The translations under genes and the position numbers were made by a program. The notes under the pieces were generated by a model, which saw nothing but the letters and a program-made list of their open reading frames with translations, ran no database searches and was not told where the DNA came from. From the NCBI GenBank assembly GCA_964611655.1, contig CAZTAY010000016.1, positions 1-27,383 on the forward strand: a stretch of 27,383 nucleotides of DNA, given 5' to 3'. This DNA is from an uncultured Eubacteriales bacterium (GTDB taxonomy: Bacteria > Bacillota > Clostridia > Lachnospirales > CAZTAY01). Positions 1 through 27,383 of the stretch are shown piece after piece. Each line of letters starts with the position of its first letter. The stretch's first letter is position 1.

Positions 1-118
1 TTGTTATAATCAGTATTCAAAGACTTTTATGAGCTTGAGGCTTTTTATAAATAACATTTTAAAAATAAAAAGTCACATCTGCTTGTTTAAGTGGATTACT
101 GTAAGGAGGCCTCTTTTA

Positions 119-1180
119 TTGAAAACAATTGTATTAACGGGCGGAGGAACAGCAGGTCACGTTTATCCTAATTTAGCGCTCATACCGGCTTTAAAAAAGG
201 AAGGCTTCAATATTGTTTATATTGGCAGTAAAGACGGAATCGAAAGAAAAATTGTCAAAGAACAGAATATACCTTATTATAGCGTACCCACAGGAAAATT
301 AAGGCGGTACTTATCATTTAAAAACCTTAGCGACATGTTAAAAGCAGTTACGGGAAGTTTTAAGGCTTCTTCCTTGATTAAGGAAATTAAGCCTGATATT
401 GTGTTTTCAAAAGGCGGTTTTGTGGGTTTCCCTGTTGTTATAGGTGCAAAACTAAACCGAATACCCGTAATCATCCATGAATCTGATTTAACACCAGGAC
501 TGGCAAATAAGCTGGCGCTGCCCTTTGCCAATGCAGTTTGTGTTAATTTCCCTGAAACCAAGCAATACATCAAAAGAAAAAAATCTTATCTTACGGGCAA
601 TCCTATAAGGAACAGCCTTTTTTTAGGAGACAAAAGAAACGGTCTGAAATATTGTGGTTTCAATGATGATAAACCTGTTATCCTTTGTATGGGTGGCAGT
701 TTGGGTGCAGCAAAGATAAACGAAGTTTTAAGAGAAGCAATCCCAAGACTATGTAAAAAGTTTAATATCATCCACATCTGTGGTAAGGGTAAAGTTTCAG
801 ATGAACACAAGGGAATACCCGGCTATATTCAATTTGATTATATTTCAGATCGGCTTCCTGATGTTATTGCAGCTTCAGATGTGGTATTGTCACGAGCAGG
901 GGCAGGGGCAATTGCTGAACTTATTGCCCTTAAAAAACCACACCTTCTAATCCCTTTGTCACTAAATGCGTCAAGAGGAGATCAGATTTTAAATGCAAAG
1001 TCCTGTCAAAAAAGGGGATTTAGTATGGTGCTTGATGAGGAAGAGATGACAGCACAAACTCTTGAAGTTGCCATAGAGAAACTTTATTCAGAAAGAGACG
1101 GTTTTATTCGGGCAATGAAGGAAAACAATACATCAAATGCTGTATTGGAAGTTATTAATGTGCTAAAGGAGTATGTGTAG
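119..1180 (+). CDS. murG: Undecaprenyl-PP-MurNAc-pentapeptide UDP-GlcNAc transferase (MurG family glycosyltransferase). The supplied ORF begins at 29, but the likely start is TTG 119.
   Basis: N-terminal G-loop LTGGGTAGHVYP. C-terminal CMGGSLGA and RAGAGAIAEL, typical of MurG/GT28. AGGAGG at 104-109 sits 9 nt before an in-frame TTG at 119; the upstream M at 29 has no RBS. Confidence 0.8.
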   Translation: MKTIVLTGGGTAGHVYPNLALIPALKKEGFNIVYIGSKDGIERKIVKEQNIPYYSVPTGKLRRYLSFKNLSDMLKAVTGSFKASSLIKEIKPDIVFSKGGFVGFPVVIGAKLNRIPVIIHESDLTPGLANKLALPFANAVCVNFPETKQYIKRKKSYLTGNPIRNSLFLGDKRNGLKYCGFNDDKPVILCMGGSLGAAKINEVLREAIPRLCKKFNIIHICGKGKVSDEHKGIPGYIQFDYISDRLPDVIAASDVVLSRAGAGAIAELIALKKPHLLIPLSLNASRGDQILNAKSCQKRGFSMVLDEEEMTAQTLEVAIEKLYSERDGFIRAMKENNTSNAVLEVINVLKEYV

Positions 1181-1203
1181 AAGGTCTAGCTTAGGAGGAA
1201 ATA

Positions 1204-1449
1204 ATGTCTTTTGACTTAAAAAACGAAGAAGATGTAGATGAAAAAGAAGATTTTGTAATTTTAATGGAAGAAATATCACGTAATAATAAGTCGTTCTTTG
1301 AAGATTTTTTAACTAATGAAGAGTATTTTTATTATAATTCAGTAGTGGTAATCTCTCGGGAAAAGGGCAATGTCCTTTATGGGACACCTTTTAGGACTAA
1401 CCATTCACTTAATATATTAACAAACATTAAACCCGGTTTGTTTGCTTGA
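1204..1449 (+). CDS. Small acidic hypothetical protein (81 aa)
   Basis: Strong RBS (taggaggaaataATG). Glu/Asp-rich N-terminus. Occupies the slot just upstream of gyrB but does not resemble RemB/DUF370. No recognised motif. Confidence 0.4.
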   Translation: MSFDLKNEEDVDEKEDFVILMEEISRNNKSFFEDFLTNEEYFYYNSVVVISREKGNVLYGTPFRTNHSLNILTNIKPGLFA

Positions 1450-1478
1450 AATTATAAAAGTACTTTTTAAGGAGATAA

Positions 1479-3386
<1,908 letters not shown>

Positions 3387-3516
3387 CGGTTGCTTGAAAT
3401 AGAGAACCAAAAGTGGAAATAGCAATGTCAGTATAAGGTGGAGTTGCTATATAATGCCTGCTTTTGCGCGGTATAAAGGTTTACTTAGCAAACCGCATTA
3501 ATGATGGGAGGAAGAA

Positions 3517-6060
3517 ATGAGCGAGGAAATTCAATTTGACAAGATAATTGCAACCAATATAGAAAAAGAAATGCGCGAATGTTATATAGATTACGCAATG
3601 AGTGTAATAGTTGCTCGTGCGCTTCCTGATGTTAGGGACGGTCTTAAACCCGTTCACAGAAGAATTTTATATTCAATGCACGAACTGGGACTTGATCCAT
3701 CAAAGCCATACAGAAAATCTGCCCGTATTGTTGGGGACACAATGGGTAAGTATCACCCTCACGGTGACTCATCAATTTATGATGCAATGGTTAGGATGGC
3801 TCAGGAATTCTCTATGCGTTATCCATTAGTTGACGGTCATGGAAACTTTGGTTCTATTGACGGTGATGACCCGGCGGCGCAGCGTTATACAGAAGCTAGG
3901 CTTTCAAAGCTTGCAAAAGAAATGCTAAGGGATATTGATAAGGACACAGTTGACTTTATTCCTAACTTTGACGAACAGGAAAAAGAACCTGTAATCCTTC
4001 CTTCACGTTTTCCGAACCTTTTGGTTAACGGTTCTTCAGGAATTGCAGTTGGTATGGCAACAAATATTCCCCCTCATAATTTGGGAGAAATTATAGACGC
4101 CGTTGTTAAGATAATTGACAATATTATAACTGAATCAAGGGAAACAGATATTGAAGAATTAATAAGCATTGTAAAAGGTCCGGATTTTCCTACAGGAGGA
4201 ATGATACTTGGAACGTCAGGTATCAAAGAGGCATACAGAACCGGCAGAGGAAAAATTAAAGTTCGTGCAAAGACTTCAATCGAAAAAATGAACGGTGACC
4301 GTGAAAGAATAGTGGTTACAGAACTTCCTTATCAGGTTAACAAAGCTAGGCTTGTTGAAAAGATTGCAGACCTTGTTAAAGACAAAAGAATAGAAGGTAT
4401 TTCGGATTTAAGAGATGAATCTGACAGAACCGGTATGCGTATTGTAATTGAGTTAAAAAGAGATGTAGCATCAAACATTGTTCTCAATCAACTTTTTAAA
4501 TATACACAAATGCAAGACAATTTTGGTGTTATTTCGATTGCGCTGGTGGATGATGAACCAAGAACCTTAAACCTTCTTGAAATGCTGAAATACTACATCG
4601 AACATCAAAAAGAGGTTGTTGTAAGAAGGACTAAGTTTGACCTTGATAAAGCAGAAAAACGTGCCCATATTCTTTTAGGACTGCTCATTGCTCTTGATAA
4701 TATAGACGAAATAATAAGAATTGTTCGTAAATCAAGCAACACTCAAATAGCAAAAGAAGCGCTTATGAATATGGAGCTTAAGGTTTCGGAGAACTTATTT
4801 AAAATAGCTCTTATAAAGGAATCAATGCAGCTTGAAGGTGAAGAAAAAATAAGATTTACTAACGAACAAGCCCAAGCAATTATTGATATGCGTTTGGGAA
4901 GGTTAACAGGTCTTGAGAGCGAAAAAATTCAAGGTGAGTTTGATGAATTAATTTCGCTTATAAAAGACTTAACAGAAATACTGGAAAGTGACACCAGACT
5001 TCATACAGTTATTAAAGAAGAACTGATAGAAATTAAATCTAAATTTAATGACAGCAGAAGAACTTTATTAACACATGATGTTGAGGAGTTCAACCTTGAA
5101 GACCTTATAGAAGAAGAACAAAATGTTATTACCTTCACAAGACTTGGTTATATAAAGAGAATACCTCTTGACACATATAGAAGCCAAAACCGCGGTGGCA
5201 GAGGAATTATCGGTATGCAGACAAGGGAAGAGGATTTGCTAAGAGAAGTCTTTGTTTGTTCAAATCATTCGTATATGATGTTCTTTACTAGCCTTGGTAA
5301 GGTGTTTAGGATAAAGGTTTATGAGATCCCTGAATCCAGCAGAACAGCTAGAGGAACTGCTATTGTAAATCTTTTAAACCTTGCACCTGAAGAGAAGATC
5401 ACAGCAATGATTCCTGTTAAGGAAGAAATGGATGAGGACGAAAGATACTTGTTTATGGCAACGAGAAAAGGTGTTGTCAAGAAAAGCAAGGCATCCGAGT
5501 TTAAAAACATCCGAAAAGGCGGCTTGATAGCTGTTAATCTACAGGATGAGGATAAACTAATTTCTGTTTCCGTAACGGACGGCAAAAAAGATATTTTTAT
5601 TGCTACAAGAGACGGTATCGGCGTATTATTCAGCGAAGAGGATGTTAGGCCTACAGGCAGAGCAAGCGCCGGAGTCAGAGGAATCAGGATTAATGAGGGC
5701 GATAAAGTTGCTGCTGTAAGGGTGGTTGACAAAGATCAAAAAATTGCTTTTGTAACAGAAAACGGTTATGGAAAACTAACAACCAGCAGTGAGTTTACTA
5801 AACACAACCGTGGCGGCAAAGGTATGAAAATATATAAGATAACTCAAAGAACAGGAAAAATTGCTGGTGTTGAAATGGTGTCAGAGGAAGATGAACTTAT
5901 GTTAATCACATCCGAAGGTGTTATCATAAGGATTCGTGCAAAAGACATAAGCACCATTGGAAGAGTAACTCAGGGTGTTAAGCTGATGAACCTTGACGAA
6001 AACGTAACGGTTGTTGACGTTGCAAAGATTGTAGCGGAGAACGAGGATGAGCAAAACTAA
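3517..6060 (+). CDS. gyrA: DNA gyrase subunit A
   Basis: [26 protein letters not shown] (active-site Tyr region), YHPHGD (QRDR), and a C-terminal beta-pinwheel repeat region. RBS gggaggaag upstream. Confidence 0.97.
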
Positions 6061-7081
6061 ATTCCTATTCAAAATTCTTTTAGCACTAGTACCCATTGCC
6101 GCTATTGCGGCTTTTGGGTATTATTTCTACTTTGGGAATAACGAAACTCAAGATAATTATGTAATAAATAAAACGACTAGACAGAACGGAAAATTTGATG
6201 TATATCAGGATAAGAATTTCATAGGAAGTTTTCAGAGCCAAAATAATGCGGTCGAATTTGCTTCTAAATACGCTAGAACGGAAGTTAAACAAAGGACAAA
6301 CTCAAAAATTGTATGGGATAACTTTCCGCCTTATCAAGTTTTTATAGGTGATGAGCTTCCAAAAGAATTTTCCTCTTTGAATGATTCAATTTCATATGCA
6401 AGGTCAATGGGAAATGCTTATATATATCATAAAAAAAGCGGTGCTTTAGTATGGAACAGTCTTGAAGAACCTTCTAAATCAACAATTATTTCTAAAGTAC
6501 CTCATATTATGCAATATCCTGAACTGCCAAGAGGTTGCGAAGTTACAAGCCTTGCAATGCTCTTGCGTTTTCTTGGTAAGGATATAAATAAAATGACACT
6601 TGCTGATGAAATTAAAAAAGATACCACATCTTTTACATACCAAAACGGCAAGATCCATTTTGGCAACCCCAACAACGGGTTTGTTGGTGACATGAAAAGT
6701 AGATCAAAACCCGGTTACGGAGTATATCACGAGCCAGTTTTTGAGCTTTTAAGGAACTATTTAGACAACAATGCAATAGATTTGACAGGCACTTCTTTCG
6801 AGAATTTAATCTATTTTTTATACAAAGGTAGACCTGTTTGGATTATCACTAATTACACATTTAAGCCCTTACCTAAAAACAAGTTTATTACATGGAATAC
6901 CCCTAGTGGAGAGGTTAAAGTAACTTACGATGAACATAGCGTTCTGATCACGGGTTATGACGATGAATATATATTTTTTAATGATCCTCTAAGCAAAAAC
7001 CCCGGTTCAAAAGCATCTAAAGCAGAATTCATAAAAGCATGGGAGCAAATGGGAAGTCAGGCAATTTCGTTTGTCAGATAG
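6047..7081 (+). CDS. Membrane-anchored C39-like (papain-fold) peptidase, YvpB / Peptidase_C39_2 family
   Basis: N-terminal transmembrane/signal segment ([19 protein letters not shown]). Cys motif [17 protein letters not shown] and downstream His ([10 protein letters not shown]), typical of C39-like peptidases. GGAGAA RBS; the start overlaps the gyrA stop. Confidence 0.65.
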
Positions 7082-7094
7082 GTAGGTTATTGAT

Positions 7095-7892
7095 ATGTTT
7101 AAGATAATTAGATCCATATTTTTATATGTCTTTGCCATTCACTTTATTTCTGCACTGACTCTGGATCGAAAACTCAAATATAAAACTATTATTTACAAGT
7201 CAAAAGAGATACCTAAAGACATAAATGGTTTAGAAATTGGATTCATAACAGATATTCATGATATGCGAGAAAAGACTCTAATGAATATTGCGGAACGGAT
7301 TAGTAAAATTGATTTGGATCTACTGTTGATTGGCGGAGATTTTTCTGAAACTGATTTTCGAAAGCAAGTTGAAATAATAGGAAAAATTAAATCAAAAGTC
7401 GGTATTTATTCTGTAAGCGGAAACCATGACTCTGATACTCTTTTAAATGAGATAATGCCAAAGAACAATATTCAATTACTAACCAATAAAGGAATTTATA
7501 TAACCAATAAATTCTATCTTGCAGGGGTAGGGGATCCAAAAACAAAAAACACAAATGTTCCGTTAGCGGTAGAAAACGCAAAAGAAGATGATTTTGTAAT
7601 TTTAATTTCACATAATCCGGATATTACAATGGTTCAGGACATGTCAAAAGTCAACCTTACTCTTTCAGGTCATACTCATGGTGGGCATATATCTTTTTTT
7701 GGGTTGTATGCGCCTACACTTCTACCTATCGTTAGAGTTACAAAATACGGTCAGAGGTTCAGGAGTGGTTGGTCAAAGGCAACAAATGGTTCAGATGTTT
7801 TTGTAAGCAACGGAATAGGCTCCAAAAGAGAAATACCACGAATTTTTGCAAGACCTCAAATGATTCTTTTAAAACTTGAAAGTAGTAAGTAG
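7095..7892 (+). CDS. Calcineurin-like metallophosphoesterase (YkuE-like), N-terminal membrane anchor
   Basis: Motifs DIHD, GGDFSE, GNHD and GHTHGG in canonical order. Hydrophobic N-terminus. Confidence 0.8.
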   Translation: MFKIIRSIFLYVFAIHFISALTLDRKLKYKTIIYKSKEIPKDINGLEIGFITDIHDMREKTLMNIAERISKIDLDLLLIGGDFSETDFRKQVEIIGKIKSKVGIYSVSGNHDSDTLLNEIMPKNNIQLLTNKGIYITNKFYLAGVGDPKTKNTNVPLAVENAKEDDFVILISHNPDITMVQDMSKVNLTLSGHTHGGHISFFGLYAPTLLPIVRVTKYGQRFRSGWSKATNGSDVFVSNGIGSKREIPRIFARPQMILLKLESSK

Positions 7893-9725
7893 ATGGGAGT
7901 TAACATGAAAGTTTTACCGGAAGAGCTGTTTCATAAAGTAACAAAGCCTGCAAGATACACAGGCGGAGAAATTAATATGGTTTCAAAAGATGAAGACGGA
8001 CTTATTAGATTTGCGCTCATGTTTCCAGACGTATATGAAGTTGGTATGAGTAACATTGGTATGCAAATTCTGTATTTTTATTTAAATGAAATGAAAGACG
8101 TGTACTGCGAACGCGTGTTTGCTCCCTGGGTGGATATGGAGAGTGAAATGCGTTCTTTTAATGTACCTTTGTTTTCATTAGAAACAAAGACTGATACAAA
8201 GGACTTTGACATTTTGGGATTTACTTTACAATATGAAATGAATTACACCAATATTATTAATATGCTTGACCTGTCCCAAATCCCCTTATACAGCAAAGAC
8301 AGAGGCGAGGAATATCCCCTTGTTATAGCAGGTGGACTTTGTGCTTATAACCCTGAACCATTAGCTGACTTTATTGACTTTTTTTATATTGGAGAAGGCG
8401 AGGAATTGCTCGCAGATGTTATGGAAGCATACAAGTCTCATAAATCTAAGGGTGGTACTAAAGAAGAATTTTTAGTAAGACTTCTGGACTTTAAGAATAT
8501 CTATGTTCCGAAGTTCTACGAACCAGTGTATGAAAACGACGGCAAGTTAAAAGAGTTAGTACGGACACAGCCTAGCGCACCTGCAAAAATTAAGAAAGCT
8601 TTTGTAAAAAACTTAAACGACTTTCCAGCACAGAAAAAGCAAATGGTTCCATTAATCGAGGTTGTGCAGGACAGAATTGCTGTTGAACTATTCAGAGGAT
8701 GCATAAGGGGTTGCAGATTCTGTCAAGCCGGATTTATAAACAGACCCAACAGAGAAAAAGATCCGATTCTGGTTGCGGATGCAATAAAAGATATTGAAAA
8801 GGAAACAGGTTATGAAGAGGTATCCTTGCTTTCACTTTCAACAAGTGATTATTCAGGTTTGTCTGAACTTCTTAATTGTATGAGTGATTGGAGAAGTGAA
8901 AAGAAGATTAACATTTCACTTCCATCTTTAAGAATAGATGCTTTTTCCTTAGAAATAATGGAGACTCTCGACAGTCAAAAGAAAATGAGCCTTACATTTG
9001 CTCCGGAAGCCGGTACTCAAAGAATGAGGGATATTATAAACAAAAATATCTCTGAAGAAGAAATTTTAGAAGGAATAAGGCAAGCTTATGATGGCGGATA
9101 TTTTAAAATTAAACTATACTTCATGGCAGGTTTGCCCCATGAAACAGAAGAAGACTTAAAAGGAATTTCAGAACTTTGTGTTAAAATTATGGATTTGTAT
9201 TATACCCTGCCAAAGGAAAAGAGAGGAAAGCTCTCTCTATCCGCTTCATGCTCGTGCTTTGTGCCAAAACCGCACACACCGTTTCAATGGGAAGCACAGG
9301 ATTTACCTATGAAGTACTTAGAAAAGCAGAAGAAAATAAAAGAATCTTTCCCTAAAAAGGTAAAGTACAGCTATCATGAAGCTTACCTAAGCTACCTTGA
9401 AGGGGTGTTGTCAAGGGGTGACAGGAGAGTTTCAAAAGCTATTGTACGAGCATTTGAATTGGGATGCAGGTTTGACGGATGGTCTGAACATTTTGATTTC
9501 GATAAATGGATGCAGGCATTTTCTGAATGTGATCTAGATCCTGATTTTTACTTAAAAGCTAAACAAACTGATGAAATTTTGCCTTGGGATCATATTGATT
9601 GTGGAGTAACTAAGGACTTTTTACTGCTTGAAAAGGCAAGGGCGGAAAAATGTGCTACAACACCTAATTGCCGAGAAAAATGTTCAAACTGTGGCCATTT
9701 CTGCATGTCAGGAGGAAAAGTGTGA
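7893..9725 (+). CDS. Radical SAM protein, TIGR03960-like (B12-binding-like N-domain plus radical SAM core)
   Basis: CxxxCxxC radical-SAM motif in FRGCIRGCRFCQAG, plus a C-terminal Cys cluster CREKCSNCGHFC. Conserved partner of the next gene. The start may instead be ATG 7905. Confidence 0.8.
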   Translation: MGVNMKVLPEELFHKVTKPARYTGGEINMVSKDEDGLIRFALMFPDVYEVGMSNIGMQILYFYLNEMKDVYCERVFAPWVDMESEMRSFNVPLFSLETKTDTKDFDILGFTLQYEMNYTNIINMLDLSQIPLYSKDRGEEYPLVIAGGLCAYNPEPLADFIDFFYIGEGEELLADVMEAYKSHKSKGGTKEEFLVRLLDFKNIYVPKFYEPVYENDGKLKELVRTQPSAPAKIKKAFVKNLNDFPAQKKQMVPLIEVVQDRIAVELFRGCIRGCRFCQAGFINRPNREKDPILVADAIKDIEKETGYEEVSLLSLSTSDYSGLSELLNCMSDWRSEKKINISLPSLRIDAFSLEIMETLDSQKKMSLTFAPEAGTQRMRDIINKNISEEEILEGIRQAYDGGYFKIKLYFMAGLPHETEEDLKGISELCVKIMDLYYTLPKEKRGKLSLSASCSCFVPKPHTPFQWEAQDLPMKYLEKQKKIKESFPKKVKYSYHEAYLSYLEGVLSRGDRRVSKAIVRAFELGCRFDGWSEHFDFDKWMQAFSECDLDPDFYLKAKQTDEILPWDHIDCGVTKDFLLLEKARAEKCATTPNCREKCSNCGHFCMSGGKV

Positions 9726-10384
9726 AACTAAGACTTAAATTTGAAAAAACAGGCAGACTTAAGTATATCGGGCATTTGGACTTGCTTAGATTATTTAACA
9801 GAGTTTTTAGAATGGCTCAAATCCCTGTGTCATTCTCTAATGGCTTTAATCCACATATGCTTTTGCATTTTGCCTCACCCCTTCCTCTTGGTGTTTCAAG
9901 CATAGCCGAATATTTAGATGTTGAAATTTATGAAGCAGTAAACCTTGAACAAATAATTTCAAATATTAATGCTCATGTTCCGAAAGGACTTAAAATAATA
10001 AAAGCGTTAAATGCTGACCATAGCAAAAAAGTTACGTCTATTGTGTCAGCAGGATTATATGAAATCCAAAAAAGAGAAAGTTTTAATAGTGAAATGATTG
10101 AAAGATACCTTTCTCAACCAGAAATATTAATTGAAAAGAAAACTAAAAAAAACAGCACTGTTTCTGACATCAAACCGCTAATTTATTCCATGTCAGTATC
10201 AGGAGGTATTTTAACAACAACTATTGCTACAGGTTCGGAGAAGAATTTAAAAGCAATTGTTTTACTTGAAAGCCTTTGTATATTCCAAAATATTGATTTT
10301 AAGGAACAAGACTATGAAATAACCAGAACAGAGCTATATTCTGGAACTACTCCTAATTTTTTAACATTGGATCAGGTGGAGTGA
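9722..10384 (+). CDS. TIGR03936/DUF2344 radical-SAM-linked protein. Start reassigned to GTG 9722; the supplied ORF begins at 9668.
   Basis: GGAGGA at 9711-9716 then GTG 9722, giving a 4-nt GTGA overlap with the upstream stop (translational coupling). Family signature KFEKTGRLKYIGHLDLLRLFNRVFRMAQIPV and NPHM. Confidence 0.75.
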   Translation: MKLRLKFEKTGRLKYIGHLDLLRLFNRVFRMAQIPVSFSNGFNPHMLLHFASPLPLGVSSIAEYLDVEIYEAVNLEQIISNINAHVPKGLKIIKALNADHSKKVTSIVSAGLYEIQKRESFNSEMIERYLSQPEILIEKKTKKNSTVSDIKPLIYSMSVSGGILTTTIATGSEKNLKAIVLLESLCIFQNIDFKEQDYEITRTELYSGTTPNFLTLDQVE

Positions 10385-10388
10385 AACT

Positions 10389-11780
10389 ATGGACATAGAA
10401 ATAATAATCGAAAACTCGCCATTTTACTTAAGGGGCGCTGTATTAGAGAACAATGCCCTAGCCGAACTCCATGTGTTAAATAAGGCTTCCATGTCGATTT
10501 TAGGTAATATTTATCTTGGAAGGGTAAAGGATATAAATAAAGGTATTGAGTCAGCCTTTGTTGATATAGGTTTGGAAAAGAATGCTTTTTTGTTTATTCA
10601 AAATAACATGCCTGTTAGAAAAGGGGATGAAATTTTAGTACAAATAGAAAAGGACGCCACAGGAGATAAGTCGCCAGTGGTATCAAGAAAAATTTCATTT
10701 CCTGGAAACAGTCTTGTGCTTTTTCTTAATCAAGAAAAAAAAGTTAATATTTCAACCAAGATTACGGATAAGGAAGAAAGAGAACGACTAATAAACGTTC
10801 TTGAGCCTGTTTTGCCTGAGAACTATGGACTAATTGTCAGAACTATTGCAGAAGGTAAAAACAGTGAAATATTAATAAATGAGTTACATGAAATAGTTTC
10901 AAATGCAGAATCAGCATTGAACGGATATAAATTCAAGAAGGCCCCTGCTCTTATACACAGTGCTCCCACATTTTGGAATAAGCTTATTATGGACACAAGC
11001 CCATTCCACATAAAGAAAATTTATGTCAATGATGAGGAAATTTTGAATTCAATTAATCAGCAAAAGTGGATTTCCGATAAGTCAATTTATAAACCAGGTG
11101 CAATTTTTTATGATTTCGGAATAGACAACAAGATAGAAAAATCATTGCGTCGAAGGGTTTGGCTAAACAGCGGAGGATTTATCGTAATTGACGAGACAGA
11201 AGCAATGACTGTGATAGACGTTAACACAGGCAAAGCAAAAGGCAAGAAAACACTTTCAAAAACCGCTTTTGAAATCAATAAGGAAGCCGCAAAAGAAATA
11301 ATATCACAAATACGCATACGCAACTTAAGCGGCATTATTGTGGTGGATTTTATTGATATGGAAGACAAAGAACTTGAAAACAGATTGATTCAAATATTAA
11401 CAGAAGAAGCAAAAAGAGACAGAAAAAAGACTGTGATTGTCGGTATGGCAGATTTAGGGCTTGCACTTATGACTAGAAAGAAAACCACAGAACCCCTTTC
11501 AAAAATACTTCAAGAGAACATAAATGACGTAAACGGGGGGAAAAAAGACCTGCCTTCATATGTGGCACTAAAGATTTATAACGAACTTGTGAAACTTACT
11601 ACACACACGATTTATGACTTATTTACCATTTCTGCAATTGATGAGGTTATTAAGGTGTTTCCAAAAGAAGCATTGTGGGAATTTGAAAAACGTAATATAA
11701 AGATTGAGTGGGAAAGAATTAAGCAATCAGATTGTATGAAAAATTGCTATGAAATAAGATATAAAAAAGCTTCAGAATAA
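10389..11780 (+). CDS. rng: Ribonuclease G/E family endoribonuclease
   Basis: S1-like N-terminus, and catalytic-domain motifs SGGFIVIDETEAMTVIDVNTGK and IIVVDFIDME. RNase G is the usual neighbour of the radical SAM/DUF2344 pair in Clostridia. Confidence 0.85.
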   Translation: MDIEIIIENSPFYLRGAVLENNALAELHVLNKASMSILGNIYLGRVKDINKGIESAFVDIGLEKNAFLFIQNNMPVRKGDEILVQIEKDATGDKSPVVSRKISFPGNSLVLFLNQEKKVNISTKITDKEERERLINVLEPVLPENYGLIVRTIAEGKNSEILINELHEIVSNAESALNGYKFKKAPALIHSAPTFWNKLIMDTSPFHIKKIYVNDEEILNSINQQKWISDKSIYKPGAIFYDFGIDNKIEKSLRRRVWLNSGGFIVIDETEAMTVIDVNTGKAKGKKTLSKTAFEINKEAAKEIISQIRIRNLSGIIVVDFIDMEDKELENRLIQILTEEAKRDRKKTVIVGMADLGLALMTRKKTTEPLSKILQENINDVNGGKKDLPSYVALKIYNELVKLTTHTIYDLFTISAIDEVIKVFPKEALWEFEKRNIKIEWERIKQSDCMKNCYEIRYKKASE

Positions 11781-11807
11781 AGTGTTAAAAAGAGCATAAA
11801 CTTAGGG

Positions 11808-11846
11808 TTTGGGAAACTTTTATTGAAAAGTTTCCCAAACGTTTTT
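11808..11846. terminator. Bidirectional intrinsic terminator between convergent rng and the recombinase gene
   Basis: Perfect 14-bp inverted repeat TTTGGGAAACTTTT-ATTG-AAAAGTTTCCCAAA (11808-11839), followed by CGTTTTT on the + strand. Confidence 0.65.
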
Positions 11847-13225
11847 CAAGTCATAATAAAGGTTAGAGTAAGGGATTCTTTATTAAAAATTATTTTACTA
11901 AATAACATGCGTAGTGCCAAATTTTTTTTATCTATTTCTATATCCTTAGATTTTATAATTTCAGAAAAAGTTTCAGGCAATCTTAAACTACAATTTTCCG
12001 TTGAGAGTAAAGAATCTTTTCTATTATCCAATTCAGATTGTAATACCTCTTTTTCTTTGATAAAGTGTATCTTTTTTTCTTTATATTCAGCCAAAGAATC
12101 TATACCTTCCAAGTATGCCAACTTAAGCCGTTCCAGCCTTTCATCAATTTTTTTAATATTTCTCAATAATCCATCGATTTTAACATCAATTTCATCAACG
12201 CTGATTTGACTAAACTCCGAAACAACAGTTGTGGGGATCATATTATCAAGTATATTTGAGATAAGTTCTTCTACTTTAGATACGCTAATATAATTTGAAT
12301 AAGCACATTTACCGGTGCTGTTACCTCCACATCTAAATGCGTGATTACCTTTTGCATCAGATGAAAAGTTAAGTGAGGACCCGCAGCTATGGCATTTAAT
12401 CAAACCAGAAAGCCAATGCTTATAAGTCAGAGGTGGCTTAGATTTTGGTGTTATTTTTTTTGATGTTATTATACTAACTTTTTTAAATGTTTCACTATCT
12501 ATTATTGGTGTATGTACACCTTTATATAAGATACCGTCATATTCAATATTTCCGGCATAGGTTTGTTTGGTTAGTATGCGTTTAATATCATTTGAGCAAA
12601 AGGGTTTACCGCTTCTTTTTTTAATACCCAATTGATTTAGATTTACCGCAACACTATGATAGTATGGAGTTTTAATAAAAGAATCAAATACCAATCTTAC
12701 TATTTTAGCTTCCTCTTCCACAACCTCCATAACTCCGTTTTTCTTTATATAACCAAAAGGAGGCGGTACAAGATGAATTCCTTGACTAACCTTAAAGGTC
12801 ATCCCACGTTTGACTGCTTTGGAGAGCTTTCTTGAATGCATCTCGTTAAGTGCCCCAAGCATTGCATCGGTAATAAGTGATGAATCATCATCTAAAGTAG
12901 GTTCAGTAGCTGAAATTAATTCAACATTATTGCGTTTTAAGGATGATTTATAAGCAATGGACTCTTCGAGGTTTCTTGCAAATCGTGAAGAATCAAAAAC
13001 AAGCACAGCATTAAAATCACCTTTAATGCTATCTTCAATCATCTGCATAAAAGCAGGCCTTTTTCTTGCAGATCTTCCCGATAAGCCTTCGTCGGAAGGG
13101 GATTGATTAGGGCGGAATATTAAGAATATAAATTTTAAGAACTGAATGTTGCTCGAAGTGAAACTGCTATTAAATTTGAATAAAATAATAGGAGTTCGAC
13201 ATTTGCAAATGTATCCTGCAAACAC
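11846..13225 (-). CDS. Large serine recombinase (resolvase catalytic domain, recombinase domain, zinc ribbon, coiled coil). GTG start. Catalytic N-terminus degenerate; possibly inactive or a pseudogene.
   Basis: DEGLSG-x-RKRPAF and FDSSRFARN (DEGxSG...RPxF...DRLxR-like). Recombinase domain (EEEAKIVRLVF...NDIKRILTKQTYAG). Cys4 zinc ribbon (CHSCGSS...FRCGG...GKC). The canonical N-terminal (A)IYxRVS(T) nucleophile motif is replaced by AGYICKC. Confidence 0.75.
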   Translation of the reverse strand: MFAGYICKCRTPIILFKFNSSFTSSNIQFLKFIFLIFRPNQSPSDEGLSGRSARKRPAFMQMIEDSIKGDFNAVLVFDSSRFARNLEESIAYKSSLKRNNVELISATEPTLDDDSSLITDAMLGALNEMHSRKLSKAVKRGMTFKVSQGIHLVPPPFGYIKKNGVMEVVEEEAKIVRLVFDSFIKTPYYHSVAVNLNQLGIKKRSGKPFCSNDIKRILTKQTYAGNIEYDGILYKGVHTPIIDSETFKKVSIITSKKITPKSKPPLTYKHWLSGLIKCHSCGSSLNFSSDAKGNHAFRCGGNSTGKCAYSNYISVSKVEELISNILDNMIPTTVVSEFSQISVDEIDVKIDGLLRNIKKIDERLERLKLAYLEGIDSLAEYKEKKIHFIKEKEVLQSELDNRKDSLLSTENCSLRLPETFSEIIKSKDIEIDKKNLALRMLFSKIIFNKESLTLTFIMT

Positions 13226-13251
13226 CGAACTTTTAATTGTAAATGCTGTAT

Positions 13252-13313
13252 AGTTGTTAATAATTTAAACTTTCGTATGAAACGCCTTGTGGATTGTTAT
13301 ATTTCTAACAACT
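13252..13313. repeat. Imperfect inverted repeats between the abrB stop and the recombinase start (AGTTGTTA ... TAACAACT; inner TTGTTA-N6-TAACAA)
   Basis: Read directly: 8-bp arms at 13252-13259 and 13306-13313; a 6-6-6 palindrome at 13294-13311. Either a weak AT-rich abrB terminator or a relic recombination site. Confidence 0.3.
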
Positions 13314-13317
13314 CACA

Positions 13318-13581
13318 TTAACCTTGTATGTTAAAACCAGCTAACTTTGCCATTTCTAAAATAGAATTCTTTGAAACTTTCTTGCCTTTGAATTCAATTA
13401 AATCTTCCATGCTTCCAGTGAAAATATCTGCAGGTTCATATTTCTTTAAAATAACCAATTCATCATCAACAAAAATCTCTAACGCATCTTTTTCATTAAT
13501 ATTTAAAATCCTTCTAAGTTCAATAGGTAAAACTACTCTTCCAAGTTCATCAACTTTTCTGACAATACCTGTAGATTTCAT
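13318..13581 (-). CDS. abrB: Transition-state regulator AbrB (SpoVT/AbrB swapped-hairpin family). Start taken at MKSTGIVRK.
   Basis: N-terminus MKSTGIVRKVDELGRVVLPIELRRILNINEKDALEIFVDDELVILKKY is near-identical to the AbrB N-domain. GGAGG RBS 7 nt upstream of this ATG; the supplied ORF extends 11 codons further without an RBS. Confidence 0.85.
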   Translation of the reverse strand: MKSTGIVRKVDELGRVVLPIELRRILNINEKDALEIFVDDELVILKKYEPADIFTGSMEDLIEFKGKKVSKNSILEMAKLAGFNIQG

Positions 13582-13800
13582 GGCAACCTCCATTAATAAT
13601 ACAAATAACAACAAATATTTACATATTTAAAGTAATTAATACAAAGGATAACATAATTTACAATAAAAGTCAATAATGCAATTACTAAAAGTTGACATTT
13701 GTAAACAAAAAAATACAAATTGCAACTAAAGGGCACAAATTCGTAATATATTTGTATGACATGCATATAAATGTATGTATACAACCTAGGAGGTTTTAAA
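13582..13800. promoter_or_regulatory. AT-rich divergent promoter region for abrB (-) and spmAB (+)
   Basis: 219-bp non-coding AT-rich tract. TTGACA at 13691-13696 with a TA-rich -10 candidate downstream on the + strand. No specific operator identified. Confidence 0.3.
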
Positions 13801-14382
13801 ATGCTCAATCTCATTTGGGGGTTAATGATCTTATTTGGAATTGCCTTTTCTGCTTTTACAGGGAAGATTCCGCAAGTTACAACAGCCGTAATAGAATCCG
13901 CAAAAGAATCAGTTAATATTTGTATTACAATGCTTGGCATAGTTGCAATGTGGTCAGGTTTGATGGGCATAGCTGAAAAATCAGGCATGGTATTAGGATT
14001 AACTAATAAAATGTCACCACTTCTTAGTTTTTTATTTCCTAATATACCAAAAACACACAAGGCTAGAAAGTATATAGCAACTAATTTTATAGCAAACTTT
14101 TTAGGGCTTGGATGGGCTGCTACACCTGCCGGTCTTAAAGCAATGGAAGAGCTACAGAAAATAAACAAGAATAAAAAAATTGCAAGTAATGAAATGTGTG
14201 TGTTTTTAATAATTAATATGTCTTCAGTGCAATTGGTTTCTGTTAATTTACTAAGCTATAGAATGAATTACAATTCAGCAAACCCTGCCGAGATTATAGG
14301 GCCTTGTTTATTGGCAACGGCATTTACAACTGCGCTGGCAATTCTTATATGCAAAATCATGGAAAGAAGATGTGACAAATGA
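13801..14382 (+). CDS. spmA: Spore maturation protein A (nucleoside-recognition domain membrane protein)
   Basis: AGGAGG at 13789-13794 then ATG 13801 (MLNLIWG...). Multi-pass membrane protein with Gate/nucleoside-recognition motifs. Immediately followed by spmB with a 4-nt overlap. Confidence 0.85.
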   Translation: MLNLIWGLMILFGIAFSAFTGKIPQVTTAVIESAKESVNICITMLGIVAMWSGLMGIAEKSGMVLGLTNKMSPLLSFLFPNIPKTHKARKYIATNFIANFLGLGWAATPAGLKAMEELQKINKNKKIASNEMCVFLIINMSSVQLVSVNLLSYRMNYNSANPAEIIGPCLLATAFTTALAILICKIMERRCDK

Positions 14383-14912
14383 ATATTCTAGTTTTTATTT
14401 CAAATATAACAGTTCCACTGATTTTTGTAACAATAATTTCATATGGTTATTTAAAAAAGATTGAGATATATGATGTTTTTATCGACGGGGCAAAAGACGG
14501 AATAATGACCGTATTTAAAATATTGCCTACATTAGTTGGGCTTATGGTTGCCGTGGGCATTTTAAGAGCTTCAGGTGCTCTTGAATTCTTTAGTGAACTT
14601 GTTTCACCTGTTGCCGAATTAATAGGTTTTCCGTCGGAAGCAGTACCCTTGTCGGTAATGAGGTTGGTGTCCTCTTCAGCCTCTCTGGGATTAGCGCTTG
14701 ATTTATTCAAGCAGTTTGGTCCAGATTCTTTTATAGGTCGTACAGTTTCAATTATGATTGGTTGCACGGAGACTGTTTTTTATACGGTTAGTGTTTATTT
14801 TATGAGCGTGGGCATAAAAAAAACAAGATACACAATTCCTGCTGCTGTTTTTGTAAATATTGCAGGCGCAATAATCTCGTTCTACGTTGCATTGAGGGTT
14901 TTTGGAAGGTAA
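14379..14912 (+). CDS. spmB: Spore maturation protein B
   Basis: Membrane protein homologous to SpmB. ATGA overlap with spmA (operon). Confidence 0.85.
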   Translation: MNILVFISNITVPLIFVTIISYGYLKKIEIYDVFIDGAKDGIMTVFKILPTLVGLMVAVGILRASGALEFFSELVSPVAELIGFPSEAVPLSVMRLVSSSASLGLALDLFKQFGPDSFIGRTVSIMIGCTETVFYTVSVYFMSVGIKKTRYTIPAAVFVNIAGAIISFYVALRVFGR

Positions 14913-15113
14913 CAATCGTTGTAAATTGATGAATTTCCTGATAAAATTGTATATAAAGCTAATTCAATAGAAACTCAGCTAAAGCAAACTTGTATGCGTA
15001 AGATTATTTACGATTTAATTATGCCCTCTGCCACACGAGTGTGCCAATAGTGACCAGTGGTTCAGAGTGTGTGTTTTGGTCTTTTTGCTGATATATACTA
15101 GATTATTAAGAGG

Positions 15114-16529
15114 GTGGAAATTATCAAATCAATCTTCAATGTATTAAATGAATATCGTACAAATGACATTTATCCCATGCACATGCCGGGTCATAAAGCA
15201 GGAAGAGCATTAAATATAAGTTTAGATATGGATCTCACGGAAATTCCTGAATTAGATAATCTACATTCTCCGGAAGGCGCAATTAAATATACATCAGAGA
15301 AGATGGCTGATTTATTTGGAGCAGATGAAAGCTTTTTGTTAGTTAATGGTTCTAGTTCAGGGGTTATGTCAGCAATTTTGGCATGTACTGGAAAAGAAGA
15401 TACCATTATTCTAGGCAGGAATTCTCATATTTCGGCGTATAACGCTTTATCTCTATCAAAAGCAAAGGCGGCATTTGTTTATCCGGAAGTATTAGAAGAC
15501 TGTGGAATACAAGGTGGGATTAAACCTAACAATATTGAACAGGCACTAAAAAAGTTTAAAGCAGGAGTTGTATATATAACAAGCCCCACATATGAAGGAT
15601 TAACAAGTGATATTAAGAAGATTGCTGAAATTACACATAATGCAGGAGCGTTGCTTATTGTAGACGAAGCACATGGCTCTCATTTTAATTTTCATAATGC
15701 GTTTCCAAAAACTGCATTGTCTCAAGGGGCAGATATAGTTATTCAAAGTCACCATAAAACATTAAATGTATTGGGTCAAGGTGCTTGTCTACACATAAAA
15801 GGCAATAGGGTGGATAGAAAAAGATTGAAAAAGGTTCTTTCCATGCTGCAAACGACAAGTCCTTCATATATGATTTTGGGTAGCCTTGATAAAAACAGGA
15901 AGATGCTTCAAGATGATGGCAAAAAATTATTTGAAACATATGTTGAGAATTTAATAAGCTTTAGAAAAGGGGCTAAAGCTCTTGATAATATGTCAATAGT
16001 ATCTGATGATATTGTAGGACAAGCTTCCATAGCAGACTACGATATTGGGAAATTAGTTTTCCTGATGAAGGGCATCCAAAATGGAACATATATTTCAAAA
16101 ATTTTGAGAACTGAGTACAACTTTCAATTAGAAATGGCAACAATGAATCACTTTATTGCAATGACATCATATGTGGATGATAAATTAGTATTTGAAAAGT
16201 TCTTGAATGCCCTTTCTTTAATTGATTTGACTATAAAAAAAGGCAATGAAAGAAAGGACAGGTTGATGTTCAGAAAAAATGGTATAAGTGAAAAAGAGAT
16301 ATCATTAGAGGATTTTTATCGAAAAGAACAAATGGCTATTCCTTTAAAAGATTCTGTAGGAAGAGTTGCGGCAGATTTTATTACACCATATCCTCCAGGA
16401 ATACCTATAATTGTTCCCGGAGAGATAATTCGAAAGCACGATGTTGAATTTATCTGGCAGTATATTGAAATGGATCACAAGATACTTGGCATAGACAAAT
16501 TAGGCAATTCCATAAACGTTTATTCATGA
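15114..16529 (+). CDS. PLP-dependent Orn/Lys/Arg decarboxylase family protein (YaaO-like)
   Basis: N-terminal PMHMPGHKAG, Schiff-base Lys region SHHKTLNVLGQG, and a C-terminal decarboxylase domain. GTG start at 15114 is uncertain (the RBS abuts it). Confidence 0.8.
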   Translation: MEIIKSIFNVLNEYRTNDIYPMHMPGHKAGRALNISLDMDLTEIPELDNLHSPEGAIKYTSEKMADLFGADESFLLVNGSSSGVMSAILACTGKEDTIILGRNSHISAYNALSLSKAKAAFVYPEVLEDCGIQGGIKPNNIEQALKKFKAGVVYITSPTYEGLTSDIKKIAEITHNAGALLIVDEAHGSHFNFHNAFPKTALSQGADIVIQSHHKTLNVLGQGACLHIKGNRVDRKRLKKVLSMLQTTSPSYMILGSLDKNRKMLQDDGKKLFETYVENLISFRKGAKALDNMSIVSDDIVGQASIADYDIGKLVFLMKGIQNGTYISKILRTEYNFQLEMATMNHFIAMTSYVDDKLVFEKFLNALSLIDLTIKKGNERKDRLMFRKNGISEKEISLEDFYRKEQMAIPLKDSVGRVAADFITPYPPGIPIIVPGEIIRKHDVEFIWQYIEMDHKILGIDKLGNSINVYS

Positions 16530-16618
16530 TAAATAACTGAAATGCTATAATTAGCTAAATTATTCTTAAAATTTGCCGATAAAACATCATGAGTATAACT
16601 TTTTTAGGGGGAGCGTTT

Positions 16619-17353
16619 ATGCAGATAGCTATTCAAAGTTCTAACTTAAAACTAGAAGGCGTAGCACAAGTAAAAGCTAAAGGACAAAAAAGAGAATCGA
16701 TAGACATTAGCTCATTGACAAAATCAGATGTTGAAAAGCATATAGAGTCACTTGAGAAGAGGAAAGAAAAGTTAATAAAACACAAAGAAAAGATACAGGC
16801 AAATGAAAAATATTCAATTGAACAGAAAAAGGAATTATTAGACGATAATGATAATAAAATAAAAGAAATTGAAGAAGAAATAGCTAAAATAAGATATGAA
16901 GAATCTCAGAAAAAGATAAAAGAAGAAGAAGAAAAACTAAAAAAGATGCAAGAAGAAAAAGTATCCAATGAACGTGAAGATTTGACTAAAGAAGAAAAAG
17001 AATCAGTTGCAATTAAAGAGCTTACAGAATACACAGCAAAAATTCAAAATTCTATTAAGAAAGTTGGGAATCTTAAGGCTATTAAAGCAAATTTAGAACG
17101 TGAAGCACTGTATGCCAGGGATTCTGTTAATTTTCAGGAAAAGACTATGGGTTCAGCTTTGCCTGATAGTCAAAAGACTCTTTCGAAGCTTGAAGAAAAG
17201 ATAGAATCTCTGGACGTTAGTATAAATGAAGGTATTGGAAGCGTATTTCAAAAAGTAAATGAAGAAAATAAGAGCAGGAAAGAAAAGGTAGAGAATAAAG
17301 AAGATAAACAAGAAGATAACCAAGATGATAGAATTAATGAAGAAGATCAATGA
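16619..17353 (+). CDS. Lys/Glu-rich coiled-coil hypothetical protein
   Basis: GGGGGA RBS then ATG 16619; the supplied ORF starts at 16589. Low-complexity KE-rich heptad-like sequence; no catalytic motif. Confidence 0.5.
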   Translation: MQIAIQSSNLKLEGVAQVKAKGQKRESIDISSLTKSDVEKHIESLEKRKEKLIKHKEKIQANEKYSIEQKKELLDDNDNKIKEIEEEIAKIRYEESQKKIKEEEEKLKKMQEEKVSNEREDLTKEEKESVAIKELTEYTAKIQNSIKKVGNLKAIKANLEREALYARDSVNFQEKTMGSALPDSQKTLSKLEEKIESLDVSINEGIGSVFQKVNEENKSRKEKVENKEDKQEDNQDDRINEEDQ

Positions 17354-17384
17354 AAATGCCATTTGGCTTTTTCATTGATTCTTT
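17352..17384. terminator. Weak bidirectional hairpin between convergent genes
   Basis: GAAAATGCC-ATTT-GGCTTTTTC (9-bp stem, 1 mismatch) followed by a T-rich tract. Confidence 0.35.
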
Positions 17385-17981
17385 TTATAAATAATTAATT
17401 TCAACTAAAAATGACTTTAAATATTCTATGTCTTTAGAATATGTTTCTTTTAAAGATTGATTATAGATTATAGAGGCTGGATGATACAGTGGAAAAACTA
17501 TATATTCGTTAATGTTTAATATTTTGCCATGTACATCCCCTATCTTTAAAGTATTATTACCTGATAAAGCTTTTAAAGGAATATTACCTAATGTTATTAT
17601 AAGCATTGGGTTAATAATTTTTAGTTCTTCAAAAAGATAAGGAACACTAAGTTTAATTTCACTGGATTTTGGTGTTCTGTTTATCCTATTGCCTGTTTTT
17701 GGATTGAATGAAGTGGGTCTGAACTTTACCACATTAGTGAAATAAAGATTCTCTTGTTTTAGTGAGATGGAATCTAAAAAACTAATTAAATTTTTTCCCG
17801 CAGAACCAACAAAAGGTCTGCCAAGTTTTTCTTCCTCTCCTCCTGGTGCTTCTCCTATTAATACTATTTTAGAATCATGGTTGCCATAGCCTTTTACAAT
17901 TGTGAGCTTATCTGGATTGATTTTACATAATGCTTTTTCGTAATTTATATATGATTTTTCTAATAAACTTGTCTTTTCCAC
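17385..17981 (-). CDS. Uracil-DNA glycosylase superfamily protein, family-4-like (SPO1 polymerase-associated type), apparently lacking the Fe-S cysteines
   Basis: Motif A GEAPGGEEEKLGRPFVGSAG and motif B HPA (LYHPASIIYN). Only one Cys in the whole protein. Confidence 0.75.
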   Translation of the reverse strand: MEKTSLLEKSYINYEKALCKINPDKLTIVKGYGNHDSKIVLIGEAPGGEEEKLGRPFVGSAGKNLISFLDSISLKQENLYFTNVVKFRPTSFNPKTGNRINRTPKSSEIKLSVPYLFEELKIINPMLIITLGNIPLKALSGNNTLKIGDVHGKILNINEYIVFPLYHPASIIYNQSLKETYSKDIEYLKSFLVEINYL

Positions 17982-18010
17982 GAATTTCTCCTATAAATAA
18001 ATCTGATGTT

Positions 18011-19102
18011 TTATATTTTTTTAATAAAGGGATAAGAAACAATAGCTCCTGTAATAAATCCTGATATATGAGCTATATTGCTGACTCCAGGATATACGAA
18101 CCCCAACCCCAATCCCGAAATTGCAAGCATAGATATTAAATATGGAGACAATCCTCCAACTGGCTTTTTTGTCATAGCTGTAAGAACACAAATAGCTCCT
18201 AGTAATCCGAATATTGCGCCAGAAGCACCTGCCATAACTGTTACTGAATTTGAAAACAAAGGCGAAAAAAATCCGGCAGACAGACCTGATAATATGTAGA
18301 TTATAAGCATTTCAAATCTACCGATAGCTGTTTCAACTCTCGAGCCATATATATAAAGTGATAATGAATTTTGAAGTAAATGCATATACCCGATATGGAT
18401 AAACATAGAAGTAAATATCCTATAATAATCTCCTTTTATAAAAACAAGAGTATTTTGAACTGCACCAAATTTAATTAAGACTTCTATTTCTGTAGAGCCT
18501 CCACTTAGCTCCATTAATACAAATACAATAATGTTGATTATAGCAATAGCGAAAGTTAAATAAAATGTACCTTTAGGAAAATCATAGTAATTTGATTCTG
18601 ACTCTGCCAGACTTATATTATCATGCCCTAAGTTATCAGAATAGATGTTTATTACATCATTTAAAACGGGATCTAAACCCATTATATCAGCTTGATTTTT
18701 AGGGGTTTTATAGTCAAGTTCATGATTGTTGATTCCATAGTAGTTAAAGTAAATACTTTTGCCAGGAGAATAATCTTCTTCTGGTAGTTCTGAAAGGTTT
18801 AATGGTAATTCACATGCACTGCAAAACACTAAGGCCACTAAAACTGCGCCGCTTTCAACAAAATATTCGCTGTGATGTAGCAGATGGTTATAAAACTCAA
18901 CTGTTTTGTCAATCTCTTTCCGTTGGTATAGCTTGTCAGTGTCCACTATTAATGCAAAATGTAGCAGAGCACCTACTTCCTTCAATAACGGATAAACAGA
19001 TGAATTGTTTGAATCATAAAACGGAGGAAATATAGATAATTGCTGATAGCCCTCATAAGTTAAGCGGTTAATCAATTGATTTATAAACGAAGTTGTATTC
19101 AA
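18011..19102 (-). CDS. Rhomboid-family intramembrane serine protease with N-terminal cytoplasmic extension
   Basis: C-terminal six-transmembrane core with the GASGAIFGLLGA serine motif and a downstream His (AHISGF). Confidence 0.8.
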   Translation of the reverse strand: MNTTSFINQLINRLTYEGYQQLSIFPPFYDSNNSSVYPLLKEVGALLHFALIVDTDKLYQRKEIDKTVEFYNHLLHHSEYFVESGAVLVALVFCSACELPLNLSELPEEDYSPGKSIYFNYYGINNHELDYKTPKNQADIMGLDPVLNDVINIYSDNLGHDNISLAESESNYYDFPKGTFYLTFAIAIINIIVFVLMELSGGSTEIEVLIKFGAVQNTLVFIKGDYYRIFTSMFIHIGYMHLLQNSLSLYIYGSRVETAIGRFEMLIIYILSGLSAGFFSPLFSNSVTVMAGASGAIFGLLGAICVLTAMTKKPVGGLSPYLISMLAISGLGLGFVYPGVSNIAHISGFITGAIVSYPFIKKI

Positions 19103-19131
19103 GAGAAAACCTCTTTCAAATGGAAATATAG

Positions 19132-19160
19132 AATATGAAACTAAATTATCATATTAAAAT
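19132..19160. repeat. 29-bp direct repeat, copy 1 (AATATGAAACTAAATTATCATATTAAAAT)
   Basis: Matches 19333-19361 with one mismatch. Adjacent TGTCGACA palindrome. Confidence 0.6.
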
Positions 19161-19222
19161 GTCGACAAATGGTTTTGAGACTTTTCGTGTTGGATATAGT
19201 ATTACATCTAAAGTATATTTCT

Positions 19223-19248
19223 AGAAATGCAGCAAATTCTGCATTTCT
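19223..19248. promoter_or_regulatory. Perfect 10-6-10 palindrome AGAAATGCAG-CAAATT-CTGCATTTCT (candidate operator)
   Basis: Read directly. Lies in the divergent rhomboid/rsgA control region between the two 29-bp repeats. An overlapping TTTCTAGAAA palindrome is also present. Confidence 0.4.
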
Positions 19249-19332
19249 GTTAAAATTCTTTGCTTCTTTCTTTTAAGGAAAAAGTGGGGTTAGGGGCAAA
19301 GCTCCAAGGTTTATATTAGTTGTCAACAGTCT

Positions 19333-19361
19333 AATATGAAACTAAAGTATCATATTAAAAT
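19333..19361. repeat. 29-bp direct repeat, copy 2 (AATATGAAACTAAAGTATCATATTAAAAT)
   Basis: 28/29 identity to copy 1. Flanked by TGTCAACA and TTGTCAATTG. Confidence 0.6.
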
Positions 19362-19455
19362 AATATTGTCAATTGATTGAATAATGGGTAATTCTTTTAT
19401 TGATAAGCATAATAAAATAGGATAAAATAATTTAAAATGAAGGGAGTTGTTTTTT

Positions 19456-19463
19456 TGTATAAT
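19456..19463 (+). promoter_or_regulatory. Extended -10 promoter element (TGTATAAT) for the rsgA leader
   Basis: TG immediately precedes a perfect TATAAT at 19458-19463. No good -35. Confidence 0.35.
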
Positions 19464-19482
19464 TTTTCTAAAAAGGAGATTG

Positions 19483-19536
19483 TTTTACACATGGAGGTAT
19501 GTGTAAAATAATCTTGCATGATACCTCCAGAGGTAT
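19483..19536 (+). promoter_or_regulatory. Attenuator-like leader: a 10-6-10 perfect palindrome TTTTACACAT-GGAGGT-ATGTGTAAAA enclosing the mini-ORF MEVCVK (19491-19511), followed by alternative hairpins and the rsgA RBS
   Basis: AGGAGA at 19474-19479, ATG 19491, stop 19509-19511. GGAGGTAT (19493-19500) can pair with ATACCTCC (19521-19528), competing with ATACCT/AGGTAT (19521-26 / 19531-36), which is followed by GTTTTAAT. Confidence 0.4.
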
Positions 19537-19564
19537 GTTTTAATATCATTAGGAGGAGCAAATT

Positions 19565-20638
19565 TTGAACTATTTAGATAAATACGGAGCCAGTGAACGA
19601 TTTTACAATGAAGCAACACTTTATCCATCATTAGATATGTGTAGGGTAGTTTCTCAGTCTAAAGACATTTTTAAGATTGTAGGTGTTGAAGGTGAAATTT
19701 TAGCAGAGGTTTCCGGTAAATTCAGATATGAGACAAAAAGCACAGAGGATTTTCCTGTTGTCGGAGATTTTGTAATGGTTGATAGAACCAGTGACAAAAC
19801 AGGAAATGCCATAATACATCATGTCTTAAACAGAAAAAGTTCGTTTGTGCGCAAGGGCGTTGGTCAAACTAGCCAGACACAGGTGGTAGCTGCAAACATC
19901 GACATTGTTTTTATTTGCATGGCACTTAACAATGATTATAATCTTAGTAGGCTAGAAAGATATGTTTCTATAGCTTGGGATAGCAGGGCAACACCGATTG
20001 TGGTTCTAACTAAATCAGATGTTTGCACTGATGTTTTACGAAAGCAAGATGAAGTTTCAGCTGTTGCAATAGGCGTTGACGTAATAGTAACAACAAGCTT
20101 TAATGAGGCGTCATATGATAAACTTATGCCTTATCTAAAGACAGGGGTTACAGCTTCGTTTATAGGCTCATCTGGTGTTGGTAAATCAACTTTAATAAAT
20201 TGTCTTGCTGGAAAAGAAATATTAACAACTTCTGAAACCAGAAAAGATGACAAAGGACGACATACATCCACAAGTCGGGAGTTAATAGTTTTACCGCAAG
20301 GTGGCATAGTGATTGATACACCGGGAATGAGAGCTATTGGTGTTGAATACGCTGATTTATCAAAATCCTTTTCAGAAATTGACATGCTTTCTAAGCAGTG
20401 CAGGTTCAGTGATTGTTCACATACGAAAGAACCTGGATGTGCTATAAAAAATGCACTAGAAACTGGAGAGCTTGATCAAAGACGTTATGAAAGTTATATT
20501 AAGTTAAAAAAAGAAACCAAGTATGACGGACTTACTTCAAAAGAAATTGAAACAGTCAAATTAAACACAATGTTTGGCGGAGTTGGTGGAATGAAGAAAG
20601 CAAGGAAATTTATGAAAGAAAATAACAAACGGAAATAA
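19565..20638 (+). CDS. rsgA: Ribosome small-subunit-dependent GTPase A (long YjeQ-type with N-terminal OB fold). TTG start.
   Basis: AGGAGG at 19551-19556 then TTG 19565. Circularly permuted GTPase motifs (TKSD, GSSGVGKSTLIN). C-terminal zinc knuckle CRFSDCSHTKEPGC. Confidence 0.85.
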   Translation: MNYLDKYGASERFYNEATLYPSLDMCRVVSQSKDIFKIVGVEGEILAEVSGKFRYETKSTEDFPVVGDFVMVDRTSDKTGNAIIHHVLNRKSSFVRKGVGQTSQTQVVAANIDIVFICMALNNDYNLSRLERYVSIAWDSRATPIVVLTKSDVCTDVLRKQDEVSAVAIGVDVIVTTSFNEASYDKLMPYLKTGVTASFIGSSGVGKSTLINCLAGKEILTTSETRKDDKGRHTSTSRELIVLPQGGIVIDTPGMRAIGVEYADLSKSFSEIDMLSKQCRFSDCSHTKEPGCAIKNALETGELDQRRYESYIKLKKETKYDGLTSKEIETVKLNTMFGGVGGMKKARKFMKENNKRK

Positions 20639-20656
20639 AAAGTACAATACTAAAGC

Positions 20657-20697
20657 AAAGGAAAGGCGTTGGTAACAACGTCTTTCCTTTTACGTTT
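20657..20697. terminator. Bidirectional intrinsic terminator between rsgA (+) and the GyrI-like gene (-)
   Basis: AAAGGAAAGGCGTTG-GTAA-CAACGTCTTTCCTTT (15-bp stem with one G:T pair), followed by TACGTTT. Confidence 0.6.
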
Positions 20698-20706
20698 ACA
20701 GTGGTT

Positions 20707-21189
20707 CTATTTCTTTATAACAGGAATCCAAATTTCACTCTTGTAAGTTGGAGATGTAATATCACCATCCGAATACCACTCTATTTCAGGTGTTTTAGCG
20801 TGTTCGTAACCAGATGTTGGAAGCCATTCCGAGTAAATACGATTCCATAGTTTATGAAGCGCATCAGGCATAGCACCAATTGACTCGAAGATTGCCCAAG
20901 TAGAACCAGGAATGTCTAGGGATAATAAGTGTTCGGGGCAAGTTTTTGTTGTTGCTGTACCAATCCAGTAATCAAACCCATTGTTATACATGTTTGCGCA
21001 AACGCCTAGAAGACCAGATGGTTCTCTGTTTGAATATGAACATATATCTTCTGATTGTTCTTTTGAAAGGTTCTGCCACATCTGAGGAATTTTTGAATGG
21101 TTTTCTTCATTTTCTAATGATATAAACTCCTTTATACCTACAATAGTGAACCCTTCTTTGTTTTCAATTCTGTAATTCATAGCTATCAC
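20707..21189 (-). CDS. GyrI-like small-molecule-binding domain protein (AraC/BmrR effector-binding domain fold), stand-alone
   Basis: GFTIVGI...IPQMW...YWIGTAT...IPGSTWAIFESIG...IYSEWLPTSGYEHAKTPEIEWY...EIWIPV matches the GyrI-like duplicated fold. GGAG RBS. Same strand as the WYL pair, 71 nt downstream, with no hairpin between them. Confidence 0.7.
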   Translation of the reverse strand: MIAMNYRIENKEGFTIVGIKEFISLENEENHSKIPQMWQNLSKEQSEDICSYSNREPSGLLGVCANMYNNGFDYWIGTATTKTCPEHLLSLDIPGSTWAIFESIGAMPDALHKLWNRIYSEWLPTSGYEHAKTPEIEWYSDGDITSPTYKSEIWIPVIKK

Positions 21190-21260
21190 TCCTATATTTT
21201 ATTTTGTAATGCTTTTTCTCTGGCTTTAGAGTATAGGTTTAAATTGCTTTTAGTATATCA

Positions 21261-22223
21261 TTAAACTAATAAAACTTGCTTTTCTATCCTCTCACGGATT
21301 TGATCTAAAAAATCCTTGTGACCCAAAACTTTTACTACAGGTCCAAAGCTAAGTATCCTGATGAGCAGTTCTGACTCATCCCTGATATCGTAAAATATTC
21401 TGCAGATGTAGCTATCTGTAGCTTCGTCGTATTCAGTTTGTTTTTCCATAGAAGCAAATTGCAACATACAACGCTCTAATGCATTGCGGTATGGTAATAT
21501 CTGAAGAACTATAGGCTCTTTAAAAGTGTTTTTCTCTATAACATTTCTATCTGTTTCTATAGAAAAGAAATTTTGTGACACATCCACAGACTTTATTCTT
21601 GATAAATTCAGTACCACCTTCCCCATTCGGTTACCTTTAGTGTTGACAGCAATTAGCCGAAATTTATCATCTCGCTCCGAATAGTTTAGTTTTACTGGCA
21701 TAAAGCAGTTGTTGGAGCGTTTGCCTTTTCCACTGTCATACTCAATTCTTAACTCCCTTTTGTACCTTATGGCTGATATAATGGTTCTGAAATTATTTTT
21801 ATACTGTTGGCTGTCGTACCTGTCTCCATCTGCTGCAGCATCAAAACAATGGAAATCGCTATTTTCGTACAATGTCTCTACATCTTCTAATAAGTCATTA
21901 AGTCGTTTTATTTGTGATTCATCAAGAAAAAGAGTAATTCTTTTATCATTTAGTAATGATTTTAACCATGACTTCTGTAGAGTTGTTATAGGTGTTTTAA
22001 GGTTATTTGAATCAAGCCTATTCAATAAATTCCATTCGCTGGACTGTAAGTATGGCATAATAAAGAATGAGCTTTCAGAAAAAGCGTTAGAGTTTATGAT
22101 TTCTGTAATTTCATCATAGGTTAGCGGATTTTTTTGTGCCGCTTCCAAAACCTTTCGTATTGCTCTGAAGTAACAGCTATAAATTTCCGAAAACAACTCC
22201 AAATTAATCTGCCCCCTCTTCAC
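21261..22223 (-). CDS. HTH-WYL-WCX transcription regulator paralog B (PafC/YobV-like architecture)
   Basis: N-terminal helix-turn-helix-like segment (LTYDEITEIIN). WYL-type domain (RELRIEYDSGKGKRSNNCFMPVKLNYSERDDKFRLIAV...LSRIKSVDV). C-terminal WCX-like tail (IRILSFGPVVKVLGHKDFLDQIRERI). GTG 22223 overlaps the upstream gene by 20 nt; an alternative TTG 22202 with an AGAGGGGG RBS gives a 1-nt gap. Confidence 0.65.
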   Translation of the reverse strand: MKRGQINLELFSEIYSCYFRAIRKVLEAAQKNPLTYDEITEIINSNAFSESSFFIMPYLQSSEWNLLNRLDSNNLKTPITTLQKSWLKSLLNDKRITLFLDESQIKRLNDLLEDVETLYENSDFHCFDAAADGDRYDSQQYKNNFRTIISAIRYKRELRIEYDSGKGKRSNNCFMPVKLNYSERDDKFRLIAVNTKGNRMGKVVLNLSRIKSVDVSQNFFSIETDRNVIEKNTFKEPIVLQILPYRNALERCMLQFASMEKQTEYDEATDSYICRIFYDIRDESELLIRILSFGPVVKVLGHKDFLDQIRERIEKQVLLV

Positions 22224-23445
22224 AATACATTTTGTGCATATTAGCTATATCACTATAGAATCTTTCAATAACGACGCTGTTTGTACCTTCAAGAGCAAGG
22301 ATTCTTCCTGTAAATGTCTTAATCCATGGTGTCATCTCATTTGTGTCATAGCATTCCTTTGTGTATAGGAAAGTATTGGTATCTAGTTTTATAAGGCTTC
22401 CGCCTCGTCCTTCCCTATTGATTCTTTCTATAACGAAATGTTCATTTTCTTCATTAATAAATAACTTCATAGACAGCAATTCAATTCTGTTTCTACCGCC
22501 AAAACCCACGCCCCAGACCTTATCAATGTTTGTGTTCAGTTTATTACGTAGATTAATAGCGTCAGGTGACTCTGCCAAGATTTTAACGGATTTAATATAG
22601 TCAATCCTAAAACAAGAAAAGCGGTTTCTTTTTATGTTATGTACACAGACATATCTTCTGCCAGTAGTTGCGGATAGAAAAATCTTAAGAGGAATACCTT
22701 CATAATAAGTAGTAGTATTTGTGCGATTGCTGGCGTTTTCAAAGCTAATGGTTCTGTTTTGCCTTATTGCAGACAATAAATCAAATAAAATTCCGTCCTC
22801 CAGTGTATGTACTATGTAGTGGTGCTTAAATGAAAATATATCATTCACTAAATCGTTATTATCCAGGATAAAGCTTCCAACCTCACCGAAAGGAGCCGAC
22901 TCCATAAAAAATTTTACTGCATCCGGCAGCAAAGGAAAATCTTTTCCTAGATTTTCAAAATAAAGGCTTGAAAGGGCGTAGAGAATTGATTTACCATGTT
23001 TTTTGTTAGTCAATATTCCCTCAGCAACATACTCAATACATTTCAATCTAACGGTTTGCACATCAAATATCTTTTCGCTTTTGAGACAGATAATTTCAGT
23101 TAAATTTGCTACAGACAAATAAGAACCGTCTGACAGAGAATCAATTAAATAAAAATGCAGCATAATATCGTTTGAGGTAAAGCTTTTGGATTTCCATGCT
23201 GCGTATAATGGATTTTGGCTAATATTTGCCGAGTCAAGAGAAATATTTGTTTTCTTGCCACTCGATGAATATTCCCATCTTATAAACTCTCCAAGATAGG
23301 ATTCAATTCTTCTTTTTTCGTTGTCATATGTACGGAGGGATTTGCTCTTGAAATCTCCACGGGATTTAAAACCATAAATATAAAAATCTCGCATATAATC
23401 CCTTATTTTATTAAAGTTTTTAATTAACTCAGAAAAAGCAGCCAT
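22204..23445 (-). CDS. HTH-WYL-WCX transcription regulator paralog A, with an about 130-aa insertion between the HTH and WYL domains
   Basis: N-terminal DeoR-like recognition helix (KSLRTYDNEKRRIESYL). WYL-type domain (IPLKIFLSATTGRRYVCVHNIKRNRFSCFRIDYIKSVKIL). WCX-like C-terminus (IKTFTGRILALEGTNSVVIERF). AAGGTGA RBS. Divergent from rtcB. Confidence 0.6.
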   Translation of the reverse strand: MAAFSELIKNFNKIRDYMRDFYIYGFKSRGDFKSKSLRTYDNEKRRIESYLGEFIRWEYSSSGKKTNISLDSANISQNPLYAAWKSKSFTSNDIMLHFYLIDSLSDGSYLSVANLTEIICLKSEKIFDVQTVRLKCIEYVAEGILTNKKHGKSILYALSSLYFENLGKDFPLLPDAVKFFMESAPFGEVGSFILDNNDLVNDIFSFKHHYIVHTLEDGILFDLLSAIRQNRTISFENASNRTNTTTYYEGIPLKIFLSATTGRRYVCVHNIKRNRFSCFRIDYIKSVKILAESPDAINLRNKLNTNIDKVWGVGFGGRNRIELLSMKLFINEENEHFVIERINREGRGGSLIKLDTNTFLYTKECYDTNEMTPWIKTFTGRILALEGTNSVVIERFYSDIANMHKMYCEEGAD

Positions 23446-23560
23446 AGTATCACCTTACTTTATTTTATACCAATACTTTCCTCTTCGCAAACTTTTTTAA
23501 ATGAACCGTTTTTAAAATAATGATAGACTATATTTAACCTAAAAGTAAGGAGTTGATTGT

Positions 23561-24793
23561 ATGTTTGTTATCTCAAACGAAAAAACAAAAGTACCAATAA
23601 AAATATGGTTACAGGATGAAAGCAAGGTGGAAAACTCTTGTTTGGAGCAGGCGTATAATCTGTCTAATCTGCCATTTCTACATAAATGGGTGTCCCTGAT
23701 GCCAGACACTCATACAGGAATGGGAATGCCCATAGGCGGAATTATTGCAACAGAAGGTGTGATTATCCCTAATGCAGTTGGAGTTGACATAGGTTGTGGA
23801 ATGGGTTTCATGGGAACAGATATCAGGGTTTCTGATATAAAAGATATTAAAACAGGCAACGGAAGCTTTATCCAAGCTATTGTGGGCGATATATTAAGAA
23901 ATATTCCCGTTGGTTTTAATCATCACAAACAAGCCAAAGACTGCTTGACACTTGATATGGCAAAGAATGAAATGAATAAATACGAGAACAACGCTGAATT
24001 GATTAGTGAAATGGAAGCTGGCTATTTTCAAGTTGGCACATTAGGTGGCGGAAATCATTTTATTGAGTTGCAGGAGGATGACGAAGGCTATTTGGGAATT
24101 ATGCTACACTCCGGCAGTCGACACTTTGGAAAAAAGATTTGTGATTTATTTCAGCACAAAGCAAAAGCTCTGAACCAAAGATGGTTTTCAGAAGTTCCCG
24201 ATCATTACCGTTTGGCTTTCCTGCCTGTAGATACTGACGAGGGAAGGCAGTATATAAATTGGATGAATCTTGCTCTTGATTTTGCTGCAGAAAACAGACA
24301 AAAAATGATGTTAGCTGTAAAAGAAATTCTAAACAGATATATTACAAAGTTCACAGATATAAAATATTCGTATACCCTAGAAATCAACTGTCATCATAAT
24401 TATGCTGCAATGGAACATCATTACGGAAAGAATGTTTGGGTTCACCGTAAGGGTGCAATCAGAGCGAGAAAGGGTGACATGGGTATAATTCCCGGTGCAA
24501 TGGGATCATACAGCTATATTGTAGAAGGTCTGGGGAATGAGATGAGTTTTCATTCCTCATCACATGGTGCTGGAAGACTATACTCAAGAACAGCAGCAAT
24601 GGCTAACTTTTCAACAGAGGAAGTAATGCTTGACCTAAAAGAAAGTGGTGTTGTGCTAGGTAAGCACAACAAAAAAGACGTTGCAGATGAAAGTCGTTTC
24701 GCATACAAAAATATAGATGAAGTTATGGAAAACCAGAAGGATTTGGTTAAACCTATTAAGCGTTTGAAAACAATTGGAGTGGTTAAAGGATAA
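23561..24793 (+). CDS. rtcB: RNA-splicing ligase RtcB (3'-phosphate/5'-OH RNA ligase)
   Basis: Metal and GTP-binding motifs MPDTHTGMGMPIGG, GVDIGCGMG, GGGNHFIE, HRKGA and HGAGR. 410 aa (E. coli-length RtcB). AAGGAG RBS. No rtcA adjacent. Confidence 0.9.
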   Translation: MFVISNEKTKVPIKIWLQDESKVENSCLEQAYNLSNLPFLHKWVSLMPDTHTGMGMPIGGIIATEGVIIPNAVGVDIGCGMGFMGTDIRVSDIKDIKTGNGSFIQAIVGDILRNIPVGFNHHKQAKDCLTLDMAKNEMNKYENNAELISEMEAGYFQVGTLGGGNHFIELQEDDEGYLGIMLHSGSRHFGKKICDLFQHKAKALNQRWFSEVPDHYRLAFLPVDTDEGRQYINWMNLALDFAAENRQKMMLAVKEILNRYITKFTDIKYSYTLEINCHHNYAAMEHHYGKNVWVHRKGAIRARKGDMGIIPGAMGSYSYIVEGLGNEMSFHSSSHGAGRLYSRTAAMANFSTEEVMLDLKESGVVLGKHNKKDVADESRFAYKNIDEVMENQKDLVKPIKRLKTIGVVKG

Positions 24794-24892
24794 TTATGCT
24801 TAGGCATATTATATAGGTCTTTCAATCTATGCTAAGGGGTAAGACCCTTGCGGTGCTGTAGGCGTGCCTATTGGTATACCGAATGAAAGAAC

Positions 24893-25047
24893 GGCTCTGA
24901 AATGAGCCTTTGCATTCCGATATTATCGGACATGCGACTGGTATGTCGGCGGTTCGAATCCGCCCTTCGAAAGAAGTAGCTCAGAGGTAGAGCGTACCCC
25001 AAAATGGCAGGCCTCTAAGGGTTGAGGTTCGACTCCTCCAGAATGAA
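24893..25047 (+). ncRNA. Structured tRNA-like element(s): two T-arm mimics and one D-arm mimic without a canonical acceptor or anticodon stem
   Basis: GGCGG-TTCGAAT-CCGCC (24948-24964). TAGCTCAGAGGTAGAGC D-arm (24977-24993). GAGG-TTCGACT-CCTC (25024-25038). Long hairpin GCAT-TCCGAT-att-ATCGGA-C-ATGC (24912-24935) and GGCTC-tgaaat-GAGCC (24893-24908). Could not be folded into a cloverleaf by hand. Confidence 0.3.
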
Positions 25048-25382
25048 ATTCCAAGCGAGAATATGAAGGGAAAGTCTGGCTAGCTTGTGTGACTTGCAGG
25101 CAGCAACGAGAATTTTGCCAGCATTAAGGGGGATATCGTATAAAACTTTGATTCCTATTACTGTTAAAACTTGTATTTGAGTTAGAAACCCCGATATGTC
25201 GAATTTTTTTCTATACAGTAACCATGGCTGATTATAGAAAATTGACCGACAATTGTATGTTTTGAGCACTTGAATACTTGGACACTAGCCGGAAACAAAA
25301 TGGTATACTGAACCCATAATCCGCAAAAGAATTGTGGACTTTCCCTGTTGATTCTCAAGTGTCATGAATGGAGATGAAAAAA

Positions 25383-26477
25383 ATGAAGGTTATCATTACA
25401 GAAAATGAAAGAGGATTATTATTCAAAAACGGCAGTTTTCTCCGTATGCTTAAACCTGGCAAACACATAGTTTGGAGCATTCTTGGTGAAAGTGTTAAAA
25501 TAAGTAAAATTAATGGTATTGTTAAAATTGAAGACATTGATAATAATATTTTATTAAAAGAAAAAGAATTTGAAAATTCGATTGTAACTATCGATGTTCC
25601 TGACGGATATTTTGCCATTAGGTATGAAGATGGAAGGGTGGCAGAAACCCTTTCAACAGGTTCATACTGTATTTGGAATATCCTACGCAAGAGTACATTC
25701 CGATTAATTGATTTAACAAAGCCTGACATAACAGAGCTTGGCTCAAAAGACTTATCGGCTATTCCTCTCAAACATTACATAAGGGTGGAAGTTCCAAGCG
25801 GTTTTATGGGTTTACTGTACTTTGACGGTTCTTTTCAGCGAACACTTGAAAACGGTACGTATTTCTTCTGGAATGGAAGTGTTAAGGTAGAATACCAACT
25901 TGTGGAAATGCGTGTTCAGCAAATCGACATATCTGGTCAGGAGATTCTTACGGCAGATAAAGTAAGTTTGCGTATAAACTTCGTTTGCAGCTATAAAATA
26001 ACTGATCCACTTCGCATTCTAACAGAAATTAAGGACTACAAAATTCAGATACATGTTTTAACGCAACTTATTCTTAGGGAATATGTTGGGAAATACCGTT
26101 TTGATGAGCTTTTGGAGCAAAAAGAAAATATCGCTGCATTTATCCTAGAAAAGCTTAAAGAAAAACAGGATGGACTGTATGTTGAGTTTTTTGATAGTGG
26201 ATTGAAGGACATTGTTCTTCCGGGAGAAATTCGTGACATTATGAATACTGTGTTGGTAGCTGAAAAGAAGGCACAGGCAAATGTAATAACTCGCCGTGAG
26301 GAGGTTGCGTCAACCAGAAGCTTGCTTAATACTGCAAAGTTGATGGAAGAAAACAAAACACTCTTCAAACTAAAAGAACTTGAATACCTTGAAAAGATTT
26401 GTGATAAAGTGGGCAATATTTCAGTGGGTAGCGGTAATTTGTTGGGACAACTTAGCGATATAATTGCTGTTAAGTAA
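25383..26477 (+). CDS. SPFH/band-7 (slipin-like) protein with a triplicated N-terminal beta-hairpin motif and no transmembrane segment
   Basis: GGAGA then ATG 25383 (MKVIITENERG); the supplied ORF starts at 25368. Three tandem repeats of about 55 aa (G..G..F.R.L..G.Y..WN pattern) are followed by an SPFH core (DKVSLRINFVCSYKITDP...REYVGKYRFDELL...VEFFDSGLKDIVLPGEIRDIM...AEKKAQAN). Confidence 0.7.
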   Translation: MKVIITENERGLLFKNGSFLRMLKPGKHIVWSILGESVKISKINGIVKIEDIDNNILLKEKEFENSIVTIDVPDGYFAIRYEDGRVAETLSTGSYCIWNILRKSTFRLIDLTKPDITELGSKDLSAIPLKHYIRVEVPSGFMGLLYFDGSFQRTLENGTYFFWNGSVKVEYQLVEMRVQQIDISGQEILTADKVSLRINFVCSYKITDPLRILTEIKDYKIQIHVLTQLILREYVGKYRFDELLEQKENIAAFILEKLKEKQDGLYVEFFDSGLKDIVLPGEIRDIMNTVLVAEKKAQANVITRREEVASTRSLLNTAKLMEENKTLFKLKELEYLEKICDKVGNISVGSGNLLGQLSDIIAVK

Positions 26478-26485
26478 CAGATGGG

Positions 26486-26528
26486 GAAGCGAAGCTAAAC
26501 GCTAACATGGCTTTGCTTCTTTTGTTTT
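26486..26528 (+). terminator. Intrinsic terminator after the SPFH gene
   Basis: GAAGCGAAGC-(14-nt loop)-GCTTTGCTTC followed by TTTTGTTTT. Confidence 0.55.
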
Positions 26529-26642
26529 AGCATTGTTTTATTAAACACTGATATATGACATAAAATAATTTTATTAGAAAAGTCGTTAAACTATATTTTA
26601 TATCAACTGCATATAATATAAACAAAGGCAGGTGTTTTTATT

Positions 26643-27185
26643 ATGAATAGGAAATTGAGAACAGAAGAAAGATGGATTTTACTATCTATACCACTTCTTT
26701 TTATTGTTGGATCGTTGTTTCATTTTTTGTACGATATGTCAGGACATAACTCTGTTGTAGGGCTTTTTTCAGCTGTTAACGAGAGTGTTTGGGAGCATAC
26801 CAAGATGGTGGTCTTACCACCAGTTTTGTTTTGGGTAATATTCTATTTATGCAAAGGAAAACAACTATCAATTGACAAAAACAAGTGGTTTACTGCTGCT
26901 TTTGCAGCTGTGCTTACAATGATAATAACCATTCCAACCATTTTTTATTTTTACACCGAAGCTTTTGGCGTGGAGGTTTTATGGGTGGATATTTTGATTT
27001 TATTGATATCAAACATTATTGGGCAGATTATTGGTTTACATATCTATAGATATAGCAAAGGTATAAAATGGTACGTTGCAATTAAATTCATATGTTTAAT
27101 AATAATATTATATGGAATCTTTACATTTTATCCGCCACATATACCTATATTCAAAGATGGCCCAACAGGTACCTATGGTATATAG
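26643..27185 (+). CDS. Small multi-pass membrane protein (about 5 transmembrane segments), DUF-type hypothetical
   Basis: Five hydrophobic segments of about 20 aa. Conserved-looking AVNESVWEHTKM between TM1 and TM2. Weak AGGTG RBS. Its own promoter-like TATAAT lies at about 26612. Confidence 0.55.
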   Translation: MNRKLRTEERWILLSIPLLFIVGSLFHFLYDMSGHNSVVGLFSAVNESVWEHTKMVVLPPVLFWVIFYLCKGKQLSIDKNKWFTAAFAAVLTMIITIPTIFYFYTEAFGVEVLWVDILILLISNIIGQIIGLHIYRYSKGIKWYVAIKFICLIIILYGIFTFYPPHIPIFKDGPTGTYGI

Positions 27186-27383
27186 CTAAATATCCATAAA
27201 AACTTCTAACTAAAATAATCGTATTCTATGTTGAAGTTTTGTTTGCTAATCGGTGAGTGTAACATCATAGAAAGTTAAACATAATTCTTCTAAATAATCA
27301 AATGAAAAATCCTTCCTTTTCTTGAAACTTTGTTTTGTTAGTAGAAGGTTATAATCATTGCTTCCATCTTGATTTGTAAATAT

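What the first reader, a model, noticed from the sequence alone, without database searches (positions are those of the whole stretch)
11846..13313. Lone large serine recombinase with catalytic Ser/Arg motif replaced (YxRVS to YICKC) between rng and abrB
The ORF is intact for 459 aa. It has recognisable DEGxSG, RPxF and DxxxRFxRN catalytic-domain motifs, a recombinase domain, a Cys4 zinc ribbon and a coiled coil. Its first about 45 residues are an AT-driven Phe/Ile/Leu/Lys-rich stretch in which the nucleophilic Ser and the Arg of the (A)IYxRVST motif are both Cys.

- No mobile-element cargo flanks it: rng lies on one side and abrB/spmAB on the other.
- It probably rides on the abrB transcript; only an AT-rich inverted repeat separates the two genes.
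- Possibilities: a relic of a sporulation-excised (SpoIVCA-type) or integrative element whose cargo has been lost; a domesticated DNA-binding derivative; or a very recent inactivation.

The inverted repeats at 13252-13313 could be a remnant att half-site.
Basis: partly seen in the sequence, partly recalled or inferred. Interest (0 to 1): 0.55.

Follow-up and report, generated by a model that had tools for sequence, protein, structure and literature searches.

The report
Truncated, dead phage-integrase gene remnant
This is the leftover 3' nine-tenths of a phage-type large serine integrase gene whose first ~44 codons, including the catalytic serine, are missing. They were cut off and replaced by unrelated intergenic DNA, not mutated to cysteines, so this is an ordinary mobile-element relic.

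Summary
The 459-codon ORF at 11846-13225 (-) is real, and so are its Resolvase, Recombinase and Zn-ribbon domains. The headline claim, that YxRVS mutated to YICKC, is not supported.

- **Where homology starts.** Homology to the family begins abruptly at D45 (window 13093). This holds for Pfam, a 114-member family HMM and the listed best hits among 528 phage integrase records.
- **What lies upstream.** A frameshift-tolerant profile search of the 130-200 nt upstream scores at noise level: 14 bits against a null of 12.6±2.3, with controls at 91-94 bits.
- **The start codon.** The GTG start sits inside a 17-bp terminator-like hairpin just downstream of abrB. NCBI called the gene from M60.
- **No missing piece nearby.** The missing N-terminal coding piece is nowhere else in the 27-kb contig.
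- **State of the retained part.** Its 415 codons are not decayed, so the truncation is recent, or less likely the remainder is under selection.
- **Relatives.** The closest ones (47-51% identity over the retained part) are integrases of prophages and mini-elements. The five loci examined lie in or beside a split murA; nothing of that kind flanks this copy.
- **Limits.** The host has no close relative in any collection, so no empty-site comparison was possible.

Verdict: a 5'-truncated, catalytically dead integrase relic. Low interest.

The parts
11846..13093 (-). Retained, family-homologous part of the large serine recombinase gene (aa 45-459 plus the stop at 11846-11848).
   Evidence: The family HMM aligns hmm 42-460 to aa 44-456 at 493 bits. 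Alignment A1 agrees. The listed best phage integrase hits start at aa 44-45.
12779..13096 (-). Remainder of the catalytic (Resolvase) domain, aa 44-149. It carries DEGLSG, RPAF and DSSRFARN but lacks strand 1 and helix A with the Ser nucleophile.
   Evidence: Pfam PF00239 matches profile 38-143 of 145. Identity to the nearest clade is 74%, the same as clade members show to each other.
12473..12718 (-). Recombinase domain (PF07508), aa 170-251.
12257..12415 (-). Zinc-ribbon domain (PF13408), aa 271-323, with C278, C281, C299 and C307.
11849..12256 (-). Coiled-coil and C-terminal region, aa 324-459.
   Evidence: It aligns to the coiled-coil and C-terminal parts of the A118 integrase and SPbeta SprA/YokA structures. 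The C-terminus is complete relative to homologs.
13094..13225 (-). A 44-codon in-frame extension that is not homologous to the family. It is most likely a fortuitous open frame through intergenic DNA.
   Evidence: All 11 conserved columns differ. The frameshift-tolerant profile score is at noise level. GC3 is 0.36 against 0.24 for the rest of the ORF. There is no match elsewhere in the window or in the metagenome and viral collections.
13193..13231 (-). Terminator-like hairpin (17 pairs, 3 of them G-U on this strand) followed by CCTATTATTT. It is the probable abrB terminator and contains the GTG 'start' at 13223-13225.
   Evidence: Consensus scan. In the RNA fold the hairpin is present in both the MFE and the centroid structure, and the region has z = -2.55.
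13046..13048 (-). ATG of Met60. This is the start used in the public NCBI gene call (400-aa product P0001).
   Evidence: P0001 is 100% identical and 400 aa long, on a 27383-base contig.
11807..11840 (+). Perfect 15-bp hairpin with a GTTTTT tail, the rng terminator. It lies 5 nt from the recombinase stop codon.
13252..13313 (.). Imperfect inverted repeat (17-nt arms, 82% complementary, 28-nt spacer) in the abrB 3' UTR. There is no evidence that it is an att site.
   Evidence: There is no second copy in the window. The MFE fold uses a different local hairpin directly after the abrB stop.
13318..13581 (-). AbrB-type transcription regulator gene, the upstream neighbour on the same strand.
   Evidence: Pfam MazE_antitoxin / AbrB domain. 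NCBIfam AbrB-family domain.
10389..11780 (+). rng (Rne/Rng family ribonuclease), the convergent neighbour. It is intact.
   Evidence: The homolog P0124 covers 98% of it.

Best explanation
The locus is a 5'-truncated relic of a large serine integrase gene. A prophage or small integrative element once carried a full-length gene of about 460 codons. A deletion or other illegitimate rearrangement removed the rest of the element together with the promoter and codons 1 to about 44. Those codons encode the YxRMSTDKQ nucleophile strand and helix A. The cut end at about 13093/13094 became joined to about 100 bp of unrelated AT-rich DNA that follows the abrB terminator.

The reading frame happens to stay open back to a GTG inside that terminator hairpin, which makes the ORF look full length. 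The product, if any is made (from GTG or from Met60), lacks the Ser nucleophile and the first catalytic Arg, so it cannot cut or rejoin DNA. With no promoter of its own and a terminator upstream, it is probably barely expressed.

Shown here: the sharp homology boundary, the absence of the N-terminal coding piece from the contig, the hairpin, the mobile-element contexts of the relatives, and the lack of decay. Inferred: the deletion history, the recency of the event, and the lack of expression and function.
For: **Sharp boundary.**
- The Pfam Resolvase match starts at profile position 38 of 145.
- The family HMM leaves positions 1-41 unmatched.
- 11 of 11 conserved columns are wrong before D45, and 4 of 83 after it.
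- The listed best hits among 528 phage integrase records start at aa 44-45.
- DNA identity to homologs jumps from 0.17-0.45 upstream of 13091 to 0.56-0.81 downstream.

**No hidden motif.**
- The three frames of 13060-13330 lack the motif.
- tblastn of homolog N-termini finds only noise plus the DEGxSG match at 13093-13076. A regex search for [YF]xRxS[TS]xxQ was also run over all six frames, but the printed output was cut, so its result could not be read in full.
- The frameshift-tolerant profile DP scores 14.1 bits against a null of 12.6±2.3. The version anchored at D45 scores -1.0 against a null of 1.5±3.0. Positive controls score 91-94 bits.

**Start codon and expression signals.**
- The GTG start lies in a 17-pair terminator-like hairpin downstream of abrB.
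- No sigma-70-like site on the - strand lies between 13230 and 13050.
- The public gene call starts at M60.

**Relatives are mobile-element integrases.**
- P0010 and P0014 sit at prophage ends next to CI-like repressors.
- P0006 sits in a roughly 3.6-kb element that splits murA.
- P0008 and P0004 abut murA fragments.

**No decay, so the event is recent.**
- Identity to an outgroup is 0.371, against 0.375±0.011 for active clade members.
- About 4% of point substitutions would create a stop codon. An intact 415-codon frame therefore implies less than roughly 2-3% neutral divergence since truncation.
Against: - The 415-codon frame is fully intact and all family-invariant residues after D45 are kept. 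This would also fit selection on the remainder.
- No element cargo, att scar or split target gene remains nearby to document the deletion.
- The relatives sit next to murA, and this copy does not.
- No related genome exists for an occupied-site versus empty-site comparison. The best Rng relative is 42% identical among 5.8 billion proteins, and the best in GTDB representatives is 39%.
- The contig comes from a draft assembly, and the junction could not be checked against reads.
- The terminator and the lack of a promoter are consensus predictions, not measurements.
Confidence: 0.75

Rival explanations
1. The gene is a domesticated, catalytically dead derivative. A protein starting at Met60 (or at the GTG) is made and kept by selection as a DNA-binding protein. 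It retains the alpha-E region, the recombinase domain, the zinc ribbon and the coiled coil. It might act as an att-site-binding decoy or regulator, for example by interfering with integration of related phages.
For: - The 415 codons are intact with no frameshift or stop, and the conserved-column deviation is within the family range.
- The Zn-ribbon cysteines and the DNA-binding domains are complete.
- NCBI calls a 400-aa product.
Against: - The now useless catalytic remainder is as conserved as in active enzymes, 74% against 75%. That is expected for a recent truncation, not for long-term domestication.
- There is a terminator-like hairpin upstream and no promoter-like site.
- No orthologous truncated copies are known. 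Its 90%-identity cluster has a single member, and the closest relative is about 50% identical and full length.
Confidence: 0.1
2. The junction is an assembly artefact. The join at about 13094 is a chimeric contig join in a draft or metagenome-derived assembly. In the real genome the integrase is full length inside an element located elsewhere.
For: - The homology break is very sharp and the downstream sequence is undecayed.
- The window is a whole 27-kb contig.
- The organism is seen only once in public data.
Against: - The fragment is embedded between two well-formed terminators of intact convergent host genes. Host sequence continues for more than 10 kb on both sides. A simple chimera would need two mis-joins 1.3 kb apart.
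- No repeat was found at the junction that could mislead an assembler.
Confidence: 0.08
3. The gene is split and can be rejoined. The 5' piece with its promoter lies elsewhere in the genome, and a programmed inversion or excision restores a full-length gene, for example during sporulation.
For: - Relatives belong to gene-splitting elements.
- The remainder is undecayed.
- The host appears to be a spore former, given its abrB and spmAB-like genes.
Against: - No copy of the N-terminal coding piece and no repeat of the junction sequence occurs in the 27-kb contig.
- In the relatives the crossover site lies outside the integrase gene, at its 3' end or upstream of it, never inside it.
- A recombinase that must first be assembled by its own activity has no source of enzyme.
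Confidence: 0.04
4. The N-terminus is homologous but mutated, with Ser to Cys and Arg to Cys, giving an altered or inactive active site within a full-length protein that starts at the GTG.
For: - The ORF length (459 aa) equals the family length of 451-466 aa.
- 'YICKC' lies within 2-4 residues of where YxRMS would be expected.
- An 8-mer, AATGTCGA, is shared with the M-S-T codons of the homolog in L001.
Against: - No conserved column of the N-terminal 41 profile positions is matched.
- The profile score, with or without frameshifts, is at noise level.
- The shared 8-mer lies in the terminator stem and is in a different frame.
- An open frame of 44 codons arises by chance in roughly 5-15% of cases, given 3-8% stop-codon density in the three frames of 13094-13317.
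Confidence: 0.01

Closest known systems
murA-targeting clade of large serine integrases from uncultured Lachnospirales-like Clostridia (P0002-P0020; not characterised experimentally as far as I could find)
   Same: These are the best sequence relatives: 47% mean and 51% maximum identity over aa 45-459, with 49-52% over local BLASTP alignments. They have the same domain order and the same length of about 460 aa. The catalytic remainder is 74% identical.
   Different: They are full length with YxRMSTDKQ. The five whose loci were examined sit at the ends of prophages or mini-elements that split murA at the HPGFP|TDLQ codons. The window copy lacks the first 44 codons, any cargo and any murA fragment.
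SPbeta SprA (YokA) and SpoIVCA/CisA-type sporulation-linked large serine recombinases
   Same: The domain architecture is the same. The SprA/YokA structures (9dxh, 9dxd) are the best full-length solved-structure matches, aligning over aa 39-449. CisA-annotated phage integrases are also hit. The relatives likewise interrupt a host gene.
   Different: Similarity is distant (E about 1e-9). SprA and SpoIVCA are intact enzymes inside elements flanked by the two halves of spsM or sigK (PMC4191935, PMC5499854). Here the flanking genes rng and abrB are intact and the enzyme lacks its nucleophile.
Listeria phage A118 integrase (PDB 4kis, 5udo, 6dnw) and TP901-1 integrase (3bvp)
   Same: The recombinase, zinc-ribbon and coiled-coil part aligns over aa 156-457. 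The catalytic domain aligns from aa 41-44 onward.
   Different: About 25% identity. In those enzymes the region N-terminal to the aligned part carries the catalytic Ser. The corresponding window residues do not align.
Degraded integrase genes of cryptic or defective prophages (a general phenomenon, from my own knowledge)
   Same: It is a mobile-element recombinase fragment stranded between housekeeping genes after loss of the element.
   Different: This one is unusually clean. It shows a single sharp 5' break, no internal stops or frameshifts, and no other remnant of the element.

Membership tests
Large serine recombinase / serine integrase | N-terminal strand with the Ser nucleophile and Arg in the (Y/F)xRxS(T/S)xxQ motif. 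| tested here: not met
   Pfam profile positions 1-37 and family HMM positions 1-41 are unmatched. The motif is absent from all frames locally, and tblastn finds no copy elsewhere in the contig. The frameshift-tolerant score is at noise level.
Large serine recombinase / serine integrase | Rest of the catalytic domain (DEGxSG, RPxF, DxxRxxR, helix E). | tested here: met
   PF00239 matches aa 44-149 with E = 1e-15. Invariant residues D45, G47, S49, G50, R51, R56, F59, D78, R81 and R84 are present.
Large serine recombinase / serine integrase | Recombinase domain (PF07508) followed by a Cys4 zinc ribbon (PF13408). | tested here: met
   PF07508 matches aa 170-251 and PF13408 matches aa 271-323. C278, C281, C299 and C307 are invariant.
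Large serine recombinase / serine integrase | Coiled-coil motif inserted in the zinc-ribbon domain. | tested here: inconclusive
   The region aligns to the coiled-coil part of the A118 integrase and SprA. It is the least conserved part, at 25% identity to the clade. No coiled-coil prediction or structure model was made.
Large serine recombinase / serine integrase | Residence in a mobile element bounded by attL and attR. | tested here: not met
   The neighbours are intact rng and abrB with their terminators. There is no cargo and no repeat of the flanking sequences.
Large serine recombinase / serine integrase | Catalysis of attP x attB recombination. | not testable with these tools
   This needs an in vitro or in vivo assay. 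Absence of the nucleophile predicts no activity.
SpoIVCA / SprA-type sporulation-excised gene-intervening element | An element that interrupts a host gene, with the two halves flanking it. | tested here: not met
   rng is full length, with a homolog covering 98% of it. abrB is a complete AbrB-type ORF. No split-gene fragments were found, including murA.
SpoIVCA / SprA-type sporulation-excised gene-intervening element | A cognate recombination directionality factor and sporulation-specific expression. | not tested
   No small-ORF candidate was examined, and there are no expression data.
murA-targeting integrase clade (defined here from the homolog loci) | Closest sequence relationship to clade members. 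| tested here: met
   The top hits P0002-P0020 have E values of 1e-122 to 1e-103. Identity to an outgroup equals that of clade members.
murA-targeting integrase clade (defined here from the homolog loci) | A gene that abuts a murA fragment at the HPGFP|TDLQ crossover. | tested here: not met
   The window has no PF00275 fragment (tblastn) and no match to the crossover coding pattern.

The most novel reading that the evidence does not exclude
The truncated protein, starting at Met60, is made at a low level by read-through of the abrB terminator. It is retained because it is a catalytically dead protein that still binds att sites. It could form non-productive complexes with incoming related integrases or occupy their murA target. 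The host would thereby be protected from lysogenisation by murA-splitting phages, as a 'fossil integrase as decoy'.
Probability: 0.06. Interest if true: 0.5.

Novelty: new member of a known kind. Interest (0 to 1): 0.13.

Why it matters
It matters little for biology. It is one more stranded fragment of a mobile-element recombinase.

Its practical value is as a caution. In AT-rich genomes an ORF can keep a family-typical length by reading through non-coding DNA, and a short look-alike such as 'YICKC' can mimic a mutated active site. For annotation, the locus should be flagged as a 5'-truncated pseudogene or partial gene, not as a 400- or 459-aa recombinase.

The more interesting by-product is the clade it belongs to. 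The intact members examined sit in or beside a split murA, at a conserved codon block. I did not find this target described in the literature I could search.

Tried and rejected
- **Alternative frames or starts that restore the motif.** None exist.
- **The missing 5' piece elsewhere in the contig.** tblastn with 11 homolog N-termini gave only noise. A motif regex was run over all six frames, but the printed output was cut, so its result could not be read in full.
- **Residual, frameshifted homology.** A MAFFT DNA alignment showed a shared 8-mer, AATGTCGA, at about the right place. I followed this up with a purpose-written frameshift-tolerant profile alignment and 500 Markov nulls. The result was not significant (the first attempt, timed out).
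- **Empty-site versus occupied-site comparison.** This was impossible.
  - The GTDB-representative scan with Rng gave at most 39% identity and no synteny.
  - The 5.8-billion-protein search gave at most 42% identity.
  - Exact look-ups of AbrB, P0001 and Rng found no record.
  - The cluster look-up showed singletons.
- **Searches for the junction 22-mer and the hairpin 24-mer.** There were no hits in JGI metagenomes. The junction 22-mer also had no hit in IMG/VR.
- **Closer viral relatives.** None were found; the best was 32% identical.
- **A remnant att site or murA fragment near the relic.** None was found.
- **Rfam on 11500-14000.** Only sub-threshold chance hits appeared.
- **dN/dS by domain.** This is not feasible because the nearest relative is about 50% identical, so synonymous sites are saturated. 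I substituted a conserved-column test and a relative-rate test.
- **Literature on murA as a serine-integrase target.** Nothing relevant was found.
Full report
**What is there.** The window is a complete 27,383-base contig of an AT-rich chromosome with about 33% GC locally. Its genes are murG, gyrB, gyrA, a C39-like peptidase, a phosphoesterase, the TIGR03960/TIGR03936 radical-SAM pair and rng on the + strand. Then come the ORF in question and an AbrB-type gene on the - strand. After them lie two Gate-domain genes consistent with spmA/spmB, a decarboxylase and further housekeeping genes. The ORF at 11846-13225 (-) is 459 codons from a GTG. Pfam finds Resolvase (aa 44-149), Recombinase (170-251) and Zn_ribbon_recom (271-323). 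The DEGLSG, RPAF and DSSRFARN motifs and four invariant cysteines are present.

**The N-terminus is not a mutated active site.**
- The Pfam Resolvase match begins at profile position 38 of 145.
- Every solved-structure match to the catalytic domain begins at aa 39-44.
- The listed best hits among 528 phage integrase records begin at aa 44-45.
- I aligned 114 full-length homologs (35-52% identity, 440-500 aa). All of them start with xVxYxRMSTDKQENSIESQ...Y(x)DEGISG. An HMM built without the window aligns its positions 42-460 to window aa 44-456 at 493 bits and leaves positions 1-41 unmatched.
- Of the columns that are at least 90% conserved, the window differs at 11 of 11 before D45 and at 4 of 83 after it. 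Those four are all conservative changes: L/I, F/Y, H/Y and K/N.
- No other frame of 13060-13330 encodes the motif.
- tblastn with 11 homolog N-termini found only noise elsewhere in the contig. A six-frame regex was also run, but its result could not be read in full because the printed output was cut.
- At the DNA level, identity to five homolog genes is 0.17-0.45 upstream of 13091 and 0.56-0.81 downstream.

That DNA alignment showed an 8-mer, AATGTCGA, shared with the Met-Ser-Thr codons of the homolog in L001, at roughly the right distance. I therefore wrote a frameshift-tolerant profile-to-DNA alignment and compared it with 500 Markov-simulated sequences. The observed score was 14.1 bits against a null of 12.6±2.3, with 23% of nulls at least as high. 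The version anchored at D45 scored -1.0 against a null of 1.5±3.0. Genuine homologs score 91-94 bits. 'YICKC' is therefore a chance resemblance. The break lies at 13093/13094, give or take a few bases.

**What the first 44 codons are.** On the - strand, 87 nt after the abrB stop, there is a 17-pair hairpin (13231-13193). Its three imperfect positions are all G-U pairs on this strand, and it is followed by CCTATTATTT. It is picked up as terminator-like and is present in both the MFE and centroid folds of the abrB 3' region, which has z = -2.55. The GTG 'start' at 13225 lies inside its 5' arm.

The roughly 100 nt between the hairpin and D45 have no match elsewhere in the window, and the 22-mer at the junction has none in JGI metagenomes or IMG/VR. 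The 44 codons have GC3 of 0.36, against 0.24 for the rest of the ORF and 0.28±0.04 for host genes. The three frames of 13094-13317 carry 2-6 stops per 74 codons, so a 44-codon open run is not rare, at roughly 5-15%. No sigma-70-like site lies on the - strand between the hairpin and Met60. The public annotation starts the gene at Met60 (P0001, 400 aa). I infer that the extension is a fortuitous open frame through intergenic DNA and that the fragment has no expression signals of its own.

**What the gene was.** The nearest relatives have local BLASTP identities of 49-52% and average 47% identity, up to 51%, over aa 45-459. They are integrases of mobile elements.
- P0010 and P0014 lie at the ends of prophages, next to CI-like repressors, ParB, HNH and YopX genes.
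- P0006 lies in a roughly 3.6-kb element, with two Band_7 genes as cargo, between the two halves of a split gene.
- P0008 and P0004 abut fragments of the same gene.
- That gene is murA. The fragments match MurA models over positions 1-304 and 302/307-416. The junctions fall in the HPGFP|TDLQ codons.

The family is thus a clade of murA-targeting large serine integrases. The crossover site lies outside the integrase gene, usually within a few dozen bases of its stop codon. The window copy has none of this. It has no murA fragment, no match to the crossover coding pattern and no phage or cargo genes. Its stop codon is 5 nt from the perfect 15-bp rng terminator. The fragment sits exactly between the terminators of two intact convergent host transcription units.

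**How old, and is it used?** There is no sign of decay in the retained part.
- The deviation at conserved columns is 4.8%, within the family range (mean 2.5%, sd 2.8%, maximum 13%).
- Identity to an outgroup of 36 more distant members is 0.371, against 0.375±0.011 for 17 intact clade members, so there is no rate acceleration.
- The remainder of the catalytic domain, which is useless without the nucleophile, is 74% identical to the clade. Clade members are 75% identical to each other.
- About 4% of point substitutions in this ORF would create a stop. With a modest indel rate, an intact 415-codon frame is unlikely beyond about 2-3% neutral divergence.

The simplest reading is a recent truncation. 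Long-standing domestication as a DNA-binding protein is weakened by the conserved catalytic remainder, but it cannot be excluded.

**What could not be done.** The host has no close relative anywhere I could search. The best Rng homolog is 42% identical among 5.8 billion proteins. The best in GTDB species representatives is 39%, with no synteny. Exact-sequence look-ups found no record. Empty-site comparisons, dN/dS and a read-level check of the junction were therefore impossible. An assembly chimera remains a minor possibility, although it would need two mis-joins 1.3 kb apart inside otherwise continuous host sequence.

**Verdict.** This is a 5'-truncated, catalytically dead relic of a large serine integrase, with confidence of about 0.75. 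The rivals are:
- a retained DNA-binding derivative (0.10);
- an assembly artefact (0.08);
- a split gene that can be rejoined (0.04);

The locus fails the defining test of an active serine recombinase, the nucleophile motif, and also the context test, since there is no element and no att sites. It meets the domain tests for the rest of the protein. It is an ordinary kind of object, a stranded integrase fragment, in an unusually clean state. Interest is low.

Noticed in passing
L001:9350-14326; L086:8001-13944; L087:207-2515; L088:8001-9759; L003:11378-11430: The five closest intact relatives whose loci were examined sit in or beside a split murA gene (UDP-N-acetylglucosamine 1-carboxyvinyltransferase). 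The break falls at the conserved HPGFP|TDLQ codons, about model position 304-306 of 416-419. These elements are prophages in L003, L086 and L088. In L001 the element is a roughly 3.6-kb mini-element whose called genes, apart from the integrase and a 48-aa ORF, are two Band_7/SPFH genes. I found no description of murA as a serine-integrase target in the papers I searched. Whether murA is restored by regulated excision is an open question.
   Followed up: partly
L086:8001-13944: One murA appears to be interrupted twice. A fragment at 9420-10043 follows the P0008 integrase. A second 515-aa large serine recombinase (11854-13401), with amidophosphoribosyltransferase-like and TfoX_C genes, lies before another murA fragment at 13588-13944. 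This suggests two elements in tandem or nested in one target gene.
   Followed up: no
window 1-27383: The host organism has no close relative in any collection searched. The best Rng homolog is 42% identical among 5.8 billion proteins and 39% in GTDB representatives. Each window protein looked up is a singleton cluster. This looks like a deep, so far singly sampled lineage of spore-forming Clostridia, with its nearest named hits in Anaerotignum and the Lachnospirales.
   Followed up: partly
window 13196-13203 (- strand): The 8-mer AATGTCGA matches the Met-Ser-Thr codons of the homolog integrase in L001. It lies about 106 nt upstream of D45, where 96-102 nt would be expected, but in another frame and inside the terminator stem. 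The frameshift-tolerant test puts it within noise, but it is the kind of coincidence that invites over-reading.
   Followed up: yes
window 13094-13125 (- strand): A locally G+C-rich patch, CCGCCCTAATCAATCCCCTTCC, lies directly at the truncation junction in otherwise AT-rich DNA. Its origin is unknown, and it has no exact match in the JGI metagenome or IMG/VR collections.
   Followed up: partly
window 20707-24793: The cluster contains a Cass2/GyrI-like effector-binding protein (20707-21189, -) and two consecutive WYL-domain proteins (21261-22223 and 22204-23445, -). These are divergent from an RtcB RNA ligase gene (23561-24793, +). It looks like an Rtc RNA-repair module with paired WYL regulators.
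   Followed up: no
window 25368-26477: A Band_7/SPFH gene lies 12 kb from the relic. Band_7 genes are the main cargo of the L001 mini-element and also occur near the L088 prophage. This is probably coincidence, and the similarity between them was not checked.
   Followed up: no

Follow-up and report, generated by a model that had tools for sequence, protein, structure and literature searches.

A permuted tRNA-like RNA beside the Band-7/slipin gene of an RtcB-containing locus in an uncultured Eubacteriales bacterium

To our knowledge, RtcB-based RNA-repair modules are widespread among bacteria, and their substrates and cofactors are largely unknown. One RNA of such modules is YrlA, a bacterial Y RNA that resembles tRNA and is encoded in rsr-yrlBA-rtcBA loci (Chen et al. 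2014; Wang et al. 2018). It is defined by the order T, AS, D of its arms with the V region upstream (Chen 2014). In addition, Burroughs and Aravind (NAR 2016) predicted a Band-7-associated tRNA-like ncRNA next to RtcB, a prediction that Wang et al. 2018 summarize. According to that summary, this b7a-tRNA 'strongly resembles' authentic tRNA and was experimentally unvalidated as of the 2018 preprint, YrlA occasionally adjoins Band-7, and the tRNA-like RNAs of bacteria are partnered by TROVE or, alternatively, by Band-7.

A circularly permuted tRNA-like domain downstream of rtcB

The window, that is, the whole stretch of DNA analysed here (27,383 nucleotides), carries a pair of genes for WYL-domain regulators, an rtcB gene and a Band-7/slipin gene, with a structured RNA encoded in the spacer between the last two. 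A serine recombinase gene is found elsewhere in the window (11846-13225). The features of the locus, in order of position, are the following:

21261-22223, minus strand: WYL-domain protein of 320 aa, second of the divergent regulator pair (Pfam WYL and PADLOC WYL matches)
22204-23445, minus strand: WYL-domain protein of 413 aa, divergent from rtcB (Pfam WYL match)
23561-24793, plus strand: rtcB, 3'-phosphate/5'-hydroxyl RNA ligase (Pfam RtcB, 1.8e-111)
24827-24853, plus strand: predicted start of the RNA, with CUAUGC, the P1 hairpin AAGGG-GUAAGA-CCCUU (24834-24849) and then GCGG (from relatives)
24854-24882, plus strand: 5' core, with P2 (UGCUG 24854-58/UGGUA 24872-76) around P3 (UAGG-CGUG-CCUA, 24859-70) and then UACCGA (covariation)
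24881-24929, plus strand: hairpin GAAUG...CAUUC around GGCUC-UGAAAU-GAGCC (24893-24908), and hairpin CCGAU-AUU-AUCGG (24917-24929) (sequence reading)
24939-24999, plus strand: permuted tRNA-like unit 1 (R1 covariance model, 73.3 bits, E about 1e-23)
25008-25024, plus strand: degenerate anticodon-arm-like hairpin CAGGC-CUCUAAG-GGUUG (4/5 stem pairs; loop fits YU-NNN-R-N)
25024-25051, plus strand: degenerate second unit, with T-arm 2 GAGG-UUCGACU-CCUC (25024-38) and mini-hairpin GAAU-GAA-AUUC (25041-51) (R1, relatives)
25052-25141, plus strand: 3' domain, with the purine-rich GAGAAUAUGAAGGGAAAG, a hairpin region, GCCAG (25117-21) and GGAUAUCG (25131-38) (motif conservation)
25321-25337, plus strand: hairpin CCGC-AAAAGAAUU-GUGG just 5' of the slipin ribosome-binding site (equivalent CCGC...GYGG in relatives)
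25383-26477, plus strand: Band-7/SPFH slipin gene, the RNA's invariant partner (Pfam Band_7; PDB stomatin matches)

The tRNA-like domain encoded at 24939-24999 is circularly permuted and runs from a variable loop (UGUC, 24944-47) through T-arm 1 (GGCGG-TTCGAAT-CCGCC, 24948-24964) and a closed hairpin equivalent to the acceptor (CUUC-GAAA-GAAG, 24965-24976) to the 17-nt D-arm string TAGCTCAGAGGTAGAGC (24977-24993), in which U8-A9 (24977-78) precede the D-arm itself (24979-93), and then to G26 (24994). The whole is closed by an anticodon-like stem in which GGUA (24940-24943) pairs with UACC (24995-24998). In YrlA, the tRNA-like domain has this same topology, with the acceptor stem as a closed hairpin and the anticodon stem as the closing helix, and the loops of the window's unit match the tRNA consensus (T-loop UUCGAAU, D-loop AGAGGUA). 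The isolated 61-nt unit folds, with a minimum free energy of -20.6 kcal/mol, a z of -2.4 and a 50% share of the ensemble, into the same four-way junction as in the covariance model. A preliminary description of this DNA had pointed to two T-arms and a D-arm, which are present exactly as it described them, and to perfect hairpins, which we find at 24893-24908 and 24917-24929. It also held that acceptor and anticodon stems could not be derived and that there was no cloverleaf, two statements now to be corrected: CUUC-GAAA-GAAG and GGUA/UACC supply the equivalents, folding agrees, and a cloverleaf-equivalent exists in permuted order.

The tRNA-like strings are rare in the window, where the pattern GGTTCGAMTCC (with at most one mismatch) has just two occurrences in 27.4 kb, at 24951 and 25026 (shuffle mean 0.33; two reached in 6/100 shuffles) and the 17-nt D-arm, allowing up to three mismatches, occurs once (0.04 in shuffles). 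Both T-arm strings and the D-arm are thus unique there, and are therefore not dispersed repeats of this stretch, a possibility that had been raised beforehand. ARAGORN called neither a tRNA nor a tmRNA in the window, and every Rfam family scored below its gathering threshold, with no match at all to tmRNA. The best Rfam match was YrlA (30 bits, E = 2e-4, 24944-24993, model positions 27-81), which had been suggested as a candidate and does come out on top; its gathering score is 69. The tRNA family (RF00005) matched in part, from the D-arm to T-arm 2 (model positions 8-63), with 21.2 bits where 29 are needed to gather, so that there is no bona fide tRNA match.

Conservation of the unit and of the RNA around it

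Relatives were collected through a metagenome scan with an alignment of seven slipin sequences, which gave 80 loci; an earlier genome scan with a three-sequence slipin alignment, with poor N-terminal patterns, had given 6. Of 87 slipin loci, 50 gave an R1 score of at least 37 bits, in every case upstream of slipin and on its strand, and about 25 further loci showed weaker matches at the equivalent position. Among 43 sequences, 97.0% of the cells of the unit 1 helices are paired (63.6% in shuffles), 16 of 18 pairs have changed on both sides (259 doubly changed cells, compared with 73 in shuffles), and the covariation score reaches 0.825, in comparison with 0.198 for shuffled alignments and 0.20 or less for slid controls. 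All four helices covary, and these compensatory substitutions show that the fold is under selection. Moreover, the nucleotides U8, A14, G18G19, U54U55C56 and A58 are invariant in 43/43 homologous units, and the 15:48 Levitt pair covaries, being G:C or A:U in 39 of them. ARAGORN called a tRNA upstream of slipin at L015, L029, L045 and L056 only. The YrlA model of Rfam scored 31-38 bits in 8 loci other than the window. Altogether, the element of the window is very probably a conserved tRNA-mimic RNA belonging to the slipin module.

Around unit 1 as its core lies a conserved structured region that spans at least 300 nt (24827-25141 approximately, or beyond); the segment first singled out (24893-25047) is just its middle third. 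As a discrete RNA with defined transcript ends, this region is a prediction made from sequence. At its 5' side, UAUGC, the hairpin and GCGGUGC are kept in relatives of the window type, and the GCGGUGC core is also found in a second gene arrangement described below. The P2/P3 helices are paired in 88.8% of cells, compared with 69.7% in shuffles (MAFFT alignment A7, 29 loci), and 7/8 pairs have changed on both sides (covariation score 0.59, compared with 0.23 in shuffles and at most 0.18 in slid controls). Of the two hairpins that follow, the first is variable or lineage-specific, and the second has a CCG-loop-CGG hairpin at its position in relatives.

Downstream of unit 1, a strict hairpin scan made no call for 25008-25024 in the window, where relatives carry well-formed hairpins of 5 bp with a 7-nt loop (for example the stems UCAAG/CUUGA, UUAAG/CUUAA and GGCAA/UUGCC with loop CUGAUAA). 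The second unit is degenerate as well: R1 scored 15.1 bits there (E = 0.02, 25013-25068) and the segment 25001-25055 gave no thermodynamic signal (z = +0.8). Its T-arm is nonetheless taken as real because relatives hold a T-arm with covarying stems at the equivalent position, and a complete second unit, with T-arm, closed acceptor, D-arm and anticodon arm, is seen in L001, L008 and L015.

The 3' domain is recognized by a conserved motif, GCCNG followed about 8-14 nt on by GGAUAYCG. In 57 of 80 loci GGATAYCG occurs 80-460 nt upstream of slipin, in comparison with 0.9% of shuffles. For the 5' and 3' motifs, curated segments and alignment by covariance model were used in place of extraction by regular expression, which proved unreliable. 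RNAalifold on 14 sequences of the 3' domain recovered one variable hairpin alone, and two pairings proposed by eye, GCAG/UUGC and CGGG/CCCG, were discarded as inconsistent across sequences. A candidate long-range helix would join 5' GCGG(U) with 3' (A)CCGC of GGAUACCGC; three of its pairs are invariant, while the fourth is A-U where the 5' motif starts with A (by eye; confirmed for L092) and is mismatched in L019, L022, L024 and L031.

Gene linkage and candidate roles of the RNA

The RNA tracks the Band-7/slipin gene downstream of it, and not rtcB or Rsr. It lies always on the slipin strand, 230-600 nt upstream of slipin and usually in a module with rtcB and a WYL pair; it is present at L060, L061 and L067, which lack rtcB within 4 kb on either side of slipin, and absent downstream of an 80%-identical rtcB without slipin at L002-L004. 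The comparison of rtcB 3' regions that had been proposed thus finds the RNA where slipin is present, and rtcB by itself does not bring it along. The idea of a Y-RNA-like tRNA mimic of the RtcB module holds in essence, YrlA being the best Rfam match and the fold covarying, and is to be corrected as to the partner, which is slipin rather than rtcB or Rsr. The order WYL-WYL, divergent rtcB, a gap of 470-660 nt and slipin is seen at L001, L005, L008 and L011-L013. The RNA remains beside slipin in a second arrangement (WYL-WYL, RNA, slipin, rtcB), where the RtcB is from a different clade, and in a third one without rtcB (WYL, divergent RNA, slipin). The WYL pair beside the module is also kept in relatives, with homologues of the 413-aa protein (44-72% identity) at the equivalent position in L001, L005, L011-L013, L017, L018 and others. 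No TROVE/Rsr gene was found among the annotated ORFs of the 27-kb contig or the Pfam-annotated neighbours of L001-L007, which were the scope of this search. PADLOC matched the module to no catalogued defence system, only WYL models scoring, and NCBIfam gave no specific family for the slipin and WYL proteins. Searched exactly, the RtcB of the window had no record in public assemblies.

The slipin itself, a soluble stomatin-like protein, begins at a conserved MKVII at 25383 according to alignments, the longest ORF starting from 25368. Its AF2 model predicts an SPFH domain and a long helix as in the ring- or cage-forming stomatin, HflK/C and prohibitin, preceded by three N-terminal beta repeats, and Foldseek aligned this model over its whole length to the major vault protein (MVP). 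More than 7,900 homologues were scored in public data, where they are named 'slipin family protein'. Slipin relatives were not found on viral contigs, hence there is no sign of a phage-borne clade. Cultivable carriers of the RNA include Alkaliphilus crotonatoxidans and Anaerocolumna xylanovorans, and some E. coli strains have a yjbD-slipin island. In E. coli, Rfam gave no match on the slipin leader, and the RNA is without annotation in the RefSeq genomes where this was checked.

Taken as a whole, the explanation that we regard as probable is that of a tRNA-mimic RNA of the slipin module, with a proposed role as cofactor or scaffold of slipin/RtcB. The RNA would be co-transcribed with rtcB and slipin, the scans described below having shown neither promoter nor terminator between them in the window, and would fold into a tRNA-shaped elbow, which host tRNA enzymes may modify as they do with YrlA. 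By analogy with Y RNA and Ro60, it could be the cognate cofactor or scaffold of a slipin oligomer. In this role it might recruit RtcB or tRNA-shaped substrates, or help to organise them, while cleaved tRNA or rRNA is being repaired. This particular mechanism for a slipin/RtcB repair module is more tentative, and we hold it for possible rather than probable; the scaffold idea draws support from the predicted resemblance of the slipin to ring- and cage-forming proteins and from the MVP alignment, and the acceptor mimic of only 4 bp in the window and the degenerate second unit are points against the explanation as a whole. A bolder version, which we offer as speculation, would see a large uncatalogued RNA of about 300-400 nt (a 5' P1-P3 domain, one or two permuted units, often anticodon-loop mimics, and the 3' GCCNG...GGAUACCG) that together with a soluble, mini-MVP-like slipin oligomer forms a vault-like ribonucleoprotein. 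Such a particle might detect tRNA damage or act as a buffer against it, and might hand substrates to RtcB, with the WYL pair in control. The family would then extend from Clostridia as far as E. coli, about a quarter of whose genomes have a related slipin island.

Among the other readings, an unlikely one regards the RNA as a sentinel or decoy, whose tRNA-shaped units would bait tRNA-cleaving toxins or anticodon nucleases of the phage or colicin type, its cleaved (2',3'-cyclic-phosphate) or re-ligated state being read by WYL or RtcB, or the RNA acting as a competitive inhibitor of the nuclease. In the stretch from the unit to the 3' motif, relatives often carry hairpins, T-arms apart, in which a stem of 5 bp holds a YU-NNN-R-N loop, with stems that covary and anticodon positions that vary; with T-arms included, at least one is present in 48 of 76 loci, in comparison with 6% of shuffles. 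In the literature, damaged tRNA fragments activate the RtcR of Salmonella, and YrlA has been proposed to act as a competitive inhibitor; WYL regulators are ligand-binding sensors per their family annotation. On the other hand, the anticodon-like hairpin of the window is only degenerate, an anticodon loop is missing altogether from the best-conserved unit, the relevant nuclease did not cleave Salmonella YrlA (literature), and we find no WYL-RNA link at this locus. That the RNA might be a decoy or ligand of the WYL sensors, as the preliminary description suggested, is thus speculation.

A cis-regulatory role, which we judge improbable, would make the RNA a 5'-UTR that acts on slipin expression as an attenuator or in the manner of a riboswitch, and also on the downstream rtcB in the second arrangement. 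It might offer a docking site to a tRNA, to a tRNA-binding protein or to slipin itself. The RNA is always directly upstream of slipin and co-oriented with it, its 3' motif is usually about 115-250 nt from the start codon, and a hairpin is conserved before the ribosome-binding site, with a terminator-like score and a CTTTTTC tail in L005, the copy of the window not being flagged by the terminator scan. The fixed distance to the slipin start and this hairpin suit a cis leader and a trans-acting RNA equally. Scans of the plus strand of the rtcB-slipin spacer of the window revealed no convincing sigma-70 promoter or intrinsic terminator of a separate transcript, which would fit a leader; these negatives are weak because the scan missed an obvious hairpin-plus-T-run 5' of the RNA in L088. 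Against a leader, the riboswitch, T-box and leader families of Rfam gave no match between 24700 and 25400, even at E up to 10, and the invariant elbow nucleotides and duplicated units resemble a tRNA mimic and not a tRNA receptor. Moreover, some 110 nt are inserted in the window between the 3' motif and the start codon (-237, in comparison with about -120), which speaks against spacing being strictly required.

It is very improbable that the RNA is a true YrlA Y RNA binding an Rsr (Ro60) encoded elsewhere in the genome. Besides the top rank of YrlA in Rfam, such a reading could appeal to ACCGAAUG (24878-24885), one mismatch from the Ro60-module motif GNCGAAN0-1G (Chen 2014), with GCCGAAG at the equivalent place in some relatives. 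The string is, nevertheless, not conserved in the family (GCCGGG, GCCAAA and GCCACA also occur), the score is under half of the gathering threshold with the tRNA-like part alone aligning well, the TROVE search described above was negative, and the invariant neighbour is slipin. Finally, a decayed tRNA gene, a tRNA-derived att remnant of the insertion of an accessory block (as the preliminary description had also considered) or a real odd tRNA could be suggested by the tRNA-like strings, the 21-bit partial Rfam tRNA match and the serine recombinase gene, and is refuted for practical purposes by covariation and synteny, since the element is conserved in 50 loci with compensatory changes in all helices (43 sequences) and in an equivalent gene context across different and unrelated genomic neighbourhoods, the tRNA predictors being negative and the T, acceptor, D order differing from that of tRNA.

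Comparison with known tRNA-like RNAs

The probable slipin-module RNA shares with tmRNA, and with viral and other tRNA-like structures, a T-arm-based tRNA mimic inside a larger RNA, and differs from tmRNA in lacking both an aminoacylatable acceptor end and a tag ORF. In comparison with canonical tRNA, unit 1 keeps near-consensus T- and D-arms, U8, A14, G18G19, U54U55C56, A58, the Levitt pair and a variable loop of 4-5 nt, whereas its acceptor is a closed 4-bp hairpin without a free 3' end or CCA, it has no anticodon loop, and its arm order is permuted. For annotation, its T- and D-arm strings are to be read neither as tRNA pseudogenes nor as att sites, which would be a possible error.

The vault particle combines the major vault protein, which has an SPFH-like shoulder, with vault RNAs and the TROVE-domain protein TEP1. 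The slipin model (beta repeats, SPFH, long helix) aligns with MVP over about 400 columns, and a small structured RNA is genetically coupled to slipin; however, the slipin, known from a predicted model, has three beta repeats only, and its best matches are stomatin, HflK and prohibitin. The vault analogy may serve as a lead, and not as a test.

A close likeness is to YrlA (RF02553), with which the RNA shares the permuted order of V region, T-arm, closed AS stem-loop, D-arm and anticodon-stem-like closure, the tRNA tertiary nucleotides, the covarying 15:48 Levitt pair and a genomic tie to RtcB RNA repair. Only the tRNA-like part aligns well, however, at 30 bits against 69, and of a Ro60-binding helix the window RNA shows the candidate 5' strand ACCGAAUG, for which no partner strand was identified. 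The partner of YrlA is Rsr and its regulator RtcR, whereas here they are Band-7/slipin and WYL proteins. Unlike YrlA, moreover, the window RNA is much longer, with conserved 5' and 3' domains of its own and extra T-arm or anticodon-arm units.

With the b7a-tRNA, as far as it is described in the summary by Wang et al. 2018, the RNA shares Band-7 and RtcB neighbours, tRNA likeness and the proposed role as the cognate RNA of an SPFH/Band-7 scaffold in RNA repair. That RNA is said to resemble authentic tRNA strongly; the RNA described here has every type of tRNA arm, its conserved unit is of the permuted YrlA type, and tRNA finders miss it in the window and in most relatives. From this summary we infer that the window RNA is the 'band-7-associated tRNA-like RNA / YrlA next to Band-7' of Burroughs and Aravind (2016), for which 'YrlA next to Band-7' may be a better label than b7a-tRNA. 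The window RNA is a genuine, newly found member of a predicted and uncatalogued kind, which is absent from Rfam 15. Its structural definition makes the prediction of Burroughs and Aravind directly testable and permits an Rfam family, and the locus offers a clean, covariation-backed tRNA mimic partnered with a stomatin-like scaffold in place of Ro60.

Permuted tRNA fold in the rtcB-slipin spacer

The T-arm, D-arm and hairpin strings noticed in the preliminary description were confirmed by sequence reading in the 589-nt spacer between the RNA ligase gene rtcB and the Band-7/SPFH gene (slipin), where they lie, with the neighbouring genes, as follows.

19565-20638: rsgA (ribosome small-subunit GTPase), upstream of the module
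21261-23445, minus strand: pair of WYL-domain genes
23561-24793, plus strand: rtcB, divergent from the WYL pair
24893-24908 and 24917-24929, plus strand: two perfect hairpins
24948-24964, plus strand: T-arm 1, GGCGG-UUCGAAU-CCGCC
24977-24993, plus strand: D-arm, UA-GCUC-AGAGGUA-GAGC
25024-25038, plus strand: T-arm 2, GAGG-UUCGACU-CCUC
25383 (conserved start), plus strand: slipin

Pattern scans of the 27.4-kb window found the T-loop pattern only at the two T-arms and the D-arm only once, so that within this stretch the strings are not dispersed repeats, a possibility that had been raised against them. ARAGORN called neither tRNA nor tmRNA, and no Rfam family attained its gathering score. When the Rfam search was repeated with permissive thresholds, the top match was the bacterial Y RNA YrlA (RF02553; 30 bits with E = 2e-4, the gathering score being 69; 24944-24993), whose alignment spans T-arm, closed hairpin and D-arm (model positions 27-81 of 114), and the tRNA family gave a partial match of 21 bits from the D-arm through T-arm 2.

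In the aligned spacers of related loci (handles beginning with L), the stem directly 5′ of T-arm 1 invariably pairs with the bases directly 3′ of the D-arm, and both arms are separated in every case by a closed hairpin of 4-7 bp. This makes the unit a circularly permuted tRNA, which reads 5′ to 3′ as anticodon-stem 3′ strand, variable loop of 4-5 nt, T-arm, closed acceptor, U8-A9, D-arm, N26 and anticodon-stem 5′ strand, a layout that Chen et al. (2014) also gave for YrlA. Acceptor and anticodon stems, previously considered not derivable, are thus both found, in permuted order.

Closing stems of the permuted unit (5′ strand/3′ strand)
Window: GGUA/UACC
L001: GGGUAG/CUACCC
L008: GGCAA/UUGCC
L005: CUGCA/UGCAG
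L012: UUGUG/CACAA
L011: GUGA/UCAC

A covariance model built from 17 curated units (R1) scored 73 bits in the window at 24939-24999 and at least 37 bits in 50 of 87 slipin-bearing loci, with all matches upstream of slipin and on its strand. Weaker matches (12-27 bits) occupy the same place in ~25 further loci with a longer acceptor hairpin and a more diverged D-arm. On this unit, YrlA matches below threshold (31-38 bits) were obtained in 8 further loci. Covariation was measured on 43 strong R1 matches.

Covariation in 43 permuted units, observed versus shuffled; the alignment was fitted to R1, which somewhat inflates pairing
Cells in standard pairs: 97.0% versus 63.6%
Cells changed on both sides: 259 versus 73
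Covariation score: 0.825 versus 0.198

Both-sided changes affect 16 of the 18 pairs and covariation extends to all four helices. Despite the model-fitted alignment, structures slid by 1-3 columns (score at most 0.20) and compensations visible by eye in the raw sequences speak for a real signal. The residues of the tertiary contacts U8, A14, G18G19, U54U55C56 and A58 are invariant in 43/43 sequences, and at the Levitt 15:48 pair 35 of them have G:C, 4 have A:U and 4 another combination. For the isolated window unit, the minimum free energy structure is the permuted junction (50% of the ensemble, z = -2.4).

Second unit and extent of the RNA

Three related loci (L001, L008 and L015) carry a full second permuted unit after the first, composed of T-arm, closed acceptor, D-arm of the GCCAAGUGGUUAAGGC type and an anticodon arm of 5 bp with a 7-nt loop; that of L001 scores 48 bits by R1. 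In many other relatives, T-arm 2 has covarying stems and is accompanied by one or two hairpins resembling anticodon arms. Such mimics (L001:7510-7530, L008, L016-L024, L027, L034, L054 and others) show a 5-bp stem, either covarying or kept as AAGAC/GUCUU, and a loop YU-NNN-R-N (C/U-U-NNN-R-N), whose "anticodon" varies by locus among UCA, GUC, GUA, CUC, GAA, ACC, UAC, UUU and GAU. The window holds a reduced version of the second unit, with 15 bits by R1, no thermodynamic signal and two remaining elements besides T-arm 2.

25008-25024, plus strand: degenerate anticodon-like hairpin, 4/5 pairs
25041-25051, plus strand: mini-hairpin after T-arm 2

Conservation extends on the 5′ side through UAUGC, hairpin P1, GCGGUGC, helix P2 enclosing P3, and UAU(G/A)CCG. 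When 29 loci were aligned with MAFFT in the ordinary way, P2/P3 reached 88.8% pairing versus 69.7% in shuffles and a covariation score of 0.59 versus 0.23, with compensatory variants UGCCG/CGGUA, UGCGC/GCGUA, UGCAC/GUGUA and CAUGG/UCAUG. On the 3′ side, GCCNG is followed ~8-14 nt further by GGAUAYCG, a string that 57 of 80 loci have at 80-460 nt upstream of slipin, versus 0.9% of shuffles; a 3′ domain fold and a long-range closing helix were sought and neither was established. The end of the 5′ domain, GGUAU(A/G)CCG (24877-24882), resembles the 3′ GGAUA(C/U)CG (25131-25138), being alike and not complementary, and the two may be copies of one protein-binding or tertiary motif. A conserved CCGC...GYGG hairpin, terminator-like in L005, precedes the slipin ribosome-binding site.

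Since an insensitive scan detected no promoter or terminator between rtcB and slipin in the window, co-transcription of rtcB, RNA and slipin is taken as the default assumption. Three nt past the rtcB stop codon lies a palindromic hairpin, ATGC-TTAG-GCAT (24796-24807; ATGC-GAAA-GCAT in L001); placed where rtcB borders on the RNA, it may serve RNA processing or stability. The window also has ~110 A/T-rich bases more than close relatives between the GGAUAUCG motif and the pre-ribosome-binding-site hairpin (25139-25320), the distance from the motif to the ORF start at 25368 being 237 nt versus ~120-180 nt; this insert contains CGATATGTCG then AATTTTTTTC (~25192-25211), a weak terminator-like feature unflagged by the scan.

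Association of the RNA with slipin

The module, with a spacer of 470-660 nt, also occurs in an uncultured Clostridia MAG, in Alkaliphilus crotonatoxidans and in Eubacteriales, Bacillota and Lachnospiraceae MAGs. A Defluviitaleaceae rtcB, 80% identical and without WYL genes and slipin, lacks the spacer entirely and gave no R1 match downstream, and is a natural negative control. The 80 metagenomic loci retrieved via the slipin protein fall into three arrangements.

A: WYL-WYL, then divergently rtcB, RNA, slipin
B: WYL-WYL, RNA, slipin, rtcB, with an RtcB of a different clade (27-31% identical)
C: WYL-WYL, then divergently RNA, slipin, with no rtcB within 4 kb on either side

In all three the RNA is directly upstream of slipin, and it is slipin that it follows. 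In loci ordered WYL-WYL, RNA, slipin (L027, L031, L034, L038, L040, L043, L044, L054, L058, L066, L072, L073, L076, L081 and L088), a near-invariant GTTCGCA(G/A)CTTTTTTTCC(G/A)TGA separates the WYL gene from the RNA at ~420-500 nt upstream of slipin and corresponds to the 3′ arm of a terminator-like hairpin with its T-run; because its conservation far exceeds the need of a plain terminator, it may act as an operator or promoter. In a human-gut group (L046-L055), slipin is followed directly, ~140-400 nt further on, by ordinary tRNA-Tyr(GTA) and tRNA-Ser(GCT) genes called by ARAGORN. About 8 kb upstream of the module lies a large gene for a serine recombinase (Resolvase, Recombinase and Zn_ribbon_recom domains; 11846-13225, minus strand), and L005 and L007 have serine-recombinase fragments ~5 kb from their WYL genes, which hints at a mobile neighbourhood.

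E. coli STEC639 (CP061233.1; L094:4660-4991) and WAT (NZ_CP012380.1; L095) carry a related island, flanked by yjbD and lysC, with a slipin 33% identical to that of the window, a nucleotidyltransferase and a zeta-toxin-family gene; of 5426 complete E. coli genomes, 1425 have it at a coverage of at least 80%. The 529 nt in front of its slipin show neither a RefSeq annotation nor an Rfam match; a sigma-54-like TGGCAC-N5-TCGCA lies there, along with a GGGGG-UCAAA-CCCC hairpin, the T-arm GGGUUCGAUUCCC (4805-4817) and a closed hairpin of 7 bp.

More than 7,900 homologs of the window slipin were scored, named "slipin family protein" by their sources. Residues 171-343 match stomatin structures, no membrane segment was predicted (25383-26477), and the AlphaFold model (mean pLDDT 81.5) begins with three beta repeats of five strands each, followed by the SPFH domain and a ~60-residue helix. 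Its top Foldseek matches are the ring- or cage-forming stomatin, HflK/C, prohibitin, erlin and QmcA; an alignment of ~400 columns, covering the whole architecture, was obtained with major vault protein, yet stomatin, HflK and prohibitin score best. The model fits an oligomeric scaffold and does not imply RNA binding.

Function and relation to known systems

A conserved, tRNA-shaped, permuted domain thus sits within a longer conserved RNA that is firmly linked in the genome to slipin and in most cases also to rtcB and WYL regulators. If Y RNA and Ro60 are taken as the model, and in line with Burroughs and Aravind, whose abstract reportedly proposed that SPFH/Band-7 modules act as scaffolds paired with a novel, cognate tRNA-like RNA, it would serve the slipin assembly as its cognate cofactor or scaffold when RNA is repaired by RtcB. 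Alternatively, it could be a bait or decoy for tRNA-cleaving nucleases, its state being sensed, or a cis-acting leader. A third rival, a true Rsr-binding YrlA, is unlikely; no TROVE/Rsr (Ro60) gene was found in the window. The initial reading of a Y-RNA-like tRNA mimic of the RtcB module was right about the kind of RNA and wrong about partner and family, given that the RNA follows slipin and YrlA stays below its gathering score. A decayed tRNA or att remnant, the other initial suggestion, was rejected.

With regard to known systems, rtcB, rsgA and a slipin gene form in Anabaena one translation-stress-induced regulon co-repressed by TrcR (PMC10272220); in the window, rsgA and a Cass2/GyrI-like effector-binding gene are located directly beyond the WYL pair (19565-21189). 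According to Wang et al. (2018, bioRxiv 10.1101/312249), Burroughs and Aravind (2016) predicted in some bacteria RtcB beside a Band-7 protein and an ncRNA strongly resembling tRNA, "b7a-tRNA", and YrlA occasionally adjoins Band-7, none of this having been validated by then; the name was not found beyond this source in the literature searched. The RNA described here is a new, well-supported member of a predicted, uncatalogued class. Its existence would not surprise specialists; its structural definition, multi-domain extent and family breadth make the old prediction testable.
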